Part shown: one piece after another, positions 1 through 64,000 of the stretch
Position numbering within the stretch: the stretch's first letter is position 1
How the letters are laid out: every line of letters begins with the position of its first letter
NCBI GenBank assembly: GCA_040390045.1
Contig: JAZJZC010000001.1
Span: forward strand, 172,005-236,004
DNA length: 64,000 nt
Origin: Patescibacteria group bacterium
GTDB taxonomy: Bacteria > Patescibacteriota > Minisyncoccia > Phycocordibacterales > SIBU01
Direction of reading: 5' to 3'
Translations under genes and position numbers: made by a program
Notes under the pieces: generated by a model
What the model saw: the letters and a program-made list of their open reading frames with translations, nothing else
Told to the model about the DNA's origin: nothing
The model's database searches: none

Positions 1-237
1 GAAAATCTCCTTTCAGCTCAGGATGAACGCCTCTACAAATTGACGCAAGAAAAAGGACTTGCACAAGCGCTCAAAGAAATGGGAGCTCACTTCCGCTGTG
101 CTCACTGGCGTCGACCGCCGGGCAAAGGAGATGACGGTTCAGCGTTGAAAACCGTCCACGTTAAATCCTGTTTTGTCAGACCCGACCGACTTCCTCCCGA
201 AGGATTGCCGCCCGGCACCGAAATGCAGGTAGTTTAA
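1..237 (+). CDS. 3' end of a gene that starts before the window (open frame from base 1; GC-rich); product unknown
   Basis: Frame 1 is open from position 1 to the stop at 235-237; no recognisable motif. Confidence 0.3.
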   Translation, partial: ENLLSAQDERLYKLTQEKGLAQALKEMGAHFRCAHWRRPPGKGDDGSALKTVHVKSCFVRPDRLPPEGLPPGTEMQVV

Positions 238-253
238 ACTGAGCTCTTTTCGC

Positions 254-291
254 ACCGCTAAACGATAATTCGTTTAGCGGTTTTTATTTTT
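254..291 (+). terminator. Rho-independent terminator hairpin (accgctaaacg/cgtttagcggt) followed by a T-run
   Basis: 11-bp inverted repeat with a 6-nt loop, then ttttatttttt. Confidence 0.6.
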
Positions 292-737
292 TAAAACAAC
301 CCTTTAATTGTATTCCACGGAACAGCCACAAAAAGCGTGCCGATAAAAACGAGCCCGAGGCCTATCCCCGATTGTACCGTGATGCCTTCGAGCAAAACCA
401 CAGCGGCGAGAATGGCAGTGAACACAATTGAAAGTTTGTCGATGACTGTGACGGCTACAGTCGGGCCGGCGGCGAGCGCTTGGTAGAAAAATATCCACGA
501 CAGTGCTCCACCAACGCCTGAGAGAATAACAAAGAGCCACTGTTTCGACGAAAGTGACTGTAAGGATGTCATGGAAATTTTTCCGAAAGAAAGCGCGGCA
601 AGCGTCACGATTATTGCCATCACAATACCGCGGATGGCGGTGAGCAAATTAGCGTCAACACCTTTAAGCCCGAGTTTGGCAAAAATTGTTCCCAAACTTG
701 CCATGACAGCGCCGATGAGCGCGTAGAGAATATACAT
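291..737 (-). CDS. EamA/DMT-superfamily small membrane transporter (half-size, 4-5 TM)
   Basis: Hydrophobic 148-aa protein with EamA-like helices (FAKLGLKGVDANLLTAIRG... GGALSWIFFYQAL). Confidence 0.55.
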   Translation of the reverse strand: MYILYALIGAVMASLGTIFAKLGLKGVDANLLTAIRGIVMAIIVTLAALSFGKISMTSLQSLSSKQWLFVILSGVGGALSWIFFYQALAAGPTVAVTVIDKLSIVFTAILAAVVLLEGITVQSGIGLGLVFIGTLFVAVPWNTIKGLF

Positions 738-861
738 CTCTGAATCATATCACGGAAACCCTAGGGCAAACCCACTCAGAGAAATTGTTGACAAACGCTT
801 ATAGATTTGTTATAATTTTTGTCCTTAGGTTACTTCTAATTTTTGCTTAAGGAGTCACACC

Positions 862-1638
862 ATGTCTCCTACCCTTCACATTACTCGAGAGAAAAACCCG
901 AAAGCAATTTCTGTTTCGGGTATTTTTCAGTGCATTTTTTCCGGACTACTATTTTTTCAATTGGCCATTGTAATCCTTGGTTTTAATTTTTCAAAAACGT
1001 CCTTCGAACCAGCTCAAGTCTTGTTTGCTAAAACACCGGCGGAAAAAATCGTCAGTAGCGGTCTTCCTCGAATTGCGAGAGTAGATCGAAAAGAGCCTGA
1101 GGTTCCGGTAAAAATTGCCGCCAAAAAAGTAACTCTTGCCACTTCGGACATTGTTCAAAAATTACCCGCGGCACGTCTGAAAATTCCAAAGATTACCGTT
1201 GATGCTTCTATTATAGACATGGGGCTGACAGAAAATGGCGCCATGGCCGTTCCAAACAATCGCGTGAACGTCGGTTGGTTTAGTCTTGGAACCCGTCCCG
1301 GCCAAACTGGAAGTGCCGTCATCGGAGCACACAATCGCTGGAATTCACAGGATGGAGTTTTTGCTCACCTTGATCAATTGGAAATTGGTGACATCGTCTC
1401 AATCGTAGACACAAGTGGCATCTCGATTTCTTTCGTAGTTCGAGATTTTAAAATGTACGACGCGACAGATACACACACAAATGATATATTTGAATCCGAG
1501 AACGGCGCTCACTTGAACCTGATCACCTGTAGTGGCGACTGGGATCCGGCGACAAAAAGTTTTGCCAAACGTTTGATTATTTTCACCGACCTCGTTGATA
1601 CTCCGACAGCAATCGCCATGGTTCCACAAACACTGTAA
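862..1638 (+). CDS. Sortase-family transpeptidase
   Basis: N-terminal TM anchor; catalytic His region (IGAHN) and TLxTC motif (LNLITCSGDW). Confidence 0.75.
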   Translation: MSPTLHITREKNPKAISVSGIFQCIFSGLLFFQLAIVILGFNFSKTSFEPAQVLFAKTPAEKIVSSGLPRIARVDRKEPEVPVKIAAKKVTLATSDIVQKLPAARLKIPKITVDASIIDMGLTENGAMAVPNNRVNVGWFSLGTRPGQTGSAVIGAHNRWNSQDGVFAHLDQLEIGDIVSIVDTSGISISFVVRDFKMYDATDTHTNDIFESENGAHLNLITCSGDWDPATKSFAKRLIIFTDLVDTPTAIAMVPQTL

Positions 1639-1662
1639 TCTTTTTCTACTTAACCGGCATAT

Positions 1663-2463
1663 ATGCTGATGAATCTAAAAAAACTACATTCAAACAAGCC
1701 CTTTTTCTACGGAAGTCTTGGCGTGGCAATTCTTTTGCTTATTGTTGCAGGGTTTTACATTCAAAAATTAATCACCTATTACGCAAATTCAACCGAGTAC
1801 TTTGAAGTGCAAAACAGTTGCAATTTCGAATTCGTGGGAGATTGCGTCAACGTGCGATCTGGACCTGGAGAAAAATATTCTATTGTCACTCGCCTGCGCA
1901 ATGGTGTGGTTCTCGAAGTTGCTGACAGAGTACAGCAAGATGGGCGTACCTGGTACAAAATTGGTTTCGGCCAAGAATTGATATATCCCGAGCGCGTCTC
2001 GGGTGGCTGGTATGTGGCGGCTGATCTTGTTCGTACATTTAGAAATGAAGGAGATGTCTTAATCAAAAAAGGAGAAGTTGCTACAACCAAGAAACGCATT
2101 GTGGTAGATCTTTCAGAAGAAAAACTTTTCGCCTACGACGGTGATCAGTTGTTTATGGAAGAATCAATTTCAACCGGACTTGATCTGACACCTACCGACC
2201 TCGGCACGTTCCAAATTTTCAAAATGACCCCAAGCCGATTTATGCAAGGACCAATTCCAGGTGTGAGCGATCAGGTCTACGACCTACCCGGAGTGCCTTG
2301 GGATTTATATTTTACGGGAAGTGGCGCGGCCATTCACGGCGCCTATTGGCACAACCATTTTGGAGAACAGTGGTCTCATGGCTGTGTTAATCTTCCCGTT
2401 GAAAGCGCCAAAAAGCTCTATTCTTGGGCCGAAATTGGGACAAAGGTTATTGTCCAAAATTAG
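1663..2463 (+). CDS. L,D-transpeptidase (YkuD family) with an N-terminal SH3b-like domain
   Basis: SH3b-like segment (VNVRSGPGEKYSIVTRLRNGVVLEV); YkuD catalytic core ending in HGCVNLP. Confidence 0.75.
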   Translation: MLMNLKKLHSNKPFFYGSLGVAILLLIVAGFYIQKLITYYANSTEYFEVQNSCNFEFVGDCVNVRSGPGEKYSIVTRLRNGVVLEVADRVQQDGRTWYKIGFGQELIYPERVSGGWYVAADLVRTFRNEGDVLIKKGEVATTKKRIVVDLSEEKLFAYDGDQLFMEESISTGLDLTPTDLGTFQIFKMTPSRFMQGPIPGVSDQVYDLPGVPWDLYFTGSGAAIHGAYWHNHFGEQWSHGCVNLPVESAKKLYSWAEIGTKVIVQN

Positions 2464-2515
2464 ACCACAAAAAAGCCTTGCTAACTAGGTCTCTATCTGA
2501 GATGCTGGATAGGTT

Positions 2516-3166
2516 ATGTTCGTTGCAGTACCCCCAAATATTTTTCAAAATACTCCAGTTTCCACAGCACAGATTGAAACTGTGTTGCCCGAAGTGTATA
2601 AAAATTTTTCCCTCGCCGCTTCAACCTCAACTATTCCGGTAGTCCCCTTCTTTTCACAATTTAAAGATATTGCTTCTCCGACCTGGCAAAAAGTGGGTTG
2701 TGGTGTTGCGAGCTTGGCAATGGTAATTAATTATTTCGAACTAGATTCTGTATCGGTTACAACACTACTCAATCGAGGTATCGCCTCCGGCGCCTATCTG
2801 AAAAACGCCGGTTGGATTCACCAGGGTTTGATTGACCTATCGAAAAAATATGAGCTTGATGGAAAATCCTTCGACCTTTCAAAATTAGATTCGAAGGCTG
2901 CGCTTGCCGCATTTGAGAAAAATCTAAAAGATGGCCCCGTCATCGCGTCTGTCCATTACAAATTTGAACCGACCAATCCCATTCCACATCTTGTAGTAAT
3001 TAACGCTATTGAAAATGGCATCGTCTACTACAACGACCCCGCCGCCAAAACTGGCGGAAAAACTATTTCCACTACAGATTTTCTCAAAAGCTGGAAAAAG
3101 AAATTCATCGCTATCAGACCAGTGCAACAAGTTGCAAAAGCAACGTCATTGACTCTGCATATCTAA
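2516..3166 (+). CDS. Peptidase C39-like (papain-fold cysteine peptidase) domain protein
   Basis: WQKVGCGVASLAM cysteine motif and downstream His (PHLVVIN), typical of the Peptidase_C39_2/BtrH family. Confidence 0.5.
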   Translation: MFVAVPPNIFQNTPVSTAQIETVLPEVYKNFSLAASTSTIPVVPFFSQFKDIASPTWQKVGCGVASLAMVINYFELDSVSVTTLLNRGIASGAYLKNAGWIHQGLIDLSKKYELDGKSFDLSKLDSKAALAAFEKNLKDGPVIASVHYKFEPTNPIPHLVVINAIENGIVYYNDPAAKTGGKTISTTDFLKSWKKKFIAIRPVQQVAKATSLTLHI

Positions 3167-3184
3167 ATTTCGCCGTTTTGCAAT

Positions 3185-5056
3185 TTATCCGTGCAACCCG
3201 ATCTGCAACTCGAAAAGCCTCCGATATTCTCCGCCAGAAATTTTCAAAAGTTCGTCGTGATTGCCGTTTTCAATCAGTTTCCCCTCTTTGAAAACTAAAA
3301 TCTTGTTGGCTTTTCGTACAGTACTCAAGCGATGCGCGATGATAAACGTAGTTTTGTCTTTCATCAAGACATCGAGTGAGTCGGTAATAATTTTCTCAGA
3401 CCCCGCATCAAGCGCGGCGGTTGGCTCATCGAGGATTAAAATTCGAGGATTACGCAAGATGGCGCGAGCGATGGCCACACGCTGTTTCTGACCAACAGAT
3501 AATTTAATTCCCCGCTGTCCCACCATCTGATTCCACTTGTCCGGAAATTTCTGAATGAAATCAAGGGCATGAGCTCGCTTGGCGGCGGCTTCCATCTGCT
3601 CGTTTGTCGCGTGGAAATTGCCGTACTTAATATTAGTTTTGATCGTATCGTTAAATAAAACAACTTCCTGCGGCACAACCGCGATTTGCGAACGATACGA
3701 ATACAGATCGACAGCGTCAATCGATACACCGTCGATTGTGACTTTTCCCTCTGTAGGAAAATGATACGCAGACATGAGATCAATCAAGGTGCTTTTGCCG
3801 ACACCCGACTCTCCGACGAGCGCAATCACCTCACCTGCTTGTACTTTGAAAGAAATGTCCGTGAGTACCGGTTTGCCATTTTCATACTGAAATGAGACGT
3901 GATCAAAAACAATATCTCCACGAACCGCGAACGGCTTTGATCCCGCCGGGTGATAATTTTCTGTCGGCAGGGCTAAAATCTTTTCCGTTTCTTGAATATT
4001 GATAACGCCGTTGTGAATTGTCTGCCAATTGCGCGCAAGTGTCATGAACGGCCCGAAGATCATGGCGGCGTAGGCGTTAAAGGCCAACAGTTCTCCGATC
4101 GTCATCGTGCCTTGGTGGATGTAGTAGATTGAAAAAAGAAAAATTAAAATTTGAGTGATAAGAATAATAACGCGCTGATACAAATTGAGTCCGCTCCATG
4201 CTTTTGTCAGCCGCATCCACAATGGAAGTGCCACCCGTGCGTTCTCGGCCATTTTGTTTTTTTCATATTCCTCGGCCGTCGCTTGTTTGATCGCCATGGT
4301 GTTATCGATCATTTCATAGGCATCGCCCCAAATGACATTGAATACTTTGTCATAATATTCTTTTTGATACTGACTCAAGGGTTGCACTTTTTTAGCAATA
4401 ATAGCGGCGTAGAGCATGAGTCCCACCAAAAGAAACGCGGCCAAAACTGGTTTCAAAATAAAACCAATCACAAGCGCGATCACAATACTCAAAAGTTGCG
4501 GCGCCAAATCAATCACTACTCGGCCGGCAATAGTCTCGAGCGATCCGGCCGCATTATTTATTTTATTTCCAATCTCGCCAATTTTGTTGGTCTTATGAAA
4601 ACTCATCGGTAAATTAACCAGGAAACTAAAACCTTTGGCCATGTAGTCGAGCCAAATATAATTGGAAAGATATTCACTCTTGATTTGAATTCGCCAGTCT
4701 ATCGTTGAGGTAATCAATTGAACAGTCGCCCAAAGAATAAGAAGCGCAACGTAGAGCGGTAAAACAGCGCCAGAAATAGTTACCACACCGGGCGTGATGA
4801 TCGCGTCAAAAAATCGACCAGCAATGTATGGCACAATACCGTTGCCGATTGCGGATAAAATACCGATGATACTGAGGATAATGATATCTTTGCGATAACT
4901 GGCGAGATATTTGAAAAGTACTTTAAATCCTGTGTACAGACTCTGTGCGGTAATTTTATCCTGTGGTTCTTTTGATTCTTCTTTTTTTTCAGATTCAGTC
5001 TCGGACTCTTTTGGCTCAACCACCACCTCTTCAGTTGTAGTATTTTGATTTTCCAT
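3185..5056 (-). CDS. ABC exporter, fused permease/ATP-binding protein (MsbA-like)
   Basis: Six-TM N-terminal domain; Walker A GESGVGKST; signature LSVGQKQRVAIARA; Walker B ILILDEPTAALD. Confidence 0.85.
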   Translation of the reverse strand: MENQNTTTEEVVVEPKESETESEKKEESKEPQDKITAQSLYTGFKVLFKYLASYRKDIIILSIIGILSAIGNGIVPYIAGRFFDAIITPGVVTISGAVLPLYVALLILWATVQLITSTIDWRIQIKSEYLSNYIWLDYMAKGFSFLVNLPMSFHKTNKIGEIGNKINNAAGSLETIAGRVVIDLAPQLLSIVIALVIGFILKPVLAAFLLVGLMLYAAIIAKKVQPLSQYQKEYYDKVFNVIWGDAYEMIDNTMAIKQATAEEYEKNKMAENARVALPLWMRLTKAWSGLNLYQRVIILITQILIFLFSIYYIHQGTMTIGELLAFNAYAAMIFGPFMTLARNWQTIHNGVINIQETEKILALPTENYHPAGSKPFAVRGDIVFDHVSFQYENGKPVLTDISFKVQAGEVIALVGESGVGKSTLIDLMSAYHFPTEGKVTIDGVSIDAVDLYSYRSQIAVVPQEVVLFNDTIKTNIKYGNFHATNEQMEAAAKRAHALDFIQKFPDKWNQMVGQRGIKLSVGQKQRVAIARAILRNPRILILDEPTAALDAGSEKIITDSLDVLMKDKTTFIIAHRLSTVRKANKILVFKEGKLIENGNHDELLKISGGEYRRLFELQIGLHG

Positions 5057-5124
5057 GCAAACAATATATCGCAGATTGGCTTGAAATGAAAACTTTTTCT
5101 CGGATCGTGTTTTTTAAAAAATAC

Positions 5125-5168
5125 TTTCGGCTTAATTTAGAGACCATGGTCTCTAAATTAAGCCGAAA
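5125..5168. repeat. 44-bp perfect palindrome (tttcggcttaatttagagacc.at.ggtctctaaattaagccgaaa); related copy at 50192..50224
   Basis: 21-bp arms are exact reverse complements; core cttaatttagagaccat recurs 45 kb away. Confidence 0.7.
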
Positions 5169-5212
5169 TAAAAAACTCCCGCGTGTAAACGGGAGTGTGA
5201 CTTCCAAAAATG

Positions 5213-5935
5213 TTAGCGGATAGCTTCCAGCAGTCTTCGGGCGTCATGGACATGCCCGAGAAGAACCGGATCCTGCGTATGCGTTTGAATCTCCTCAAGG
5301 GTTGCCCGCACCCAGTCGCGGCCCCTGAACGAGCGTGTACGTCTCGATCTTTCGACAAGATAGGTCGCCACTTCGTCAATCGACACCTCAAACAACTCAG
5401 GGCCGGACTGGCCGACGCAAAGCTTCCTGAGACTTCGGTCTGGCCCCGCGAGAAATAGATTCTGATTTCTCCTCAATGCCCATGCCTCCAACTTTCTCGG
5501 TTGCTGGCGGGGGTGTCGGGTGTCACCTCGATCCGTGCCATGCCGCCAAAGTGGCTCATCGTTGTGGTTCTCCCCTCCCGGCCAAAAATAAATTTTTGTG
5601 GAAGAAACGAAGGGTTCCCCAAACCTGAGCTCATTGGTGTCGAAGGCCACGATGTAGCCATCAAACCGTTCCCGGCAATCGAGGGCAAGCTCACCTCTTC
5701 CGATTCCGGCAGACAAGATAAACCCGTCTTGAACGCTTGCTGGATGAAACCCAACAGCCAACTCAATGTGGCTTTGAAACTGAGGATTGATGGCGATAAA
5801 GCATCCATCATCTCTGAGTTCGAACGGAATTCCGGGAAAGAGTTGCCCACAAGCGATCCGGTAACAATTGCTATTCATAAAAATAAGACAGAACAAACTA
5901 GGTCGCAGAATACTGGATTGACAAGGGTTTGTCAA
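5213..5935 (-). CDS. Hypothetical ORF in a high-GC island (coding status uncertain)
   Basis: 240-aa ORF in ~57% GC DNA unlike its flanks; no recognisable motif; several overlapping ORFs in other frames. Confidence 0.25.
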   Translation of the reverse strand: MTNPCQSSILRPSLFCLIFMNSNCYRIACGQLFPGIPFELRDDGCFIAINPQFQSHIELAVGFHPASVQDGFILSAGIGRGELALDCRERFDGYIVAFDTNELRFGEPFVSSTKIYFWPGGENHNDEPLWRHGTDRGDTRHPRQQPRKLEAWALRRNQNLFLAGPDRSLRKLCVGQSGPELFEVSIDEVATYLVERSRRTRSFRGRDWVRATLEEIQTHTQDPVLLGHVHDARRLLEAIR

Positions 5936-5990
5936 TATTTCCTAGAACGAAAAAATTCACAGGTGACCTCTCGGTTGCTATACTTTCCAA

Positions 5991-6487
5991 ATGCTAAAAG
6001 CCGTCATTTTTGATCTCAATGGAATTCTCATTCAAAGCCCAAAATTGAGCGAACGGTTTGAAAAAGATTTCGGAATTCCTGTTGCTACATTTCTGCCGAA
6101 ACTTTCAGAAAATATGGAAAAAACCCGACAACCAGAAGCGGGCGGAAGTTTTCAATACTGGAAGCCTGTGTTGCAAGAATGGAAAATCAATTTGTCGGAA
6201 CAAGAATTTTGGGACTATTGGTAAAAGAGCCAGTTCACAATCTAACCGCAACGGTAAGTGCGAAACAGAGCTTGCCTGCTAAAACTTCAAAATTTCGGCT
6301 GCAAATCACCCACTTCTCGTCAACGTATCTCGATATGTTTCCTCGAATTGTCTGATTTTCGCACGAAATTTTGAAGTTTTATCTAGGCATTAGATTGTTC
6401 ACTGGCTCTTAGGCTGAAACCGTCTCAAAAACGATGATTGATTTTTGTAAAGAACTGCGTGCGAAATTTCTTACCAATGAAAAATCC
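5991..6487 (+). pseudogene. HAD-superfamily hydrolase, disrupted (N-terminal 77 codons intact, remainder fragmented)
   Basis: HAD motif I-like VIFDLNGIL at the N-terminus; stop at 6225-6227; possible continuation MIDFCKELRAKFLTNEKS near 6440 in another frame. Confidence 0.4.
6281..6380. repeat. 17-bp inverted repeats (aaaacttcaaaatttcg / cgaaattttgaagtttt) bracketing a ~66-bp spacer inside the disrupted HAD gene
   Basis: Arms at 6281-6297 and 6364-6380 are exact reverse complements. Confidence 0.6.
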
Positions 6488-6526
6488 CCGCGAAAATGAT
6501 GTCGCGAGGATACGAAACGCAGAAGC

Positions 6527-6922
6527 TTAAAAAAGCATCTTCGGCAGAGGTTTGAAACCAAGATCTCGATAGATAGCGAAATACGCGCTGGTGTTGTTCA
6601 TGCCCAAAGTTTGGGTCTGTCCATCTACGTCGACAGAAGTTGTGTCATCGGGATCGCCGACACGATCGGGGTTTGCCCGCCACGTTGCTTCCCGCTCCTT
6701 GAAAAGAGTCATGATTTGGGGAAACGTCGGTCGCTTCTCTGGTTTGAAAAGCGCTGAGCGCTCGAAAATTCGGACCGCCGCGACGCGCCCATCTGAAACA
6801 AACGGGATCAAAAAGACAACGATTTGCAGAACCTCCTGCGGGGTGTATTTGCGACTAAGATCCTCAATCAGGATTGAACTAAATGCTTGTGTGTTCATGT
6901 TTTTTGGGAATGTGCCTAGCAA
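6527..6922 (-). CDS. Hypothetical protein
   Basis: 131-aa ORF; no recognisable motif; moderately GC-rich. Confidence 0.3.
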   Translation of the reverse strand: MLGTFPKNMNTQAFSSILIEDLSRKYTPQEVLQIVVFLIPFVSDGRVAAVRIFERSALFKPEKRPTFPQIMTLFKEREATWRANPDRVGDPDDTTSVDVDGQTQTLGMNNTSAYFAIYRDLGFKPLPKMLF

Positions 6923-7005
6923 AAACTTCTACATATGAATATATCAGTATTGTCTTTTTTGTAAACCTTGTTGAGAACCCATCAAAATGAGATACTGTTA
7001 TTACA

Positions 7006-7263
7006 ATGCCTCAGAAAAAATCCACCGCAAAATCAAATATCGTATATCACAAAGACGGTAGTATCTGGGCCAAGGGCAAAATGGTTAACGGAGTTTCTGA
7101 TGGGTATTGGAAATGGTTTCGAAAACCCACCAAAACGGGCGGTGCAATCGGCATGATCATGCGTTCTGGTCATTTCAAAAAAGGGAAACAGGTTGGCGAG
7201 TGGATTACGTATGACAAGGCGGGAAAAATTTACAAAGTTACTACTATCAAAATCACAAAGTAA
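7006..7263 (+). CDS. MORN-variant repeat protein (YwqK-like)
   Basis: Repeats of the DG-x-W-x-x-(Y/F)...G form (HKDGSIWAKGKMVNGVSDGYWKWF...GHFKKGKQVGEWITY). Confidence 0.45.
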   Translation: MPQKKSTAKSNIVYHKDGSIWAKGKMVNGVSDGYWKWFRKPTKTGGAIGMIMRSGHFKKGKQVGEWITYDKAGKIYKVTTIKITK

Positions 7264-7268
7264 CTAAA

Positions 7269-7775
7269 ATGGAAAACGAAATTTTATTTGCCGAGACTCA
7301 AAAGTTTAAACAGTGGTGGCTGTGGATTTTACTTGCGGGTATTCCGGTACTGTTCTTTTTTGGCGCGTATGCGCAAATAGGATTAGGAATACAACTGAGC
7401 GACAAACCGATGACTGATACTAAAATTATACTGGCTTCTCTGTTTTGTCTCCTGCCTCTCGTGTTGTTTTATAGTTTCAAACTTGAAACCGAAATTAAAC
7501 TCGATGGTTTGTATGTTCGCTTCTTCCCGCTTCACATCACTTTTCGAAAATACGCCTGGCCAAAAATGACCAAATGTTTCGTCCGACAATACAAACCCGT
7601 TCGCGAGTACGGTGGCTGGGGTTTGCGTGGGCTTGGTAAAAAACGAGCGCTCAGTGTTTCGGGCGATCAGGGGTTACAACTCGAATTTGTAAGCGGCAAC
7701 ACACTACTCATTGGAACGGCTAAGCCCGCGGAACTGACAGAGGTACTCAAAAAAATAGGAAAGCTAAAACAGTAG
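7269..7775 (+). CDS. Hypothetical membrane protein
   Basis: Two or three predicted TM helices; no recognisable motif. Confidence 0.4.
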   Translation: MENEILFAETQKFKQWWLWILLAGIPVLFFFGAYAQIGLGIQLSDKPMTDTKIILASLFCLLPLVLFYSFKLETEIKLDGLYVRFFPLHITFRKYAWPKMTKCFVRQYKPVREYGGWGLRGLGKKRALSVSGDQGLQLEFVSGNTLLIGTAKPAELTEVLKKIGKLKQ

Positions 7776-7811
7776 AGCGGTATTTACTAAATTTGTGCTA
7801 CAATTTAAACA

Positions 7812-8090
7812 ATGGAAACCTTAATGAAAGCTGATATTTTCTTTTTTATCACAGGGATAGCTGTAATAGTTTTAGCCCTTCTTACGGCTATACTTATGTA
7901 CTACTTAATAAAGGCGGCGAAGAATCTGTATTCTTTGACCGAAACTATTAAAAATGGAGTTAAAGAATCTGAAGAGTTTATTATGGACATCAAGGATCGT
8001 TTTGACAGCAACATGATTTTGAGAATGTTCTTCCCTGCTTCGCGCAGAAAAAAGCGAGCAACCGTAAAAGAAGCCGAAGTTAAAAGCTAA
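7812..8090 (+). CDS. Small membrane protein
   Basis: Single N-terminal TM helix; 92 aa. Confidence 0.35.
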   Translation: METLMKADIFFFITGIAVIVLALLTAILMYYLIKAAKNLYSLTETIKNGVKESEEFIMDIKDRFDSNMILRMFFPASRRKKRATVKEAEVKS

Positions 8091-8101
8091 TCTTAAAAAA
8101 T

Positions 8102-8494
8102 ATGCAAAAGAAAAAAGTAGAAGAAGGATCGGGTGCAATGAAATTAGGAATGATTGGCGTGGGTTTGGCCGGCCTTGCCGCTACCGCCTATTTTTTCCTC
8201 AGCCCAAAAGCTAAACAGCATCAGAAACATGCTAAGGCTTGGGCGATCAAAATGAAAGGCGATGTTATTGAAAAACTTGAACAAGCAAAAGAAGTCAGCG
8301 AACCAGTCTACCGTGAAATTATCGATTCAGTTTCCAAAGATTATGAAAAAGGCATGAAAGCCACGAAGGAAGAAATTGCTGAATTGGCTGAGGATTTGAA
8401 AAAGCATTGGAATACTATCAGTGCCACGGCTATGAAAGCCAAAAAAGAAGTGGTGAAGGGTGCGGGACGAGTGGCAAAAAAGGCGGGGCTTTAG
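8102..8494 (+). CDS. YtxH-like membrane-anchored protein
   Basis: Gly-zipper TM (GMIGVGLAGLAATAYFFLSPKAKQ) followed by a charged helical region. Confidence 0.45.
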   Translation: MQKKKVEEGSGAMKLGMIGVGLAGLAATAYFFLSPKAKQHQKHAKAWAIKMKGDVIEKLEQAKEVSEPVYREIIDSVSKDYEKGMKATKEEIAELAEDLKKHWNTISATAMKAKKEVVKGAGRVAKKAGL

Positions 8495-8562
8495 TCCCGA
8501 CGCGAAGACGGTCGGGATCCCGAACTCCGAGTACGGAGCATCGGGATTTTAAAAATAAAAAA

Positions 8563-8582
8563 GAGGTTCACGCGTGAACCTC
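8563..8582. terminator. Palindromic hairpin (gaggttcacg.cgtgaacctc) between convergent genes; A/T runs on both sides
   Basis: 20-bp perfect palindrome preceded by aaaaataaaaaa; overlaps the stop of 8568..9170(-). Confidence 0.5.
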
Positions 8583-9170
8583 TTGCGGCGAATTATTCTT
8601 AGGCTTAGTCACTCTGTCTGACCGACTAATGGAGATGCGCCGACCTCTTGGCGGCGGTTCGGGTGCATCTTCGGACAAGTTGATGCCGAGAAAGCGCGCA
8701 AGACTTGCTCTAGCACTTGAAACCTCAGGGAAACTCTTGTACCACGCTCTCCACTGCGCATCCGTGGCTTTGCTGTAGATTAGAGTGCCTAGCGGTCCTC
8801 GGTTGATCCCTACCTTGAAGACGAGATCTCGCCACTGCTCTGGCTCAAGTGGCAAAGCGCCAATGTGAGCAAGTGTGAAAGCTGTCCGTTTGGTAGTCGG
8901 TGCCCGAAAGTGCAACTTAGCCCAATGCGCAGGCGTAGTGGCTAAGGACACGGCCTTGCTCCACAAGAGAAGCTCGAGCCTTCTCTGGCCACAAAGCTCG
9001 TCGATGAGATCGAGGCACCGATCGAATGTACCCGCAGACAGAACCATCTTGCGAACCTGTGCCCGACTGAACTGCGTTTGCCGACCGGCAGGATTCACTC
9101 TTGCCCGCTTCTGCTCCGGTGACTTATCGAAAACTGAATCAAATGGAATTGCCATGACTTTTTCCTCCAA
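8568..9170 (-). CDS. Hypothetical protein in a high-GC island
   Basis: 200-aa ORF at ~55% GC with clean boundaries; no recognisable motif. Confidence 0.4.
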   Translation of the reverse strand: MEEKVMAIPFDSVFDKSPEQKRARVNPAGRQTQFSRAQVRKMVLSAGTFDRCLDLIDELCGQRRLELLLWSKAVSLATTPAHWAKLHFRAPTTKRTAFTLAHIGALPLEPEQWRDLVFKVGINRGPLGTLIYSKATDAQWRAWYKSFPEVSSARASLARFLGINLSEDAPEPPPRGRRISISRSDRVTKPKNNSPQEVHA

Positions 9171-9224
9171 CGTTTCTTAATTGATACTATAATTATCGAA
9201 AGCTATTGTAAAGCAAGAAAAAAT

Positions 9225-9258
9225 GCCCCGTTCGCTCTGCGAACGGGGCATTTTTTTT
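9225..9258. terminator. Bidirectional rho-independent terminator (gccccgttcgc/gcgaacggggc, T/A runs both sides)
   Basis: 11-bp stem with 3-nt loop, followed by tttttttt. Confidence 0.65.
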
Positions 9259-9288
9259 AACTAAACTCTAGTCAGACTTCACTTCAAA

Positions 9289-9954
9289 CTATTGAGTGCG
9301 GAACGTTGATGGAAGCGTGATGCTCACATTTCCAGAAGCGTCCGTAACATAGATCAAGTAGTAATACGTCGTAGCAGATTGCAAACCAGACAATACTACA
9401 TTTTGAGAAGTTCGGAGAGAACTATCGGTCATAGCGGTGTTACCACTGACATCAACCGTGTGCGGATTTTCATAGGTTGTAAGTGGTGTGGCACTGAAAT
9501 ATACAACTCCCTTTGCAAACTCGCTGGTGTTCCAAGAAACACTAGCGCTACTACTTGTTGTATTTACTCCAACACTTGAGATCACTGGTGCGTAGATATC
9601 TGCTCCGGTACTAACTCCCCCACCCATTTGGGCATTAAGAGCGGCAAGCGTCACAGGACCAACGCGTCCAACACTAGCGATACCGTTACGAGTTTGAAAA
9701 TTCGCAACAGCAGCACTGGTCAATGCGCCGAAATAACCCGAAACGATTCCTTGGGGATAGAGTGATGGATCTTTAGCGAGAAACAATTGAAGTGCAGAAA
9801 CATCGCTTCCCGACATACCAATATCGAGCTGGCGATTGAGCACTGCGGCGTGAGTGAGGAAAGGAATTGCGAAAGCCATGAAAGCTACCGCAACCAACCC
9901 AACTTGGACAAGAACATAATTCGATACTTTAGAAAAAGTTATGCTATTTGTCAT
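9289..9954 (-). CDS. Membrane-anchored surface protein with peptidoglycan-binding (PG_binding_1-like) domain and a fibronectin-III-like module
   Basis: N-terminal TM; SGSDVSALQLFLAKDPSLYPQGIVSGYFGALTSAAVANFQTRNGI matches the PG-binding domain pattern; C-terminal Ser/Thr-rich beta module. Confidence 0.55.
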   Translation of the reverse strand: MTNSITFSKVSNYVLVQVGLVAVAFMAFAIPFLTHAAVLNRQLDIGMSGSDVSALQLFLAKDPSLYPQGIVSGYFGALTSAAVANFQTRNGIASVGRVGPVTLAALNAQMGGGVSTGADIYAPVISSVGVNTTSSSASVSWNTSEFAKGVVYFSATPLTTYENPHTVDVSGNTAMTDSSLRTSQNVVLSGLQSATTYYYLIYVTDASGNVSITLPSTFRTQ

Positions 9955-10064
9955 GTTATTTTTTTTAATTTTAATTAATTTTTATTGTAATATACGCGTT
10001 CGACCACTTTCAGTACCTACCCCATATTTGCCGTTTGCACGACAGTAATATTACAGGATTTGTA

Positions 10065-10316
10065 CTACGCTCGTCGCAAAAATTTCACCGCGGCAATAAG
10101 TAGAACTGACCCGAGAATTGCCACCAAGAAGCTATAGAGATTAAACCCTGAAACATCGCTTCCGCCAGTAGCAGTCATAATCCAACCTCCGATGACTGCG
10201 CCCACAATACCGACGATCACATTGAGCACAATTCCCTGCTGTGCGTCCGTATTCATAATGAGAGACGCTACCCAACCGACGATACCCCCGAAAATAATCC
10301 AAAGTATAATTCCCAT
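10065..10316 (-). CDS. GlsB/YeaQ/YmgE-family stress-response membrane protein
   Basis: 83 aa; ILWIIFGGIVGWVASLIM...GIVGAVIGGWI pattern characteristic of this family. Confidence 0.8.
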   Translation of the reverse strand: MGIILWIIFGGIVGWVASLIMNTDAQQGIVLNVIVGIVGAVIGGWIMTATGGSDVSGFNLYSFLVAILGSVLLIAAVKFLRRA

Positions 10317-10342
10317 ATATTTTTAATTAGCTTGTAAACTCT

Positions 10343-10702
10343 TTACGCCTCCTCTTCGTGATTCAATTTTACTGCGGCTTCCGGCGTAGAAACCGTTTTA
10401 CCCATCACGAACATTTTGATAATTCCCATCGCCACAATCCAGTAGACAAGCATCGCGAGAAGTGTCGTCCATTCGAAGACACTGCCCTCAACGCTGGTAA
10501 CACGAAATACGTTGAGAAATGGGGCTGAAAAAATATACGTGGTGGAATAAATGAATTGAGTAAACCCTGCGCCAGCATTTGCTCCAAGAAGTTTCAAGAC
10601 AAATCGAAAGACAAGTAACACTTCAATGAGACCGAGAATGTACCAAACAATCTGCGTCCCTCGATACAATGGTTTAGTTGTCGGTGAATTAAATGAATCC
10701 AT
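10343..10702 (-). CDS. YggT-family membrane protein (putative)
   Basis: WYILGLIEVLLVFRFVLKLLGAN pattern; about three TM helices; 119 aa. Confidence 0.4.
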   Translation of the reverse strand: MDSFNSPTTKPLYRGTQIVWYILGLIEVLLVFRFVLKLLGANAGAGFTQFIYSTTYIFSAPFLNVFRVTSVEGSVFEWTTLLAMLVYWIVAMGIIKMFVMGKTVSTPEAAVKLNHEEEA

Positions 10703-10739
10703 AAATTTTGAAGTGAATTAAAATTGACGAGAATAAATT

Positions 10740-11831
10740 TTATTTTGTTCTAAACGTCACCTTATCTCCACGGACAGTACCTGAAGTGTTTTGTGCAACC
10801 AGTCGGAAATAATAATTGGTTTTACCAACGAGACCAGAAATGTTCTCGGCAACCGTTTTGTTTCCCGTGCTAACGCCAAGAGTTTTTTGGGGTGTAGTTC
10901 GGAGTAACACTGAACCTAAGAGCGAATCGGTGCTGTACTCAAACCAATAGGTGACTTCTTCACCGTTTGGATTGACCGTTCCGTTAAGACTTGCGGTTGA
11001 AGTGCCGACAGCGGTTGCAGAATTTGTGTTAACAGTCGGCAATGCTGGGCCAGCCGTTTTAAAGTTTAGAATTGCGCCGTTGACCGTACCGAATTGATTT
11101 TGTGCATTGAGTCGGAAATAGTAGGTTGTAGATGGAGTGAGATCAGAAAGTGAAATTGATACTGGCACTTTAGTTGATCCGTCACTTGCCGATTGAAAAG
11201 CGGTCACTCTTCCTAGGTCAGCACTTGTACCGAACTCAAACCAATACTGCGTAGCGGCCGAATTAGGATTCACTTCCCCATTTAGATTACTCGTAGTTCT
11301 TGATACTCCGCCAGCTGCAAGAGTTTTCGTAGTTGGTGCACTACCTACAGGCGCTGGATTGCCATGAGTTGTTTGAAATGAATATTGAGCACCTGAAACT
11401 CTACCGAATTGATTTTCAGCTGTTAATCGGAAGTAATACGTCGTATCTTTCGCTAAACCGGTGATGTAACCGGGAGCTGAAATCGAAACGAAACCTCCCC
11501 CAAGAGTTTGTTTTGGAGTCGTAAATGTATTGCTCATATTAGACGAAAGACTGTACTCGTACCAATAACTGGTGAAGGCGCCATTTGGAGTAACACGACC
11601 ATTAACGACTGCGGTTGTGTCAGAAGGCGTGACACCAACATTAGTAATCACCACCGGGAGTCCAGCCTTTTGTACTACTGGAGTCGGTGTTGGAGTTACT
11701 GGGGTAGAAGGTGTCGGAGTTACTGGTGTGCCATCCGATGGAGTAGTGCTATCTTTGGTTGCGAAAAAAATGATTCCCCCGATAACAACAACGGCAACAA
11801 CTGCTCCTACAATAGCTTTGGTTCCATTCAT
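10740..11831 (-). CDS. Surface protein with three tandem fibronectin-type-III-like repeats and a Pro/Thr-rich linker
   Basis: N-terminal TM; TPVTPTPSTPVTPTPTPV linker; three ~95-aa repeats each ending TTYYFRL..QNQFG.V.G....F.T. Confidence 0.6.
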   Translation of the reverse strand: MNGTKAIVGAVVAVVVIGGIIFFATKDSTTPSDGTPVTPTPSTPVTPTPTPVVQKAGLPVVITNVGVTPSDTTAVVNGRVTPNGAFTSYWYEYSLSSNMSNTFTTPKQTLGGGFVSISAPGYITGLAKDTTYYFRLTAENQFGRVSGAQYSFQTTHGNPAPVGSAPTTKTLAAGGVSRTTSNLNGEVNPNSAATQYWFEFGTSADLGRVTAFQSASDGSTKVPVSISLSDLTPSTTYYFRLNAQNQFGTVNGAILNFKTAGPALPTVNTNSATAVGTSTASLNGTVNPNGEEVTYWFEYSTDSLLGSVLLRTTPQKTLGVSTGNKTVAENISGLVGKTNYYFRLVAQNTSGTVRGDKVTFRTK

Positions 11832-11981
11832 ATTTTTTTTATTAAAATTTTTAACTGATAACGCTCACATAGAATAAGACGTCCGAAGGGTTAACACATT
11901 ACAGTCCATAAACGTACTGTAATATTTTGTGATGATGGCCGTCTGCAAAGGTAACAAATATTATTAATATTTTATAAAAAC

Positions 11982-12239
11982 ATGACAACAATCATCAACA
12001 CACCGCCACAAAATCAAAGCCCAGAAAGTACTGGAGCAGGAATTCTTATTGGTATTACAATCGTCATCTTGCTTGCCATCCTCTTCTTCTTGTTTGGCCT
12101 GCCCTATTTACGCAATCAACCAGCAACAGAAACTCCAGCCAAACCAGCCGCCTCTGTTGGTGCCGTTCTCAACATGGATACACCAAATAACTCTTCCGGT
12201 TCAAATACTGACGGGGTGGGAATGAAAAGTTCTTACTAA
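11982..12239 (+). CDS. Small membrane protein
   Basis: One TM helix; 85 aa. Confidence 0.35.
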   Translation: MTTIINTPPQNQSPESTGAGILIGITIVILLAILFFLFGLPYLRNQPATETPAKPAASVGAVLNMDTPNNSSGSNTDGVGMKSSY

Positions 12240-12250
12240 ATACTAAAAAA

Positions 12251-12287
12251 TACTCCCGCCGCGCTTTGCGCGGCGGGAGTATTTTCT
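12251..12287. terminator. Bidirectional terminator (actcccgccgcgc / gcgcggcgggagt) between convergent genes
   Basis: 13-bp GC-rich stem, tttg loop, flanking A/T runs. Confidence 0.65.
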
Positions 12288-12872
12288 TTACTTAGCTGCA
12301 ACCTTCACCTTGAGCTCCTCGATTTGTTTTTTCAATTCTGTAATAGAGATTTCCAGCTTTTGAGTTCTTGCAGAATGTTTGCTTTCAAACTGATTAACGT
12401 GTCCCGCCAACTGTTCAGCAACCGCGATCATTTCTGTAATATCTTCCATAGCGAGAAGAATTATCGGCGGAAAAAGTTCAGAATCTCCAGAGCCAACTCC
12501 GGTAACAAATCGTGAATGAATTTGTCTCGCATTTAATATCATCACCCTTGATCCGATAACGGGAAATTCATGAGCAACTTCAAATCCTTTGAAAAAAGTG
12601 TGCTTCGGTAAAATATCTTCGAGCAGTTTCCGGAGGGACGCAATATTCCACTGACCGTTGCCGAGCTCATAGACAATCTTCCCTTCCGTCTCTTTTTGGG
12701 TGACTTGAAACATTCTATAGAAAGGCTCATTAGCCGCCATTACTTTAAAATTTTTATCCAAAATCAATACCGGTTCTCTCACCACATCAACCACCGTTTT
12801 AATGTACGTCCAACTTTCTTCCCACAATCGCTCAAAAAAATCAGGTCCGATTTTGTTTTTATTTTTATCCAT
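12288..12872 (-). CDS. PAS-domain protein with C-terminal coiled coil
   Basis: PAS-like core (VLILDKNFKVMAANEPFYRMFQV...GKIVYEL); C-terminal heptad-rich segment. Confidence 0.5.
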   Translation of the reverse strand: MDKNKNKIGPDFFERLWEESWTYIKTVVDVVREPVLILDKNFKVMAANEPFYRMFQVTQKETEGKIVYELGNGQWNIASLRKLLEDILPKHTFFKGFEVAHEFPVIGSRVMILNARQIHSRFVTGVGSGDSELFPPIILLAMEDITEMIAVAEQLAGHVNQFESKHSARTQKLEISITELKKQIEELKVKVAAK

Positions 12873-13100
12873 AGTTCCCTAGCCGTTTGATGTCTAAAGT
12901 TATTGCAAAAAAAATCCTAGCTATGTTTTGTAAATCCTGCTACACTCTATATTCAGGAACCTACTCTTCAGCACACTGCACTACGCAGTGTAATGAACCA
13001 GAACTAAATCTGAGAGACTCCCCATAAACTCTCGAGGGAAAAATACAGCACCGAGCACAAACTGCCGAGTGACTGTAATAATTTCATAACCAAAAGCCGC

Positions 13101-13643
13101 TTGAAACGGCGATTATATATAATGACTCCAAAAGAAAAAATAGACCGACAAGAAATCTTGAGCGTGGCTCATACTGATTTTCAAAAGGGTCTCAACGCCC
13201 ACGCTTTTTTCAAGATCAGCAATCGCGCCTTGAGCGAAGACTTGGTGCAAATCACCTTCATGAAAACCTGGGTCTACCTCGTCAAAGGCGGAAAAATCGA
13301 CATCATGAAAGCCTTTCTCTACCACATTTTGAATCACCTGATCGTCGACGAACATCGGAAACATAAAACCACCTCGCTCGACGTCCTTATCGAAGAAGGT
13401 TTTGAACCCGCAGCCACCAACGACACCGAGCGTCTCTTAAATTTTCTCGACGGCAAAGGAGCCATTCTTTTAATCGCGCGTCTTCCCGAACCGTACAAAA
13501 AAATTATGCGGATGCGCTACGTCCAAGACCTGACACTCAAAGAAATGTCACTCATCACTGGTGAGTCAAAAAACACTATGGCAGTGCAAGCTCATCGAGG
13601 ACTCGAGAAACTAAAATTGCTGTATTCGAACGCCCTAGCGTAA
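13101..13643 (+). CDS. RNA polymerase sigma factor, sigma-70/ECF type
   Basis: Region 2-like FMKTWVYL; region 4 HTH (MRYVQDLTLKEMSLITGESKNTMAVQAHRGLEKL). Confidence 0.7.
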   Translation: MKRRLYIMTPKEKIDRQEILSVAHTDFQKGLNAHAFFKISNRALSEDLVQITFMKTWVYLVKGGKIDIMKAFLYHILNHLIVDEHRKHKTTSLDVLIEEGFEPAATNDTERLLNFLDGKGAILLIARLPEPYKKIMRMRYVQDLTLKEMSLITGESKNTMAVQAHRGLEKLKLLYSNALA

Positions 13644-13730
13644 AGAAAAAATTGATTTTTTATAGCAATTGCCTTTCTTAAAGGCTTGGATTATCATAAA
13701 AATTAGACACCTTGAAACTAGGAAAATCAC

Positions 13731-14864
13731 ATGAAAAGCAGAGAACAAATGGTCGAGTCATTGACTCATGCTGGAATTGCACTCCGCGGCCCTCGAGATC
13801 CTTTTGAGGGTTCGACTGTGAGAATTAACGACAATCGCACCTGGAGCCAGGTGGCACTTTGGGGGACTCGCGGGCTTGCGCGAGCCTACGAAAATGGTTG
13901 GTGGGACTGCGAGCGGCCCGATGTTGTTGTAGAGAAAGCTGTACAACACGGGCTTGACTCGAAACTGTTTTCATCATCACTCAGTGACCTTGCCTTGAAG
14001 ATCAGGGCGGCACTGTTTAACTTGCAGAGCAGGGCGAGAGCGTTCGTTGTCGGAGAGAAACATTACAATGCCGGTAACACACTTTTCGAAACCATGCTCG
14101 GGAAACATCCGCTCTACAGTTGTGCTTACTGGAGTGGCACACCTCGCGCGCAGACCCTCGATGATGCCCAGGAAGCCAAGCTTCATTTGATCTGCCGGAA
14201 ACTCAAGTTGAAAAGGGGCGATCATATTCTCGACATTGGCTGTGGTTTCGGGGAACTTCTCCGATTCGCCCACGAGCACTATGGTGTCACGGGAGTTGGA
14301 ATCACCATCTCGAAGGAGCAGGCGAAATTCGCACGGAAACTTGTCCATGGCTTGCCGATTGAAATTTGGGAGGTTGACTACCGCGACTTGCAAACAAGCC
14401 GAAAGTTTGACCGTGAGGTTTCGGTGGGTATGTTTGAGCATGTCGGGCAGAAAAATCACCGGGCGTTTTTTGAGATGGCACAACGTCACCTCAAACAAGA
14501 CGGCCTGTTCCTACTTCACACCATCACTGGCAGTGGTGAAGCCGATCCGTTTCTCAACGATGACATTTTTCCGGGGAGCGTCGTGCCGAGCCTAAAACAA
14601 GTCGAGCGGTCCGCGCAGCAAAGGTTTAAGCGTCTCGACCTTCACGAGTTTGGACGCGACTATGATCCAACCTGTTGCGAGTGGGAAAAAAATCTCAGCC
14701 ATGGATGGACGCGTATCGCGCACCTGTACAACAACGACGAAAAGTTTTTGCGCAGGTGGCGTCTCTATCTCTTGATGTCAGCCGGACTTTTCCGAGCAGG
14801 GAAAACCAGCGTGGCACAATTCGTCCTTTCCAACTGTGACTTTTCTTACGATCCGGTTCGGTAA
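13731..14864 (+). CDS. cfa: Cyclopropane-fatty-acyl-phospholipid synthase-family SAM-dependent methyltransferase
   Basis: SAM-binding motif ILDIGCGFGELLRFA; CFA-synthase signature SVGMFEHVG; gene is ~52% GC, above local background. Confidence 0.8.
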   Translation: MKSREQMVESLTHAGIALRGPRDPFEGSTVRINDNRTWSQVALWGTRGLARAYENGWWDCERPDVVVEKAVQHGLDSKLFSSSLSDLALKIRAALFNLQSRARAFVVGEKHYNAGNTLFETMLGKHPLYSCAYWSGTPRAQTLDDAQEAKLHLICRKLKLKRGDHILDIGCGFGELLRFAHEHYGVTGVGITISKEQAKFARKLVHGLPIEIWEVDYRDLQTSRKFDREVSVGMFEHVGQKNHRAFFEMAQRHLKQDGLFLLHTITGSGEADPFLNDDIFPGSVVPSLKQVERSAQQRFKRLDLHEFGRDYDPTCCEWEKNLSHGWTRIAHLYNNDEKFLRRWRLYLLMSAGLFRAGKTSVAQFVLSNCDFSYDPVR

Positions 14865-14874
14865 TTTAGTTTCG

Positions 14875-14910
14875 GCCCCGATTCGCAAAGCGAATCGGGG
14901 CTTTTCTTTT
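14875..14910. terminator. Terminator hairpin (gccccgattcg.caaag.cgaatcggggc) plus T-run
   Basis: 11-bp stem then cttttctttt. Confidence 0.65.
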
Positions 14911-15478
14911 AGCTAAAAATCCACTCCAAAATTTCTTCCCTCCCCTCTTTGGTTTTAGCTGAACAGGGAACAATCTTCAATCCTGGAATTTTTTCAGAAA
15001 TTTCCCGCAATTGAACACTGCGTTCTTTTTGATTGAGCGAATCAATTTTATTCGCGACCACCAAAACCTCTCTGCCGTGTTCAGAAAGTAACCGAAGCAT
15101 TTCAAGATCCATCGCGCTTGGCCCAACTTTACTATCGAGCACCAAAACTACTTTTCTTTTCGCAATCTCAATCCCGAGAAGATACCACTGAATCATTTTG
15201 CTTAGTTGGTCGCGCCGTTCAATCGACATGCGAGCAAAACCGTATCCCGGAAGATCAACAAAATAGCAATTGTTGTTTATGAGAAAAAAATTTATTTCTT
15301 GAGTCTTGCCCGGAGTTTTTCCGGAACGAACCAAATCCACCCGATTGAGAAGGGCGTTCATAAGACTCGACTTACCCACATTTGATCGCCCGACAAAAGC
15401 CACCTGAGGATGAGGCTCAAGTAAAATATCATCGGTTCCCCGTATACTTTTTTTAAACTCCGCGGATTTTATTTCCAT
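14909..15478 (-). CDS. engB: Ribosome biogenesis GTP-binding protein EngB/YsxC
   Basis: G1 motif GRSNVGKSSL; size and overall pattern of the EngB family. Confidence 0.85.
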   Translation of the reverse strand: MEIKSAEFKKSIRGTDDILLEPHPQVAFVGRSNVGKSSLMNALLNRVDLVRSGKTPGKTQEINFFLINNNCYFVDLPGYGFARMSIERRDQLSKMIQWYLLGIEIAKRKVVLVLDSKVGPSAMDLEMLRLLSEHGREVLVVANKIDSLNQKERSVQLREISEKIPGLKIVPCSAKTKEGREEILEWIFS

Positions 15479-15512
15479 GTCGGTGATTACAGTACGAATC
15501 GTGAATCAAAAA

Positions 15513-15959
15513 TTAGTGTGAATCGAGAAACATCTTCTTGACGTGCTCGACAATACTCATTGGCGTCACTAAAGCCTTAGTCAAGAATGAAGCGTTCAAA
15601 CTTTTTGCCCTTTCGCGATCCTGAACCTGATCGGTGTTTGAAACGATGAGGACTGCTAGATTTTTTGTAACAGGATCCTTTCGCAAACTTTCAAGCAAGT
15701 CGAGGCCGTTGACCCCCGGCAAAAAGATATCAAGCACCAACAAATCAGGAACGTCACTCTTAATTATCTCTTGTGCACCATCTCCCCGGTCAATCAAAAA
15801 AACCTTCATGCCAGACTGCTGTAGGTGTTTTGCGAGCAACTTGCCCAAAAAGACGTCATCTTCAACAATCACCACTTTTTTTCCAGAAATTACCGAATTA
15901 TCGATAATATTTTTCGGATCATCCGAGAAACTGTTGCCAATGCTTGAATTTTCAGCCAT
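15513..15959 (-). CDS. Single-domain response regulator (CheY-like receiver)
   Basis: KKVVIVEDD...phospho-acceptor Asp context (LLVLDIFLPGVNG)...conserved Lys region; no output domain. Confidence 0.75.
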   Translation of the reverse strand: MAENSSIGNSFSDDPKNIIDNSVISGKKVVIVEDDVFLGKLLAKHLQQSGMKVFLIDRGDGAQEIIKSDVPDLLVLDIFLPGVNGLDLLESLRKDPVTKNLAVLIVSNTDQVQDRERAKSLNASFLTKALVTPMSIVEHVKKMFLDSH

Positions 15960-16111
15960 AAGTTTAAATTAAATTGGAGTAACGTTTGATTTTGATAACC
16001 CTATTATTCTATCACTTCTAAAATTTATCGCACCTAGGCGCTGTAGTTACCCACTTGTGCCGCAATAGAGCGGGGATTACAATATTAGCTATTAGAAGTA
16101 ATCTACATTTT

Positions 16112-16795
16112 ATGGATAATATGATGATGATGGAGTCGACGGGACCTATGATCGGGATTTTTCATTTTGAGGTTTTTTTGATGCTCGCTTCGGGGGTGTT
16201 TTACCTCATCTGCGCAGCCCTCTTGTGGAAACCGTTCCGCCAAGAAAAAAATGAATTGATCGGAGCCTTGTTTGCCTTCCTCGTCTATCAGGCGATCAGC
16301 ATGTTCTTTATGGGAATGGAAATGCAAACCATGAACATGGTGTACAGCAACATCTCGAGCCTCGCGGTCTTTATCGGATCGGCCTTCATGCTCAAATTCC
16401 CTCTCAGTTCGTTCTCAGCCAGCACCAGAAAAATTGGTTTTCTTCTCTCGCTCATTGCCGTCTTGGGACTGTTCGCTTGGTTTATTCAGACCGAGGAAAG
16501 AGAAATGATGCTCATGAGTTTTACCCTCTGGTACGACATTGCTATCAACGGAATTATTGTCGGTGGTTCAATTATCGCCCTTGGTATAAACGCAGAACGC
16601 TGGATGCGCGTAAAAGCTTTCGGTGGAGGTTCAGGTGTTGTTGCCTGTTGTGTCCTTGCTAACGCCACTATGATTGGCGGCGCCATTCTAACTAGTTCAG
16701 TATTTCAGTTCGCCGCACCAGTTCTCATTCTAGGATCTCTTACCTACGCTCGAAAAAAACAAGCTGAAGAATCTCGAATGCAACCTGCAAACTAA
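16112..16795 (+). CDS. Polytopic membrane protein (start taken at ATG 16112; the ORF track begins at 16055)
   Basis: Seven or more hydrophobic helices; directly precedes the histidine kinase, so it may be a sensory membrane module. Confidence 0.45.
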   Translation: MDNMMMMESTGPMIGIFHFEVFLMLASGVFYLICAALLWKPFRQEKNELIGALFAFLVYQAISMFFMGMEMQTMNMVYSNISSLAVFIGSAFMLKFPLSSFSASTRKIGFLLSLIAVLGLFAWFIQTEEREMMLMSFTLWYDIAINGIIVGGSIIALGINAERWMRVKAFGGGSGVVACCVLANATMIGGAILTSSVFQFAAPVLILGSLTYARKKQAEESRMQPAN

Positions 16796-16802
16796 GGATT
16801 TC

Positions 16803-17744
16803 ATGGCTGAAAAAGTTGAAAAAATAATTTTTTACATCCTCGGAGGTGTCGGCGGGGCTGTCTTAGGATTCATCGTCCTTTCTTTCCGCATGTCCTACTT
16901 CGCCAACGAAAATCACTCGTTCGTCGTTGCCATTACATCTCTCATTGGTGTTCTGGTTTCTATCATTTTTGTTAATTACGAAAAACAAAAAACTCTCAAA
17001 ACAAACAGCGCTGTGCGAGATGAAACTGTTGCTCTCATCACCCATGAAATGAAAACGGGACTCACCTCAACTGGCTGGGCCATCGAAATGATTCTTCAAA
17101 ATTACGGAAAAGCCATAACTGAAGAAGACAAAAAAATGCTTGAAGGTGTCGTCAATTCGATTTACACGACCATCATGCACTCGGTTAACCTGCTCGACGT
17201 CAGTTTGCTCGACATAGGAAAATTGAAAATATCACTGGAAAAATTTGACCTCAAGGAAATCGAGCAAAACCTCAAAGAAACTATCGAAAAATACGCCTTC
17301 GGTGCGCAAAAGAAAGGTATACATCTCACCTCGGAAATCCACTTGAACCACGAGAGTTTAGTTGAGGTGGATTTACTGCGCCTACGCATTATTCTAGAAA
17401 ATCTTTTGGAAAATGCTTTGCAATATACACTTGGTGACATTCGAGAAATCGCGGTGCACATCGGCAACGATGAAAAAACCTTGAACATTTCAGTCAGTGA
17501 TAGCGGTATCGGCATTCCCGAAGCTGAAAAAGAAAAAATTTTCTTAAAATTTTTCCGCGCCAGCAACGCCAAAAAAGAATTAAACAGCGGTAGTGGCATT
17601 GGACTCTATATGACCGATCAATACATCAAAGCCCACCGAGGTTCTATTCGTTTCGAAACAGAACTCGGCAAAGGAACAACCTTCTACGTTTCCATACCAC
17701 TTAAAACTGCGGCGAATGTCGGCGAATTTCTAACAAAAATTTAA
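16803..17744 (+). CDS. Sensor histidine kinase
   Basis: One TM; HisKA H-box ITHEMKTGL; HATPase_c N/G boxes (ENALQY, SDSGIGIP, GSGIGLY). Confidence 0.8.
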   Translation: MAEKVEKIIFYILGGVGGAVLGFIVLSFRMSYFANENHSFVVAITSLIGVLVSIIFVNYEKQKTLKTNSAVRDETVALITHEMKTGLTSTGWAIEMILQNYGKAITEEDKKMLEGVVNSIYTTIMHSVNLLDVSLLDIGKLKISLEKFDLKEIEQNLKETIEKYAFGAQKKGIHLTSEIHLNHESLVEVDLLRLRIILENLLENALQYTLGDIREIAVHIGNDEKTLNISVSDSGIGIPEAEKEKIFLKFFRASNAKKELNSGSGIGLYMTDQYIKAHRGSIRFETELGKGTTFYVSIPLKTAANVGEFLTKI

Positions 17745-17761
17745 AATTGAGAATGCAGGCG

Positions 17762-18259
17762 TTACGCGCTGCCAATTAATAGTCCCGCCACAAGAACAAG
17801 TGCTCCTCCGAAAACCACTTGCACCACTGAAAGCCAAAAGCTGGTTTTAAAATAGCGATATCTAATGTAGGCGATAGCCACGAGCTCGATACCAACAACA
17901 ATGTAGGCGAGGTAGAGCGCGAGATGTAAATTGGAAATAAGAAAAGGCAAGGTGTGTAAAATGCCTCCCAGAAAAGTCATTGAACCGATGATGAGTCCCC
18001 GAATAAAAGGATGACCGCGACCGGTGTGCTCCCCATTGTCTGAAAGAGCCTCGGCAAATGCCATACTGATAGCCGCACCCGTAGCCGCAGAAGCACCAAT
18101 CAAAAAAGCTAATCGAGGACTGCTCGTCGCATAGGCGGCAGCAAAAATTGGCGCAAGCGTTGATACCGAACCGTCCATAAGTCCCGCGAGCCCTGGCTGA
18201 ACCACCTTGAGCAAAAAAGCTCGGTCGATATGTTCTTGGGATTGTGTCTGTGATTCCAT
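17762..18259 (-). CDS. VIT1/CCC1-family (iron/manganese transporter-like) membrane protein
   Basis: GLMDGSVSTLAPIFAAA... pattern of the VIT family; ~5 TM. Confidence 0.55.
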   Translation of the reverse strand: MESQTQSQEHIDRAFLLKVVQPGLAGLMDGSVSTLAPIFAAAYATSSPRLAFLIGASAATGAAISMAFAEALSDNGEHTGRGHPFIRGLIIGSMTFLGGILHTLPFLISNLHLALYLAYIVVGIELVAIAYIRYRYFKTSFWLSVVQVVFGGALVLVAGLLIGSA

Positions 18260-18332
18260 ACTATTTTTATCGTTTTAGTATAGCAATTCGATGACTAAAG
18301 TCATAATTCACAACGTGTAATTTTGTGCTAAA

Positions 18333-19070
18333 ATGGACCCAATGTTAACCCTTATAACTTTTGCCACGTTTTTCTCAACCCTTCTCGGAGGTTTGTTTGC
18401 TTTACGCTTCAAAGACAGACTGCATCTTATTTTGGGCTTCAGCGCCGGCGCCGTCATTGGTGTTGCCTTTTTTGATTTGCTACCAGAAGCCATCGAACTT
18501 GGATCAAAAACCTACGGGTTTTCTACAACCACATCCGTGGTAGCGCTTGGTTTTATTTTGTACATGATTCTCGACAGACTCATTCTTTTTCATACTCATA
18601 CACATGATGCTGAGCACCCTGAAACTCATCGTCAGAACCGAGGAATTGTGGGCGCCAGCTCCCTTTCAGTGCACAGTTTTCTTGACGGGGTGGGAATTGG
18701 ACTGGCGTTTAAAGTTTCTCCAGCGCTCGGAGCAATTGTGGCCGTTGCAGTTCTAACCCACGATTTTTCAGATGGTATCAATACGGTTAACATGATTCTC
18801 AAAAACCATGGCGAATCGAAAAAAGCTTTCAAATGGCTTTTGGTTGATGCTCTTGCGCCGGTTGTCGGCGTAATTTCTACTATCTTTTTTACTCTACCGG
18901 AAAACGCGCTCGGCTTGTTGTTAGCTTTATTTTCAGGTTTCTTTCTCTACATCGGCGCAAGCGACCTTTTGCCTGAAAGCCACCATGCCCATCCAACCAT
19001 TTGGACAACTTTCATGACGGTTGTTGGCGTAGCGGTGTTATTTCTCACAATCAAGCTAGCAAATATTTAA
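18333..19070 (+). CDS. ZIP-family metal cation transporter
   Basis: HSFLDGVGIGLAF and THDFSDGINTV metal-binding helices typical of ZIP/ZupT. Confidence 0.8.
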   Translation: MDPMLTLITFATFFSTLLGGLFALRFKDRLHLILGFSAGAVIGVAFFDLLPEAIELGSKTYGFSTTTSVVALGFILYMILDRLILFHTHTHDAEHPETHRQNRGIVGASSLSVHSFLDGVGIGLAFKVSPALGAIVAVAVLTHDFSDGINTVNMILKNHGESKKAFKWLLVDALAPVVGVISTIFFTLPENALGLLLALFSGFFLYIGASDLLPESHHAHPTIWTTFMTVVGVAVLFLTIKLANI

Positions 19071-19114
19071 TCCGCAAACATAGGATTTTTTTATATTTGT
19101 GGGATAATTCTTGT

Positions 19115-20197
19115 ATGGAAGATTCTTCTGTACGTCAAAAAATTAAAAAGCACGGAACTGCTATCGCCTTTGTTCTCGGATTTATTTGGGACAACATCAT
19201 GTTGAGCCAAATTGATCATGTCTTTGCCAACATCATGCTTGGTTCTTACTTGGTGATTTCAGCCTTCAGCATCTTGATCATGAACCTACCGTTTCACCCA
19301 GAGCGCCGGGTAAAAATTATAGAAAAAATCACTAAGTGGTTTCCACTCATTCTTCAGTTTTGTTTCGGTAGTCTTTTTTCCGCCTATATTATTTTTTACA
19401 CTCGTAGCGCCTCGATTTCAAACAACTGGCCGTTCCTACTTTTTTTAGTTCTCCTCGTCATCAGCAACGAACTTTTGCGCAAACGCTATCTTTCGATCAC
19501 CTTGCCCGTGAGCCTTTTCTTTACCGTGCTTTTTTCCTACAATATTTTTTCCCTGCCAATTCTTTTAAAATCAATGAGCGCGCTTATTTTTATATTGAGC
19601 GGACTCGCAACGTTAATCATCATTACAATTTTTATTTGGATTCTTTCTCGAATTGCGCCTGAAAAATATGCATCGAGTAAGCGCTCGCTCATTCTTTCTC
19701 TATCAGCAATTTATATTTTATTTAACGTCGCCTATTTCACCAACATTATTCCTCCCGTGCCTCTTGCGCTGAAAGAAATCGGTGTCTATCACTCGGTGAC
19801 GCGACTGGCAAATGGCGAATACACCCTGAGTTTTGAGCATGACAGCTGGTATCCTTTTATTTCCAATACCGATTCCACCTTTCATCAAAAACCAAATGAA
19901 TCTGTCTACGTCTGGAGCTCCATTTTTGCGCCGACGGATTTGACCGTACCAATCTATTATCGATGGCAGTATTTTGATGACGCACAAAAAAAATGGATCG
20001 AGACGGATTTAATTCAGTTGCCAATTTTCGGAGGCCGCGATGAAGGCTTCCGTGGCTACACAAAAAAATCTAACGTCCAGCCGGGTTTGTGGCGAGTCGA
20101 TGTTGAAACTAATCGTAAAAATCTTATTGGCCGAATTGAGTTTACCGTCGAGGATGCAATTGATCCCATCAACAGCATCGTGACGGAAACTAAATAG
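19115..20197 (+). CDS. Membrane protein with C-terminal soluble domain (start taken at ATG 19115; track ORF 19001 overlaps the ZIP gene)
   Basis: Six hydrophobic helices followed by a ~140-aa Trp/Tyr-rich soluble domain; no confident family call. Confidence 0.45.
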   Translation: MEDSSVRQKIKKHGTAIAFVLGFIWDNIMLSQIDHVFANIMLGSYLVISAFSILIMNLPFHPERRVKIIEKITKWFPLILQFCFGSLFSAYIIFYTRSASISNNWPFLLFLVLLVISNELLRKRYLSITLPVSLFFTVLFSYNIFSLPILLKSMSALIFILSGLATLIIITIFIWILSRIAPEKYASSKRSLILSLSAIYILFNVAYFTNIIPPVPLALKEIGVYHSVTRLANGEYTLSFEHDSWYPFISNTDSTFHQKPNESVYVWSSIFAPTDLTVPIYYRWQYFDDAQKKWIETDLIQLPIFGGRDEGFRGYTKKSNVQPGLWRVDVETNRKNLIGRIEFTVEDAIDPINSIVTETK

Positions 20198-20227
20198 CGA
20201 AAAATTACGTTTCAACCCTAATTGCAC

Positions 20228-20271
20228 CACCTACATTAAGGAGTCACGGCCGTGACTCCTTAATGTAGGTG
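20228..20271. terminator. 44-bp perfect palindrome (cacctacattaaggagtcacgg.ccgtgactccttaatgtaggtg) followed by T-run
   Basis: 22-bp arms are exact reverse complements, then taatttttt. Confidence 0.7.
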
Positions 20272-20363
20272 TAATTTTTTCTGAAAAAAATTTAAATTTT
20301 TAAAAAATAATTTTAAAACACAAAAAAATAGCCCGGGTAAAGCCGAGCTATGGACAAGAATAA

Positions 20364-21779
20364 TCATGAGGGGTGAGCAACGAGCTTTTCTGCAAACTGA
20401 CGCAAACGATCCGCTGTCTCGCGCATGTTGGAAGCAAGCGCCAAGCGAGCGACAGGCTGTTTCATTTCTTCACTCGCCCTGAAACCATCAGCCCAAAGAT
20501 TCAGATTGTGGACACTGAGACGGACAGCCTCAATCGCTGTTCGCGCCAACTTGGCAACCTCGCATGGCTGTTCCCTTCTTTTACCGCCATTAGGACCTTT
20601 TTCCGTTTTGTTACCAATAATCAAAGCCTCAAGACAGGCGGCTAAACCTCGACGGCCCAAATGCCCGCTCTCTTGAATCGCTTGTGCCAAAATCTCCTCC
20701 TGTTTTTCAGGCTTGACCTTAGCGAGGAGCACTCCGCAACCGAGCGGAAGTTTTTTCCCTTTAGGTTGAGAAGTGCTCAGAAGCTCGAACAGACTTGGCA
20801 CCAAGGCGCTCAGAGAAAGGTAATTCCGAACACTAGCTCCAGACATCGAAAAGTCCTTCGCTACATCATCGATGCTTCTGCCAGCCTTTTTCACCGCATA
20901 AATAATAGCGGTCGCGTACTCGTAGTGAGTGTGAGGTACAGCGTGCATATTCGACACAACTGACATCCGATGCTGATCTGCCTCGTCGATTGGATACCGC
21001 ATCGAAACTAACACTTTCGGTATGCGCTTTAATTGCGCCGCTCGCCAACGCCGCTCCCCATCGACAATCTCGGAACAAACCTTACCAGCGGCCTGATCTG
21101 GACCGAGTGGACAAATTAGAATCGCCCGCATCTGCCCCGTGAGCAAACTATTGCCCAATTCGTCGAGCGCGGCGTCGCGGAAAACTTTTCTCGGCTGACC
21201 TGCCCACGGTCTTAAGCAATCCACGTCCATCCAAAACTCACCTTTCGAATCTTCACCTTGAGATTTCTGAGGATATATCCTTGAAGACTTAACGAGTGTG
21301 ACGGGCGGAGGCTCGGGTGTTATCATCTCAGCTGGCTTATCAGGCAAAACGGATTCTGGATCCCACTTCTTACTGTCAACGACAATCTGGGCGTTGCTGA
21401 GCGAGTTGTAACCGTTTCCGTCAACGATCCACTTTCCTGAAACTTTATCGTCCAGATTACCAAAATATCCATCCTCGAGGGTTTGGACCCCGCCATCAGA
21501 CGAGAGTCGCAAAAGTTTAAAGTTCCCACGCTTATTGGCATTTTTTTGCCTGGATATTTCAAGGACGTTTCTTCTCGTTGGATCGATAGCCCCGCGATGC
21601 ACGGAGACATCAGGTTTTTCGGCGACAAATCCCGCGGCCAACAAAAACTCCACAGCCGCCGGGTCTGCCTCATGAGAACCCGAAGGAGATCTTCCAACCA
21701 ACCGGAGAACTGCGTGCCTCTCCGCCGGCAAGTATTCCGGAGCCACGCCATGACCATTGCCATTTCCTTTGTTGCTCAT
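20364..21779 (-). CDS. ParB/Spo0J-like nuclease-domain protein with a ~190-aa N-terminal extension (high-GC island)
   Basis: ParB N-domain motifs RPWAGQPRKVF and VDGERRWRAAQL; HTH (AIIYAVKKAGRSIDDVAKDFSMSGASVRNYLSL); ~56% GC. Confidence 0.65.
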   Translation of the reverse strand: MSNKGNGNGHGVAPEYLPAERHAVLRLVGRSPSGSHEADPAAVEFLLAAGFVAEKPDVSVHRGAIDPTRRNVLEISRQKNANKRGNFKLLRLSSDGGVQTLEDGYFGNLDDKVSGKWIVDGNGYNSLSNAQIVVDSKKWDPESVLPDKPAEMITPEPPPVTLVKSSRIYPQKSQGEDSKGEFWMDVDCLRPWAGQPRKVFRDAALDELGNSLLTGQMRAILICPLGPDQAAGKVCSEIVDGERRWRAAQLKRIPKVLVSMRYPIDEADQHRMSVVSNMHAVPHTHYEYATAIIYAVKKAGRSIDDVAKDFSMSGASVRNYLSLSALVPSLFELLSTSQPKGKKLPLGCGVLLAKVKPEKQEEILAQAIQESGHLGRRGLAACLEALIIGNKTEKGPNGGKRREQPCEVAKLARTAIEAVRLSVHNLNLWADGFRASEEMKQPVARLALASNMRETADRLRQFAEKLVAHPS

Positions 21780-21864
21780 ATATTTCCCTCATGTTCAATT
21801 GTTAATGTTCAACTATTAAATTCCTTAATAAAGTTAATCACTGAAAGGGTTTCTTGGCAATAGA

Positions 21865-21905
21865 AAACGGCCCCGCTCCGATGTACATCGGAGCGGGGCC
21901 GTTTT
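21865..21905. terminator. 41-bp palindrome (aaaacggccccgctccgatg.t.acatcggagcggggccgtttt)
   Basis: 20-bp perfect arms with A/T runs on both sides. Confidence 0.7.
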
Positions 21906-21910
21906 AAAAA

Positions 21911-22438
21911 TTAATTCTGAACCGCTCTCTTAGCGAGATAGCCGTGCAAAATAATTAAAGCGAACGCAGTCAAAGCCATCAAGGGAATTGTAATGTACCC
22001 AAAGACCGTGACAAATTGTTTGGCGCAAGAAACGCCAACGACACTGCAAGAAAGTTCTGGCACAAATCCCCACTGGAGCAAATAATGATAGATCGAATAC
22101 AAAATTCCAACACCCGAAAGTGCCAAACCGTAATCAAAAATTTTATTGTCTTTCTTGTACAGTGCTAGACCAAAAAGAATAGTTTGTGGATACATAAAAA
22201 TTCTTTGGAACCAACACAGATAGCACGGCTCGTAGCCCAAAATCTCAGAATAGGTCAGACTTCCTGAAGTCGCAACAAGGGCAACTAAAAACATCATCCA
22301 TAAGGCGCGCTTGGTAAAAAAATCAACAATTGATTTTCCCGTTCCGGTAAGAAGACAAAAAATAACAACCACGATAATCACCTGCCCTAAAAGGGTAGCC
22401 GAACCCAAAATTAAATTTACAAAATCGGGAGAAAACAT
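21911..22438 (-). CDS. DsbB/BdbC-family disulfide bond formation membrane protein (start taken at internal ATG; track ORF extends to 22483)
   Basis: Four TM helices; CYLCWFQRIFMYPQ redox-loop motif and a second Cys pair (SCSVVGVSC). Confidence 0.6.
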   Translation of the reverse strand: MFSPDFVNLILGSATLLGQVIIVVVIFCLLTGTGKSIVDFFTKRALWMMFLVALVATSGSLTYSEILGYEPCYLCWFQRIFMYPQTILFGLALYKKDNKIFDYGLALSGVGILYSIYHYLLQWGFVPELSCSVVGVSCAKQFVTVFGYITIPLMALTAFALIILHGYLAKRAVQN

Positions 22439-22442
22439 AACC

Positions 22443-22820
22443 TTAATTTGGAAGCGTACAACCGGTTTTATCTGCAAGGACACTCAGTTCCTGTTCACCA
22501 GTTGTTGAACTCATGTCTGGGAATATCCATGTTGGATACGAGTGAATTTCTTTTTCTATACAAATTGGAGTCTGGCCGTTAGCGTCGGGAGTTGAACATT
22601 CAACATAGGGAAGATATTTTTTCGCATTCCCAAACATTGATTTTTGCTTAGCGCAATGAGGACACCAAAATGCTCCGTAAAACGTAGCGCCTTTATCCTT
22701 CAAACACATAGCAAAACCGTCGTATTTACTTGGCGCGTTATTGGCATACACCAAACCACCAACAATGAGCACAAGGGCGACTATTCCAACAATCATAACG
22801 GTGCGATTTGATGTATCCAT
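22443..22820 (-). CDS. Membrane-anchored thioredoxin-fold thiol-disulfide oxidoreductase (DsbA/BdbA-like)
   Basis: N-terminal TM; WCPHC active-site motif. Confidence 0.65.
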   Translation of the reverse strand: MDTSNRTVMIVGIVALVLIVGGLVYANNAPSKYDGFAMCLKDKGATFYGAFWCPHCAKQKSMFGNAKKYLPYVECSTPDANGQTPICIEKEIHSYPTWIFPDMSSTTGEQELSVLADKTGCTLPN

Positions 22821-22905
22821 ACTTTGTATTATTAACTAATTAGGAAAATTATAGCACATTGGTATGTGTTGTAAAAAGCGCCGAAAAACCTGCTAGAATA
22901 CCAGC

Positions 22906-23337
22906 ATGTCCAGTCAGTCTAAAAAAGTCTTAGTGTTCGGGGTTTTCGATATCCTGCACGATGGCCACAGGTATTTTTTAGAAAGCGCTAAAGCCTTAGG
23001 TGATAAGCTTTTTGTAGTACTAGCGCCAGATGAAGCAGTGCTCGATCTCAAAAAAAATCATCCGCACAATCCCCTCGCACTGCGCATGAAAAATTTAGAG
23101 ACGGAAAAAATTGCCGATCACATATTTGAGGGAGATAGCAAAAGTGGCAGTTGGAATATTTTTACTGAACTCATTCCAGATATCATAGCGCTTGGCTACG
23201 ATCAAGAACCTCTCGGAAAGGCTTTGGAAACTTTTCTCGCGCAAACAAAACACAACGTAAAACTGGTACGCCTATTCCCGCACAATGACGAAACGCTTCA
23301 CTCAAGCTCACTCCGCAAAAATTTGAAAAAAATATAG
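22906..23337 (+). CDS. Cytidylyltransferase-like nucleotidyltransferase (HxGH family)
   Basis: VLVFGVFDILHDGH motif near the N-terminus; 143 aa. Confidence 0.6.
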   Translation: MSSQSKKVLVFGVFDILHDGHRYFLESAKALGDKLFVVLAPDEAVLDLKKNHPHNPLALRMKNLETEKIADHIFEGDSKSGSWNIFTELIPDIIALGYDQEPLGKALETFLAQTKHNVKLVRLFPHNDETLHSSSLRKNLKKI

Positions 23338-23354
23338 TATAATTCTAGGAACAT

Positions 23355-23909
23355 ATGGAGCACGTGGACACCACAATTTTCTTCTGGTTCAATAGTGTTA
23401 TTGGGCGATCGGCCTTCGTTGATCAGATACTCATCTTTTTTGCTAACTACCTTGCGTATGTTTTAGGCGCCGCCTTTATGCTTTTTGTTATCTTTCAAAC
23501 GGCAACTCAAAAAGAAAGAATTTCAATACTGCTGTCGACGATTGTCACTGAACTTATCGGGATGGAAATTTTCTTAAAAATAATCAACGTTTTGTACGAG
23601 AGGCCACGACCCTTTATTACCCTGACTGAAGCCCGTCAACTATTTACAGAAGTAGGACCCTCCTTCCCATCGGGTCATGCCACTTTTTTCTTTGGATTGT
23701 CAGCGGTGCTTTTCCAATACAACAGAAAAATCGGCATCATATTTTTTATAGCAAGCACAGTCATGGTCATTGCGCGAGTGATGAGTGGAGTTCATTATCC
23801 ATCTGATATTATTGCAGGAGCGCTTTTAGGATCGACTGTAGGTCTCACAATACCTCTCGTAGTCAATCGCTTTAGTTTTAAATTAATGAATAGGATTTAC
23901 AAAAATTAA
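23355..23909 (+). CDS. PAP2-family phosphatase (undecaprenyl-diphosphatase-like)
   Basis: PAP2 motifs KxxxxxRP (YERPRPF), PSGH (PSGHATF), SRxxxxxHxxxD (SGVHYPSD). Confidence 0.75.
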   Translation: MEHVDTTIFFWFNSVIGRSAFVDQILIFFANYLAYVLGAAFMLFVIFQTATQKERISILLSTIVTELIGMEIFLKIINVLYERPRPFITLTEARQLFTEVGPSFPSGHATFFFGLSAVLFQYNRKIGIIFFIASTVMVIARVMSGVHYPSDIIAGALLGSTVGLTIPLVVNRFSFKLMNRIYKN

Positions 23910-23919
23910 TAGTAAAAAT

Positions 23920-25365
23920 ATGAAAAAATTTTACGCCAGTTTGTTTGCGAGTTTCATTTTCCTTACACTCCCCGTTTTTTCAATTCATGCAGACACTCCT
24001 TCCGTAGTTTCTTTCAGCGCGCCAACCAGTTTAGGATCCGGACAAGTCGGAGACTTTACCTGGACTATAAACGGCGGAGGACACTCAATCATCTTTTTTT
24101 GCCCACAAGGAGTGACGTTGCGATACGCTTCTACCAATCAATCATTTCCCTGTGATACCGCCACATCGATAAGCGGTGCCGCATCCGAAGGTGTGTCACT
24201 AAATGTTATAAACGTCAGTGGCAGTGGAAAAATTTTAACTGTGCGACTAACGCCCAAAGATGCCAGCGCGGTGAATTTTGATGCCGGAGCAAGAGAGGTT
24301 TCGCTCTATGTTAATCCTTCAGCAGAATCGATTGGAAACTTTTACACCACCGCAACCACCACGATTTCTGGAGCGGCCACCAATTTTTATTGGACATCTC
24401 CCTATCTCGGTGGTGTCAATTTTAAAATTGGTTGTAATAGTTTTATTGTTGCCACTTCGTCGTCCTACAATAACGGCGCTACTGTTCCTTGTGGTCAGGT
24501 TATTTTTCCAACCGACCTGCCGGGCTCAGGGTCTATGTCAATGTTGTTTAAAAATTCATCACAAGAAAATCTTCCGCTTGAAGTTACCATTCTGCCAGCG
24601 ATGTCACCGGGGGTCTACGATGGTGGCCGATCAAAAAGTATTCAATTGTCGGTCACCTCTGACGCTCAAAAAGCAATTTCTCTCTCCACTTTTTCTGTTT
24701 CGCGTCAAAAAATATTTTCCGGTGACTCTGTGGCCTTCAACTGGTCATTTGTTAACGGCTCGGGCGCTAATATAAAAATTTCCTGCGCGGCCGCTTTAAC
24801 CTACACCTTGATTTCAACGACAACAAGCACAACACTGCCATGCAATGAATTTCTGGCAACAACCACTTCGTTCGGTGCGACCGCCTCGACTTCCATTTTT
24901 TTCTTTAATTCAGAACCGAGCGATCAAGCCGCAATCGTTTCAATCTTTCCACAACTGAAAGACGGAACCTACACTGGCAGTAATGCGGCAAGTGTCAAAA
25001 TTACAGTACAACCAATTCCAAAATCTGGCACAATTTCTCCTGTGACAACAACCACTTCAACGATAGTAACCACACCTACAATTTCAACTCCTGTAATCAC
25101 AAACGTAACAACCGGCGGTAAAAATATTTTCAAGCGAGCACTTGATGTTGGTTCACGCGGCGCAGACGTTACGGCACTTCAAACCTTTTTCGCCAAAGAC
25201 AAAATAATCTACCCTGAAGGCTCGATCACCGGCTACTTCGGCCCGGCGACCAAGCGGGCTGTTGGAAGATTTCAAATTAAATTCGCCATCATTAAAACTA
25301 GCTCCGACCCTTCGTACGGTTTTGTCGGCCCTAAAACCCGAGCTCTTTTAAATTCTCAACAGTAG
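23920..25365 (+). CDS. Secreted Ser/Thr-rich protein with C-terminal peptidoglycan-binding domain
   Basis: Signal peptide; C-terminal GSRGADVTALQTFFAKDKIIYPEGSITGYFGPATKRAVGRFQ matches the PG_binding_1 pattern. Confidence 0.55.
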   Translation: MKKFYASLFASFIFLTLPVFSIHADTPSVVSFSAPTSLGSGQVGDFTWTINGGGHSIIFFCPQGVTLRYASTNQSFPCDTATSISGAASEGVSLNVINVSGSGKILTVRLTPKDASAVNFDAGAREVSLYVNPSAESIGNFYTTATTTISGAATNFYWTSPYLGGVNFKIGCNSFIVATSSSYNNGATVPCGQVIFPTDLPGSGSMSMLFKNSSQENLPLEVTILPAMSPGVYDGGRSKSIQLSVTSDAQKAISLSTFSVSRQKIFSGDSVAFNWSFVNGSGANIKISCAAALTYTLISTTTSTTLPCNEFLATTTSFGATASTSIFFFNSEPSDQAAIVSIFPQLKDGTYTGSNAASVKITVQPIPKSGTISPVTTTTSTIVTTPTISTPVITNVTTGGKNIFKRALDVGSRGADVTALQTFFAKDKIIYPEGSITGYFGPATKRAVGRFQIKFAIIKTSSDPSYGFVGPKTRALLNSQQ

Positions 25366-25389
25366 AAAGAGGAGAAACGTCGTAGAAAT

Positions 25390-25728
25390 TTAGGCAGTAG
25401 TCAAAGCCTGCACCTTTCCGCTAAACGTTTTAACCAAATCTTTAACCATATAGAAAAGCACAATAACCACGGCCACTGCTACAATCTGAATTATCAATCG
25501 GGTATTTAAAAATGCAGAAGTCATAAACTGCAAAAACTTTTGAGTTTCCAAAAGTGACGGCATATTTTTTAAGACATTTGGCACTGAAACAAAAAAACCG
25601 CACAGAGCTAGCAAGGTAGAAAAAATTGCTACCTTAGGAAGGAAGATTGCCGGCAATCTTTTCAAACCATACACAAACAGCACTCGTTGCATTATTTGTT
25701 GTTTTAAAAATTCTTCTTGTTTTGTCAT
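25390..25728 (-). CDS. Membrane protein downstream of the sigma factor (possible anti-sigma factor)
   Basis: Two TM helices; immediately 3' of, and co-oriented with, the sigma gene. Confidence 0.35.
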   Translation of the reverse strand: MTKQEEFLKQQIMQRVLFVYGLKRLPAIFLPKVAIFSTLLALCGFFVSVPNVLKNMPSLLETQKFLQFMTSAFLNTRLIIQIVAVAVVIVLFYMVKDLVKTFSGKVQALTTA

Positions 25729-25758
25729 GTTAATAAAAATTAAAATAGTAATATTGGC

Positions 25759-26397
25759 TTAGGATGCATCGTTTTCACCCGGAGAAAAATCAACAACTTT
25801 TTTAATCTCCTTTTTGGCACGATGGATTCGAGCCCGTACCGCACCCAACGAAATCCCCTCCATTTGAGCAATATCCTTTTGCGATTTGCCTTCAACAGAG
25901 TACAACCGCAAGACTCGCCCTAAAATTACAGGCAACTTGGAAATGAGGGATAAAACGTAATCGGTGTCGAGTTTTTGTTCAAAAGAATTGATTTCGTCTT
26001 TAGATGGCACAAGCTCGGCAATCTCAGGATCCAGATCGCGTAAGTAGACGTTATCACCTTTAATTTTTTTGTATTTCGTAAAACAGGTATTGATGAGAAT
26101 TTTGTATCCCCAGGATTTAAAAGAAGCTCCTTCCTGGACCTTAAACTTGCTGGCATTTAAATATATTTTCACAAAGGCATCCTGAACGATGTCTTTGACC
26201 ATGTCAGGATCGTTTCTGATTATTTGGCCGGCCTTCCGGATGAAAGCTTCTTGGTAGCGATCTACTAGTATAGAAAACTTGTCAGGGTTTGAAACAGACA
26301 GGGCTAAAATAGCCTCGTCACTAACATTCGCTACTTCTGTATTTTGAACGGTATCGTTTAGTAGGTCCATAGATATAACTCGAGGAGAGCCTGTCAT
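25759..26397 (-). CDS. RNA polymerase sigma factor, sigma-70/ECF type
   Basis: Region 2 (IVQDAFVKIYLN) and region 4 HTH (LRLYSVEGKSQKDIAQMEGISLGAVRARIHRAKKEI). Confidence 0.7.
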   Translation of the reverse strand: MTGSPRVISMDLLNDTVQNTEVANVSDEAILALSVSNPDKFSILVDRYQEAFIRKAGQIIRNDPDMVKDIVQDAFVKIYLNASKFKVQEGASFKSWGYKILINTCFTKYKKIKGDNVYLRDLDPEIAELVPSKDEINSFEQKLDTDYVLSLISKLPVILGRVLRLYSVEGKSQKDIAQMEGISLGAVRARIHRAKKEIKKVVDFSPGENDAS

Positions 26398-26740
26398 AAG
26401 CAGACTCTCAAAGCGAGCTTCTTAATTATATCGACCGTCTTCCCTTTCTACAACACGCTGCTTTTTGAGAATGTTACAGGTTGAAAATATACCCTCATAA
26501 CCTTTGACAAAAAGCCTTTTTCTTGCTTTACTTATGCGCACTGAGCCGAGGGCTCTTTATTTATTTTCAAACTTTTAAAGGACGAAACGTAATTAAATAA
26601 CAAACTAATTTGGGCTTTCATTTTTGGATGAAATTCGAGGCGCACATGAGCACCGAAACGAATCGTACTCTTAGTACGCTGAGTGAGGAGCGGAATGTGC
26701 AACGACGAAGTTCGCCAAAAAGGAAAGCCCCCAACGCAAA

Positions 26741-28534
26741 ATGGAGATTCGAAACATAGCAATCATAGCCCACGTGGATCACGGCAAAACCACACTGACT
26801 GATGCCTTAATGCGCCAAACCGGCATGGTCAAGGAGGACAGCGCCAGTATGGACTCAAACGCTCTCGAACAAGAGCGCGGCATTACCATTTATGCTAAAA
26901 ATGCGTCTCTCTATTATAAGGACACCAAAATCAACATCGTTGACACTCCGGGCCACGCCGACTTCGGTTCAGAGGTAGAACGCGTGCTTCGTTCAATCGA
27001 CACCGTGCTTCTGCTCGTTGACGCTCAAGAAGGCCCGATGCCTCAAACTCGTTTCGTACTTAAAAAATCTTTGGAATTGGGATTGAAACCGATCGTCATC
27101 ATCAACAAGATCGACAAGCCAGCCGCTCGAATTACTGAAGTTAACGATGAAATTTTGGAACTCTTTATGGAACTCGGTGCGACCGACGCCCAGCTTGATT
27201 TCAAAGTGGTTTACGCTATCGGCCGACAAGGTATTGCTAAAATAAAAATTACAGACGAATCAAAAAATCTTAATCCTCTTCTCGATTTGATTCTTGCTGA
27301 AGTGCCCGCCGCTGACAGAAATTCCACAGCGAAGCTCCGGATGCAGCCTTTCAACCTTGCATACGATAATTTTCTCGGACGATTAGCAATTGGACGAATT
27401 TACGAGGGCACAATTAAACAAGGTTCAACTGTCTACATCAAGAAGCCGGCAGGAGGCGAGATGGTCTCTGGTAAAATTACTAAGCTCTTTAGCTTTGAAG
27501 GTGTCACTCGAAAAGAAGTTTCTGAGGCAGGAGCTGGAGACATTGTGATGATTGCCGGTCTGCCTAGTATTTACATTGGAGATACTGTGACAGACTCAGT
27601 TGATGTTATTGCCCTACCCGCTATTGCAGTTGACGAGCCAACCATTTCCTTGAACTTCCTGGTTAACGATTCCCCACTTGCCGGCCGCGAAGGAAAATTG
27701 GTAACCACACGACAAATCCGCGCTCGACTTGAAAAGGAACTTGAAGTCAACGTGGGTCTTAAGGTTGATTTTTCAAACGGCGATACTTACAAAGTCTATG
27801 GCCGAGGCGAACTACACATTTCCATTCTTCTTGAATACATGCGCCGCGAAGGTTTTGAATTACAAGTTTCTCAACCGCAAGTTATTATCAAAGAACTTGA
27901 TGGCGTGAAGGTTGAACCTTTCGAAGAAGCGGTTGTTGATGTGCGAACTGAAAATGCTAGCTCGGTCATTCAGAAATTAACTCGCCGAAAAGGTATTTTG
28001 ATGGAACACAAGGAGCACGAAAATATTGCACGACTAATCTTTCAAATTCCAACTCGTGGCCTTCTGGGTTACCGCGGAGAATTTGTGATTGATACTAAAG
28101 GTGAAGGTTTGCTTTCATCGCGATTTATCGGATTCAAACCATACGTCGGCGTGATTGAGAAACACAGTTTCGGTTCGATGATTTCCATGGAAACAGGCAC
28201 CGCACTTGCCTATTCGATTTGGAATTTACAAGAACGTGGCATTATCTATATTGATCCTGCGACACCCGTATATGAAGGAATGATTATTGGAAACGTGACC
28301 AAGGGTGAAGACATGGATGTAAACCCAACCAAGAACAAACAGCTGACAAACGTTCGTATGTCGGGCAATGACGACGCAATCCTCATTATTCCACCTATGC
28401 GACTTACGATCGAACGCGGAATGGAAATTATGCAAGGCGATGAGTATTTGGAAATTACACCCAAATCCGTCCGCCTCAGAAAACAACATCTTAAAAAAGG
28501 AGATCGCAATAAGGCGAATAAGAAAGCGGAGTAG
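26741..28534 (+). CDS. typA: Translational GTPase TypA/BipA
   Basis: IRNIAIIAHVDHGKTTL; DTPGHADF; 597 aa with EF-G-like domain order. Confidence 0.9.
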   Translation: MEIRNIAIIAHVDHGKTTLTDALMRQTGMVKEDSASMDSNALEQERGITIYAKNASLYYKDTKINIVDTPGHADFGSEVERVLRSIDTVLLLVDAQEGPMPQTRFVLKKSLELGLKPIVIINKIDKPAARITEVNDEILELFMELGATDAQLDFKVVYAIGRQGIAKIKITDESKNLNPLLDLILAEVPAADRNSTAKLRMQPFNLAYDNFLGRLAIGRIYEGTIKQGSTVYIKKPAGGEMVSGKITKLFSFEGVTRKEVSEAGAGDIVMIAGLPSIYIGDTVTDSVDVIALPAIAVDEPTISLNFLVNDSPLAGREGKLVTTRQIRARLEKELEVNVGLKVDFSNGDTYKVYGRGELHISILLEYMRREGFELQVSQPQVIIKELDGVKVEPFEEAVVDVRTENASSVIQKLTRRKGILMEHKEHENIARLIFQIPTRGLLGYRGEFVIDTKGEGLLSSRFIGFKPYVGVIEKHSFGSMISMETGTALAYSIWNLQERGIIYIDPATPVYEGMIIGNVTKGEDMDVNPTKNKQLTNVRMSGNDDAILIIPPMRLTIERGMEIMQGDEYLEITPKSVRLRKQHLKKGDRNKANKKAE

Positions 28535-28546
28535 TGAAAACAAAAA

Positions 28547-28582
28547 ATCCCCCCGCGGCCAAAGGCCGCGGGGGGATTTTTT
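28547..28582. terminator. Terminator (atccccccgcggcc.aaa.ggccgcggggggat) plus T-run
   Basis: 14-bp GC stem then tttttt. Confidence 0.75.
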
Positions 28583-28703
28583 GAAGCTGCAAGCCCCGCC
28601 CGAACGTACCAGAGTACACTCGGAACGGGGGGGGGTATTAGCTAACAGCTACAAGCTTCCTGTGGCTCTTCCAAAATCCTCCCTTTTATAGCATAATCTA
28701 GCC

Positions 28704-29783
28704 ATGAAGCGGCTCACTAAGAAACTGATAATACCGCACGAAGGGAATAATTTTCATCCCTACCTTCTGCGCGCGAGTGGTATCTTTGCTTTCTTGTTAC
28801 TCATCGTCGGTTCTTTTGTCACCTCCACTCTGTATTTTAAAGTTCTCCAAAAAAATAACTTTCTCGCCGCTATCTTGCCTTCAATCCTCATTGATCTTGC
28901 CAACTCAGACAGAACCACGCTTGCCTTAAACACTCTTACCGTTAGCCCAACCCTTGAGCAAGCGGCGCAAATGAAAGCCGACGATATGGCTCAAAAAAGC
29001 TACTTCGCTCACACCAGCCCCGAAGGATTGAATCCTTGGTATTGGTTTTCCAAAGCCGGATACTCGTTTGCTTTTGCAGGAGAAAATCTCGCCATTAAAT
29101 TTGATGACTCGGACACGGTCAACACCGCGTGGATGAACTCCCCATCGCACCGCGCCAACATTTTAAATGAGCATTTTACTGAAATTGGTGTCGCTACCTC
29201 ACGTGGCGTGTATGAAGGACAAGAAACAATCTTTGTGGTTCAAATGTTTGGCAACCCTTCGCCAAAACCCGCCACTACAACTCCACAAAATCTAGCCACC
29301 ACAACTGAGCAACATGGGGCAACAACAACCACTGCTCTGGAAGAGGAAATTCCTAAACTTGCCCTCACTACTATTGTCCCAACAGAACCTGAACCAAAAA
29401 TCGTACCGATAGGCTCAAGTGCCGTGTTAGGCGCCAAAATCGATGAAAGTTTTGAAGCAGTCCAAAACACTTCCGTGGAAATCCCAAGGCCCACCCTTTC
29501 CATAAACGAAAAACCTGAAGTCCTTCCGCAAGCATCGAAAATCGACCACATCGTCTCGAGCCCAAGTAAACTTTTGGGAATTTTCTATCTCATGCTCATT
29601 TTCCTGCTCTTTATAACGTTACTATTCGTACTTCACATCGATCACAAACGACGCGCGCATAATATACTCTCGATTATAATTTTGTTTTTAATTATTGTTA
29701 TTTCCTACTACGGCTACCAAACTCTCATGCTTTCAAAAATCCAAATTTTGGATTCTCAAGTGACGGATACTCAAAAAGCCTAG
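28704..29783 (+). CDS. CAP/SCP/PR-1-like domain protein with N- and C-terminal TM segments
   Basis: CAP-domain motifs (HFTEIGVA, GENLAIKFDD...WMNSPSHRANIL); Thr-rich linker; C-terminal hydrophobic helices. Confidence 0.65.
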   Translation: MKRLTKKLIIPHEGNNFHPYLLRASGIFAFLLLIVGSFVTSTLYFKVLQKNNFLAAILPSILIDLANSDRTTLALNTLTVSPTLEQAAQMKADDMAQKSYFAHTSPEGLNPWYWFSKAGYSFAFAGENLAIKFDDSDTVNTAWMNSPSHRANILNEHFTEIGVATSRGVYEGQETIFVVQMFGNPSPKPATTTPQNLATTTEQHGATTTTALEEEIPKLALTTIVPTEPEPKIVPIGSSAVLGAKIDESFEAVQNTSVEIPRPTLSINEKPEVLPQASKIDHIVSSPSKLLGIFYLMLIFLLFITLLFVLHIDHKRRAHNILSIIILFLIIVISYYGYQTLMLSKIQILDSQVTDTQKA

Positions 29784-29920
29784 CCAGTTGACAAACTAGT
29801 CACAACCAAGTACAGTTTGAAGCAGAGAGTGAAGTCTTGCTCACAATGCTGGCGACAGCGGTCATATTGACTTGAGCAATTCAAATCGCTTCCATTGGAA
29901 GCACTGAGAAAGGTCATTGC

Positions 29921-30319
29921 ATGACATTTTCGAAGTCGGATGACAGGACACCTGTCAGCTGGATGTTAGCGGTGCTGGTCGTGAGATGGGTTGTTGTGCC
30001 TCTAATCGCCTTTTATCTCCTGGTTGGTTTGGTCCGAATGGTTGGAGTGGTCACAATGGATCACATCGGGATTTCCCGCGAGCCGTGGCTCGACTGGTGG
30101 TGGACACCGATCGTGTCAGGCATATTCAAACTGAAAGATACCGTGATAAATGGGCTACTGATCACACTCGGTACGATCGTCGCAATTTATTTTGCCACGG
30201 GCATGATCCGTGTCCTGGCGCAAATCGTCACAAACAGCGTGTTCACTGACCGACCGTGGCTCGACTGGTGGTGGGTAAAACTCGTAGACTGGTTTTTTCC
30301 CAAAAAGACCGCCGAGTAA
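29921..30319 (+). CDS. Membrane protein with duplicated PWLDWWW motif
   Basis: REPWLDWWWTPIV and DRPWLDWWWVKLV flank two TM helices; gene ~55% GC. Confidence 0.4.
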   Translation: MTFSKSDDRTPVSWMLAVLVVRWVVVPLIAFYLLVGLVRMVGVVTMDHIGISREPWLDWWWTPIVSGIFKLKDTVINGLLITLGTIVAIYFATGMIRVLAQIVTNSVFTDRPWLDWWWVKLVDWFFPKKTAE

Positions 30320-30391
30320 ACTGTCGGCAATGTACACAAACGACGTTCAATCCTGAACGCCGTTTTTTCTTTGCACTAAAATTTAATTAAT

Positions 30392-30949
30392 TTAATACTC
30401 GATCGTTATAGGAAAAAGGATAAACGCCTCATGCTCCGGCAAACCGGAAGGATTGTCTTTCTTAAGAACGAGAGTGGCCGGCCCGATGTATGACTCTGGC
30501 ACTTTCAAATCTACTTTAAACGGCACAAATTCAGTGGTCATCCAATCACTTTGAGCTTGGGCTGGCGTTTGAATAAGTATGTTGCCATCTTTGTCTCTCA
30601 ACTCGACGGGAAACGAGGCCTCGAAAAACCAAGTGCCACGAGCTTTACCAATAACCGAAAAAGTTTTCCCCGTCACTGCGCCAGGAGTTGGTGTCTCCAC
30701 CGTAATCAAATCCGCAGAAGCGTTGGCATAGGTAATTTTTGGCATAATTTCTTCAGCAAAAGTTCGTCCATCTGGAGTTTTACACTGACGCGGGTAACTT
30801 TCCATTACTGGATATCCAGCCTTAGCACAGTCCGCGAAAGATTTTATTTCGCTAACGCCTGGCGCATCTGCTTTTTTGAAGAACAAAAAGAAACCGAGTG
30901 CGAGCGCGAGCAAGACCAAAATAGAAATGATGATGTTTTTGTTTTGCAT
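30392..30949 (-). CDS. Secreted hypothetical protein
   Basis: Signal peptide or anchor (IIISILVLLALALGFFLFF); four Cys; no family call. Confidence 0.4.
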   Translation of the reverse strand: MQNKNIIISILVLLALALGFFLFFKKADAPGVSEIKSFADCAKAGYPVMESYPRQCKTPDGRTFAEEIMPKITYANASADLITVETPTPGAVTGKTFSVIGKARGTWFFEASFPVELRDKDGNILIQTPAQAQSDWMTTEFVPFKVDLKVPESYIGPATLVLKKDNPSGLPEHEAFILFPITIEY

Positions 30950-30966
30950 GTTTTTGGATTACATTT

Positions 30967-31473
30967 TTAAAGCTCTTTAAACGTTACACCTGCTGGTAGC
31001 GTAAATCTCGAAGTGTCTGAAGGAACAGTCTGGCAGTTGTAATCTCCAATTTGATCTGCATTAAAACTGTACGTGCCTGCAGGACCAGCGCCTCCATTAT
31101 TTGATTCAGTTGTAGCTACTTTCGCTTTGAATCCCATGCCGGGCGCCAAAGAAGTCCACGAATAGGTGTAGCCGTCCCGCACAATGATGTTAGTCCCAAC
31201 CGTCACACCAGAGACAGTTGTCGTATATTCACCGCGAATCATACCTGCGTGGACATAGGTCACCCCGCTCGTTTCTGCATCACCCGCATTTTGTTGTATG
31301 TCGCACTTATAGAAACCATTCTGCTTTACCAGTTCTGAAAATGCCATCTTTTTCCCATTGGGCAATACGCCCGCATCCTTTCCGTACTTCATACCGCCTC
31401 CGGTGACTAAAAAGTAACCACTGACTAATACGACGAGCACCGCCACCCCAATTATTATTTTTTTATTTTCCAT
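30967..31473 (-). CDS. Secreted hypothetical protein (start taken at internal ATG 31473)
   Basis: Signal anchor (IIIGVAVLVVLVSGYFLV); beta-rich Thr/Gly composition. Confidence 0.4.
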   Translation of the reverse strand: MENKKIIIGVAVLVVLVSGYFLVTGGGMKYGKDAGVLPNGKKMAFSELVKQNGFYKCDIQQNAGDAETSGVTYVHAGMIRGEYTTTVSGVTVGTNIIVRDGYTYSWTSLAPGMGFKAKVATTESNNGGAGPAGTYSFNADQIGDYNCQTVPSDTSRFTLPAGVTFKEL

Positions 31474-31662
31474 AGTTTTTGAATTAACGAATATCGCTAC
31501 CTTGTTATGGTAGCACGATTTTTCCCTCACCGGGCAACCCGAATCATGAAATGGTGTCAGCCACCATTTCTCGTTCTATCTATAAATAAATGCTGGCTGA
31601 CCCCATTTCTTAATTTTAACACGAGTGACTCAAAAAATTGATCGAGAAATATAATTGTTGAG

Positions 31663-32154
31663 CTACATAAATTGACTGAGTTCTTTTGGTGAGTGAAATC
31701 TTTTTAACTCAAGGGGTTTACTGATTTCAATGGCTTCTTCTATTCCTTTACGTTCAGCCCGAGTAATCACACGCCACAAAAACTTTAAACTTAAACCTTC
31801 TATGGCTTCCTTGGGAAGTTCCGGTCGGTTTTTATTACGAAATTGAAACCAGCGTTTTATCAACCGCGCAGCACAACGAATTCCCGAGTAATCGAGATAT
31901 AAAACAACATCAGCCTTTTTAAGACGGTTGGACATTTTAGCATCTATCCATCCTTCGATAATCCATTCATTTTTTTGGACGAGCGATTCATGCTCCTGTA
32001 AATATTCAGGTTCGGGCACTGACTCCCAATTACCCCTCCAAAAAAGAGCGTCCATGTGAAAAACCGGCAAACCAGTTTCAGACGAAAGCTGTCTCGAAAA
32101 AACACTTTTTCCAGAACCACTTATCCCAACAACAGCAATTTTTCTATAGTTCAT
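31663..32154 (-). CDS. P-loop NTPase, small kinase-like (adenylate/shikimate-kinase fold)
   Basis: Walker A IAVVGISGSGKS at the N-terminus; 163 aa. Confidence 0.5.
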   Translation of the reverse strand: MNYRKIAVVGISGSGKSVFSRQLSSETGLPVFHMDALFWRGNWESVPEPEYLQEHESLVQKNEWIIEGWIDAKMSNRLKKADVVLYLDYSGIRCAARLIKRWFQFRNKNRPELPKEAIEGLSLKFLWRVITRAERKGIEEAIEISKPLELKRFHSPKELSQFM

Positions 32155-32243
32155 GCCTTATATTAAACACTAAGCCAGCCCAATCTGCACGCTTGGTACA
32201 AAGGTTCGACCTTTGTATTTGACGGGAAAACAAAATTAAAATT

Positions 32244-33575
32244 TTACAAAAATAACAAATCTCTATCCAAATCATCGAAATCTGTCGGCTCATTATCTTT
32301 CGCTTTTTTCCCAAACTTACCCTTGGGTTTCAGCGCAGCGTGAGTCGAAGCCAGATGCACCACCCGCTTACCAAGTTTATTTTCTAAAGAATCAATCCGT
32401 TTGTGGATGACCTCAAATTTATCCGCCAATTCCCTACTACCAAACAAATCCGCTTGCGAAACTGAATCTGGAACTAACTCACGCAAGGTTACTCCAGTCG
32501 TACGATACAAAATGCCACGCTTGTGCATATTTTTTAATTGCTCGCCGGCCAGTGTCATTAAAACTTCCGGAGCGTTGGTCGGTGACGGCAGCGACACAAG
32601 AGAGGTCGTGTATTGAAAATCTTGAGTTTTTAGAAACAAAGAAAGCTTTTTGGGAACCAGCTTGTAATGCCTCGCTTTGGTGCAAGCTTCTTCGATATTT
32701 TTTGAAAGTTGGGCTAACAGAAAATTTTTATCGTTGGTCGCAGGATGAAACGTTCGAGTTTTTTGAATTGAAGAATAAGTAGTTTTTGCATTCGGATCTA
32801 TCGGCATCACCGAAATTCCAGAAAGCTCCTGCCAAATTACTTCGTCCGGTTTAGGGAAAAAATGTCTAACCCAATTTAAATCTTTATCTATAAAATCTTT
32901 GGCCGTTTTAATGCCGTTACGCCACATCTTTTGGGAAGTCTGGCCGCCGATGCCCCAGATTTTTTCAATTGGTGTCTGCGACAAGAAATCTCCTGCAGTT
33001 TTTGCGGTGATGACCGTGAGACCCTTTGGCTTCACCCATTTCGACGCCACTTTCGCCAAAACTTTCGTCGGCGCTACACCAATTGAAACCGAGAGATCGA
33101 GCTCATTATTTATTTCTTGTTTAATCCGCTCAGCCATTTGCCGATACGTCATTTTAAGTGTGGCCTCAAGTCCCGTTAAATCAGCGAAACATTCATCGAT
33201 ACTGTATTCTTCCACGTCATCGGCGTACCTGCGCACAATATCAAACATCTTGCTCGAGTAGCGAGCATAGGAAGCATAATCCCCCGGTAAAATAATTACT
33301 TTTGGAAAATCCTTCTTCAATCTAAATATCGGCATGCCCCGAATAACACCGAGCGCCTTGGCTTCATAGGAGAGCGCTGAGACAATCCCGCGTTCTTCTC
33401 CCGTAACCACAGGCAACCCCCTGAGCTTCGGGTTTTTAGCAATTTCCACACCAACAAAAAACGCATCTCCGTCCATGTGTAAGATGGCTTTTTCTTTCAC
33501 GTTCGGCTTGCTAGCCTCAGTGTCTTCCTCGCCTTCACTCCTCGATATTTTCTTTTGAACAATTTTAGGCACCAA
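32244..33575 (-). CDS. dinB: DNA polymerase IV (Y-family)
   Basis: ILHMDGDAFFVGVE motif; Y-family palm/fingers pattern; C-terminal Lys-rich tail. Confidence 0.85.
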   Translation of the reverse strand: MVPKIVQKKISRSEGEEDTEASKPNVKEKAILHMDGDAFFVGVEIAKNPKLRGLPVVTGEERGIVSALSYEAKALGVIRGMPIFRLKKDFPKVIILPGDYASYARYSSKMFDIVRRYADDVEEYSIDECFADLTGLEATLKMTYRQMAERIKQEINNELDLSVSIGVAPTKVLAKVASKWVKPKGLTVITAKTAGDFLSQTPIEKIWGIGGQTSQKMWRNGIKTAKDFIDKDLNWVRHFFPKPDEVIWQELSGISVMPIDPNAKTTYSSIQKTRTFHPATNDKNFLLAQLSKNIEEACTKARHYKLVPKKLSLFLKTQDFQYTTSLVSLPSPTNAPEVLMTLAGEQLKNMHKRGILYRTTGVTLRELVPDSVSQADLFGSRELADKFEVIHKRIDSLENKLGKRVVHLASTHAALKPKGKFGKKAKDNEPTDFDDLDRDLLFL

Positions 33576-33626
33576 CTCATCATAATCTAAAAATGAGTAT
33601 TAGAAAAAGGTAAGCAGAAAAAATGG

Positions 33627-33812
33627 TTAGCTTTTTTTCTTCGGTTTTGGCACTTTATCTCCTTCCCGACGAGCTTCTGAAATGGCGATTGCCACAGCCT
33701 GCTTTTGGCTGGTCACTTTTTTGTCGGAATTACCACTTTTCAATGTGCCCTCACCAAATTCATGCATTACTTTGCTTATTTTCTTTTGAGCTTTTGGTCC
33801 GTATTTTGGCAT
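33627..33812 (-). CDS. Small conserved basic protein
   Basis: 61 aa; MPKYGPKAQKKISKVMHEFGEGTLKSG...QKQAVAIAISEARREG pattern seen in a small-protein family. Confidence 0.4.
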   Translation of the reverse strand: MPKYGPKAQKKISKVMHEFGEGTLKSGNSDKKVTSQKQAVAIAISEARREGDKVPKPKKKS

Positions 33813-33966
33813 AGAATTTATCGTTAAAATTTAAAGCTTTGTTACCTAGAACTTCTCCAGTTGGATGCAGTTCGAGGCGCGAGCGATTTTGCGACTAAAA
33901 TGTATTCCTATACATTGCGGGAGCAAAATCGTGAAGCAACAAAGAAATGCGCCGACTGGAGAAGTT

Positions 33967-35739
33967 CTAGCTGTCACGCTTACCGTGGAGAAGCATCTCG
34001 ACCGCATGCTCCATTGATCCCGCCCGAATAATTTCACCAGCATTTACAAAGAAAATTTCGTCTGCATTTTCAATCGTGTTCAATCGGTGCGCGATGATCA
34101 CCAGTGTCGTGGTTTTTGGTAATTTTTTCAAAATATCTTCGAGCAACTGTTCGGTCACGGTATCGATGTTGGCGGTTGCTTCATCGAGAATGAGAAGTTC
34201 AGGTTCACGAAGCACCGCTCGCATAAAGGCAATCAATTGTTTCTGACCAAGAGAAAGCGCGTCGCCAGATGTAGCCACTTTGGCTTCCAGACCTCCTTCA
34301 AAACGCACAAGCAAACTTTCAAGCCCCGCAGCATGAATGACGCCGACCAGCTTTTCACTTGAGAAATCTTTATACTTTTCGTTACCGTACAAAATATTTT
34401 CCCGTACAGTTCCAGAAAAAAGTAGTGGCTCCTGCAAAATAAATCCAATCTTGTGCGTGCGTTCCACTGCATCAAACGTTCGAATATCTCGTCCACCAAG
34501 AAGCACCGCACCAGCAGATGGATCGTAGAGACGCGCCATTAGGGATGCCGTGGTGGTTTTGCCGCCTCCAGTTGGTCCAACAAGCGCATAGGTTTTCCCT
34601 CGCTCAAGGATGAAATTAACATGATGCAAAACTTCTTTGTCTTCGGTATACCTAAAAGAAACATCTTTAAACTCGAGCAACGTGCTACTCGATTGTTTCT
34701 CCACTGTTCCAATTTCTGAAATAGGAACCGTTACCATTTCCCCGTGCATTTGAAGAATCGCCGAAATACGATCCCAACCGGCAAGCGCCACTTGAAAGTT
34801 TGACCACAAGGCCGCAAGCTGACGAAGCGGATTGTAAAAATTTGAAACGTAAGACAAAAAGCCGATGAGTAATCCGAGTGAAAAATTGCCCGTGCTGATA
34901 AGGTGCACTCCATACGCAAGCACAATAAGTTGCGCGAGGTTTGAAGAAAATCCGAACACAGGAGTGAAGACGTTGTTGGCCACACCGGCGCTCACAGCTG
35001 ATTTGTAATTACCATCGTTCGCCACCTCAAAACGTTTACGGAAAAAATCGCGGCGATTAAAAGCTACCACTACTTTGAAATTATTGAGACTTTCCGAAAC
35101 CTCTGCTGAAAGATCTCCCGTTGAAGTCATTGAAGCAGCGTTAGTACGTTTGACCCACGGCGAGAGAATTCGGGTGAAGAAAAATAAAGCTACAGCTGGG
35201 GCAAGCGCGGCGGCACCCAATTTAAAATTAATTGAGAGCAGGAAAATGGCCGCGCCAACCATAATGACAATACTGCCGACAAATTGCACCAAGGTTTGCG
35301 AGAAAAATTGGTTGAGCTTGTCCGTGTCGTTGTTGATGCGTGAGATAAGATCTCCGGCTTTGTTAGCGTTGAAAAAAGCTACAGGCAATTCCTGCAACTT
35401 CCCGAAAATTTTGGTGCGCAAATTAAACAGCACGCGTTGTCCCACGCCTCCCATGAGTCGTGTCTGTCCATAACTCGTACCCAAACCGAAAAGATAGAGT
35501 CCTAGTAAAATCGATGCGAACGTCAACACGCCGCTAAATTGTTTAGCCACAATGTATGTGTCGACGACGTGAGCAATGAGCAGCGGCGCGATAAGGTTGA
35601 CGAGCGAGTTGGCGAGCGTGGCAAAACCAGCGTAGATCAAAATGCTTCGTTCGCCTGAAAGCAGAGGCCAAAGTCCACGGATAGCAGCCCATGCGGAAAT
35701 TTTCTTTTTATTTTGTTCGGCGTTAAGTTCGTAATTCAT
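33967..35739 (-). CDS. ABC exporter, fused permease/ATPase (heterodimer partner 1)
   Basis: Six TM; Walker A GPTGGGKTT; signature LSLGQKQLIAFMRA; Walker B LLILDEATANID. Confidence 0.85.
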   Translation of the reverse strand: MNYELNAEQNKKKISAWAAIRGLWPLLSGERSILIYAGFATLANSLVNLIAPLLIAHVVDTYIVAKQFSGVLTFASILLGLYLFGLGTSYGQTRLMGGVGQRVLFNLRTKIFGKLQELPVAFFNANKAGDLISRINNDTDKLNQFFSQTLVQFVGSIVIMVGAAIFLLSINFKLGAAALAPAVALFFFTRILSPWVKRTNAASMTSTGDLSAEVSESLNNFKVVVAFNRRDFFRKRFEVANDGNYKSAVSAGVANNVFTPVFGFSSNLAQLIVLAYGVHLISTGNFSLGLLIGFLSYVSNFYNPLRQLAALWSNFQVALAGWDRISAILQMHGEMVTVPISEIGTVEKQSSSTLLEFKDVSFRYTEDKEVLHHVNFILERGKTYALVGPTGGGKTTTASLMARLYDPSAGAVLLGGRDIRTFDAVERTHKIGFILQEPLLFSGTVRENILYGNEKYKDFSSEKLVGVIHAAGLESLLVRFEGGLEAKVATSGDALSLGQKQLIAFMRAVLREPELLILDEATANIDTVTEQLLEDILKKLPKTTTLVIIAHRLNTIENADEIFFVNAGEIIRAGSMEHAVEMLLHGKRDS

Positions 35740-35747
35740 AATGATCG

Positions 35748-37517
35748 TTAATTTTTAGGAGATTCATATGTGTGTGTTGAACGCTGGGAATCAAAAATCT
35801 GCACGTACTCCGGGCTAGACTCCATAAGCTCTTTGTGTGTACCATGCGCCAAAACTTCCCCTTCCATGAGCAGAATTATCTGATCGTAATTTTCAATCGG
35901 CGCAATTTTTTGAGTAATGGAAACGAGCGTAATTTCAGGATAATTTTTCTCGACATTAGCCAAAATCTTTTGTTCAGTGTGTGCGTCCACGCGAGCGGTA
36001 AAGTCATCGAGATATAAAATTTTTGGATTAAGCGCCAGCGCGCGAGCGAGCATGATGCGCTGTTTCTGACCACCAGAAAGCGACGTTCCTCTTTCAGAAA
36101 CCACCGTGTCGAGGCCTAAGGGAAGCGTGTGAATAAAATCATCAAGCTCTGCCGTCTCAATCGCCTTTTTGAGTGTCTCGTCAGTCACCGTCGTGCTAAA
36201 GGCAATATTTTCCCGCACCGTGGTATTGAACAGAACACTGTCCTGAAAAACTAAACCAATCTGGGGATAAAATGCGGCGCGCTCATATTGCGCTAGTGGT
36301 CGCCCGTCATAATCAACTTCTCCTTTTTGCGGCGCGGTCAATCCTGTAATTACGTTAAGCAATTGAGTTTTACCGGCGGCGGTAGGACCTATGATCGCGG
36401 TTTTTGTTTTAGGCATAATGGAAAATGACACATCCTTGAGCGCAGGTTTTTCTCCATAGGTCACCGTAACATTCCTAACTTCAATTTTTCCCAAAAGTGG
36501 TTCAGTACTAACACCGAAATCTTTTTCGTCCGGCGCTTTAAGAATTTCGTGAATACGCGCATAGGACGCGCCTGCCTGAGCAATAACGTTACTCATAAAA
36601 CCGATAACCAAAATTGGGAAAATAAGAATTACAATATAGTTCATAAACGCCGCAAATGAACCGAGTGTCATTGAACCATTGACGACATAGTATCCGCCGA
36701 GCGTTACAACCGTGAGCGTGGCCATACTCGAAACAAATGTAATGACCGGAATCATAAATGAAAAAAGTCGCAAAATTCCTAGACCGATAGTCCGCGCCTG
36801 AACATTCGCTCCTTCAAATTTTTGATGCTCGAAACGTTGAGAATTTAAAACACGAATAAGCGCAGCCCCTAAAATACTTTCGTTAATCACCTTGTTGAGC
36901 CAGTCGATCACTTCGCGACTCTGGGCAAAAAGTTTTCTGACCATCCGAAGAATCACAAAAAAAGTGCCTCCGATAATCGGGATGATCGTCAGCACTGCAA
37001 GCGCCAATCTCCAATCGATGGTGAGAAGTATAATCGCCACACCGACAATAATAACGGCGGATGAAACCAAGGAAACTATGGCCTGCGCCACAAACATTTT
37101 GATGGAATCAATGTCGGACGTGAGATTGGTGAGAATTTTTGACGGATTTTTATCTTCAATAAACCGATAGCTTTGCTTGGAAATTTTGTTTACAAGTTGA
37201 GAACGCAGGTCGCGCCCGACACGTTCCGAAGCGTAAGTCTGCACAATACTCTGAACATAGGTGAAAAATAAAATACCAACCGCAAATCCACCGAATTCAA
37301 GAACAAGAGCAAAGAGATCAAGTCCACCGCGAATATACGAATCAATCACGCCTGAAATAAACTTCGGCAAAAACAGAGTCAGCGTGTTAGCGGCAATAGC
37401 AAGAACTATCAGCCAGAAAACCTGCAACTTATACGGACTGAGAATGCTAAAAACGCTCGGCGGTTTTTGAATCTCTCCTATTTTTTCGTTTTGTGATATT
37501 GGTTTTTGAGTCGGCAT
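35748..37517 (-). CDS. ABC exporter, fused permease/ATPase (heterodimer partner 2)
   Basis: Six TM; Walker A GPTAAGKTQL; signature LSGGQKQRIMLARA; Walker B ILYLDDFTARVD. Confidence 0.85.
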   Translation of the reverse strand: MPTQKPISQNEKIGEIQKPPSVFSILSPYKLQVFWLIVLAIAANTLTLFLPKFISGVIDSYIRGGLDLFALVLEFGGFAVGILFFTYVQSIVQTYASERVGRDLRSQLVNKISKQSYRFIEDKNPSKILTNLTSDIDSIKMFVAQAIVSLVSSAVIIVGVAIILLTIDWRLALAVLTIIPIIGGTFFVILRMVRKLFAQSREVIDWLNKVINESILGAALIRVLNSQRFEHQKFEGANVQARTIGLGILRLFSFMIPVITFVSSMATLTVVTLGGYYVVNGSMTLGSFAAFMNYIVILIFPILVIGFMSNVIAQAGASYARIHEILKAPDEKDFGVSTEPLLGKIEVRNVTVTYGEKPALKDVSFSIMPKTKTAIIGPTAAGKTQLLNVITGLTAPQKGEVDYDGRPLAQYERAAFYPQIGLVFQDSVLFNTTVRENIAFSTTVTDETLKKAIETAELDDFIHTLPLGLDTVVSERGTSLSGGQKQRIMLARALALNPKILYLDDFTARVDAHTEQKILANVEKNYPEITLVSITQKIAPIENYDQIILLMEGEVLAHGTHKELMESSPEYVQIFDSQRSTHTYESPKN

Positions 37518-37548
37518 TTTTGAAAGATTGCATATGGAGTAGTTGGAG

Positions 37549-37806
37549 TTAGGATATCTTACTAAAAAGTTGGGCGACTTTCAATTTAATAATTAAAAAC
37601 AAATAGACAATTTCGAGAACGCCAGCGGTGTTGACCAAGAGCATCACCACAAACCAGTACTCCTGTCCACGTCTACCCGAATGCCAAAGCGCAAGTCCTT
37701 TCCAAAAAAGACTCCAGAGAATTAAAAGTAATAATGCCGGCCCAAACACATGAATCCACGCCGGCGCACCAGCACCCATTCCAAAAGTTGCATTAAAATT
37801 GTTCAT
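37549..37806 (-). CDS. Small membrane protein
   Basis: Two TM helices; 85 aa. Confidence 0.35.
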   Translation of the reverse strand: MNNFNATFGMGAGAPAWIHVFGPALLLLILWSLFWKGLALWHSGRRGQEYWFVVMLLVNTAGVLEIVYLFLIIKLKVAQLFSKIS

Positions 37807-37851
37807 ACACCTAAGACGTTAGTAATGTATGTATATTACGTTGCAAATTCC

Positions 37852-38394
37852 CTACTTACTTTTCATCAAACTCGCTAATTTTCTAACTGTGTTCACATTT
37901 CTCGCCGTCATGTGTTTATACAGCGGTGTCCCAATAAATTTTCTCATGCCACTTTTGGTGTAGCCTTTTCTATCGAGGCTCCAAATTATCGCGCCGTCGA
38001 TGTATTTCAACTTGTCGACTTCTGGATGCGCAACGATAAGATTAAGCGAGCTTTTTGTATCAAACTCTTCCCACAAAAATAAAATGTCGGTTTTTGTTTT
38101 GGTGTCGTTGGTCCAATCAAGCGGAATATTCTTGGAAATTTTTTCAATATTTTTAGCGTTTCGTACCACCGATCTAACAGCAAATCCAAAATGATCCTGT
38201 AAGGCTTTTTCGATCTCCTGTGCCAATTCCAAATGACCTCGCTCCTTTCCATCGAAAATTACATTCCCAGAATTGATGTAGGTTGAAACATTTTTAAACC
38301 CAAGAGCTTCGAAAACTTTTCTCAGTCTCGGCATTTCCACCTTACTATTTCCTCCAACATTTATACCGCGAAGTAGCGCAACGTATTTTTGCAT
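37852..38394 (-). CDS. DUF1697-family protein (start at internal ATG 38394)
   Basis: YVALLRGINVGGNSKV N-terminal motif characteristic of DUF1697. Confidence 0.7.
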   Translation of the reverse strand: MQKYVALLRGINVGGNSKVEMPRLRKVFEALGFKNVSTYINSGNVIFDGKERGHLELAQEIEKALQDHFGFAVRSVVRNAKNIEKISKNIPLDWTNDTKTKTDILFLWEEFDTKSSLNLIVAHPEVDKLKYIDGAIIWSLDRKGYTKSGMRKFIGTPLYKHMTARNVNTVRKLASLMKSK

Positions 38395-38404
38395 AAAATT
38401 CTGT

Positions 38405-38656
38405 TTAACGATGAATACAGCCCACCCAACAACACGGCCGGCGCATTCCACCTGAGAGTTTAGAAAGTGCCTTCTTGATACGGATATTTCTGGTTTCTTC
38501 TTTTTTACCAGAGATCACCCAGCAAATCCATTCATTGCGTGCAAGAGGCGTAATATCCTCCCATATTGCCAATGACTTTGGCGTCGAAAGAATGGCTTTT
38601 TGCAAATCATCTGGCATTTCATGGACGACACCACCCGGAAGTTTTTTTGAGGTCAT
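38405..38656 (-). CDS. YdeI/OmpD-associated (OmdA) family protein
   Basis: LPGGVVHEMPDDLQKAI...IWEDITPLARNEWICWV pattern. Confidence 0.6.
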   Translation of the reverse strand: MTSKKLPGGVVHEMPDDLQKAILSTPKSLAIWEDITPLARNEWICWVISGKKEETRNIRIKKALSKLSGGMRRPCCWVGCIHR

Positions 38657-38659
38657 TTG

Positions 38660-39031
38660 TTATTTTTTATTAGACATCGAACTCTGTGCAACCCTAAACT
38701 TTACTATTTTTGCAACAAGTGTGAGTGGTAATTTTTTATCGAGTGAAAATTGAATAGTTCCTTTTGACGTGACGTACGGGGCTAATTCTTTTTTAAACTT
38801 CTCAACACCCGCCGAACCTGGGAAAAAACTAACATGATCTTTGAATCCTCCAAAATGCACGAGATTTTTCTTCTGAAATTTAAAGGTTGGTATTCCATAG
38901 CTAATCGCCTCTTCGGTCTTTGGCCCCGCCTTCTTAATCGTCGCGCGCATTTGCTTGAGAAGCATCTGCACTTTTTTTGGATACCCTTGTATGTAACTAT
39001 CGATATCTTTGTAGGTGTTCGTATTTCGCAT
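38660..39031 (-). CDS. DUF1801 (YdhG-like) domain protein
   Basis: DSYIQGYPKKVQMLLKQMRATIKKAGP...ISYGIPTFKF pattern. Confidence 0.7.
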   Translation of the reverse strand: MRNTNTYKDIDSYIQGYPKKVQMLLKQMRATIKKAGPKTEEAISYGIPTFKFQKKNLVHFGGFKDHVSFFPGSAGVEKFKKELAPYVTSKGTIQFSLDKKLPLTLVAKIVKFRVAQSSMSNKK

Positions 39032-39040
39032 TCTGCTGAT

Positions 39041-39883
39041 TTAGAAAGCTCGTATTCGTTTTGCAATTTCGTACTGCTTTTCAGTAAGCTCTAAATTGCA
39101 TTTTTTGCATTTATAAAGGTTCACTCCTCCTTCAAAACCAGCCATACCATGTGCACCAGTGACAGAATCATAGACCGACAGAGCCCAAGGATCATTTGGA
39201 TTGCCGCCTAGAGAAAAACCGTATGTCCCACAGCGAGGGCATTGTTCACCTGAATGAAAAAAACTGTTTGTCTGTATAACATCGTCGTACATTGAAACCA
39301 CAAACCTATTATCTGAACGTTTTATCATCTTTTCAACCTCTTCTTCCAACACTTTCTCGAGTTCTGCTTCGGTATATTTCTTTTTCGGCTTTGAATTTTT
39401 TATATTCTCTTTACCAAATAAAGCTGTTGCAATCGGTGATACCTTTTCCCAAATAGTACCCATCTTCTTTAAAACATCTTCTGAGTCAAATATAATTTGA
39501 TCTTCGGACTTGTAACCGTGTACAAAATAATTTCGTAACTCATAGATATCGCTGATAGCCTGAAATTCGTCTTCCGTGAAAATATTTTTGAAGATGATTT
39601 TGAATCGACCCAATATTTCCTTTATCCTTGCTGTTTCAATATCCTTCTCTTTTTTTAAAGCAATTATGGACAAAGAGTTACTGTCCTGAATATACTTAGT
39701 ATCAAAAACTAAAAGAGGGTTCTTATTATGAAGTTTGATTTTTAGAATTTTTTCAACGGCTATACAGAATGAAACGATATTATCTGGAATCTCTTTTTCA
39801 GCAGAATTCTCGGAGCTTAAAAACTCCTCAACACGAGAATAAAGGAATAGTAAATACTTATGCGAAGATTTCTTTTTTGTCAT
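39041..39883 (-). CDS. HEPN-motif protein with C-terminal zinc ribbon (putative standalone RNase/abortive-infection-like toxin)
   Basis: Canonical HEPN motif ELRNYFVHG (R-N-x3-H); C-terminal CPRCG...CKKCN Cys pairs; very AT-rich gene. Confidence 0.4.
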   Translation of the reverse strand: MTKKKSSHKYLLFLYSRVEEFLSSENSAEKEIPDNIVSFCIAVEKILKIKLHNKNPLLVFDTKYIQDSNSLSIIALKKEKDIETARIKEILGRFKIIFKNIFTEDEFQAISDIYELRNYFVHGYKSEDQIIFDSEDVLKKMGTIWEKVSPIATALFGKENIKNSKPKKKYTEAELEKVLEEEVEKMIKRSDNRFVVSMYDDVIQTNSFFHSGEQCPRCGTYGFSLGGNPNDPWALSVYDSVTGAHGMAGFEGGVNLYKCKKCNLELTEKQYEIAKRIRAF

Positions 39884-40030
39884 TGATATATAGAGGTCAG
39901 AATCTATCTTAAGCTGGCTAGGTCCAGCGAACGAAATTGAGCTCAGTCAGGAATTATTTATAAAATCTGTGTCCTAATAATTTTACCAACCAATCAGTGA
40001 ATTTTCATATATTTTACTTTGGCTAACCCA

Positions 40031-40642
40031 TTAACTTTGCGCATTCGTTTTGAGTGCTCCATCGAACTCGTAGGTAGCAAAAATGAGGCCGGTCTTCCCT
40101 ATCTTTGAATCAACAAGCTTGAAATTCTCGGCCTGAGTTCCCTCCGCGAAAAGCCGCTTGCCTGTGCCGATTGTAATCGGGTGTATCCACAAATGCATCC
40201 GATCGATCAAATGATTTTCGAGCAAAGTCTGGATAAGATTTCCACTGCCCCACACCCACAAATCCGGACCATCCATTTCTTTAAGTTTTTTAATCTCTGC
40301 CACCACACTACTTGAAATACAAACTGAGTTATTCCACTCCGGCTTAAAAGATTCATGCGACACCACGTATTTTTTTGTCTTATTAAACGGATTTGCCACC
40401 TCAAGATCTGTTTTGGCGGTAGGCCAAAATCCAGCAAAAATATCGTAGGTAATCTTACCGAGAAGAAGTTCAAATGGAATAGTAAAGAATCCACCCAAGA
40501 TGGGCAACAGTTCCTCGTCTTGGGGAAAAGACATTTGCCAACCGCCGTATTTAAAACCATTTGAAGTATCCTCTTCCTTCCCTCCTGGCGCCTGCATCAC
40601 GCCGTCTAACGTAACAAAAGTTGTGGTGATTATTTTTCTCAT
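40031..40642 (-). CDS. Dihydrofolate-reductase-family protein (RibD C-terminal-like, YwjB type)
   Basis: MRKIITTTFVTLDGVMQAPGG ... WVWGSGNLIQTLL pattern. Confidence 0.8.
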   Translation of the reverse strand: MRKIITTTFVTLDGVMQAPGGKEEDTSNGFKYGGWQMSFPQDEELLPILGGFFTIPFELLLGKITYDIFAGFWPTAKTDLEVANPFNKTKKYVVSHESFKPEWNNSVCISSSVVAEIKKLKEMDGPDLWVWGSGNLIQTLLENHLIDRMHLWIHPITIGTGKRLFAEGTQAENFKLVDSKIGKTGLIFATYEFDGALKTNAQS

Positions 40643-40654
40643 ACATATATACTA

Positions 40655-41020
40655 TTACTTTCGTAAGATTTTCTCCATAGTTTTCCCTTTTGCCAATTCA
40701 TCAATTAATTTGTCTAGGTAGCGAACTTCCCGCGTAAGCGGATCTTTAATTTCTTCTATTCGAACACCACAAATCACACCTGTGATCAAAGAACGCGAAG
40801 GATTCATATTAGGAGCTTCTGCAAAAAACGCCTCGAAGGTATTTTGCTTCTTCACTTGTGATTCCAAACCTTTTTCCGCATATCCAGTCAACCAGCAGAT
40901 AACTTGATCAACTTCCATTTTTGTCCGCCCCTTTCGCTCTGCTTTTGCAATGTACATGGGATACACAGCTGAGAACTTCATAGTGCGCATCCGATTTTTT
41001 GTCGCCTCGTTTTCTTTCAT
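40655..41020 (-). CDS. DUF2200-family protein
   Basis: [34 protein letters not shown] pattern. Confidence 0.7.
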
Positions 41021-41130
41021 GTTTTGATTATATCAAAAATTTACGAGATGGTATCTGGACGATTTGTAAGCTTCAAGGGGTATGTTAAAATAATTGCATA
41101 TGAATCCCGTAGTAGATTTTTGATTCGATT

Positions 41131-41421
41131 ATGTTCTATGTTTATATTTTACAAAGCAAGAAAAACAACGAACTGTATATAGGTTATACTGAGGACCTCA
41201 AGAAAAGAATTTTAGAACATAATCAAGGATTAAATTTTTCGACCAAAAGATACATGCCATGGGAGATTATTTATTATGAAGCCTGCAAAGAACAGTCCGA
41301 TGCCCGACGTAGAGAGAAATATTTAAAAACTACACAAGGTGGTAGACTGATAAAAAGGAGAATAAAAGATTACTTGTATGTGTCGAAAAATTTAACAAAT
41401 CAAAAATTCACTACAGGATGA
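41131..41421 (+). CDS. GIY-YIG nuclease-family protein (UPF0213-like)
   Basis: FYVYILQS...ELYIGYTEDLKKRILEHN GIY-YIG motifs. Confidence 0.8.
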   Translation: MFYVYILQSKKNNELYIGYTEDLKKRILEHNQGLNFSTKRYMPWEIIYYEACKEQSDARRREKYLKTTQGGRLIKRRIKDYLYVSKNLTNQKFTTG

Positions 41422-41903
41422 AATCAATACCTAAAAATACAATTTGTCTTTGGTACGAAAAAGATGCGGAAGCCGCGGCTAACTTTTATGCTGCTACTTT
41501 TCCAGATAGTGCAGTAGGCGCTGTTACCAACGCCCCCAGTGATTTTCCTGATGGCAAGAAAGGCGATGCGCTAACGGTGGAGTTCACAGTCTGTGGAATT
41601 CCCTGTATCGCTATTAATGGCGGCCCAACCTTTAAACAGAGTGAGGCATTTTCCTTTCAAATAATGACAGAGGATCAGGAAGAAACGGATCGTTATTGGA
41701 ACGCGATTGTCAAAAATGGTGGCGAGGAAAGCCAGTGTGGTTGGTGCAAAGATCGCTGGGGACTATCTTGGCAGATTACACCGCGCACTTTGACCGAAGC
41801 TATGGCTGCTGGTGGTGCTGAGGCAAAACGCGCTTTCGAAGCGATGATGAAGATGCAGAAAATAGATGTCGCTGCTATTGATGCTGCCCGACGAACAAAG
41901 TGA
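41418..41903 (+). CDS. VOC/glyoxalase-superfamily protein (PhnB-like)
   Basis: ICLWYEKDAEAAANFYAATFPDS...CGWCKDRWGLSWQI pattern; ~50% GC. Confidence 0.8.
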   Translation: MKSIPKNTICLWYEKDAEAAANFYAATFPDSAVGAVTNAPSDFPDGKKGDALTVEFTVCGIPCIAINGGPTFKQSEAFSFQIMTEDQEETDRYWNAIVKNGGEESQCGWCKDRWGLSWQITPRTLTEAMAAGGAEAKRAFEAMMKMQKIDVAAIDAARRTK

Positions 41904-41983
41904 GCGGAGCAATCGTCGTATGACGGTAACCCGGCGAACTAAGTGAGCGGAGCAATCGTCGTATGACGGCAACCCGACGAGAT
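41898..41983. repeat. Tandem direct repeat, 2 x 43 bp (aagtgagcggagcaatcgtcgtatgacgg[t/c]aacccg[g/a]cga...)
   Basis: Units at 41898-41940 and 41941-41983 differ at about five positions; first unit overlaps the PhnB-like stop codon. Confidence 0.7.
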
Positions 41984-41996
41984 AAGTAAGGAAAAA

Positions 41997-42431
41997 TTAT
42001 TTCTTACGATTGACTGCAAGTTTGATAATTTTTTCAAGCTCTTTTGTATTAATATCGGAAAGTTTGTTGATGTAAAGACATCCTCCTCCTTCTTTATACT
42101 TACCTAATTTTAAAAGAAAGTCATTTTCTTTTCTCTTTTCTTTTAAACCACCGAGGGTCATTTTGAAAATCTTTAAACCATAGAGAGCGATGTTTTGTTT
42201 GCGTGGAGCAAAACCAATCTTCATCCATTCTGCCTCTTTACCATTTGCATATGTGTACTTCATTCGACCGAAACCAACAATCAATGCACCCCACATTTCT
42301 GGTTTGGTTTTAGTTACTTTCTCCATTATTTTAGAAATTTCGAAACAATCATTACGTCTCTCTTCATCTTTGATTGTGCTCAAAAATTTCTCCACACTGG
42401 CTTTATTCACTTTTGTTTTTAGTTCGGACAT
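41997..42431 (-). CDS. DUF1801 (YdhG-like) domain protein
   Basis: KVNKASVEKFLSTIKDEERRNDCFEISKIM pattern; second DUF1801 paralogue in the island. Confidence 0.6.
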   Translation of the reverse strand: MSELKTKVNKASVEKFLSTIKDEERRNDCFEISKIMEKVTKTKPEMWGALIVGFGRMKYTYANGKEAEWMKIGFAPRKQNIALYGLKIFKMTLGGLKEKRKENDFLLKLGKYKEGGGCLYINKLSDINTKELEKIIKLAVNRKK

Positions 42432-42489
42432 AAATATTTTTGCTGGGAGTTTGATAAAATACTAGAACCAATTTGGAGTATGATTGTTT

Positions 42490-42667
42490 TAGGTTTATTG
42501 TAACTGCGGATTCATCCTCGCCCGCTCTGGGGCAAGGATGAATCCGCAACGAATGGTTGCGTCGGCGGAGCCGACTCTTCTACAACAAAGTTTGCCCTGG
42601 TTCCTCGCCTATTACCCGCCGAGTCCGCGAGGACGCCGCTGCGGCGGGGATAGGACGAGGACAAACT
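42490..42667. ncRNA. GC-rich, highly self-complementary intergenic segment (candidate structured RNA or leader); family not identified
   Basis: ~62% GC in an AT-rich locus; nested inverted repeats (gcggattcatcctcgccc/gggcaaggatgaatccgc; gtcggc/gccgac; aagtttgccc.../...ggacaaactt). Confidence 0.25.
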
Positions 42668-43012
42668 TTATTTCTGACTAACTATGTCGACTGAGATCTC
42701 TACCGCTGGAATGGTTCCCTTGTTCTCGAGCCAGTGTGTAGTGTTGCTATCCTCCGGCCAGCCAACCCCAGGCCCGTAGTCAGTATCTACACCATTTCTA
42801 TGGTCAGTAATGACTCCGTGTAAAATAAAAACAACACCTGGTCTGCCTGCATGATCATGAATTGGACCAAAGACGCCTCCAGGCTCGACAGTAAACTTAC
42901 GCATTCGAAGTTGATGCCCCGCCATGCCCTTGATCTCAGGACCAAGGTCAATAGTTGCAAGTAATTCCACGGTAACGTCCTTCATCTCATGTAAAATTTT
43001 TTTGTTGCCCAT
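42668..43012 (-). CDS. Cupin-domain protein
   Basis: Cupin motifs G(x)5HxH-like (GPIHDHAGRPGVVFILHG) and downstream His. Confidence 0.65.
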   Translation of the reverse strand: MGNKKILHEMKDVTVELLATIDLGPEIKGMAGHQLRMRKFTVEPGGVFGPIHDHAGRPGVVFILHGVITDHRNGVDTDYGPGVGWPEDSNTTHWLENKGTIPAVEISVDIVSQK

Positions 43013-43068
43013 GGATTTATTATATCAAAATGCTAAATGGCCGTCTGGGACGAAGTTAGAACTTTTTT

Positions 43069-43401
43069 TTAAAAACTTACAACTAAAAAACCCGCAACGG
43101 AAATTAAGACTGCACCAACGACTGACTGCCAAGAGTGATATTGTTTCCAGTGATCGTCCGGCCAATCCCAAGTTTTAAAAATAAAAAATAAAGGTATTTC
43201 ATCTACAACCAAAGCGGTTCCTACAGCAAGCAACACAGTCCAGTGAATCATAAAATATAATGCCACAAGTATGATACCGTGCATATAATGGTGTGGTTGA
43301 ATACTCAAAATCTTTTTTCCATGTATGTGAAAAAAGGTAAGAAATATTCTTGTAACAAGAATGGTTAGAGCGTATATTAAAAATAAATAACTGAAAGACA
43401 T
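43069..43401 (-). CDS. Hypothetical membrane protein
   Basis: Three or four TM helices; His/Trp-rich loops. Confidence 0.4.
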   Translation of the reverse strand: MSFSYLFLIYALTILVTRIFLTFFHIHGKKILSIQPHHYMHGIILVALYFMIHWTVLLAVGTALVVDEIPLFFIFKTWDWPDDHWKQYHSWQSVVGAVLISVAGFLVVSF

Positions 43402-43431
43402 ACGCCGAAAATTATAACACCGCTGACATGT

Positions 43432-43914
43432 TTAGTTCAGAATCCAAATCGAGTAATTGAGATACGCCGCAAAACTGACCCATAGAATATAGGGCGCCAA
43501 AAGCCACGCGGTGGGTTTGGAGATTTTGACAAAGGTGATGATCGTGACAAGAATAGCGAGCCACAGGAAGACAATTTCAACCAGCGCGCCGCCCGGACTG
43601 TGCAGGCCGAAAAAAATAATCGACCAAAGCGTATTCAAGGTGAGCTGGCTAGCAAAGATACCGAGAGCGATTTTTACATCCCTGCGCTCCAATCCTTTTT
43701 TCCAAATCAAAAATGCCGCGACACCCATAAGAGCAAAGAGTGTAGTCCAGACCGGTGCAAACACCCACGCTGGAGGATTGAAGCTCGGTTTAATAATACC
43801 CGCATACCAGCCAGTGATGGAGGGAGTCGTAAAGACCGAACCGATGATGCCGGCAAGTTCTGAAATGACAATAGCGATGATAAGTTTGAATGTGTTGTTG
43901 AACTTCATAGACAC
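43432..43914 (-). CDS. tspO: TspO/MBR-family (tryptophan-rich sensory protein)
   Basis: Five TM helices with conserved Trp/Pro pattern (WYAGIIKPSFNPPAWVFAPVWTTLFALMG...LNTLWS...LAPYILWVSFAAYLN). Confidence 0.85.
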   Translation of the reverse strand: MSMKFNNTFKLIIAIVISELAGIIGSVFTTPSITGWYAGIIKPSFNPPAWVFAPVWTTLFALMGVAAFLIWKKGLERRDVKIALGIFASQLTLNTLWSIIFFGLHSPGGALVEIVFLWLAILVTIITFVKISKPTAWLLAPYILWVSFAAYLNYSIWILN

Positions 43915-43968
43915 ATTTTACTCTTTTTTATATTTATTGCGACGAGGGAGAAGGCGTATCAACCGTGA

Positions 43969-43998
43969 TACGCTTAAAAATCGGCTGGGGGACTTGGA
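43969..43998. repeat. 30-bp exact direct copy of the tRNA-Gln 3' end plus flank (tacgcttaaaaatcggctgggggacttgga); att-like
   Basis: Identical to 45442-45471, which spans the tRNA T-stem 3' half, acceptor 3' strand and 16 nt of trailer. Confidence 0.7.
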
Positions 43999-44251
43999 CC
44001 GCGGGTACGCTTATATCCTTCGACTTAAATTTTTCGTCAAAAATTAAACAATTTTTACGCCTTTGGTTCACGTCTTGTGTCCTTGCCAGACATCCGCGAC
44101 GTGAATTGAAGCTTTTTTATTATCGAGCACTTCGCTTGTAAAAAACATCAATTCGGCTGGGCTCCTCGGTCTCGTATATTTACCCATCAAGCCACATAAG
44201 GCTTTTTTGATTGATTTTATTCTACCATTTCGATGCTCCTCGGAACGAGAA

Positions 44252-44755
44252 TCAGCATTTGTCTCCGAGTATTTCTTGGTCCAACTTTTTTAACGCATCA
44301 AATATCTTCTGTATACGATGTGGAGTCGCTCGGACGCTCTTCCCGCCTTGAGTTATTTCTCTTTTAATAAAGCTATCAAGAAAGTTTTCTACAACTTTTA
44401 GGTGCTCCTTCCTTATATATCCAGCCTTGGCTTCAAACTCATTCTTTATATTTAGAATATGTAGCCTCCACTGATCGTTAATAGGATTAATGTCACCAAA
44501 CTTCTTTAAAATAGCACGGGTATCATCAATGGTCGGTTCAGCAGAAATTTCAGTTAATAATTCATCCCTATTAATATTTAAAGCTCTAATCATTAACAAA
44601 TTATAGGTTAAAGATCCATACAATCTTTCTTGAGTCAGATTTTTCCATTTTGCTTTTTCTTGAAAAGATTCCTTTATCCAGTTAAGTACTACCCCAACTA
44701 CCGTAGCAACTAGAGTAGAACTTATTATTGCCCAGAATATACTTTCAGTAATCAT
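44252..44755 (-). CDS. Hypothetical membrane-anchored coiled-coil protein (cassette gene 2)
   Basis: Single N-terminal TM (IFWAIISSTLVATVVGVVL) then ~140 aa helical soluble domain. Confidence 0.4.
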   Translation of the reverse strand: MITESIFWAIISSTLVATVVGVVLNWIKESFQEKAKWKNLTQERLYGSLTYNLLMIRALNINRDELLTEISAEPTIDDTRAILKKFGDINPINDQWRLHILNIKNEFEAKAGYIRKEHLKVVENFLDSFIKREITQGGKSVRATPHRIQKIFDALKKLDQEILGDKC

Positions 44756-44757
44756 GA

Positions 44758-45204
44758 TTATTTTTTGAAAACTAAAAAATATGGGAGTTTATCCATTCCT
44801 GTATAGGTAAACATTTCATAATTTGCTCTACGGGCAGTTTCAGAAAGACGATAGTTGGAGAGATTCTTTTTTGGAACAAAGGGATAAAACCTTACCTCTT
44901 GTTTTGTCTCCCCTTTTTCTGACCATTTGAAATTTAAAAATAGAGGCGGGGTCATATAACCAGACTTTAAAACCTTATTCATTATCTGCCACCCAGCACC
45001 AAAGACTACGGATTTAGGTTTACTTTGATTTGTTTTGACTTGTGCTCGGAAAGAGCAACCCGTGCACTGAACATCGTACAAAGGATAATTCGGTGGTAAT
45101 TTCATCAAACTTTTTCCGCAATTTGGACACGGAACAAGTTCGACAATTTCTTGTTCTCCTGAGTTTCCTGATTCTTTGTTAGTTATTTTCTTCATAGATT
45201 TCAA
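44758..45204 (-). CDS. Hypothetical zinc-ribbon protein (cassette gene 1)
   Basis: CPNCG...CTGC four-Cys ribbon at residues ~25-50, then ~95 aa domain of unknown fold; 2-bp gap to downstream gene. Confidence 0.4.
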   Translation of the reverse strand: MKSMKKITNKESGNSGEQEIVELVPCPNCGKSLMKLPPNYPLYDVQCTGCSFRAQVKTNQSKPKSVVFGAGWQIMNKVLKSGYMTPPLFLNFKWSEKGETKQEVRFYPFVPKKNLSNYRLSETARRANYEMFTYTGMDKLPYFLVFKK

Positions 45205-45233
45205 TGCTCTTCGGAGTCCGAACCTATCTCAAA

Positions 45234-45266
45234 CTGGCTGGGAACTTGGACCGCGAGTACGCGTAT
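45234..45266. repeat. Degenerate copy of the tRNA 3'-end/att-like repeat (ctggctgggaacttggaccgcgagtacgcgtat)
   Basis: ~28/32 identity to 43982-44014; a further weak copy near 44158-44180. Confidence 0.5.
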
Positions 45267-45457
45267 CGAAACTTACAGTTTCAGTACACCTTTCCCGTTT
45301 TTTCCTCATCTGAATGACTCAAAAACATGGGAGAAGGTCTTCGATTCCAGGACGAAAGTGCGTTTAGCACTTTCGTCCCCCATGACATTTTTATAGCAAT
45401 AAAACATGTCCGTCGAAATTTACTAATTTCGACGCGATTTTTACGCTTAAAAATCGG

Positions 45458-45528
45458 CTGGGGGACTTGGAATCGAACCAAAATTAACGGCTTCAAAGGC
45501 CGCTGTCCGACCATTAGACGATCCCCCA
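45458..45528 (-). tRNA. tRNA-Gln (anticodon UUG)
   Basis: Folded by hand: U1-A70 acceptor pair (typical of bacterial tRNA-Gln); D-stem gtct/ggac; anticodon stem gcggc/gccgt; loop cuUUGaa; T-arm tttgg-ttcgatt-ccaag; discriminator G; CCA not encoded. Confidence 0.75.
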
Positions 45529-45537
45529 ATGGCACTT

Positions 45538-46239
45538 CTAATCTCTAGAACTTAAATATACTACTACACCTTCTACCCATCCCGCAATCTTCCGATTGAG
45601 CGAAATACTTCTACTGACGATGACAGACAATACCCCTCGATAATCTTCTCCGACCCTCCTACGCTTAGTTTTTGGGTTATGTTTTTTAAAGTAAACCTTA
45701 AGTTTATCCTCTCGAAATTTGAGATTTTGCTTCCAATATTTTTTTGCGCTTTCTACATCAGCTTTCTCATGAATGAACAATTCAAAGCGTGTGTCTCCAT
45801 CAACAACCTGTAAATATTGGTGGATCCAATTCAAAAAAATCTTGTGAGCCTGTAAATCCATGTTGGTAAACTTCACAGGACAAGCAATCGCGTGCTCTTT
45901 TGATCCTTCAGCCCAATACAAAATAACCCCCGTTAACCAGAACGGGTCCCGAATCAGCGAAGCGACTTCTTGCCTTGCCGAATCTTTAATATCTTTTACT
46001 CTCCTAATTTTATTTCTCCGTACAGCATCAACACCCCTCAATCTGCCTGCAATTCTTTTTTCTGTAATAACTTGTTTTTGCTTTTTTGCCAACCCAACAT
46101 CACGGAGCCACAGCGAAATAGTAGACTTGGCAACCGGAATTTGTTTCAAAATTTCCGAATACGAAAGACCCTTTCTGCGCAGAGCAATAGTTTCTTCCTT
46201 GAGTTTTCCTTTTGTAAACATCGAACAATGATTATACAC
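45538..46239 (-). CDS. HTH-domain protein with LAGLIDADG-like endonuclease-type C-terminal domain (putative)
   Basis: N-terminal resolvase/sigma-70-r4-like HTH (RKGLSYSEILKQIPVAKSTISLWLRD); FWLTGVILYWAEGSK resembles a LAGLIDADG block; ends 10 bp from the tRNA 5' end. Confidence 0.35.
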   Translation of the reverse strand: MYNHCSMFTKGKLKEETIALRRKGLSYSEILKQIPVAKSTISLWLRDVGLAKKQKQVITEKRIAGRLRGVDAVRRNKIRRVKDIKDSARQEVASLIRDPFWLTGVILYWAEGSKEHAIACPVKFTNMDLQAHKIFLNWIHQYLQVVDGDTRFELFIHEKADVESAKKYWKQNLKFREDKLKVYFKKHNPKTKRRRVGEDYRGVLSVIVSRSISLNRKIAGWVEGVVVYLSSRD

Positions 46240-46269
46240 TATATAATAGCATACTACCGTTCGAAATAC

Positions 46270-47310
46270 TTATTTTGTTTGTGGGGAGAAAATTTTGACT
46301 AACGCAAGCTCTATAGGTAGAGCCGGAATATGAGCTCGGGAGATAGAGTCATAGGCCAAAAGAAGCTCAGATAAAAGAACCGAGGAAATGGAAGAATCTT
46401 TGGCAGAGGCGAGCGAGCTTAAATATTTAAAATCCTCAGGCGAAACTTCATCGGCAATTTCTTTTTCTAGCTCATGAGCGTATCGCAACAGCAAAACATA
46501 GCGCAATTTTTGAAGCACTAGTTGCATAAAAACTTTAGCATCAATATTTTTCTCGAGCGCTTGGTGGAGCGCCACAATCGCAGGTTCAACTTCCTTTTTT
46601 GAAAGCGCTTCAATAAAATTGTTGACGATAGAACTTTTCGGCGCGCCCGTAACCACTTCGACTTCTGCGAGAGAAACCTTTTTATCTTTCGAGGCACTCA
46701 TCACCTTCTGCAAAATTCCCTGCGTATCGCGGAAAGAACCGTCGCCCAAAAGTGAAATGAGCTCCCCCACTCCCGCCTCAAGTGAAAATCCCTCTTTTTT
46801 GGCAACAGAGGCGATTGACTGTTTAAGAATTTCACTCGTTGGTCGCTTTAGTTGAAAAACCTGACAACGCGAAAGAATAGTTTCTGGAAGCTTGTCGACT
46901 TCGGTGGTAGCTAAGATGAAAACCACATGCTTCGGCGGCTCCTCCAAAGTTTTGAGAAGTGCATTGAAAGCCGATTTGGAAAACATGTGTACCTCATCAA
47001 GAATGTAAACTTTGTACGGCGAACTGAAAGGCAGTGTGCTCACAGCTTCGTTTAGAATTCGCATTTCATCAACGCCGTTGTTTGAAGCGGCGTCAATTTC
47101 GTAAATGTCATCTGCACTCGCGCCAATTTCTTTCGCCACGATTCTGGCGAGTGTTGTCTTGCCCGTTCCGCGTGATCCGGCGAAAAGATAGGCATGGGAA
47201 ATGTTCCCAAGCTTCAGTGCGCCTTCGAGAGTTTTAACTACATGATCTTGCCCGATCACCTCCTTAAAAGATTTGGGACGGTATTTTCTATATAGAGCTA
47301 TTTCTGGCAT
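46270..47310 (-). CDS. dnaX: DNA polymerase III subunit gamma/tau (short form)
   Basis: YRPKSFKEVIGQ; Walker A GSRGTGKTTLARI; clamp-loader AAA+ pattern; 346 aa. Confidence 0.85.
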   Translation of the reverse strand: MPEIALYRKYRPKSFKEVIGQDHVVKTLEGALKLGNISHAYLFAGSRGTGKTTLARIVAKEIGASADDIYEIDAASNNGVDEMRILNEAVSTLPFSSPYKVYILDEVHMFSKSAFNALLKTLEEPPKHVVFILATTEVDKLPETILSRCQVFQLKRPTSEILKQSIASVAKKEGFSLEAGVGELISLLGDGSFRDTQGILQKVMSASKDKKVSLAEVEVVTGAPKSSIVNNFIEALSKKEVEPAIVALHQALEKNIDAKVFMQLVLQKLRYVLLLRYAHELEKEIADEVSPEDFKYLSSLASAKDSSISSVLLSELLLAYDSISRAHIPALPIELALVKIFSPQTK

Positions 47311-47482
47311 GAAAGGGCTACGTGGTTGGCCTATTTCTTTGTTGCTTCACGATTTTACTCCCGCAACGTATATGAATACGTTTTAGTCGCAAAATCGCTT
47401 GCGCCTCGAACTACATCCAACCCCGTAAGCCCTTTAGTATAACAGATTTGTTTGGGTAAAAAAAAGAACCCCGAGTTGGAGT

Positions 47483-47731
47483 TCAAGACAAAAATCTCAT
47501 GCAATCGCCGACGCGACTGGCCAACACACAGACACAGTTCACAAAGTGACCCAGTCTGGATATTTCCCGGCTGTCCAAGTCGGATGAATCGAACCACGCA
47601 TTCCGGCAACCATAGGTGCAAAAATGTCTCCACTGACCGTTTGGAAGGTTGAAATGGGTTCCGTGGTCGACGTCTTTTATGGCAATTCCGCAATTGTAAC
47701 AATAGAGTTTCAGCATAAACCTTGGCTTCAA
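47483..47731 (-). CDS. Possible small Cys-rich (zinc-ribbon-like) protein in a GC-rich intergenic island
   Basis: 82-aa ORF with CYNCG...CTYGC pairs; coding status uncertain. Confidence 0.25.
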   Translation of the reverse strand: MKPRFMLKLYCYNCGIAIKDVDHGTHFNLPNGQWRHFCTYGCRNAWFDSSDLDSREISRLGHFVNCVCVLASRVGDCMRFLS

Positions 47732-47794
47732 CGGTGGTTAAGGTACCGAAAACACTCGGGAGAGTATAGCAAAAAGGGGGTTAGACGCAAACGA

Positions 47795-47830
47795 GAAACC
47801 CCCGGCCGCGCGAAGCGCGGCCGGGGGTTT
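47795..47830. terminator. Bidirectional terminator (aaacccccggccgcgc.gaag.cgcggccgggggttt)
   Basis: 16-bp GC-rich stem with T/A runs on both sides; directly 3' of fba. Confidence 0.75.
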
Positions 47831-47845
47831 TCCTGAATCTTAAAT

Positions 47846-48715
47846 CTATTCAAGACCATTAAACAACCTTAACTTCTCCCCTACCACCTTTTGCATTGCC
47901 AGTTTTGGTTCTTTCAGATATTTGTACGGTGAAATTTCATCGGGATGTTCTTGAAGAGAAAGCATCAAGGCTTTCCGGTACGCCACGCGAAGTTCGGTGT
48001 TGATATGTACGATCGCCACACCAGCTTTGATAGCGCCGAGAAAATCTTCGGGAGAATTTCCTGATCCGCCGTGAAGCACAAGAGGAATTCCTACCGCTTC
48101 TGAAATCTCAGCGATCCTTCCCAAATTAAGTGCAGGGTCTTTTCCGCCAGAAAGCATACCGTGAATATTTCCCACGGCTGGTGCCAACAAATCAGCTCCG
48201 GTTTCTTCCACAAATTTTTTCGCCTCATCTGGTTTTGTTAAAAATTCCTCAGAAATTTTCACGCCCGCTGGAATGCCTTCCAAAATTTTTGAGGATTTAC
48301 CGATAAAACCCAATTCCGCCTCGACGATAATTTCAGGGTTTACACTTCGGGCGTATTCCACACACTGCTTGGTCAATGCTACATTTTCGTCATGGGGTAA
48401 TTCAGTTCCATCAAAAATCACCGCATCAAAACCCGCATCCACCGCTTCTTTTACTTTTTCAAATGAATAGGTGTGATCAGCATTAAGGTACACAGGAAAA
48501 TCAAATTCATCGCGCAAACTTTTCACTAACGCCGCAACCTGCCGTACACCGACAAAACTTCGCTCGCCTTCTGACACACCGATAATGACCGGAACATTCA
48601 ATTCTTTGGCGGCATCAAACACTGCCCAAAAACCTTCGAGGTTGGAAATGTTGAAATGGCCGATGGCCACCTTACGCGAAACTGCGTCATCAATAGATTG
48701 TCTCAGCGATTTCAT
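47846..48715 (-). CDS. fba: Fructose-bisphosphate aldolase, class II (start at internal ATG; track ORF to 48754)
   Basis: Strong similarity to class II FBA: PVIIGVSEGE, ADHTYSFEKVKEAVDAGF, LVLHGGSG. Confidence 0.8.
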   Translation of the reverse strand: MKSLRQSIDDAVSRKVAIGHFNISNLEGFWAVFDAAKELNVPVIIGVSEGERSFVGVRQVAALVKSLRDEFDFPVYLNADHTYSFEKVKEAVDAGFDAVIFDGTELPHDENVALTKQCVEYARSVNPEIIVEAELGFIGKSSKILEGIPAGVKISEEFLTKPDEAKKFVEETGADLLAPAVGNIHGMLSGGKDPALNLGRIAEISEAVGIPLVLHGGSGNSPEDFLGAIKAGVAIVHINTELRVAYRKALMLSLQEHPDEISPYKYLKEPKLAMQKVVGEKLRLFNGLE

Positions 48716-48800
48716 GGCTAGATTGTACCACGGAGAGCACACAACATGGAACATGGAGCACGGAACATGCTAAAACCATAAGGTATGTTAAAATAATTGA

Positions 48801-49796
48801 ATGTTTAATCGTACACCAGACTTCCTCGCCATTGGCGACATTACCACCGACGCTTTCATTCGCATAAAAGAAGCGAGTGTGCACTGCAATCTCAATAAAG
48901 AAAACTGTGAATTGTGTGTCAGCTTTGCTCAAAAAGTCCCTTATGAATTTGTGGAAGTCCTAAGGGCTGTGGGTAACGCATCGAATGCGGCGGTTTCAGC
49001 TAGTCGGCTCGGCCTATCTTCCGGATTGGTTGCCGACACAGGTAACGATCAGAATGGTAAAGAATGTCTCGCTGTTCTAAAAAAAGAAAAAGTTTCTAGC
49101 AATTTCGTGAGTACCCACAAAGGCATGGAAACCAACTATCACTACGTTTTGTGGTACGAAGATGAGCGAACCATTCTCGTCAAACATCAAGCCTTTCCAT
49201 ACAAACTTCCACATATCGGCTCACCGAAGTGGATCTATCTCAGTTCACTCGGTGGAAATACAGAAAAATACCACGACGAAATCGCGCTGCATTTGGAAAA
49301 ACATCCGGAAATTAAACTGGCCTTTCAACCGGGAACTTTTCAAATAAATCTCGGCGTGGAAAAATTGAAAAAAATCTACGCTCGAACCGAAGTGTTTGTC
49401 TGCAATAAAGAAGAGGCGGAAAAAATTCTCGGCGTGGGTGAAACTGACATAAAAGAACTTCTGAAAAAAATCCACGAGCTTGGACCAAAAATTGTTCTGA
49501 TAACTGATGGGCCAAAGGGTGCCTACGCCTTTGCAAATGACGTTTCTTTTTTCATGCCACCGTATCCAGATCCAAAACCTCCATTTGAACGGACCGGCGC
49601 GGGAGATGCCTTTGCCTCGACTTTTGTCACCGCACTCGCACTCGGTAAATCAATTGAAGAAGCGCTCCGCTGGGCGCCGATCAATTCGATGTCTGTGGTT
49701 CAACAAGTCGGGGCTCAACGAGGACTTTTGACTCAAGCAGGAATTGAAGAGTGGCTCAAAAAAGCTCCTCAGGATTATTTCCCAAAAAAGATTTAG
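48801..49796 (+). CDS. PfkB-family carbohydrate kinase (ribokinase fold)
   Basis: C-terminal anion-hole motif TGAGDAFASTFVTAL; 331 aa. Confidence 0.75.
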   Translation: MFNRTPDFLAIGDITTDAFIRIKEASVHCNLNKENCELCVSFAQKVPYEFVEVLRAVGNASNAAVSASRLGLSSGLVADTGNDQNGKECLAVLKKEKVSSNFVSTHKGMETNYHYVLWYEDERTILVKHQAFPYKLPHIGSPKWIYLSSLGGNTEKYHDEIALHLEKHPEIKLAFQPGTFQINLGVEKLKKIYARTEVFVCNKEEAEKILGVGETDIKELLKKIHELGPKIVLITDGPKGAYAFANDVSFFMPPYPDPKPPFERTGAGDAFASTFVTALALGKSIEEALRWAPINSMSVVQQVGAQRGLLTQAGIEEWLKKAPQDYFPKKI

Positions 49797-49896
49797 TCAA
49801 CCTAAACGTATAATTTATTTAAAAATCAGTGATTGACTGATTGCTGATTAAACTGTACTCTGTTGGAAGTTACAACGCAGTACACTACCAAAACAT

Positions 49897-50112
49897 ATGA
49901 CGACAGTCATTTCCCAACCACCGCAAAATCTTGCTCGCCTCGCAGAGCAAGCTGTGCAAGCAGAATTGTTCTCCGCCGAAGACCAAGGCACTCATCAAGA
50001 ACGCGCCCGCGCCAAGGAAGCCGCTCCACGGTATCACGGCGAGATCACTCGCCAAACCAGCTTTGAGCGCTATCAATCGAGAGCAGCCTGGCTGGCCAAC
50101 ATCGGTCTCTAA
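49897..50112 (+). CDS. Possible small protein in GC-rich spacer (uncertain)
   Basis: 71-aa ORF followed immediately by the terminator hairpin at 50116-50147. Confidence 0.25.
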   Translation: MTTVISQPPQNLARLAEQAVQAELFSAEDQGTHQERARAKEAAPRYHGEITRQTSFERYQSRAAWLANIGL

Positions 50113-50115
50113 CCC

Positions 50116-50147
50116 ATTCCCACGCGACTCTGCGTGGGAATTTTTTT
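50116..50147 (+). terminator. Rho-independent terminator (attcccacgc.gactct.gcgtgggaat + T7)
   Basis: 10-bp stem followed by ttttttt. Confidence 0.7.
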
Positions 50148-50191
50148 ATCATTTTTATTCCCTTACCTTCTCTTAGTTTTTATTTTCTTGT

Positions 50192-50224
50192 CTTAATTTA
50201 GAGACCATAGTTTCTAAATTAAGC
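50192..50224. repeat. Imperfect palindrome related to 5125..5168 (cttaatttagagaccat.agtttctaaattaag)
   Basis: Shares the 17-mer cttaatttagagaccat and the arm tctaaattaag with the 5-kb copy. Confidence 0.6.
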
Positions 50225-50238
50225 TTTGTAAAAAGTTC

Positions 50239-50814
50239 CTATCCTAACTTAAAAAGGGAAAGGTATTTATTCATGTTCCCCAAGGTGTCCGAAACAATAA
50301 ACCGAACTTCATCATCCGAAAGATTGAAAAAACTTTTTAAATCATTGATTTCTTTTTCACAATCAAATGGTAAAATCCAAACGCTTTTTTGAAACTGAAC
50401 AAACCCCAACCGTTTTAGCAAAAATCTCAAAGCGTTTCTTTTTGACCTATGCTCCGTTGCGATATCAAAGAGAACCAGTCTCCATTTTTTGTCCCACTTT
50501 TGTGGTCTAGCGATTTTTTTCTTATTGTAGAAATTATATTGCGCTGCGACCCTTTTGCCTTCTTGAGTTAAAGAAATATACACCTGTCCGTGTGTCTCTT
50601 CGTAGTGAATAAAACCAAGCCTGCGTAAATAATAAAAAGTGTTTCTAACTTTTTTCTCGTTGAATTCTTTCCGTATTCCCTGCAATAATTTTTGTACAGC
50701 ATGAGGATTGGATAAAACCAAAGTTACGGCTCCTGCTACAAGAAGAGCCCCCAACACCGTGTTAGTAAAGCTATTTTGGGGCTTATATTTATCTTTGTGT
50801 AACTTTAAAACCAT
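50239..50814 (-). CDS. PaaX-like transcriptional regulator (wHTH plus PaaX_C-like domain)
   Basis: N-terminal winged-helix region; C-terminal WDKKWRLVLFDI...RNALRFLLKRLGFVQFQKSVWILP matches the PaaX C-domain pattern. Confidence 0.5.
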   Translation of the reverse strand: MVLKLHKDKYKPQNSFTNTVLGALLVAGAVTLVLSNPHAVQKLLQGIRKEFNEKKVRNTFYYLRRLGFIHYEETHGQVYISLTQEGKRVAAQYNFYNKKKIARPQKWDKKWRLVLFDIATEHRSKRNALRFLLKRLGFVQFQKSVWILPFDCEKEINDLKSFFNLSDDEVRFIVSDTLGNMNKYLSLFKLG

Positions 50815-50875
50815 GGTCTTTATACTACATAAATTTGTTACATGAGATTAAAAAATTAAAAAGATGGGGGCATTT

Positions 50876-51874
50876 TTATCTTTTCCTTTTCAAAACTTTT
50901 CTGGCCGCTTCTTTGATATGACTCGAACCCATTTTATAGTGTTCAATTAATTCTTCTGGAGTTCCTGACTGTCCAAACTGATCTGCCACACCGATAAATT
51001 CAATCGGCACCGGCATCCGACGCGCCAAACATTCTGCCACTGCCGAACCAAAACCTCCTGCCATTTGGTGTTCTTCTACAGTGACGATCGCTCCGGTTTC
51101 GTGCGCCAAATCAACCAAAGCTTTTTCATCAAGCGGTTTAATCGTGCCAAAATTTAAAACTTTTACCCGAACGCCTTCTCCCTCTAATTTTCGTGCCGCT
51201 TCGAGCGCCTTATGAACCAGTGCTCCCGTCGCCACAATCCCAACTTCAGCGTTGCCTTTTTCTGGAGCAAAGAAAACCTGTGCCTTCCCTATTTCAAACG
51301 GCGTAGCTTCGGTTGTCATAATCGGAGTTTTTTCACGAGCCAATCGTAAATACACCGGCGTGTTATTTTTGGCAATCGCCAGCGTAGCTTTTTTTGCCTC
51401 AATGGCATCGCATGGTGAAATCACCACCATCCTTGGCAAGACGCGCATGAGCGCAATGTCTTCAATCGCCTGATGCGTTCCGCCATCGGCCCCGACAGAA
51501 ACTCCAGAGTGTGAACCAACAATTTTTACTGGTCGGTCGTTGTAGCAAATAGTCGTGCGAATCTGTTCCCAGTTTCTTCCCGGATTAAACATGGCATACG
51601 ACGTGCAAAAAGGAATTTTTCCCATGGCCGCCATCCCACTCGCCACCGTCACCATGTTTTGTTCCGCCACGCCCATCTCCACAAATCGCTCTGGAAATTT
51701 TTTCCTAAACAAATGCATCTGGGTCGATTCAGTCAAATCGGCACACAACCCCACCACATTTTTATCTGCCTCTCCAGCAAGGAGAAGTCCCTCGCCGAAC
51801 CCTTTGCGAGTGGGCAGTTGCTCGACGTCTTTGTCGAAAAGTTTCGGATTTAATTTTAAACTTAAATTTAACAT
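50876..51874 (-). CDS. tkt: Transketolase, C-terminal section (pyrimidine-binding plus C-terminal domain); start at internal ATG 51874
   Basis: Pyr-binding and C-terminal transketolase motifs (GEDGPTHQ-like GADGGTHQ); split-gene arrangement with 52897..53763. Confidence 0.8.
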   Translation of the reverse strand: MLNLSLKLNPKLFDKDVEQLPTRKGFGEGLLLAGEADKNVVGLCADLTESTQMHLFRKKFPERFVEMGVAEQNMVTVASGMAAMGKIPFCTSYAMFNPGRNWEQIRTTICYNDRPVKIVGSHSGVSVGADGGTHQAIEDIALMRVLPRMVVISPCDAIEAKKATLAIAKNNTPVYLRLAREKTPIMTTEATPFEIGKAQVFFAPEKGNAEVGIVATGALVHKALEAARKLEGEGVRVKVLNFGTIKPLDEKALVDLAHETGAIVTVEEHQMAGGFGSAVAECLARRMPVPIEFIGVADQFGQSGTPEELIEHYKMGSSHIKEAARKVLKRKR

Positions 51875-51888
51875 ACCTACTGATTTAT

Positions 51889-52104
51889 TTAGCTTAGTAT
51901 GGAATAAAATATGTAAAGAAACAAGAACGTAAGGGCGGAGGTAAGAGACCAAAAAAGAACTGGTTGTTCACTTCGATAAATATATCCACGGGTATTGCGA
52001 ACATACATCCTTCCCTTAGAAATCTCAAGCAGAAACCAGCAAAATAAAAAAACGATCGGTATTAAAACAAATATTTTCATCATTGTAATCTGTGGAGCAG
52101 GCAT
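51889..52104 (-). CDS. Small membrane protein (inserted between tkt halves)
   Basis: 71 aa, two hydrophobic helices. Confidence 0.3.
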   Translation of the reverse strand: MPAPQITMMKIFVLIPIVFLFCWFLLEISKGRMYVRNTRGYIYRSEQPVLFWSLTSALTFLFLYIFYSILS

Positions 52105-52115
52105 TCGTATGTACT

Positions 52116-52430
52116 CTAACTCATGAACAAAGGCTGGTGACTACTGAGTATGGAATAAACCAAAATTGAAAAACAAACGACTGAGAAAATTATTAAAATG
52201 CCGCCTTCTGTTTTGCGAATTGCGTAATCTCTTTTAGATTGTGGGTAATTGTAGCTCGATTTTTTATTAAAAATCAAAACCAAACCCAAAATAAAAGACA
52301 GCAGAAAAAACGGCGGCCCGAAAAATAAAACCAATATAGCCGGTTCTTGGTTCGGACTCTGAGCGAGTACTGTCAAGTACATCGAGCTCAAAAGGAAAAG
52401 TAATTTTAAAATAGTTTCAAAGACTCTCAT
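52116..52430 (-). CDS. Small membrane protein (inserted between tkt halves)
   Basis: 104 aa, three hydrophobic helices. Confidence 0.3.
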   Translation of the reverse strand: MRVFETILKLLFLLSSMYLTVLAQSPNQEPAILVLFFGPPFFLLSFILGLVLIFNKKSSYNYPQSKRDYAIRKTEGGILIIFSVVCFSILVYSILSSHQPLFMS

Positions 52431-52447
52431 GGGTAATGTATCTGAAC

Positions 52448-52891
52448 TTAACCCAGCGTAATCATATTAAAGACATGCAAGCCGATTACCAGGGTCACCG
52501 GCAAAAACATGCCAAAGTGAACAAAGGTTTTAAAGTCGCAATAACTTCTTTTTTTGACCGGCACTCGGTAAAAATAAAACCAATAAGTAAAAAGAAAAGT
52601 AAACGCGATAAACAAAACGTAGGTCAGACCTTGGTGCTCGGGTGTCAACAAATACAATTCCTTTAAAACACTCAAGACGGAGCTAGAAAAAAGTTCATAG
52701 GAAAAACCTTTTTGGAAAGAGACCGCTATCGCTCCCACAATCGCCAAGGAATAACTAAAAATTCCATAACACAGCACAAAAAACAAAATGTTTTTTTCGT
52801 GTTGATAATTTGGTTTTTTTCGAGCGGCTCTCATCGCATTACAAAAATATAACTTCTCCTTCCGTCCCATTATATCACGTTGCCTTAGCAA
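52448..52891 (-). CDS. Small membrane protein (inserted between tkt halves)
   Basis: 147 aa, four hydrophobic helices. Confidence 0.3.
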   Translation of the reverse strand: MLRQRDIMGRKEKLYFCNAMRAARKKPNYQHEKNILFFVLCYGIFSYSLAIVGAIAVSFQKGFSYELFSSSVLSVLKELYLLTPEHQGLTYVLFIAFTFLFTYWFYFYRVPVKKRSYCDFKTFVHFGMFLPVTLVIGLHVFNMITLG

Positions 52892-52896
52892 AATTT

Positions 52897-53763
52897 CTAT
52901 TGATGTTCACTTTTGATCTTCCCACCGAGCGTTCGCAATTCGGCCAAAGCCATGTCTGCTTCTTCCCTATTTGGTGGTTTGCCATGCCAAGTATAATCTC
53001 GTTCAAATTCCTTGACTCCTTTTCCTGGAATCGTCCGAGCAATAATCACACTTGGTTTATCAAAAACCGCTTTGGCTCGATTGACCGCTTCATCAATCGC
53101 AGAAAAATTATGCCCATCAATTTCTTGAACATGCCAATTGAAAGATTGGTATTTATCACTGAAAGGCTCGAGCGGCATAATGTCTTCGGTATACCCGTCG
53201 ATTTGAATATTATTGCGATCAACAATAGCAATTAGGTTACCTAGTTTTTCTTTTCCAGCGAGCATCATGGCTTCCCACGTATTGCCACAGTCGTGCTCAC
53301 CATCTGACATCATGCAGAAAATAAATTTTCCGGAAGTTTTACCGCCATCAATTCTGTTGGCGAGTGCCATGCCCACGGACTGAGAAAGGCCAGAGCCAAG
53401 AGGCCCAGAACTCGTCTCAAGCGCTGGCAAAAAATCACGATGCGGATGACCTTGGAGCGACGAACCAAATTTTCGTAAAGTCTTGAGCAGGTCTTTTGAA
53501 AAATATCCGGCGTGCGCCATGGTAGCGTAGAGCACCGGACAGATGTGGCCATTAGAAAGTACCAATCGGTCGCGTTCTGGCCAATCAGGAATTTTAGGAT
53601 TATGTTTCAAACCATAAAAATATAAATAGGTAAAAATGTCGGTCATGCCAAGAGGGCCTGCCGTGTGCCCCGAACCCGCTTCGACAAGCATCTCGATAAT
53701 GGACTGGCGAATATTGTTAGCCTGTAGTTCGAGATTTTTTATTGTATCTTCGTGAAGTGCCAT
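52897..53763 (-). CDS. tkt: Transketolase, N-terminal section (thiamine-diphosphate-binding)
   Basis: TPP-binding motifs (GHTAGPLGMTD...SNGH, GSLGQG-like GPLGSGLSQSVGMA, DGEHDCGNTWEA). Confidence 0.8.
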   Translation of the reverse strand: MALHEDTIKNLELQANNIRQSIIEMLVEAGSGHTAGPLGMTDIFTYLYFYGLKHNPKIPDWPERDRLVLSNGHICPVLYATMAHAGYFSKDLLKTLRKFGSSLQGHPHRDFLPALETSSGPLGSGLSQSVGMALANRIDGGKTSGKFIFCMMSDGEHDCGNTWEAMMLAGKEKLGNLIAIVDRNNIQIDGYTEDIMPLEPFSDKYQSFNWHVQEIDGHNFSAIDEAVNRAKAVFDKPSVIIARTIPGKGVKEFERDYTWHGKPPNREEADMALAELRTLGGKIKSEHQ

Positions 53764-53769
53764 TTATTT

Positions 53770-54135
53770 TTAAGTCTGGCGTTTGTTGCTAAATTTTGTT
53801 TTTAAAAGCTCAACATCCTTTTTTAAAATATCAAAATCAGTATATTTAACTCGGTTAAAAGCCAAATCATCAATTCGAATATTGGTGCTGTCAAGCTTTC
53901 GTAAAATCTCTTCTCTTGCAAGAACAAGCCTTTGGTCCGTAGTAGAAATTTTTCCGTCAATTTCCTTAAAACTTCGAGCCATCATTATGGCAAGATTTTC
54001 AATTTTAGTATCAATTTCAAGACGAAGATTATTGTGTGATGGCAAAACCACATCTTCAATAGCTTTTTTAACACCCTCCAAAGTCAGGGTTTCTTTTGGC
54101 CGTACCACTTTCTTGTTATTTTTTTTAGCTTTCAT
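53770..54135 (-). CDS. Hypothetical coiled-coil protein
   Basis: 121 aa, Lys-rich N-terminus, heptad pattern; overlaps rpe start by 11 bp. Confidence 0.35.
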   Translation of the reverse strand: MKAKKNNKKVVRPKETLTLEGVKKAIEDVVLPSHNNLRLEIDTKIENLAIMMARSFKEIDGKISTTDQRLVLAREEILRKLDSTNIRIDDLAFNRVKYTDFDILKKDVELLKTKFSNKRQT

Positions 54136-54823
54136 TTTTTAGACTCTTAAACTTCGCCAAATTTTCTCGAAGTGATCCGTCTGCCCACAGTGCTGAACCA
54201 ACAACCAATCTCGTGGCGCCAGAAAATAGTAAAAGTGGAGCATTCTCTAAGTTCACTCCCCCATCAACACTAATTATATGCTCGGGGTAGAGCTGTCGCA
54301 ATCGTCGCACTCTATTTAATGTACCTTCGTCAAAGGTTTTCCCTTGCTGGCCGAGATTGGAAAAATTCCAACCCATGCATTGGATAATGGAAACCTTGTC
54401 AGCAATCGGTTCAAGTAATTCTTCTGGCGTATCGAGCGCAAGAGAAACACCAAGCGGCACGCGCTCTGCCACTTCAGTTACCACCGCATTGAAATCCTTG
54501 CAACCCTCGAGTTGCACAATAATTCTCGAGGCGCCGGCGATGATCCAATCTGAAATAATCAGTTCCGGCTGGCGAACCATAAGGTGAGCTTCAAATTCCA
54601 ACTGTTCCCAAAATGGAAATCCTTCTTTTTCTTTTAGAATATCATCGAAAAACGAATCGGATTTGCTTGGCGATTGATACGGCCAACTCCGCGCGGAAAC
54701 CAAGCTACCGTCCAGTACATCAATCTGCACCACAGGTACGAGATTTCGCAGTGAAGACATTTTGTCTTCGAGCTCTTCAATATTTTTAGGAATGATGGCG
54801 GGAATGATTTCGAAATTAGGCAT
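54125..54823 (-). CDS. rpe: Ribulose-phosphate 3-epimerase
   Basis: QIDVLDGSLV and EAHLMV motifs; ISVDGGVN near the C-terminus. Confidence 0.75.
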   Translation of the reverse strand: MPNFEIIPAIIPKNIEELEDKMSSLRNLVPVVQIDVLDGSLVSARSWPYQSPSKSDSFFDDILKEKEGFPFWEQLEFEAHLMVRQPELIISDWIIAGASRIIVQLEGCKDFNAVVTEVAERVPLGVSLALDTPEELLEPIADKVSIIQCMGWNFSNLGQQGKTFDEGTLNRVRRLRQLYPEHIISVDGGVNLENAPLLLFSGATRLVVGSALWADGSLRENLAKFKSLKNES

Positions 54824-54836
54824 TAGGTTTTAGGCG

Positions 54837-55325
54837 CTAGGCCTTAGAAATTAAATCAACTTTTTGCAAGCGACGAATGTGGCGACCATCATTCGAAAAG
54901 GCTGTTTCAAGCCAGAGCTTCACCGCGGCCTGCGCTTCAGCTTCATTTAAAAACCGCGCGCCGAGTGAAAGAATATTGGAATCATTGTGCTCACGAGAAA
55001 TTTTAATTTCATTGGGAATTTCGCGTCCGTCTTTTGGGGCGTATTGGCCGTTGAACACTACCGCTCTCACATGCGGAAATCGATTAGCCACAATGGCCTC
55101 CCCTTGACCAGAACCGCCAAAAATAATTCCTCGACTGCGCTCGGGATCACCACCATCATTCGAAATCGCTTGCGCCACAGGAATTATAAAATCTGGATAA
55201 TCGTCGTCCGGCAAAAATTGATAGGCACCTTTATCTACCACCTCGTGACCGAGATTCATCAAAAATCGGGAAATCATTCCCTTGAGTTCAAATCCAGCAT
55301 GATCAGATCCGATGTAAATTTTCAT
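54837..55325 (-). CDS. rpiB: Ribose-5-phosphate isomerase B
   Basis: MKIYIGSDHAGFELK N-terminus; GIIFGGSGQGEAIVANR core. Confidence 0.85.
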   Translation of the reverse strand: MKIYIGSDHAGFELKGMISRFLMNLGHEVVDKGAYQFLPDDDYPDFIIPVAQAISNDGGDPERSRGIIFGGSGQGEAIVANRFPHVRAVVFNGQYAPKDGREIPNEIKISREHNDSNILSLGARFLNEAEAQAAVKLWLETAFSNDGRHIRRLQKVDLISKA

Positions 55326-55344
55326 TGGAATAGATAATTAGGAA

Positions 55345-55602
55345 TTAGGCCTCAGGTAAATTAGTTTTTCGACTTTTTTTATCAGTTGCTACCATAACAA
55401 TGAATACAATAGTCAGTAAGAAAGTGACTATCCAGATTCCACCCATAATCGCCCAAGAGTAACTTGGCGAAATTGAATTTATCATATCTTGGAATATTTC
55501 GGGGAAAAGGAAACTGCATCCTGAAATTAGTATAAAGACAAGAAACACTGTACCTGTTATCTTTTTCATAGTTTTATTACTAAACCAACTTCCCCGCTTC
55601 AA
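55345..55602 (-). CDS. Small membrane protein
   Basis: Two TM helices, 85 aa; overlaps gap 3' end. Confidence 0.35.
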   Translation of the reverse strand: MKRGSWFSNKTMKKITGTVFLVFILISGCSFLFPEIFQDMINSISPSYSWAIMGGIWIVTFLLTIVFIVMVATDKKSRKTNLPEA

Positions 55603-56605
55603 TCACATGTCGCACGAGCGTGTGAGTGTACCCCATCTCATTGTCGTACCACGCCAAAACTTTTACCAAATTTCCTCCAACCACTCGCGTCATAGAAAGA
55701 TCAGCGATAGCGCCTTCAGCGCGACCGACAATGTCTGTGGAAACGAGATCTTCACCGACTTCAGAAACTGCAAAAATACCGGACCAGCGCGGCGCCGCTG
55801 CGGCGCCGCGCAGAATTTCATTAACCTCTTCTATTGTCGTATCGCGTTTTGCAATAAAAGTAATATCGGCAATCGATCCACAGGTGACCGGAACGCGAAG
55901 GGAAATACCCTCAAACAACCCTGTTAGTTTTGTGTACGCCTTTGTCATCGCTATCCCAGCTCCGGTGCTCGATGGAATAATATTTACTGCCGCGGCACGT
56001 CCTTCACGCAAACCTTTTTTTCCCGCAGGAGCATCAACAAGCGCTTGAGTAGCGGTGTAGGCATGCACCGTATTTAAAATCGCTTTCTCAATTCCGATCG
56101 CTTCATCTAAAATCGCAATCACGGGGCTCGAAGCGTTTGTGGTGCACGAGGCGTTTGAACTGACCACGCAGGTTTGCAATTTTTCTTCGTTAATTCCAAC
56201 TAAAACCGTTGCACCCTGTGGATCTTCGTCTTTGACTGGCGCGGTAATCACCACACGTTTTGCTCCGGCAGCAATATGTAATTTAGCTTTTTCGTAACTA
56301 GCAAAAAAACCGGTCGATTCTACAACCACATCAACATTCAAATCTCCCCATGGCAATTTAGCCGGATCTTTTTCTGAAAGATATTTAATTTCCTGACCTT
56401 TCACCGTCAAAACTCCCGTTGCCCCCCTAGCTTCCAATCCGCTTCTACCGTACACAGAGTCAAAATTTAAAAGATACGCCATGTTTTCCGCATCTCCCAA
56501 ATCATTGACCGCCACCACTTCCAATTCCTTGTTTTCCAAAGAAACTTTCAAAAATGCTCTGCCAATTCTTCCAAGTCCGTTGATTCCAACTCTGATTTTT
56601 TTCAT
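55580..56605 (-). CDS. gap: Glyceraldehyde-3-phosphate dehydrogenase (start at ATG 56605; track ORF begins at an upstream TTG)
   Basis: NAD-binding IRVGINGLGRIGR; catalytic ASCTTN. Confidence 0.85.
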   Translation of the reverse strand: MKKIRVGINGLGRIGRAFLKVSLENKELEVVAVNDLGDAENMAYLLNFDSVYGRSGLEARGATGVLTVKGQEIKYLSEKDPAKLPWGDLNVDVVVESTGFFASYEKAKLHIAAGAKRVVITAPVKDEDPQGATVLVGINEEKLQTCVVSSNASCTTNASSPVIAILDEAIGIEKAILNTVHAYTATQALVDAPAGKKGLREGRAAAVNIIPSSTGAGIAMTKAYTKLTGLFEGISLRVPVTCGSIADITFIAKRDTTIEEVNEILRGAAAAPRWSGIFAVSEVGEDLVSTDIVGRAEGAIADLSMTRVVGGNLVKVLAWYDNEMGYTHTLVRHVIEAGKLV

Positions 56606-56734
56606 AGGTGATTTAGCGAAATCATGTCGGCGCAACGTCCATTGAGCGCCGACGCTTATAAATAATTTTATCTAATGTATAGGTTTCATTATAGCAACAA
56701 AACCTTTACGGGAGAAACAGCCTTTTAAATTACC

Positions 56735-57229
56735 TTATTTGCTTGCCACTGCTGCCAAATTAGTTGATGGTGCGGAAAATGGCCCAAACACTCGCAAAGA
56801 ATCTTCGGATAATTGAACAAGAGCGATTCCAGTTCCTTGGTACAAATCTAAAAATTCACTGGAGACTGTCGAGAGACCGACATGAGCATACTTTAAAAAT
56901 TTTGAAACCGGAGAAACTTTTTGTAAAGAGATGGCTGAGGCAGCAGACTCAAGCCTAACGGTTAAACTTGAAACATCTGATTGATCTATCGAAAAAATTC
57001 CAAAAATTAAACCCGCTGAAACAACTAATGCTGCCATGCCAGTTTTCCATTTAAAATTAGTTTTCTTGATCGTAGACGCAACTTTTCGCTTTTCAGAAAT
57101 TTCAGAAACAAGAGCGACAGACTTTTTTTGTAAATCTGGAATTAAAGGCGAAGAGTCAGTGTCATACACAAAAGACCCACCCCGAATGGAGAGATTTTTT
57201 TTCTTCTCAAATGTATGGTCCGAACTCAT
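56735..57229 (-). CDS. Hypothetical membrane-anchored protein
   Basis: Central TM (MAALVVSAGLIFGIFSI) with Ser-rich flanks. Confidence 0.35.
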   Translation of the reverse strand: MSSDHTFEKKKNLSIRGGSFVYDTDSSPLIPDLQKKSVALVSEISEKRKVASTIKKTNFKWKTGMAALVVSAGLIFGIFSIDQSDVSSLTVRLESAASAISLQKVSPVSKFLKYAHVGLSTVSSEFLDLYQGTGIALVQLSEDSLRVFGPFSAPSTNLAAVASK

Positions 57230-57315
57230 AGTTCTTGGCTCTAATTATAATCCCAATAAGCCTTGTGACCTAACAAATTGTGGGGACGAGGAAAGAACTG
57301 GAGCGGTTAAACCGG

Positions 57316-58773
57316 CTATTTTGCGATACTTTCACGGATCATCGTCGCCAACATCGCGGGATTAGCCGAACCCTTGGTGGCTCTCATGCCCTGCCCCACC
57401 AAAAATTGCAACGAGGCTTCTTTTCCATTTTTAAAATCTTCAACCACTTTTGGATTAGCCTGAAGTATAGTCTTTACAATCTCGCTCAACTCCCCTTCAT
57501 TACTTTTTTGTAGGAGGCCAGCCTTTTCAGCGAGAACCACTGGATCGCCTCCGTCCTTGTACATCAAAGCAAGAACATCTTTCGCGCCGCGGGAAGAAAT
57601 AACTGATTCCCCTACTTGACGCATGAGCTTGGCAAAATTTTCCGGAGAAATTTTAGTGGAAACTTTTGCAAATTCTTCTTCCCACGAATCACCGAAATCT
57701 TTTTTCATCAACCCAATCAAATCAGACGTTAAGTAATTAATGGCAATTTTTTCATGTTTTTTTTCTCCAGCAAAAGCCGAGATGACTGCGTTAAAATAAT
57801 TTCCGAAAGGAATCACCCGCACAAAAATCTCTCGATTTTCTTCGGTCAATTTGTCTCCATACGAAGTGGAGAGCCTCTCTCGCACTTCCCTCGGTAGCTC
57901 TGGTATCTCTTTTTTAAGCGCGGCACTAGCAAATTCTGGAATCTCAGAAATCATCAGTTTCGGAAGATCGGGGTCAGGAAAATAACGATAATCATGGGAT
58001 TCTTCCTTGGCGCGCTGACTAAATGTGACCTGTTTTCCATCATCCCACCCTCGAGTTTCTTGAATGACTTTTTCTCCACTCTCGAGTACGTCGATCTGAC
58101 GTTCAAGCTCAAAACGCACCGCGCGCTCAACAGATCGAAATGAGTTAAGATTTTTTACTTCAACTTTCGTTCCAAACGTATCGGTGTCGCTCACTGAAAT
58201 ATTTGCCTCAACACGCATTTCTCCTTTTTCCATGTTGGCATTAGACACTCCTAGGTATCGCAACAAGAGTTGCAACTCACGCGCAAATGTTCCCGCTTCT
58301 TCCGCACTTTTAATGACAGGCTCAGTTACTAATTCCATGAGCGGTAATCCTGCGCGATTAAAGTCCACAAGACTGTAGTCGCCTTCGTCATGTCCCGATC
58401 GAGCCGTATCTTCCTCGAGGTGAATTCGAGTCAGCGCCACGCCAGAAAGTGTGCCGCCTTTTACCAGCGGATATTTGTATTGACTGATCTGATAGCCTTT
58501 TGGTATATCAGGATAAAAATAATTCTTACGATCAAATTCAGTAAAATCAGCGAGCTCACCTTCTACGGCCACGCCAACTTTCAAAACATGTTTAACCGCT
58601 TCTTTGTTGATCACAGGAAGCGTGCCCGGGTGCCCCATGCAGACAGGACAAATATTGACGTTAGGTTTCTGCTCATCCGGATCATTCTTGGAGTTGCAAA
58701 ACATCTTGGTCAGTGTTTTGAGTTCTGCGTGAATTTCGAGTCCAATTGTAGGTGAATATTTCTTTTGTGACAT
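57316..58773 (-). CDS. gatB: Asp-tRNA(Asn)/Glu-tRNA(Gln) amidotransferase subunit B (alternative starts up to 58797)
   Basis: TIGLEIHAELKT...NVNICPVCMGHPGTLP N-terminal GatB motifs; C-terminal YqeY-like tail. Confidence 0.85.
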   Translation of the reverse strand: MSQKKYSPTIGLEIHAELKTLTKMFCNSKNDPDEQKPNVNICPVCMGHPGTLPVINKEAVKHVLKVGVAVEGELADFTEFDRKNYFYPDIPKGYQISQYKYPLVKGGTLSGVALTRIHLEEDTARSGHDEGDYSLVDFNRAGLPLMELVTEPVIKSAEEAGTFARELQLLLRYLGVSNANMEKGEMRVEANISVSDTDTFGTKVEVKNLNSFRSVERAVRFELERQIDVLESGEKVIQETRGWDDGKQVTFSQRAKEESHDYRYFPDPDLPKLMISEIPEFASAALKKEIPELPREVRERLSTSYGDKLTEENREIFVRVIPFGNYFNAVISAFAGEKKHEKIAINYLTSDLIGLMKKDFGDSWEEEFAKVSTKISPENFAKLMRQVGESVISSRGAKDVLALMYKDGGDPVVLAEKAGLLQKSNEGELSEIVKTILQANPKVVEDFKNGKEASLQFLVGQGMRATKGSANPAMLATMIRESIAK

Positions 58774-58837
58774 GGACATTAGTGTAACGATTTTCATCGC
58801 TTTTTACAAATCCCGCATGATTGAGAAAACGGCAAAA

Positions 58838-59815
58838 TTAAACCGAGTACTTTTTTAAAATAGCCGTCAAATCTTTCTTTAATTTTTTGAGCGAGTCGGT
58901 GTCAATTGTCGAAACCGTGAGAATGTCGGTTGTTTTTTTGGAAAGTTTTTTTAACTTCTTAGCAACGTCTTCCTCAGAAACCATATCGGTTTTTGTGAGA
59001 ATGATCACCTCAGGCTTTTGCGTTAACTTCGGATTGTAGGCCTTGAGTTCTGCGCGGATAGTTTTATACACTTCCAAAACATCTTCATTTTCAAGTGAGA
59101 TACAATGCAAAAGCACTTTGGTTCGTTCGATGTGACGCAAAAATTGATGGCCGAGTCCTTTGCCTTCCGACGCGCCCTCAATAAGACCTGGGATGTCAGC
59201 AAGAATGTGTCCGTAAAAATCTCCGAGGTTAGGTTCGAGTGTTGTAAATTGGTAATTGCCAACTTTAGCCGTGGCGTTAGTCAGCTCATTGAGAAGAGAT
59301 GATTTTCCAGCGTTTGGCAGTCCGATAAGTCCCGCGTCGGCCACCAGTCGAAGTTCAATAAAAAAATCTGCCTCGTCCCCGGGTTTCCCCGGAGTCCATT
59401 CGTACGGTCGAATATTTTTTGAACCCTTGAAGTGCTCGTTGCCATAGCCGCCGCGGCCACCTGAGAGTAACAACACCGATTCGCCTTCCTTCAAAAGTTC
59501 CACCACCTTTTTGGTTCGCAAGTTTGTGACAAGCGATCCAACCGGCAAAAGAATTTCCAAATCATTGCCGCCTCTTCCGTGCATACTTTTGTTTTTGCCA
59601 CTTTCACCGTTCTCAGCCCGAAATTCTTTTTCATGTCGATACTTAGCGAGCACACCGATGTCCCTCGCCCCGCGCACGATCACATTTCCTCCATTGCCAC
59701 CGTCGCCTCCGGCAGGACCGCCGAATTCTTTACCTTTCTCGTGCAACCACGAGACAATACCCCGGCCACCATTGCCGGCTTTCATGTGCATTTTTAATTC
59801 GTCTACGAAGGCCAT
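58838..59815 (-). CDS. obg: GTPase Obg/CgtA
   Basis: FVDELKMHMKAGNGGRG...Gly-rich Obg fold; G-domain GLPNAGKSSLL. Confidence 0.85.
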   Translation of the reverse strand: MAFVDELKMHMKAGNGGRGIVSWLHEKGKEFGGPAGGDGGNGGNVIVRGARDIGVLAKYRHEKEFRAENGESGKNKSMHGRGGNDLEILLPVGSLVTNLRTKKVVELLKEGESVLLLSGGRGGYGNEHFKGSKNIRPYEWTPGKPGDEADFFIELRLVADAGLIGLPNAGKSSLLNELTNATAKVGNYQFTTLEPNLGDFYGHILADIPGLIEGASEGKGLGHQFLRHIERTKVLLHCISLENEDVLEVYKTIRAELKAYNPKLTQKPEVIILTKTDMVSEEDVAKKLKKLSKKTTDILTVSTIDTDSLKKLKKDLTAILKKYSV

Positions 59816-59842
59816 AGGATTTTAGTTTATCAAGTTAAAAGT

Positions 59843-59862
59843 TATAAAGTTCATCAAGTTAC
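59843..59862. repeat. Left arm of inverted repeat flanking the four-helix-bundle gene (ttataaagttcatcaagtta)
   Basis: Reverse complement matches 60219-60240 (taacttgatgaactttatgaac). Confidence 0.65.
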
Positions 59863-60203
59863 AGCACCTTAATAAGACCGGACAGAAGTTTTGAGATCTC
59901 AATGGAACTTGAATAAATTTCCTTGAAATCGCTCTCCTTGAGATATCCTAACTCTACACCAACATGAGCCATTGAGCGAACTTCTCCACATGACCCTTTC
60001 GCCACGTATAAAAATTGCTTGAACTCTTTATTGCTTCTCCTTTCATATCCTTCCGCAATATTATTTGAAATACTCACTACCGCTCTCTGAATCTGATCCC
60101 TAAAACCGTAATCTTTATTATCTTTTAAAATTTTATAAAGTAAGACAGCTAAACTTTTTGCCCTTTGCCACGAAAGTATATCCTCAAATTTTTCTATCTT
60201 CAT
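59859..60203 (-). CDS. Four-helix-bundle protein (23S rRNA intervening-sequence protein family)
   Basis: 114 aa; SISNNIAEGYER...FLYVAKGSCGEV motifs typical of TIGR02436-type proteins. Confidence 0.75.
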   Translation of the reverse strand: MKIEKFEDILSWQRAKSLAVLLYKILKDNKDYGFRDQIQRAVVSISNNIAEGYERRSNKEFKQFLYVAKGSCGEVRSMAHVGVELGYLKESDFKEIYSSSIEISKLLSGLIKVL

Positions 60204-60218
60204 ACTTTATAAACTTGA

Positions 60219-60240
60219 TAACTTGATGAACTTTATGAAC
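60219..60240. repeat. Right arm of the inverted repeat (with additional ctttatgaa tandem copies to ~60250)
   Basis: See the left arm at 59843-59862. Confidence 0.65.
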
Positions 60241-60241
60241 T

Positions 60242-61138
60242 TTATGAACTCAGAGCGAGCTCCGCGAGCTTAATCGCCCCGGCTTTTGATTGTGCAACGG
60301 CCATGAAGCGACCGTTGTGACAAAAAACAGCATCGGGAACGCCGGTGACAGAAGCTAACTCAGCGTCGCGCTTGCCAGCCCAAGCCTCTGGCAAATTCTT
60401 CCGATTTTTAAATGACGCTTCGTCATCCCGAATGGCGCCGACATTCCATTTACCGTCGGGGCGAGGATGCACCACAAACAACGGCTCCGAAAATCCTCCC
60501 AGGGTTTTTTGGTGAGGATAAAAAGCGTCGAGCACAACCACTCGTTTGTCTTTCGACGATTCATACGCCGCAATCACCAATTTTTCCGCTTCAAGCGAGC
60601 CCCTAGAGTGCTCAATTTCACGCGTCAAAATTTGCCGCGCGATAGCAACTGCTTCTAAAAATTTTGTGTCGAGTGAGTCGATCGATTCCTGCCATGTTGG
60701 TCTGAGATTGTGGAAAAAATCACCCACAAGATACGGCTCAACGTCATCAAAGTTTTTTTTATAAATATCGATGCCGTTATCGCCCGCGTCAATCGAAGAA
60801 ACCAATTTTTGATCCACCGAGGCCGCCAACTTTTCTGAACCGGCAATATCCTTGCCATACTTCTGCCACACCAAACCGAACGCGGCGAAGGAGATTCCAT
60901 TCGCTCGCTTCCCCGCACCTCCCGCTTGATGATGATCAAAACGGTTGTTTTTTTCGTCATGCGCGCCACCAACATCCACCACAAAATCTGCCTTGCGCAA
61001 TCTATCTTCATCGCGAGTTCTAATCACGGTAGTCAACACAGGAGTTTTCTCCAACAAACACAAAAGAGTAGCCACAGCAAAAATATCATCCGGGTGGAAC
61101 ATGCCATCATGCGTAGCAATTACAACCTTTTTGTCCAT
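60242..61138 (-). CDS. MYG1/UPF0160-family metal-dependent hydrolase
   Basis: THDGMFHPDDIFA and FDHHQ motifs. Confidence 0.7.
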   Translation of the reverse strand: MDKKVVIATHDGMFHPDDIFAVATLLCLLEKTPVLTTVIRTRDEDRLRKADFVVDVGGAHDEKNNRFDHHQAGGAGKRANGISFAAFGLVWQKYGKDIAGSEKLAASVDQKLVSSIDAGDNGIDIYKKNFDDVEPYLVGDFFHNLRPTWQESIDSLDTKFLEAVAIARQILTREIEHSRGSLEAEKLVIAAYESSKDKRVVVLDAFYPHQKTLGGFSEPLFVVHPRPDGKWNVGAIRDDEASFKNRKNLPEAWAGKRDAELASVTGVPDAVFCHNGRFMAVAQSKAGAIKLAELALSS

Positions 61139-61177
61139 AATGGAACTACTATACTACAAGTGCGAAAGAGAATCGAA

Positions 61178-61588
61178 TTATCGATTGAGCATCCTTTTTA
61201 TGTCTTCTAGACCTTGAGTGAGCAAATCAACTTTTTTATGTAACACGTGGATGAGCACCTCTTCATCTCGAACCTCTGATTCAGTTTTTTCCTCAACTTT
61301 TTTCTCATGCTTCAGCCCAGACATGATGATTCTGTCTCCGATAAAAAACGAGACAAAGATACCTGTGCCCAATAGGATTATCATACTGATAAGAAGAGAA
61401 ATTATGGGATCAAAAATAATTGCCCATAGCCCGCCCTTCAGAGCCAATATGTCCGCAAGATCCCAGATGCCTCTCCAAAATAAAACAATCGACACCGCTC
61501 CGATGAGCGCGTAGAGAATCGGAACGTGACTCAATTGTCCTCGAGTTTTATCTTCCAAATGATCGAAAAATTTAAGAATTTTAGTCAT
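61178..61588 (-). CDS. Hypothetical membrane protein (start at internal ATG 61588 to avoid overlap)
   Basis: Three TM helices; charged C-terminal tail. Confidence 0.35.
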   Translation of the reverse strand: MTKILKFFDHLEDKTRGQLSHVPILYALIGAVSIVLFWRGIWDLADILALKGGLWAIIFDPIISLLISMIILLGTGIFVSFFIGDRIIMSGLKHEKKVEEKTESEVRDEEVLIHVLHKKVDLLTQGLEDIKRMLNR

Positions 61589-61598
61589 AAAATCAAAA

Positions 61599-62066
61599 TT
61601 ATTTTTTATTATTCTTTTGCTTGTTAACAAGCCATGAACTCGACTGCACCTTGCCTCCATGACCGATATTGAAAACCATTTTGATATTGTGCTTGTTGCA
61701 TACGACACTTTCTAAACTGGGAATTTCATCGGGGTTTCTACGATCTCCGCCGTTCGCAAAAATGTCAGGTCGGATTTTTTCAAGCTCGGCGCAAACGCTC
61801 GTGTCAGTCACTATTTCTGGATGTGAGGTCAACACCACTTCATCGACTGCGGCTAAAGCCTCCAAAATTTCTTTCCGCTCGGCTTCTGGCATAAACGGTT
61901 CGCCCTTTTTATTTTTTAGCCAGTTATCGTTGTTTAAAATTACAACCAATTTGTCCCCGAGTTTTTTAGCCTCGTTAAACATCCGCACGTGACCGATGTG
62001 GACTGGGTCAAATCCCCCAGAAACAGCGACTACGAGGGGTTTCTTGTTGTTTTCTGCTTTTTTCAT
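61599..62066 (-). CDS. Cytidylyl/adenylyltransferase (HldE domain-II / RfaE-like)
   Basis: VVAVSGGFDPVHIGHVRMF HxGH motif; 155 aa. Confidence 0.7.
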   Translation of the reverse strand: MKKAENNKKPLVVAVSGGFDPVHIGHVRMFNEAKKLGDKLVVILNNDNWLKNKKGEPFMPEAERKEILEALAAVDEVVLTSHPEIVTDTSVCAELEKIRPDIFANGGDRRNPDEIPSLESVVCNKHNIKMVFNIGHGGKVQSSSWLVNKQKNNKK

Positions 62067-62080
62067 ATTTTCTATTCTTC

Positions 62081-62869
62081 CTAATCAAGCTTTAGCAACC
62101 TACCCGTCCGCTTCACCTGTGCAAACATTGTAGCAAAAAACCAAACGACCAGCACGGCGTAAAAAAGAGTACTCCCGAAACCGAAGGCCAAATCCCGAAG
62201 TGGCAAAGTTCCGAGGGCAATCACATGTCGCATACCCTCAAAAACGTACGTCGAAGGAATCATATACGCGAGTGGTTGTAAAAATTTCGGAAGCGCTGAA
62301 ACCGGATAAAACACGGCACTGAAAGGTTGAATAAGAACAATAAAACCCCACGCAAATATCTGCGCTGACGTGCCAAAACGCAAAATGACAGCCGTGCTGA
62401 AAAGACCCAACGTCCAACCAAACAGAAGCAAGATTGCCACAAATGGAATCAAGTACAACCCGAGCGTAAATAAGTTGAAACTGTAGAGGAAAAAGGCCAG
62501 CGGAATCATAACGAGCGCCGCGAGAATAATTCGTATCAATCCTACAAAAATAGTCGACGTGAGAAACTCAGAAACAGTCAGTGGCGTTACAAAAATATTT
62601 AAAAGATTTTTCTCCCAAACTTCTTCCAAGAATGCGATAGAAACGGCTTTTTGTGATTGATCGAGTAACACCCAAAAGACAATCGCTCCCAAAAGAACTG
62701 TCACAACATTTAAACCACCGAGCTGTAATTTATCAATGTAGACACTGAGAAATCCCCAAATTAAAATTTCCATCACCGGCCAATAGAAAATATCCATGAG
62801 CCGTGGCAAGCTTCTCTTGTAGAGATACAGATGGCGAATTAACAATGCATTGATGCGGTGTAACTTCAT
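62081..62869 (-). CDS. ABC-2-type transporter permease
   Basis: Six TM helices; ABC-2 topology. Confidence 0.7.
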   Translation of the reverse strand: MKLHRINALLIRHLYLYKRSLPRLMDIFYWPVMEILIWGFLSVYIDKLQLGGLNVVTVLLGAIVFWVLLDQSQKAVSIAFLEEVWEKNLLNIFVTPLTVSEFLTSTIFVGLIRIILAALVMIPLAFFLYSFNLFTLGLYLIPFVAILLLFGWTLGLFSTAVILRFGTSAQIFAWGFIVLIQPFSAVFYPVSALPKFLQPLAYMIPSTYVFEGMRHVIALGTLPLRDLAFGFGSTLFYAVLVVWFFATMFAQVKRTGRLLKLD

Positions 62870-62948
62870 AAAAAGTAAATCCGAAATTCGAATATCGAAA
62901 TTCGAAAAATATTTAAATAATAATTTTTAAAATTTCAAACATTGCAAT

Positions 62949-63722
62949 TTAAGAGTTCGTTTCGGATTTCGGGTTTAGTGCTTCGAATTTTGAATCTTCA
63001 TTTCTCGCTATGTGTAAAAAAACATCATTCAGGTCGTTCTTACCGTATTTCTTAATCAGTTCAATTGGCGTTCCTTCATCCTTTATTTCCCCGTGATTAA
63101 TAAAAATGACTCGATCGCAAATTTCTTCAACCTCGGCCATATTATGCGTTGTATAAAGCATCGTCACCTTTCGTTCACTCCGAATTTTCAAAAGCATTTT
63201 TCGGGTACGATCAGCAATGTCGGGATCCAAGCTCGAGGTCGGTTCGTCGAGAAGCAAAAGTTTTGGATCATTTAAAAGCGCCTTCGTAAGATTAACCCTC
63301 GTCAATTGTCCAGTCGATAAATTAGAAGTCATCTTGCCTAAAAAATCTTTAATCTCGAAAAAACTGCTCAGTTCTGCAATTTTAGATTTAACATCAGAAA
63401 CGCCATACAACCGCGAGAAGGTTTTAAGATTTTCCATGACGGTCAAATTGCCCGGAAGAGCAACGTACGGTGACGAAAAATTCATCGCCCCTAAAATTTC
63501 TTCTCGATGGCTACTCATATGCTTGCCGAAAATTTTTATGTCACCGGAGGTTGGCGTAATAAGATCGAGAATCATTTGAATGGTCGTGGTCTTCCCTGCT
63601 CCGTTTGGGCCCAAAAGTCCACAAATTTCTCCTTCATACACATTGAAAGAAATTCCTTTTACCGCAGGAATTTTGTTAAACGTTTTAGCGAGATTTTTTA
63701 CTTCGATAACTGCGTTCGGCAT
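62949..63722 (-). CDS. ABC transporter ATP-binding protein
   Basis: Walker A GLLGPNGAGKTT; signature LSTGQLTRVNLTKA; Walker B LLLLDEPTSSLD. Confidence 0.85.
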   Translation of the reverse strand: MPNAVIEVKNLAKTFNKIPAVKGISFNVYEGEICGLLGPNGAGKTTTIQMILDLITPTSGDIKIFGKHMSSHREEILGAMNFSSPYVALPGNLTVMENLKTFSRLYGVSDVKSKIAELSSFFEIKDFLGKMTSNLSTGQLTRVNLTKALLNDPKLLLLDEPTSSLDPDIADRTRKMLLKIRSERKVTMLYTTHNMAEVEEICDRVIFINHGEIKDEGTPIELIKKYGKNDLNDVFLHIARNEDSKFEALNPKSETNS

Positions 63723-63801
63723 GCCAGATAGTATAGCAAAAATTTATCGCCGAATCAGCAGACAAATAAAAATCCCTCGAAAATGAGGGATTGGAACCTA
63801 G

Positions 63802-64000
63802 TTAATTCATCAAGGGGCGATTAATGTGACCGAGCTTGCGTCCGGGCCGTGCTGGCTTGCCGTAGATGTAGATTCTCGCTTTCGGATGAGGCAAAGATGC
63901 TTGGACCTGCTCGAGATTACCAATAACATTGACCATCTTGCCGCCCTGTCCTCGAACCGCAGTAGAACCGAAAGGTAATCCGCAAACCGCGCGGATGTGT
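63802..64000 (-). CDS. 3' end of an ATP-grasp enzyme (PurK/PurT-like C-terminus); gene continues beyond the window
   Basis: C-terminal ...YGKPARPGRKLGHINRPLMN resembles PurK tails; only ~65 codons visible. Confidence 0.35.
   Translation of the reverse strand, partial: HIRAVCGLPFGSTAVRGQGGKMVNVIGNLEQVQASLPHPKARIYIYGKPARPGRKLGHINRPLMN

Follow-up and report, generated by a model that had tools for sequence, protein, structure and literature searches.

What placed two small genes between repeated copies of a tRNA 3′ end with no integrase gene among them, and what might these genes do? The question is posed by a locus within a 64-kb window (the whole stretch of DNA that was analysed) from the genome of an ultra-small bacterium of the Patescibacteria, to which all coordinates below refer and in which the features of the locus lie on the minus strand. 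tRNA genes are classic landing sites of integrative elements, and to our knowledge the elements found in them bring their own integrase, while the mobile elements of the genome-reduced Patescibacteria are poorly known.

Anatomy of the islet behind tRNA-Gln

The tRNA-Gln(UUG) proposed from the bare sequence at 45458-45528 is confirmed by both ARAGORN (45456-45528) and Rfam (45458-45528). A repeat search of the window together with local alignment recovers a perfect 30-bp direct repeat, TACGCTTAAAAATCGGCTGGGGGACTTGGA, and bears out the identity claimed earlier between 43969-43998 and the tRNA-proximal copy at 45442-45471. The repeated unit (repeat X) is the 3′ part of tRNA-Gln from the T-loop onward, the 30-bp stretch itself running from the final base of the T-loop through the 3′ strands of T-stem and acceptor stem to the discriminator, and on over 16 nt of trailer; the repeats thereby end within the T-loop, like those of tRNA-targeting integrative elements. 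An exact repeat of 30 nt within 64 kb is far beyond chance. Read in the orientation of the tRNA, tRNA-Gln is followed by its trailer and a terminator-like hairpin, an intact tRNA-tail module, a leader, a DpnI-like gene, a gene for a transmembrane (TM) protein, an element C, a degenerate second module that ends in the perfect copy of the tRNA 3′ end and trailer, and then TspO:

45456-45528, minus strand: tRNA-Gln(ttg), anticodon UUG, as called by ARAGORN
45458-45528, minus strand: tRNA-Gln(UUG), intact, as matched by Rfam RF00005 (57.9 bits)
45442-45471, minus strand: tRNA-proximal copy of the 30-bp repeat, of which 14 nt belong to the tRNA 3′ end and 16 nt to the trailer
45411-45434, minus strand: terminator-like 10-bp hairpin after the tRNA trailer, in the spacer preceding the module
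45235-45383, minus strand: intact tRNA-tail module (covariance model R1, 139 bits)
45205-45234, minus strand: leader, GTTTGAGATAGGTTCGGACTCCGAAGAGC..., conserved, separating the nuclease gene from the tRNA-end copy
44758-45204, minus strand: gene for a DpnI-family PD-(D/E)XK nuclease domain, 148 aa from a TTG start
44252-44755, minus strand: gene for an orphan TM protein of 167 aa, with one TM helix at the N terminus and the rest all-helical
44150-44250, minus strand: element C, intergenic, conserved over ~90 nt (44157-44248) by comparison with L001 and L003
43983-44100, minus strand: second module, degenerate, its end formed by the distal tRNA-end copy
43969-43998, minus strand: copy A, the distal copy of the 30-bp repeat, from the repeat search and local alignment

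The GC content is 32–37% in the islet against 43–47% in its flanks. Both of the co-oriented ORFs that the sequence-only reading had placed in the interval were found, 3 nt apart, and its remark that no integrase lies between the repeats agrees with profile screens covering two classes, the large serine recombinases (LSRs) and the tyrosine recombinases. Among ORFs of at least 60 aa, the LSR profile had no match between the repeats or elsewhere in the 64-kb window, and a tyrosine-recombinase profile, built from three XerD-like ORFs of the compared loci, had none in the islet or the 64-kb window; phmmer with the LSR of locus L088 and an approximate E. coli XerD query likewise returned nothing in the window. 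A recombinase remnant in the islet was considered and rejected, tblastn with three LSRs and the fragment from L094 having matched only the antisense of the tRNA.

Two decayed copies of the tRNA end had also been reported within the interval. The one at 45240-45266 is real, being 89% identical to 43988-44014 over a length that extends beyond the tRNA-derived part, but the one at about 44150-44174 is weak when taken alone (64–72% identity). The latter region falls in element C, which comprises an extended -10-like sequence, TGGTAGAAT, along with a decayed tRNA-end-like stretch. Homologous sequence marks the distal boundary of the corresponding islets of L001 and L003, and there too a decayed tRNA end and trailer are seen. 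A further duplication pointed out earlier, a 22-nt box at 44227 and 45208, recurs at the cassette boundaries of the same two loci. The GTTTGAGATAGGTTCGGACTCCGAAGAGC leader stands after an intact tRNA-Gln in L015, L086 and L130, and upstream of DpnI-like or TM genes in L001, L003, L014, L016 and L081. Tandem-integration, unequal-crossover and composite-excision scenarios for the history of copies A, B and C were worked through by hand, and none fits every junction.

A hotspot for insertions behind tRNA-Gln

The closest relative (L091) is syntenic with the window over six upstream genes, dnaX, an HTH gene and tRNA-Gln, and this synteny halts exactly at tRNA-Gln, with complete divergence beyond it. 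The cassette occurs in none of the 26 scorable dnaX-to-tRNA-Gln loci of relatives, the alternative cargo at this tRNA comprising a large serine recombinase plus AIPR, MNT/HepT and AbiEii. LSRs abut tRNA-Gln in L088, L102 and L098, an LSR fragment is present in L094, and partial tRNA-Gln duplications are seen in several relatives. The earlier portrayal of the locus as a scar of repeated site-specific integration holds in that the hotspot is real, as attested by the break in L091, the 0/26 count, the other cargo and the partial duplications; it does not hold for copy B, which belongs to a conserved, structured module of ~150 nt and is not a simple decayed remnant. No strict empty site, with TspO directly after tRNA-Gln, occurs among the dnaX-anchored loci of relatives, and homologues of TspO, cupin and DUF1801 are absent from every one of these loci.

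Viewed from the nuclease gene, 11 of 80 loci have the DpnI-like gene no more than 2 kb downstream from a co-oriented tRNA-Gln, and 5 of the 80 have it at such a distance from a tRNA-Ser; the tRNA-end copies near such genes break off at tRNA positions 54-58. The gene directly follows an intact tRNA in L015, L002 and L006, and the dnaX-tRNA-Gln-DpnI synteny recurs in six species genomes; given these two observations, vertical inheritance from long ago may account for part of the arrangement, in place of recent insertion. The 1.5-kb interval itself is most likely a small islet that was acquired horizontally in an insertion hotspot at the tRNA-Gln 3′ end.

A minimal DpnI-type nuclease domain and an orphan neighbour

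The first of the two genes had been described as coding for a zinc-ribbon protein that matches no family. This description has to be replaced: the protein is a DpnI-family PD-(D/E)XK nuclease domain (PF06044), matched with 38 bits (cutoff 26.7) by residues 20-133 over profile positions 28-144 of 183, by the single-gene PADLOC model mREase_II (1.5e-6), by a PDB profile of the DpnI structure 4esj and, from an AlphaFold model of moderate quality (pLDDT 68.6), by Foldseek, whose top match is 4kyw_A (E = 1.1e-5, probability 1.00, TMq 0.55), with 4esj also recovered and Hjc and other restriction endonucleases following. Alignment of homologues points to the ATG at 45195, not the TTG at 45204, as the likely true start. 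The best match in both sequence and fold is thus R.DpnI, the type IIM, Gm6ATC-dependent enzyme of what PF06044 calls the Dam-replacing family.

The catalytic residues of DpnI are E25, D53, E64 and K66, and its Cys4 zinc site has two cysteines before the Asp of the 'PD' motif and two between D and EXK (PMC3424567). The equivalents of three of these catalytic residues (E17, D44 and K57) are invariant in the present family, whereas an invariant Q55 takes the position of E64, giving a D..QxK motif (Q55-x-K57); C26, C29, C47 and C50 are invariant too, with the zinc site placed as in DpnI. The methyl cleft and guanine contacts of the DpnI catalytic domain involve L129, R135 and W138 as well as N48 and R126, with Tyr and His found at the W138 position in Neisseria homologues (PMC4117772). 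The invariant L120, R126 and Y129 align with the first three of these in a methyl-pocket-like arrangement, the Tyr being shared with the Neisseria proteins; N39, the equivalent of N48, is mostly kept, the equivalent of DpnI R126 is N or K, and G140 is replaced by M. Unlike R.DpnI, which has 254 aa, the protein ends at residue 148, and the C-terminal winged-helix methyl-reader domain is absent.

Its family numbers more than 1,300 proteins of ~145 aa from Patescibacteria and DPANN, which share 73–94% identity across the Patescibacteria classes and DPANN and form a separate, very tightly conserved clade; the close homologues all carry PF06044. Paired GATC sites, 10-11 nt apart, stand in 17 of 78 family promoters where 0.6 would be expected, a feature of many members that also sets them apart from R.DpnI, and GATC is not depleted in the window (O/E 0.87). 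Searches of IMG/VR and GenBank phages returned no match for the DpnI-like gene. By homology, the main cargo is a minimal DpnI-type nuclease domain, and putatively a Gm6ATC-type-dependent restriction enzyme that would cut Dam-methylated foreign DNA; we infer that the host does not methylate GATC itself and that the role of the nuclease lies in defence.

The second gene has no match in Pfam, NCBIfam, PADLOC or PHROG. Eleven homologues of its product were found, an HMM of which detected no remote relatives among the ORFs of the other loci, and with a pLDDT of 49 its AlphaFold model was too poor for a fold search. The pair of DpnI-like and TM genes recurs only in L081-84, the TM gene occurs in L085-87 behind the same tRNA leader with no DpnI-like gene, and across 80 loci the gene following the DpnI-like gene is hypervariable and often housekeeping. 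This variability indicates that the two genes are not a conserved sensor/effector system, as the sequence-only reading had suggested of them; the TM gene is an independent orphan cassette.

The function of the cargo can be judged against two other proposals. A dedicated pair for anti-phage defence or abortive infection, in which a zinc-ribbon sensor would act with a membrane effector, would accord with the near-abutting arrangement of the two genes, with the defence-type neighbourhood of the L081-84 pair (an Eco57I-type methyltransferase, an SNF2/PLD helicase and an HTH gene) and with the defence-related partners of DpnI-like genes elsewhere, such as AbiTii, DUF2726, MrcB_N and SocA. Yet the four cysteines make up a DpnI-type structural zinc site, not a sensor ribbon (PMC3424567), the 11 TM homologues contrast with the more than 1,300 of the nuclease, and both the hypervariable partners and the nuclease-free TM gene behind the same leader speak against a fixed pair; the PADLOC search for known two-gene anti-phage or Abi systems matched the nuclease alone and the TM protein not at all. 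We regard such a dedicated pair as very unlikely. Somewhat less so, though still distinctly improbable, is a role of the DpnI-like protein outside defence, either as a GATC-binding regulator or non-cleaving reader, considered because of the Glu-to-Gln change, or as a nuclease of methylated host DNA that scavenges nucleotides for an episymbiont. The invariance of that Gln at the catalytic Glu position, the conserved double-GATC motif in the family's own promoters, the high identity across Patescibacteria classes and DPANN and the restriction-enzyme scavenging suggested for epibionts (PMC12455944) all favour it; on the other side, the remaining catalytic and DNA-contact residues are all invariant, a signal peptide is absent, and the gene is located in variable, defence-rich regions. 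The Gln need not signify loss of cleavage either, as the active restriction enzymes HinP1I (SD..QxK) and MspI (D..NxK) also have Gln or Asn there.

A folded module that copies the end of the tRNA

Between the tRNA and the leader lies a module that opens with the tRNA 3′ end in inverted orientation, interrupted by a hairpin. A 17-bp helix, a hairpin with a UGUAA loop and a further, small hairpin (CGCG-UACU-CGCG) follow, and the module closes with the tRNA 3′ end in direct orientation, terminating in CCA (45234-45266, the stretch earlier taken for a decayed copy). The stem that closes the module contains both strands of the target tRNA's 3′ part. Seven copies of the module were found, with R1 scores of 41–150 bits: five stand behind tRNA-Gln, one behind tRNA-Arg, to which its ends are matched, and the last, in L013, on the distal side of a pair formed by a DpnI-like gene and its partner. 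The degenerate module at the far end of the islet is a weak R1 match (15.7 bits, E = 0.4), the 3′ third of which is recovered by nhmmer (E = 1e-5) and is 89% identical to the corresponding arm of module B.

Paired cells in the module alignment amount to 95%, against 72% in shuffles, and 23 of 34 pairs show double-sided changes (12.4 ± 2.2 in shuffles, at most 7 in slid registers), with compensatory base changes in four helices. The folding z-score is -5.06 (-4.79 for the antisense strand), and on the tRNA-sense strand G:U-type cells outnumber A:C-type cells by 11 to 2. The 3′ terminus, a discriminator followed by CCA or CA, is tRNA-like. The genes downstream of the copies are unrelated to one another, indicating that the module is not a gene-specific leader. 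Its distribution in close relatives is patchy: it is present in L089 and the window and absent from L088, L090, L091 and L094-96. The smallest units in relatives measure ~190 nt and carry no cargo, against 1.5 kb for the unit in the window. Rfam families, searched over 43900-45600 at gathering and relaxed thresholds, yielded the tRNA only and nothing else credible at E ≤ 10. No recombinase adjoins any of the seven copies, and no module was found in the LSR-bearing loci. The tRNA-tail module is a folded unit of ~150 nt, previously undescribed, that copies the end of whichever tRNA precedes it.

Origin of the islet

The tRNA-end repeats would have arisen through site-specific recombination in the stretch of the tRNA gene between T-loop and 3′ end, the site that LSR elements of relatives would also use, by a recombinase supplied in trans or lost since. 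What travels with the repeats would be the module rather than an integrase gene, and with a closing stem that copies both tRNA strands, it probably folds as a single strand to present or recognise the site of recombination. Joining the anatomy of the islet, the family assignment of its nuclease, the hotspot and the structure of the module, each shown above, we would read the locus as a tRNA-targeted islet that lacks an integrase, is bounded by modules and carries a minimal m6A-dependent restriction nuclease as cargo, a joint reading to which we give an even chance. Several findings count against it: no LSR or tyrosine recombinase was found in the 64-kb window and no recombinase remnant in the islet, and the perfect 30-bp copy A adjoins a strongly decayed module, a juxtaposition that gene conversion fits as well as recent integration does. 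Part of the arrangement may moreover be old, as set out above, and the nuclease has Gln in place of the catalytic Glu of DpnI, lacks the winged-helix reader and has a structural model of moderate quality only.

Two other accounts would dispense with a mobile module, and we consider both of them rather unlikely. According to one, the islet descends from one or more classical integrase elements, of the tyrosine or LSR type, which decayed in tRNA-Gln, the module being an attP arm region with no structural role. Direct repeats spanning the T-loop to the tRNA 3′ end are what such elements would leave, LSR elements sit at the same tRNA in L088, L102 and L098, and the L094 fragment shows that they decay in place; XerD-like genes near the DpnI-like gene in L053, L058 and L059 might be added, but no tRNA-end repeats bracket them, the one in L058 neighbours trx/trxB, and as they may be housekeeping Xer genes they were not counted as evidence of an element. 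However, the LSR loci lack the module and all seven module copies lack an adjoining recombinase, and protein-binding arm sites predict neither compensatory changes in four helices, nor an inverted tRNA-end copy ~100 nt from the direct one, nor the joint retargeting of both copies from tRNA-Gln to tRNA-Arg. According to the other, the module is a small, functional tRNA-like RNA gene, co-transcribed with the tRNA or made beside it, and either gene conversion or processing enzymes common to both keep the two in agreement; the repeats would then be parts of genes and not scars, and the cassette would have come to lie between two copies after a local duplication. The strong covariation and stable fold, the excess of G:U over A:C cells on the tRNA-sense strand, the discriminator and CCA/CA terminus, the unrelated downstream genes and the decayed sequence next to a perfect 30-bp copy, as expected from gene conversion, agree with this account. 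It is weakened by the lack of an Rfam match, by the patchy presence in close relatives, by the terminator-like hairpin that separates tRNA from module in the window and by the nearly equal folding of the antisense strand, and by itself it leaves unexplained the tRNA end in both orientations behind two different tRNAs.

Returning to the module-bounded islet, a bolder extension of that reading is that the module represents a mobile unit of a new kind, non-autonomous and dependent on its structure. A folded single strand of DNA or RNA, its closing stem re-creating the 3′ part of a chosen tRNA gene in both strands, would programme insertion at that gene, the stem could be retargeted from tRNA-Gln to tRNA-Arg, and two direct modules could capture and move cargo such as the minimal nuclease, amounting to integron-like cassette traffic at tRNA genes of ultra-small bacteria without a linked integrase. 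Taken as one claim, we hold this to be rather unlikely.

Comparison with known systems and significance

The islet resembles tRNA-targeting integrative elements and islands in its repeats starting in the T-loop and running past the 3′ end, its atypical GC content, the synteny break, the variable occupancy of the site and the signs of tandem or successive insertions; it differs from them in that no integrase was matched in the islet or the window, in its unit of merely 1.5 kb, and in its inverted tRNA-end copy and covarying structured core. The LSR elements of L088, L102 and L098 occupy the same side of the same tRNA-Gln and, with AIPR, bear defence cargo as well; unlike the islet, they encode a recombinase of their own, in an ORF that crosses the tRNA in antisense, and have no module and no detectable tRNA-end repeat in the available sequence. 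Integron attC sites and the XerCD-dependent attP of CTX-phi offer a resemblance only, in structure conserved beyond sequence and a stem that re-creates a duplex site, as do, for integrons, small promoter-poor cassettes in one orientation beside a fixed chromosomal site. Here, however, there is no integron integrase (no tyrosine recombinase, the class of IntI, was matched in the window) and no attI, the site is a tRNA gene, and the module is larger than attC, multi-branched and tRNA-derived. A likeness may also be drawn with MITEs, the IS110 bridge RNA and the IS605 omega RNA, which are similarly non-coding, structured and of ~150 nt, with ends that follow the target as those of the module do from tRNA-Gln to tRNA-Arg; the module differs in having no transposase or recombinase nearby and no Rfam match, and its direct repeats far exceed the usual target-site duplications.

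The significance of the locus would lie in both of its components. The tRNA ends repeated at this locus are part of a small module that covaries strongly and holds no protein gene, and were this module mobile, it would point to structure- or guide-based targeting of tRNA genes and to a simple way for Patescibacteria, with their reduced genomes, to move defence genes. The 145-aa DpnI-type nuclease domains to which the cargo belongs make up a very large and almost invariant family of Patescibacteria and DPANN. It could include the smallest restriction enzyme that depends on methyladenine, with QxK as its natural active site and GATC in its promoter; the family is tractable for enzymology and a possible source of a tool enzyme.

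A minor point concerns the CUGUAAG loop of the module hairpin, which was considered as the anticodon arm of a tRNA-Tyr, a genuine tRNA-Tyr being present in L094, 700 nt past tRNA-Gln. This reading was set aside, there being no fitting D-arm or T-arm and no support from ARAGORN or Rfam.

A variable islet behind tRNA-Gln

The tRNA-Gln(UUG) gene proposed in the sequence-only reading is recovered by both ARAGORN (45456-45528, minus strand) and Rfam (45458-45528, 57.9 bits), and the perfect 30-bp repeat described with it holds on alignment: the 30-mer TACGCTTAAAAATCGGCTGGGGGACTTGGA, comprising the last T-loop base, the 3' strands of the T-stem and acceptor, the discriminator and 16 nt of trailer, occurs at 45442-45471 and, identically, at 43969-43998 (copy A). 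The two co-oriented ORFs reported between the repeats are present, and the GC content of this interval is 32-37% as against 43-47% in the flanks. The region is a variable islet of foreign composition at a conserved tRNA-Gln, and its repeats are copies of the tRNA from T-loop to 3' end. Below, "module" denotes a structured unit of ~150 nt whose 3' strand is a second tRNA-end copy (copy B, 45234-45266).

Features of the islet
45456-45528 (minus strand): tRNA-Gln
45442-45455: trailer
45411-45434: terminator-like hairpin
45235-45383: intact module, ending in copy B and CCA
45205-45234: leader
44758-45204: DpnI-like gene
44252-44755: transmembrane (TM) gene
about 44150-44250: element C
43983-44100: degenerate module
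43969-43998: perfect copy A with trailer, end of the degenerate module
43432-43914: TspO

From this order it follows that the cargo has a unit of module plus tRNA end on each side, in direct orientation. Of two decayed tRNA-end copies previously suggested, that at 45240-45266 stands, with 89% identity to 43988-44014 and similarity reaching beyond the tRNA-derived part; that at 44150-44174 is weak alone (64-72%) and lies within an element of ~90 nt whose homologues stand at the distal ends of the equivalent islets of two further genomes. This intergenic element (44157-44248 in the window, 5146-5236 in L001 and 5907-5997 in L003, both comparison loci chosen via the DpnI-like gene) carries an extended -10-like TGGTAGAAT and a small hairpin, points towards the downstream genes and may be a promoter. 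Searches with phmmer and with large serine recombinase (LSR) and tyrosine-recombinase profiles match nothing between the repeats, as had been noted of integrases, and find no recombinase in the whole 64-kb window.

Integration at the tRNA-Gln site

The tRNA-Gln site is an integration hotspot. In the loci chosen via the DpnI-like gene, this gene lies <2 kb downstream of a co-oriented tRNA-Gln in 11/80 and of tRNA-Ser in 5/80, and dnaX stands upstream, as in the window, in 6/80. A second set of loci was chosen via dnaX, independently of DpnI. Here the dnaX to tRNA-Gln linkage is kept down to 38% dnaX identity and the sequence after the tRNA is different in every genome; the DpnI-like gene, TM gene, TspO, cupin and DUF1801 are all absent from the 26 loci that extend 1.5 kb or more past the tRNA. 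The closest relative (L091) matches the window over six upstream genes, dnaX, an HTH gene (75%) and the tRNA, with nothing in common beyond. Elsewhere an LSR ORF runs antisense into tRNA-Gln: in L088 (10400-11971, minus), where Resolvase, Recombinase and Zn_ribbon_recom domains confirm it and an AIPR abortive-infection gene follows it, in L102 (8195-9814, minus) and in L098 (4258-5442, minus). Because these ORFs read through the whole tRNA gene, the LSR C-termini are encoded by the tRNA complement. Past tRNA-Gln, L094 carries an LSR fragment (8093-8500, minus) with an MNT/HepT pair, and its trailer is almost the same as in L098; L095 carries AbiEii and L096 DUF5677.

Partial tRNA-Gln duplications in relatives have left ends mostly at tRNA positions 54-58, with two loci reaching deeper, to 18 and 44. 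The longest, in L012 (3618-3672, positions 18-72, accompanied by 3853-3871, positions 54-72) and L014 (525-553, positions 44-72), lie between the intact tRNA and the DpnI-like gene. In three loci (L002 ~3862-3990, L003 ~3402-3520, L012 ~3473-3600) complementarity between the upstream flank of tRNA-Gln and the trailer continues for 15-22 nt past the acceptor stem, which would give the precursor a long extended stem.

The structured module

The repeats form part of a structured module. Three loci devoid of the DpnI-like gene (L132, L124, L089) also have, past tRNA-Gln, the ~175 nt that separate the tRNA trailer from copy B, joined to copy B as a single unit. Read in tRNA sense, the module opens with the acceptor 3' strand in inverted copy and a hairpin whose sequence varies. 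Next come the T-loop and T-stem, likewise inverted and better conserved than any other block (GGAAUCGAAG), then a 17-bp helix, GUACUG, a hairpin of 5-6 bp with loop UGUAA, a small CGCG-UACU-CGCG hairpin, and finally a direct copy of the T-stem and acceptor 3' strands and the discriminator. RNAalifold on four sequences yields 34 pairs, 20 with compensatory double changes; 97% of cells are paired, against 79% in shuffles, and slid registers give 0-4 double-sided pairs. A covariance model retrieves three further independent copies (L013, 94 bits; L131, 69 bits; L145, 41 bits) and a weak match ending in copy A of the window (15.7 bits, E = 0.4). With seven copies, in an alignment fitted to the model, 95% of cells are paired against 72% in shuffles, and double-sided changes affect 23/34 pairs and 50 cells, where shuffles give 12.4 pairs and 16.2 cells and slid registers no more than 7 and 9. 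For the window module the folding z-score is -5.06 in the tRNA sense and -4.79 in antisense, and on the sense strand G:U-type cells outnumber A:C-type ones by 11 to 2. Rfam has no match for it.

The L145 copy lies 43 nt past tRNA-Arg(CCU), and both its terminal strands mimic tRNA-Arg, the direct copy being 19 nt long (GATTCCTACTTGTGGCACA). Therefore, a conserved core stands behind different tRNAs with its ends matched to each. Genes downstream of the module copies are unrelated to one another, presence among close relatives is patchy, and in L013 the module is distal to the pair of DpnI-like gene and partner.

A short DpnI-like nuclease and its partners

As its main cargo the islet carries a nuclease domain of the DpnI family. 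The four-Cys protein, earlier taken to lack a recognizable family, matches PF06044 (DpnI family) at 38 bits against a curated Pfam cutoff of 26.7, as well as the PADLOC model for methyl-directed type II restriction enzymes. In a PDB search with a profile of 24 family members, DpnI (4esj/4kyw) is the sole significant match; Foldseek with a moderately confident AlphaFold model (pLDDT 68.6, pTM 0.64) likewise places DpnI on top (E = 1e-5, probability 1.00), ahead of Hjc-type and other PD-(D/E)XK nucleases. Experiments on DpnI have identified catalytic E25, D53, E64 and K66, a zinc site of four Cys on either side of D53, and a methyl pocket of L129, R135 and W138 (PMC3424567, PMC4117772). Invariant in the family alignment, in window numbering, are E17, D44, K57, C26/C29/C47/C50, L120, R126 and Y129, Tyr standing at the W138 position in Neisseria homologues too. 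Given the fold and residue matches, the four Cys are the structural zinc site of a nuclease rather than the zinc-ribbon sensor previously supposed. Unlike DpnI, the window protein lacks the C-terminal winged-helix reader domain and has an invariant Gln for the catalytic Glu (D..QxK); this Gln leaves the nuclease activity putative. We infer that the enzyme would cut foreign DNA bearing methyladenine (Gm6ATC-type), since the methyl-pocket and guanine-contact residues are conserved, GATC is undepleted in the window (O/E 0.87), a search of the window shows no adenine methyltransferase motif, and paired GATC sites 10-11 nt apart stand within a conserved promoter-like motif in 17/78 family members against 0.6 expected.

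The family has >1,300 clusters of 143-148-aa proteins, with 73-94% identity across Patescibacteria classes and some members labelled Omnitrophota and DPANN archaea; none was found in IMG/VR or GenBank phages. Across 80 species-level genomes a close co-oriented ORF nearly always stands 3' of the gene and differs almost everywhere: by Pfam, the neighbours include AbiTii, DUF2726, MrcB_N, SocA, Fic_N and deaminases, and also Tag glycosylase, AhpC, SpoU methylase, glycosyltransferase and histidine phosphatase. At most loci this ORF, housekeeping or defence alike, begins ~30 nt or less past the DpnI-like stop, as if a ~0.5-kb unit of gene and promoter inserted just upstream of other genes.

The TM protein (167 aa, a single N-terminal TM helix, the remaining chain helical) is indeed without a recognized family in Pfam, NCBIfam, PADLOC and PHROGs; it has only 11 homologues, and its model is unusable (pLDDT 49). 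Elsewhere its gene adjoins the DpnI-like gene only in L081-84, in a defence-type neighbourhood with no tRNA. In L085-87 the TM gene comes straight after the 3' end of tRNA-Gln and the leader seen in the window, the DpnI-like gene being absent. Contigs of these three independent assemblies start no more than a few tens of nt before the TM gene, in the tRNA-Gln/leader region, which would fit a repeat there or a junction that varies between strains.

Mechanism and alternatives

As a whole, the mechanism we propose—site-specific insertion, a folded module, paired modules moving cargo and a nuclease acting on methylated foreign DNA—has roughly even prospects of being correct. Insertion would proceed by site-specific recombination within the tRNA 3' segment, the recombinase acting in trans or having since been lost. 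The module stem, bound to stay complementary and tracking the target tRNA, would present or recognize this segment as a folded single strand, and two modules could bracket and move cargo. The perfect 30-bp copy beside a decayed module is as compatible with gene conversion as with recent insertion. In some relatives DpnI stands immediately after the intact tRNA, so part of the arrangement may be old.

An ordinary decayed integrase element, with the module a mere attP arm, would predict neither the covariation nor a retargeted inverted copy of the tRNA end, and we regard it as unlikely. The covariation and the strand bias would fit a small tRNA-like RNA gene held matched to its tRNA; this too is improbable, as it leaves unexplained the patchy distribution and the two orientations of the tRNA end. 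As for the cargo, the DpnI-like protein is quite unlikely to be a regulator or nucleotide-scavenging nuclease instead of a defence enzyme. The dedicated sensor/effector defence pair envisaged in the sequence-only reading is contradicted by the partner analysis, since the DpnI-like gene changes partners across 80 genomes and the TM gene also stands alone, and is very improbable.

Genomic islands and restriction-modification cargo are already known in Patescibacteria (PMC12455944, which makes no mention of tRNA sites, integrases or DpnI), and DpnI itself is well characterized (PMC3424567, PMC4117772); a literature search found no description of a short DpnI-like Patescibacteria family or of a structured module mimicking tRNA ends. 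Two things stand out, the module and the enzyme family; the islet as such is ordinary, as is its defence-type cargo. Although tRNA-targeted, the islet has no integrase and is bordered by a novel structured module, and its cargo is a new minimal variant of a known enzyme.

Other observations

Between dnaX and a class II aldolase gene lies a gap of ~535 nt (47311-47845) whose ORFs are all short and overlap, and in which Rfam at gathering thresholds has no match. At 45538-46239 (minus strand) a 233-aa ORF with an N-terminal HTH and an "LYWAEGSK" motif, without significant family match, is kept between dnaX and tRNA-Gln (75% in L091; 39-43% in L099, L113, L116 and L127), its presence being uncorrelated with module or cassette. 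The double-GATC motif, TTGC(A/T)C..GATC-N6-7-TGATCTAAT, is absent from the window's DpnI-like gene; it stands within the ~45 nt before the DpnI-like ATG in L010, L019, L022, L036-38, L042, L044, L045, L060, L061, L065, L070, L073, L076, L078 and L079, where it may serve a GATC-reading protein as an operator for autoregulation or methylation sensing.
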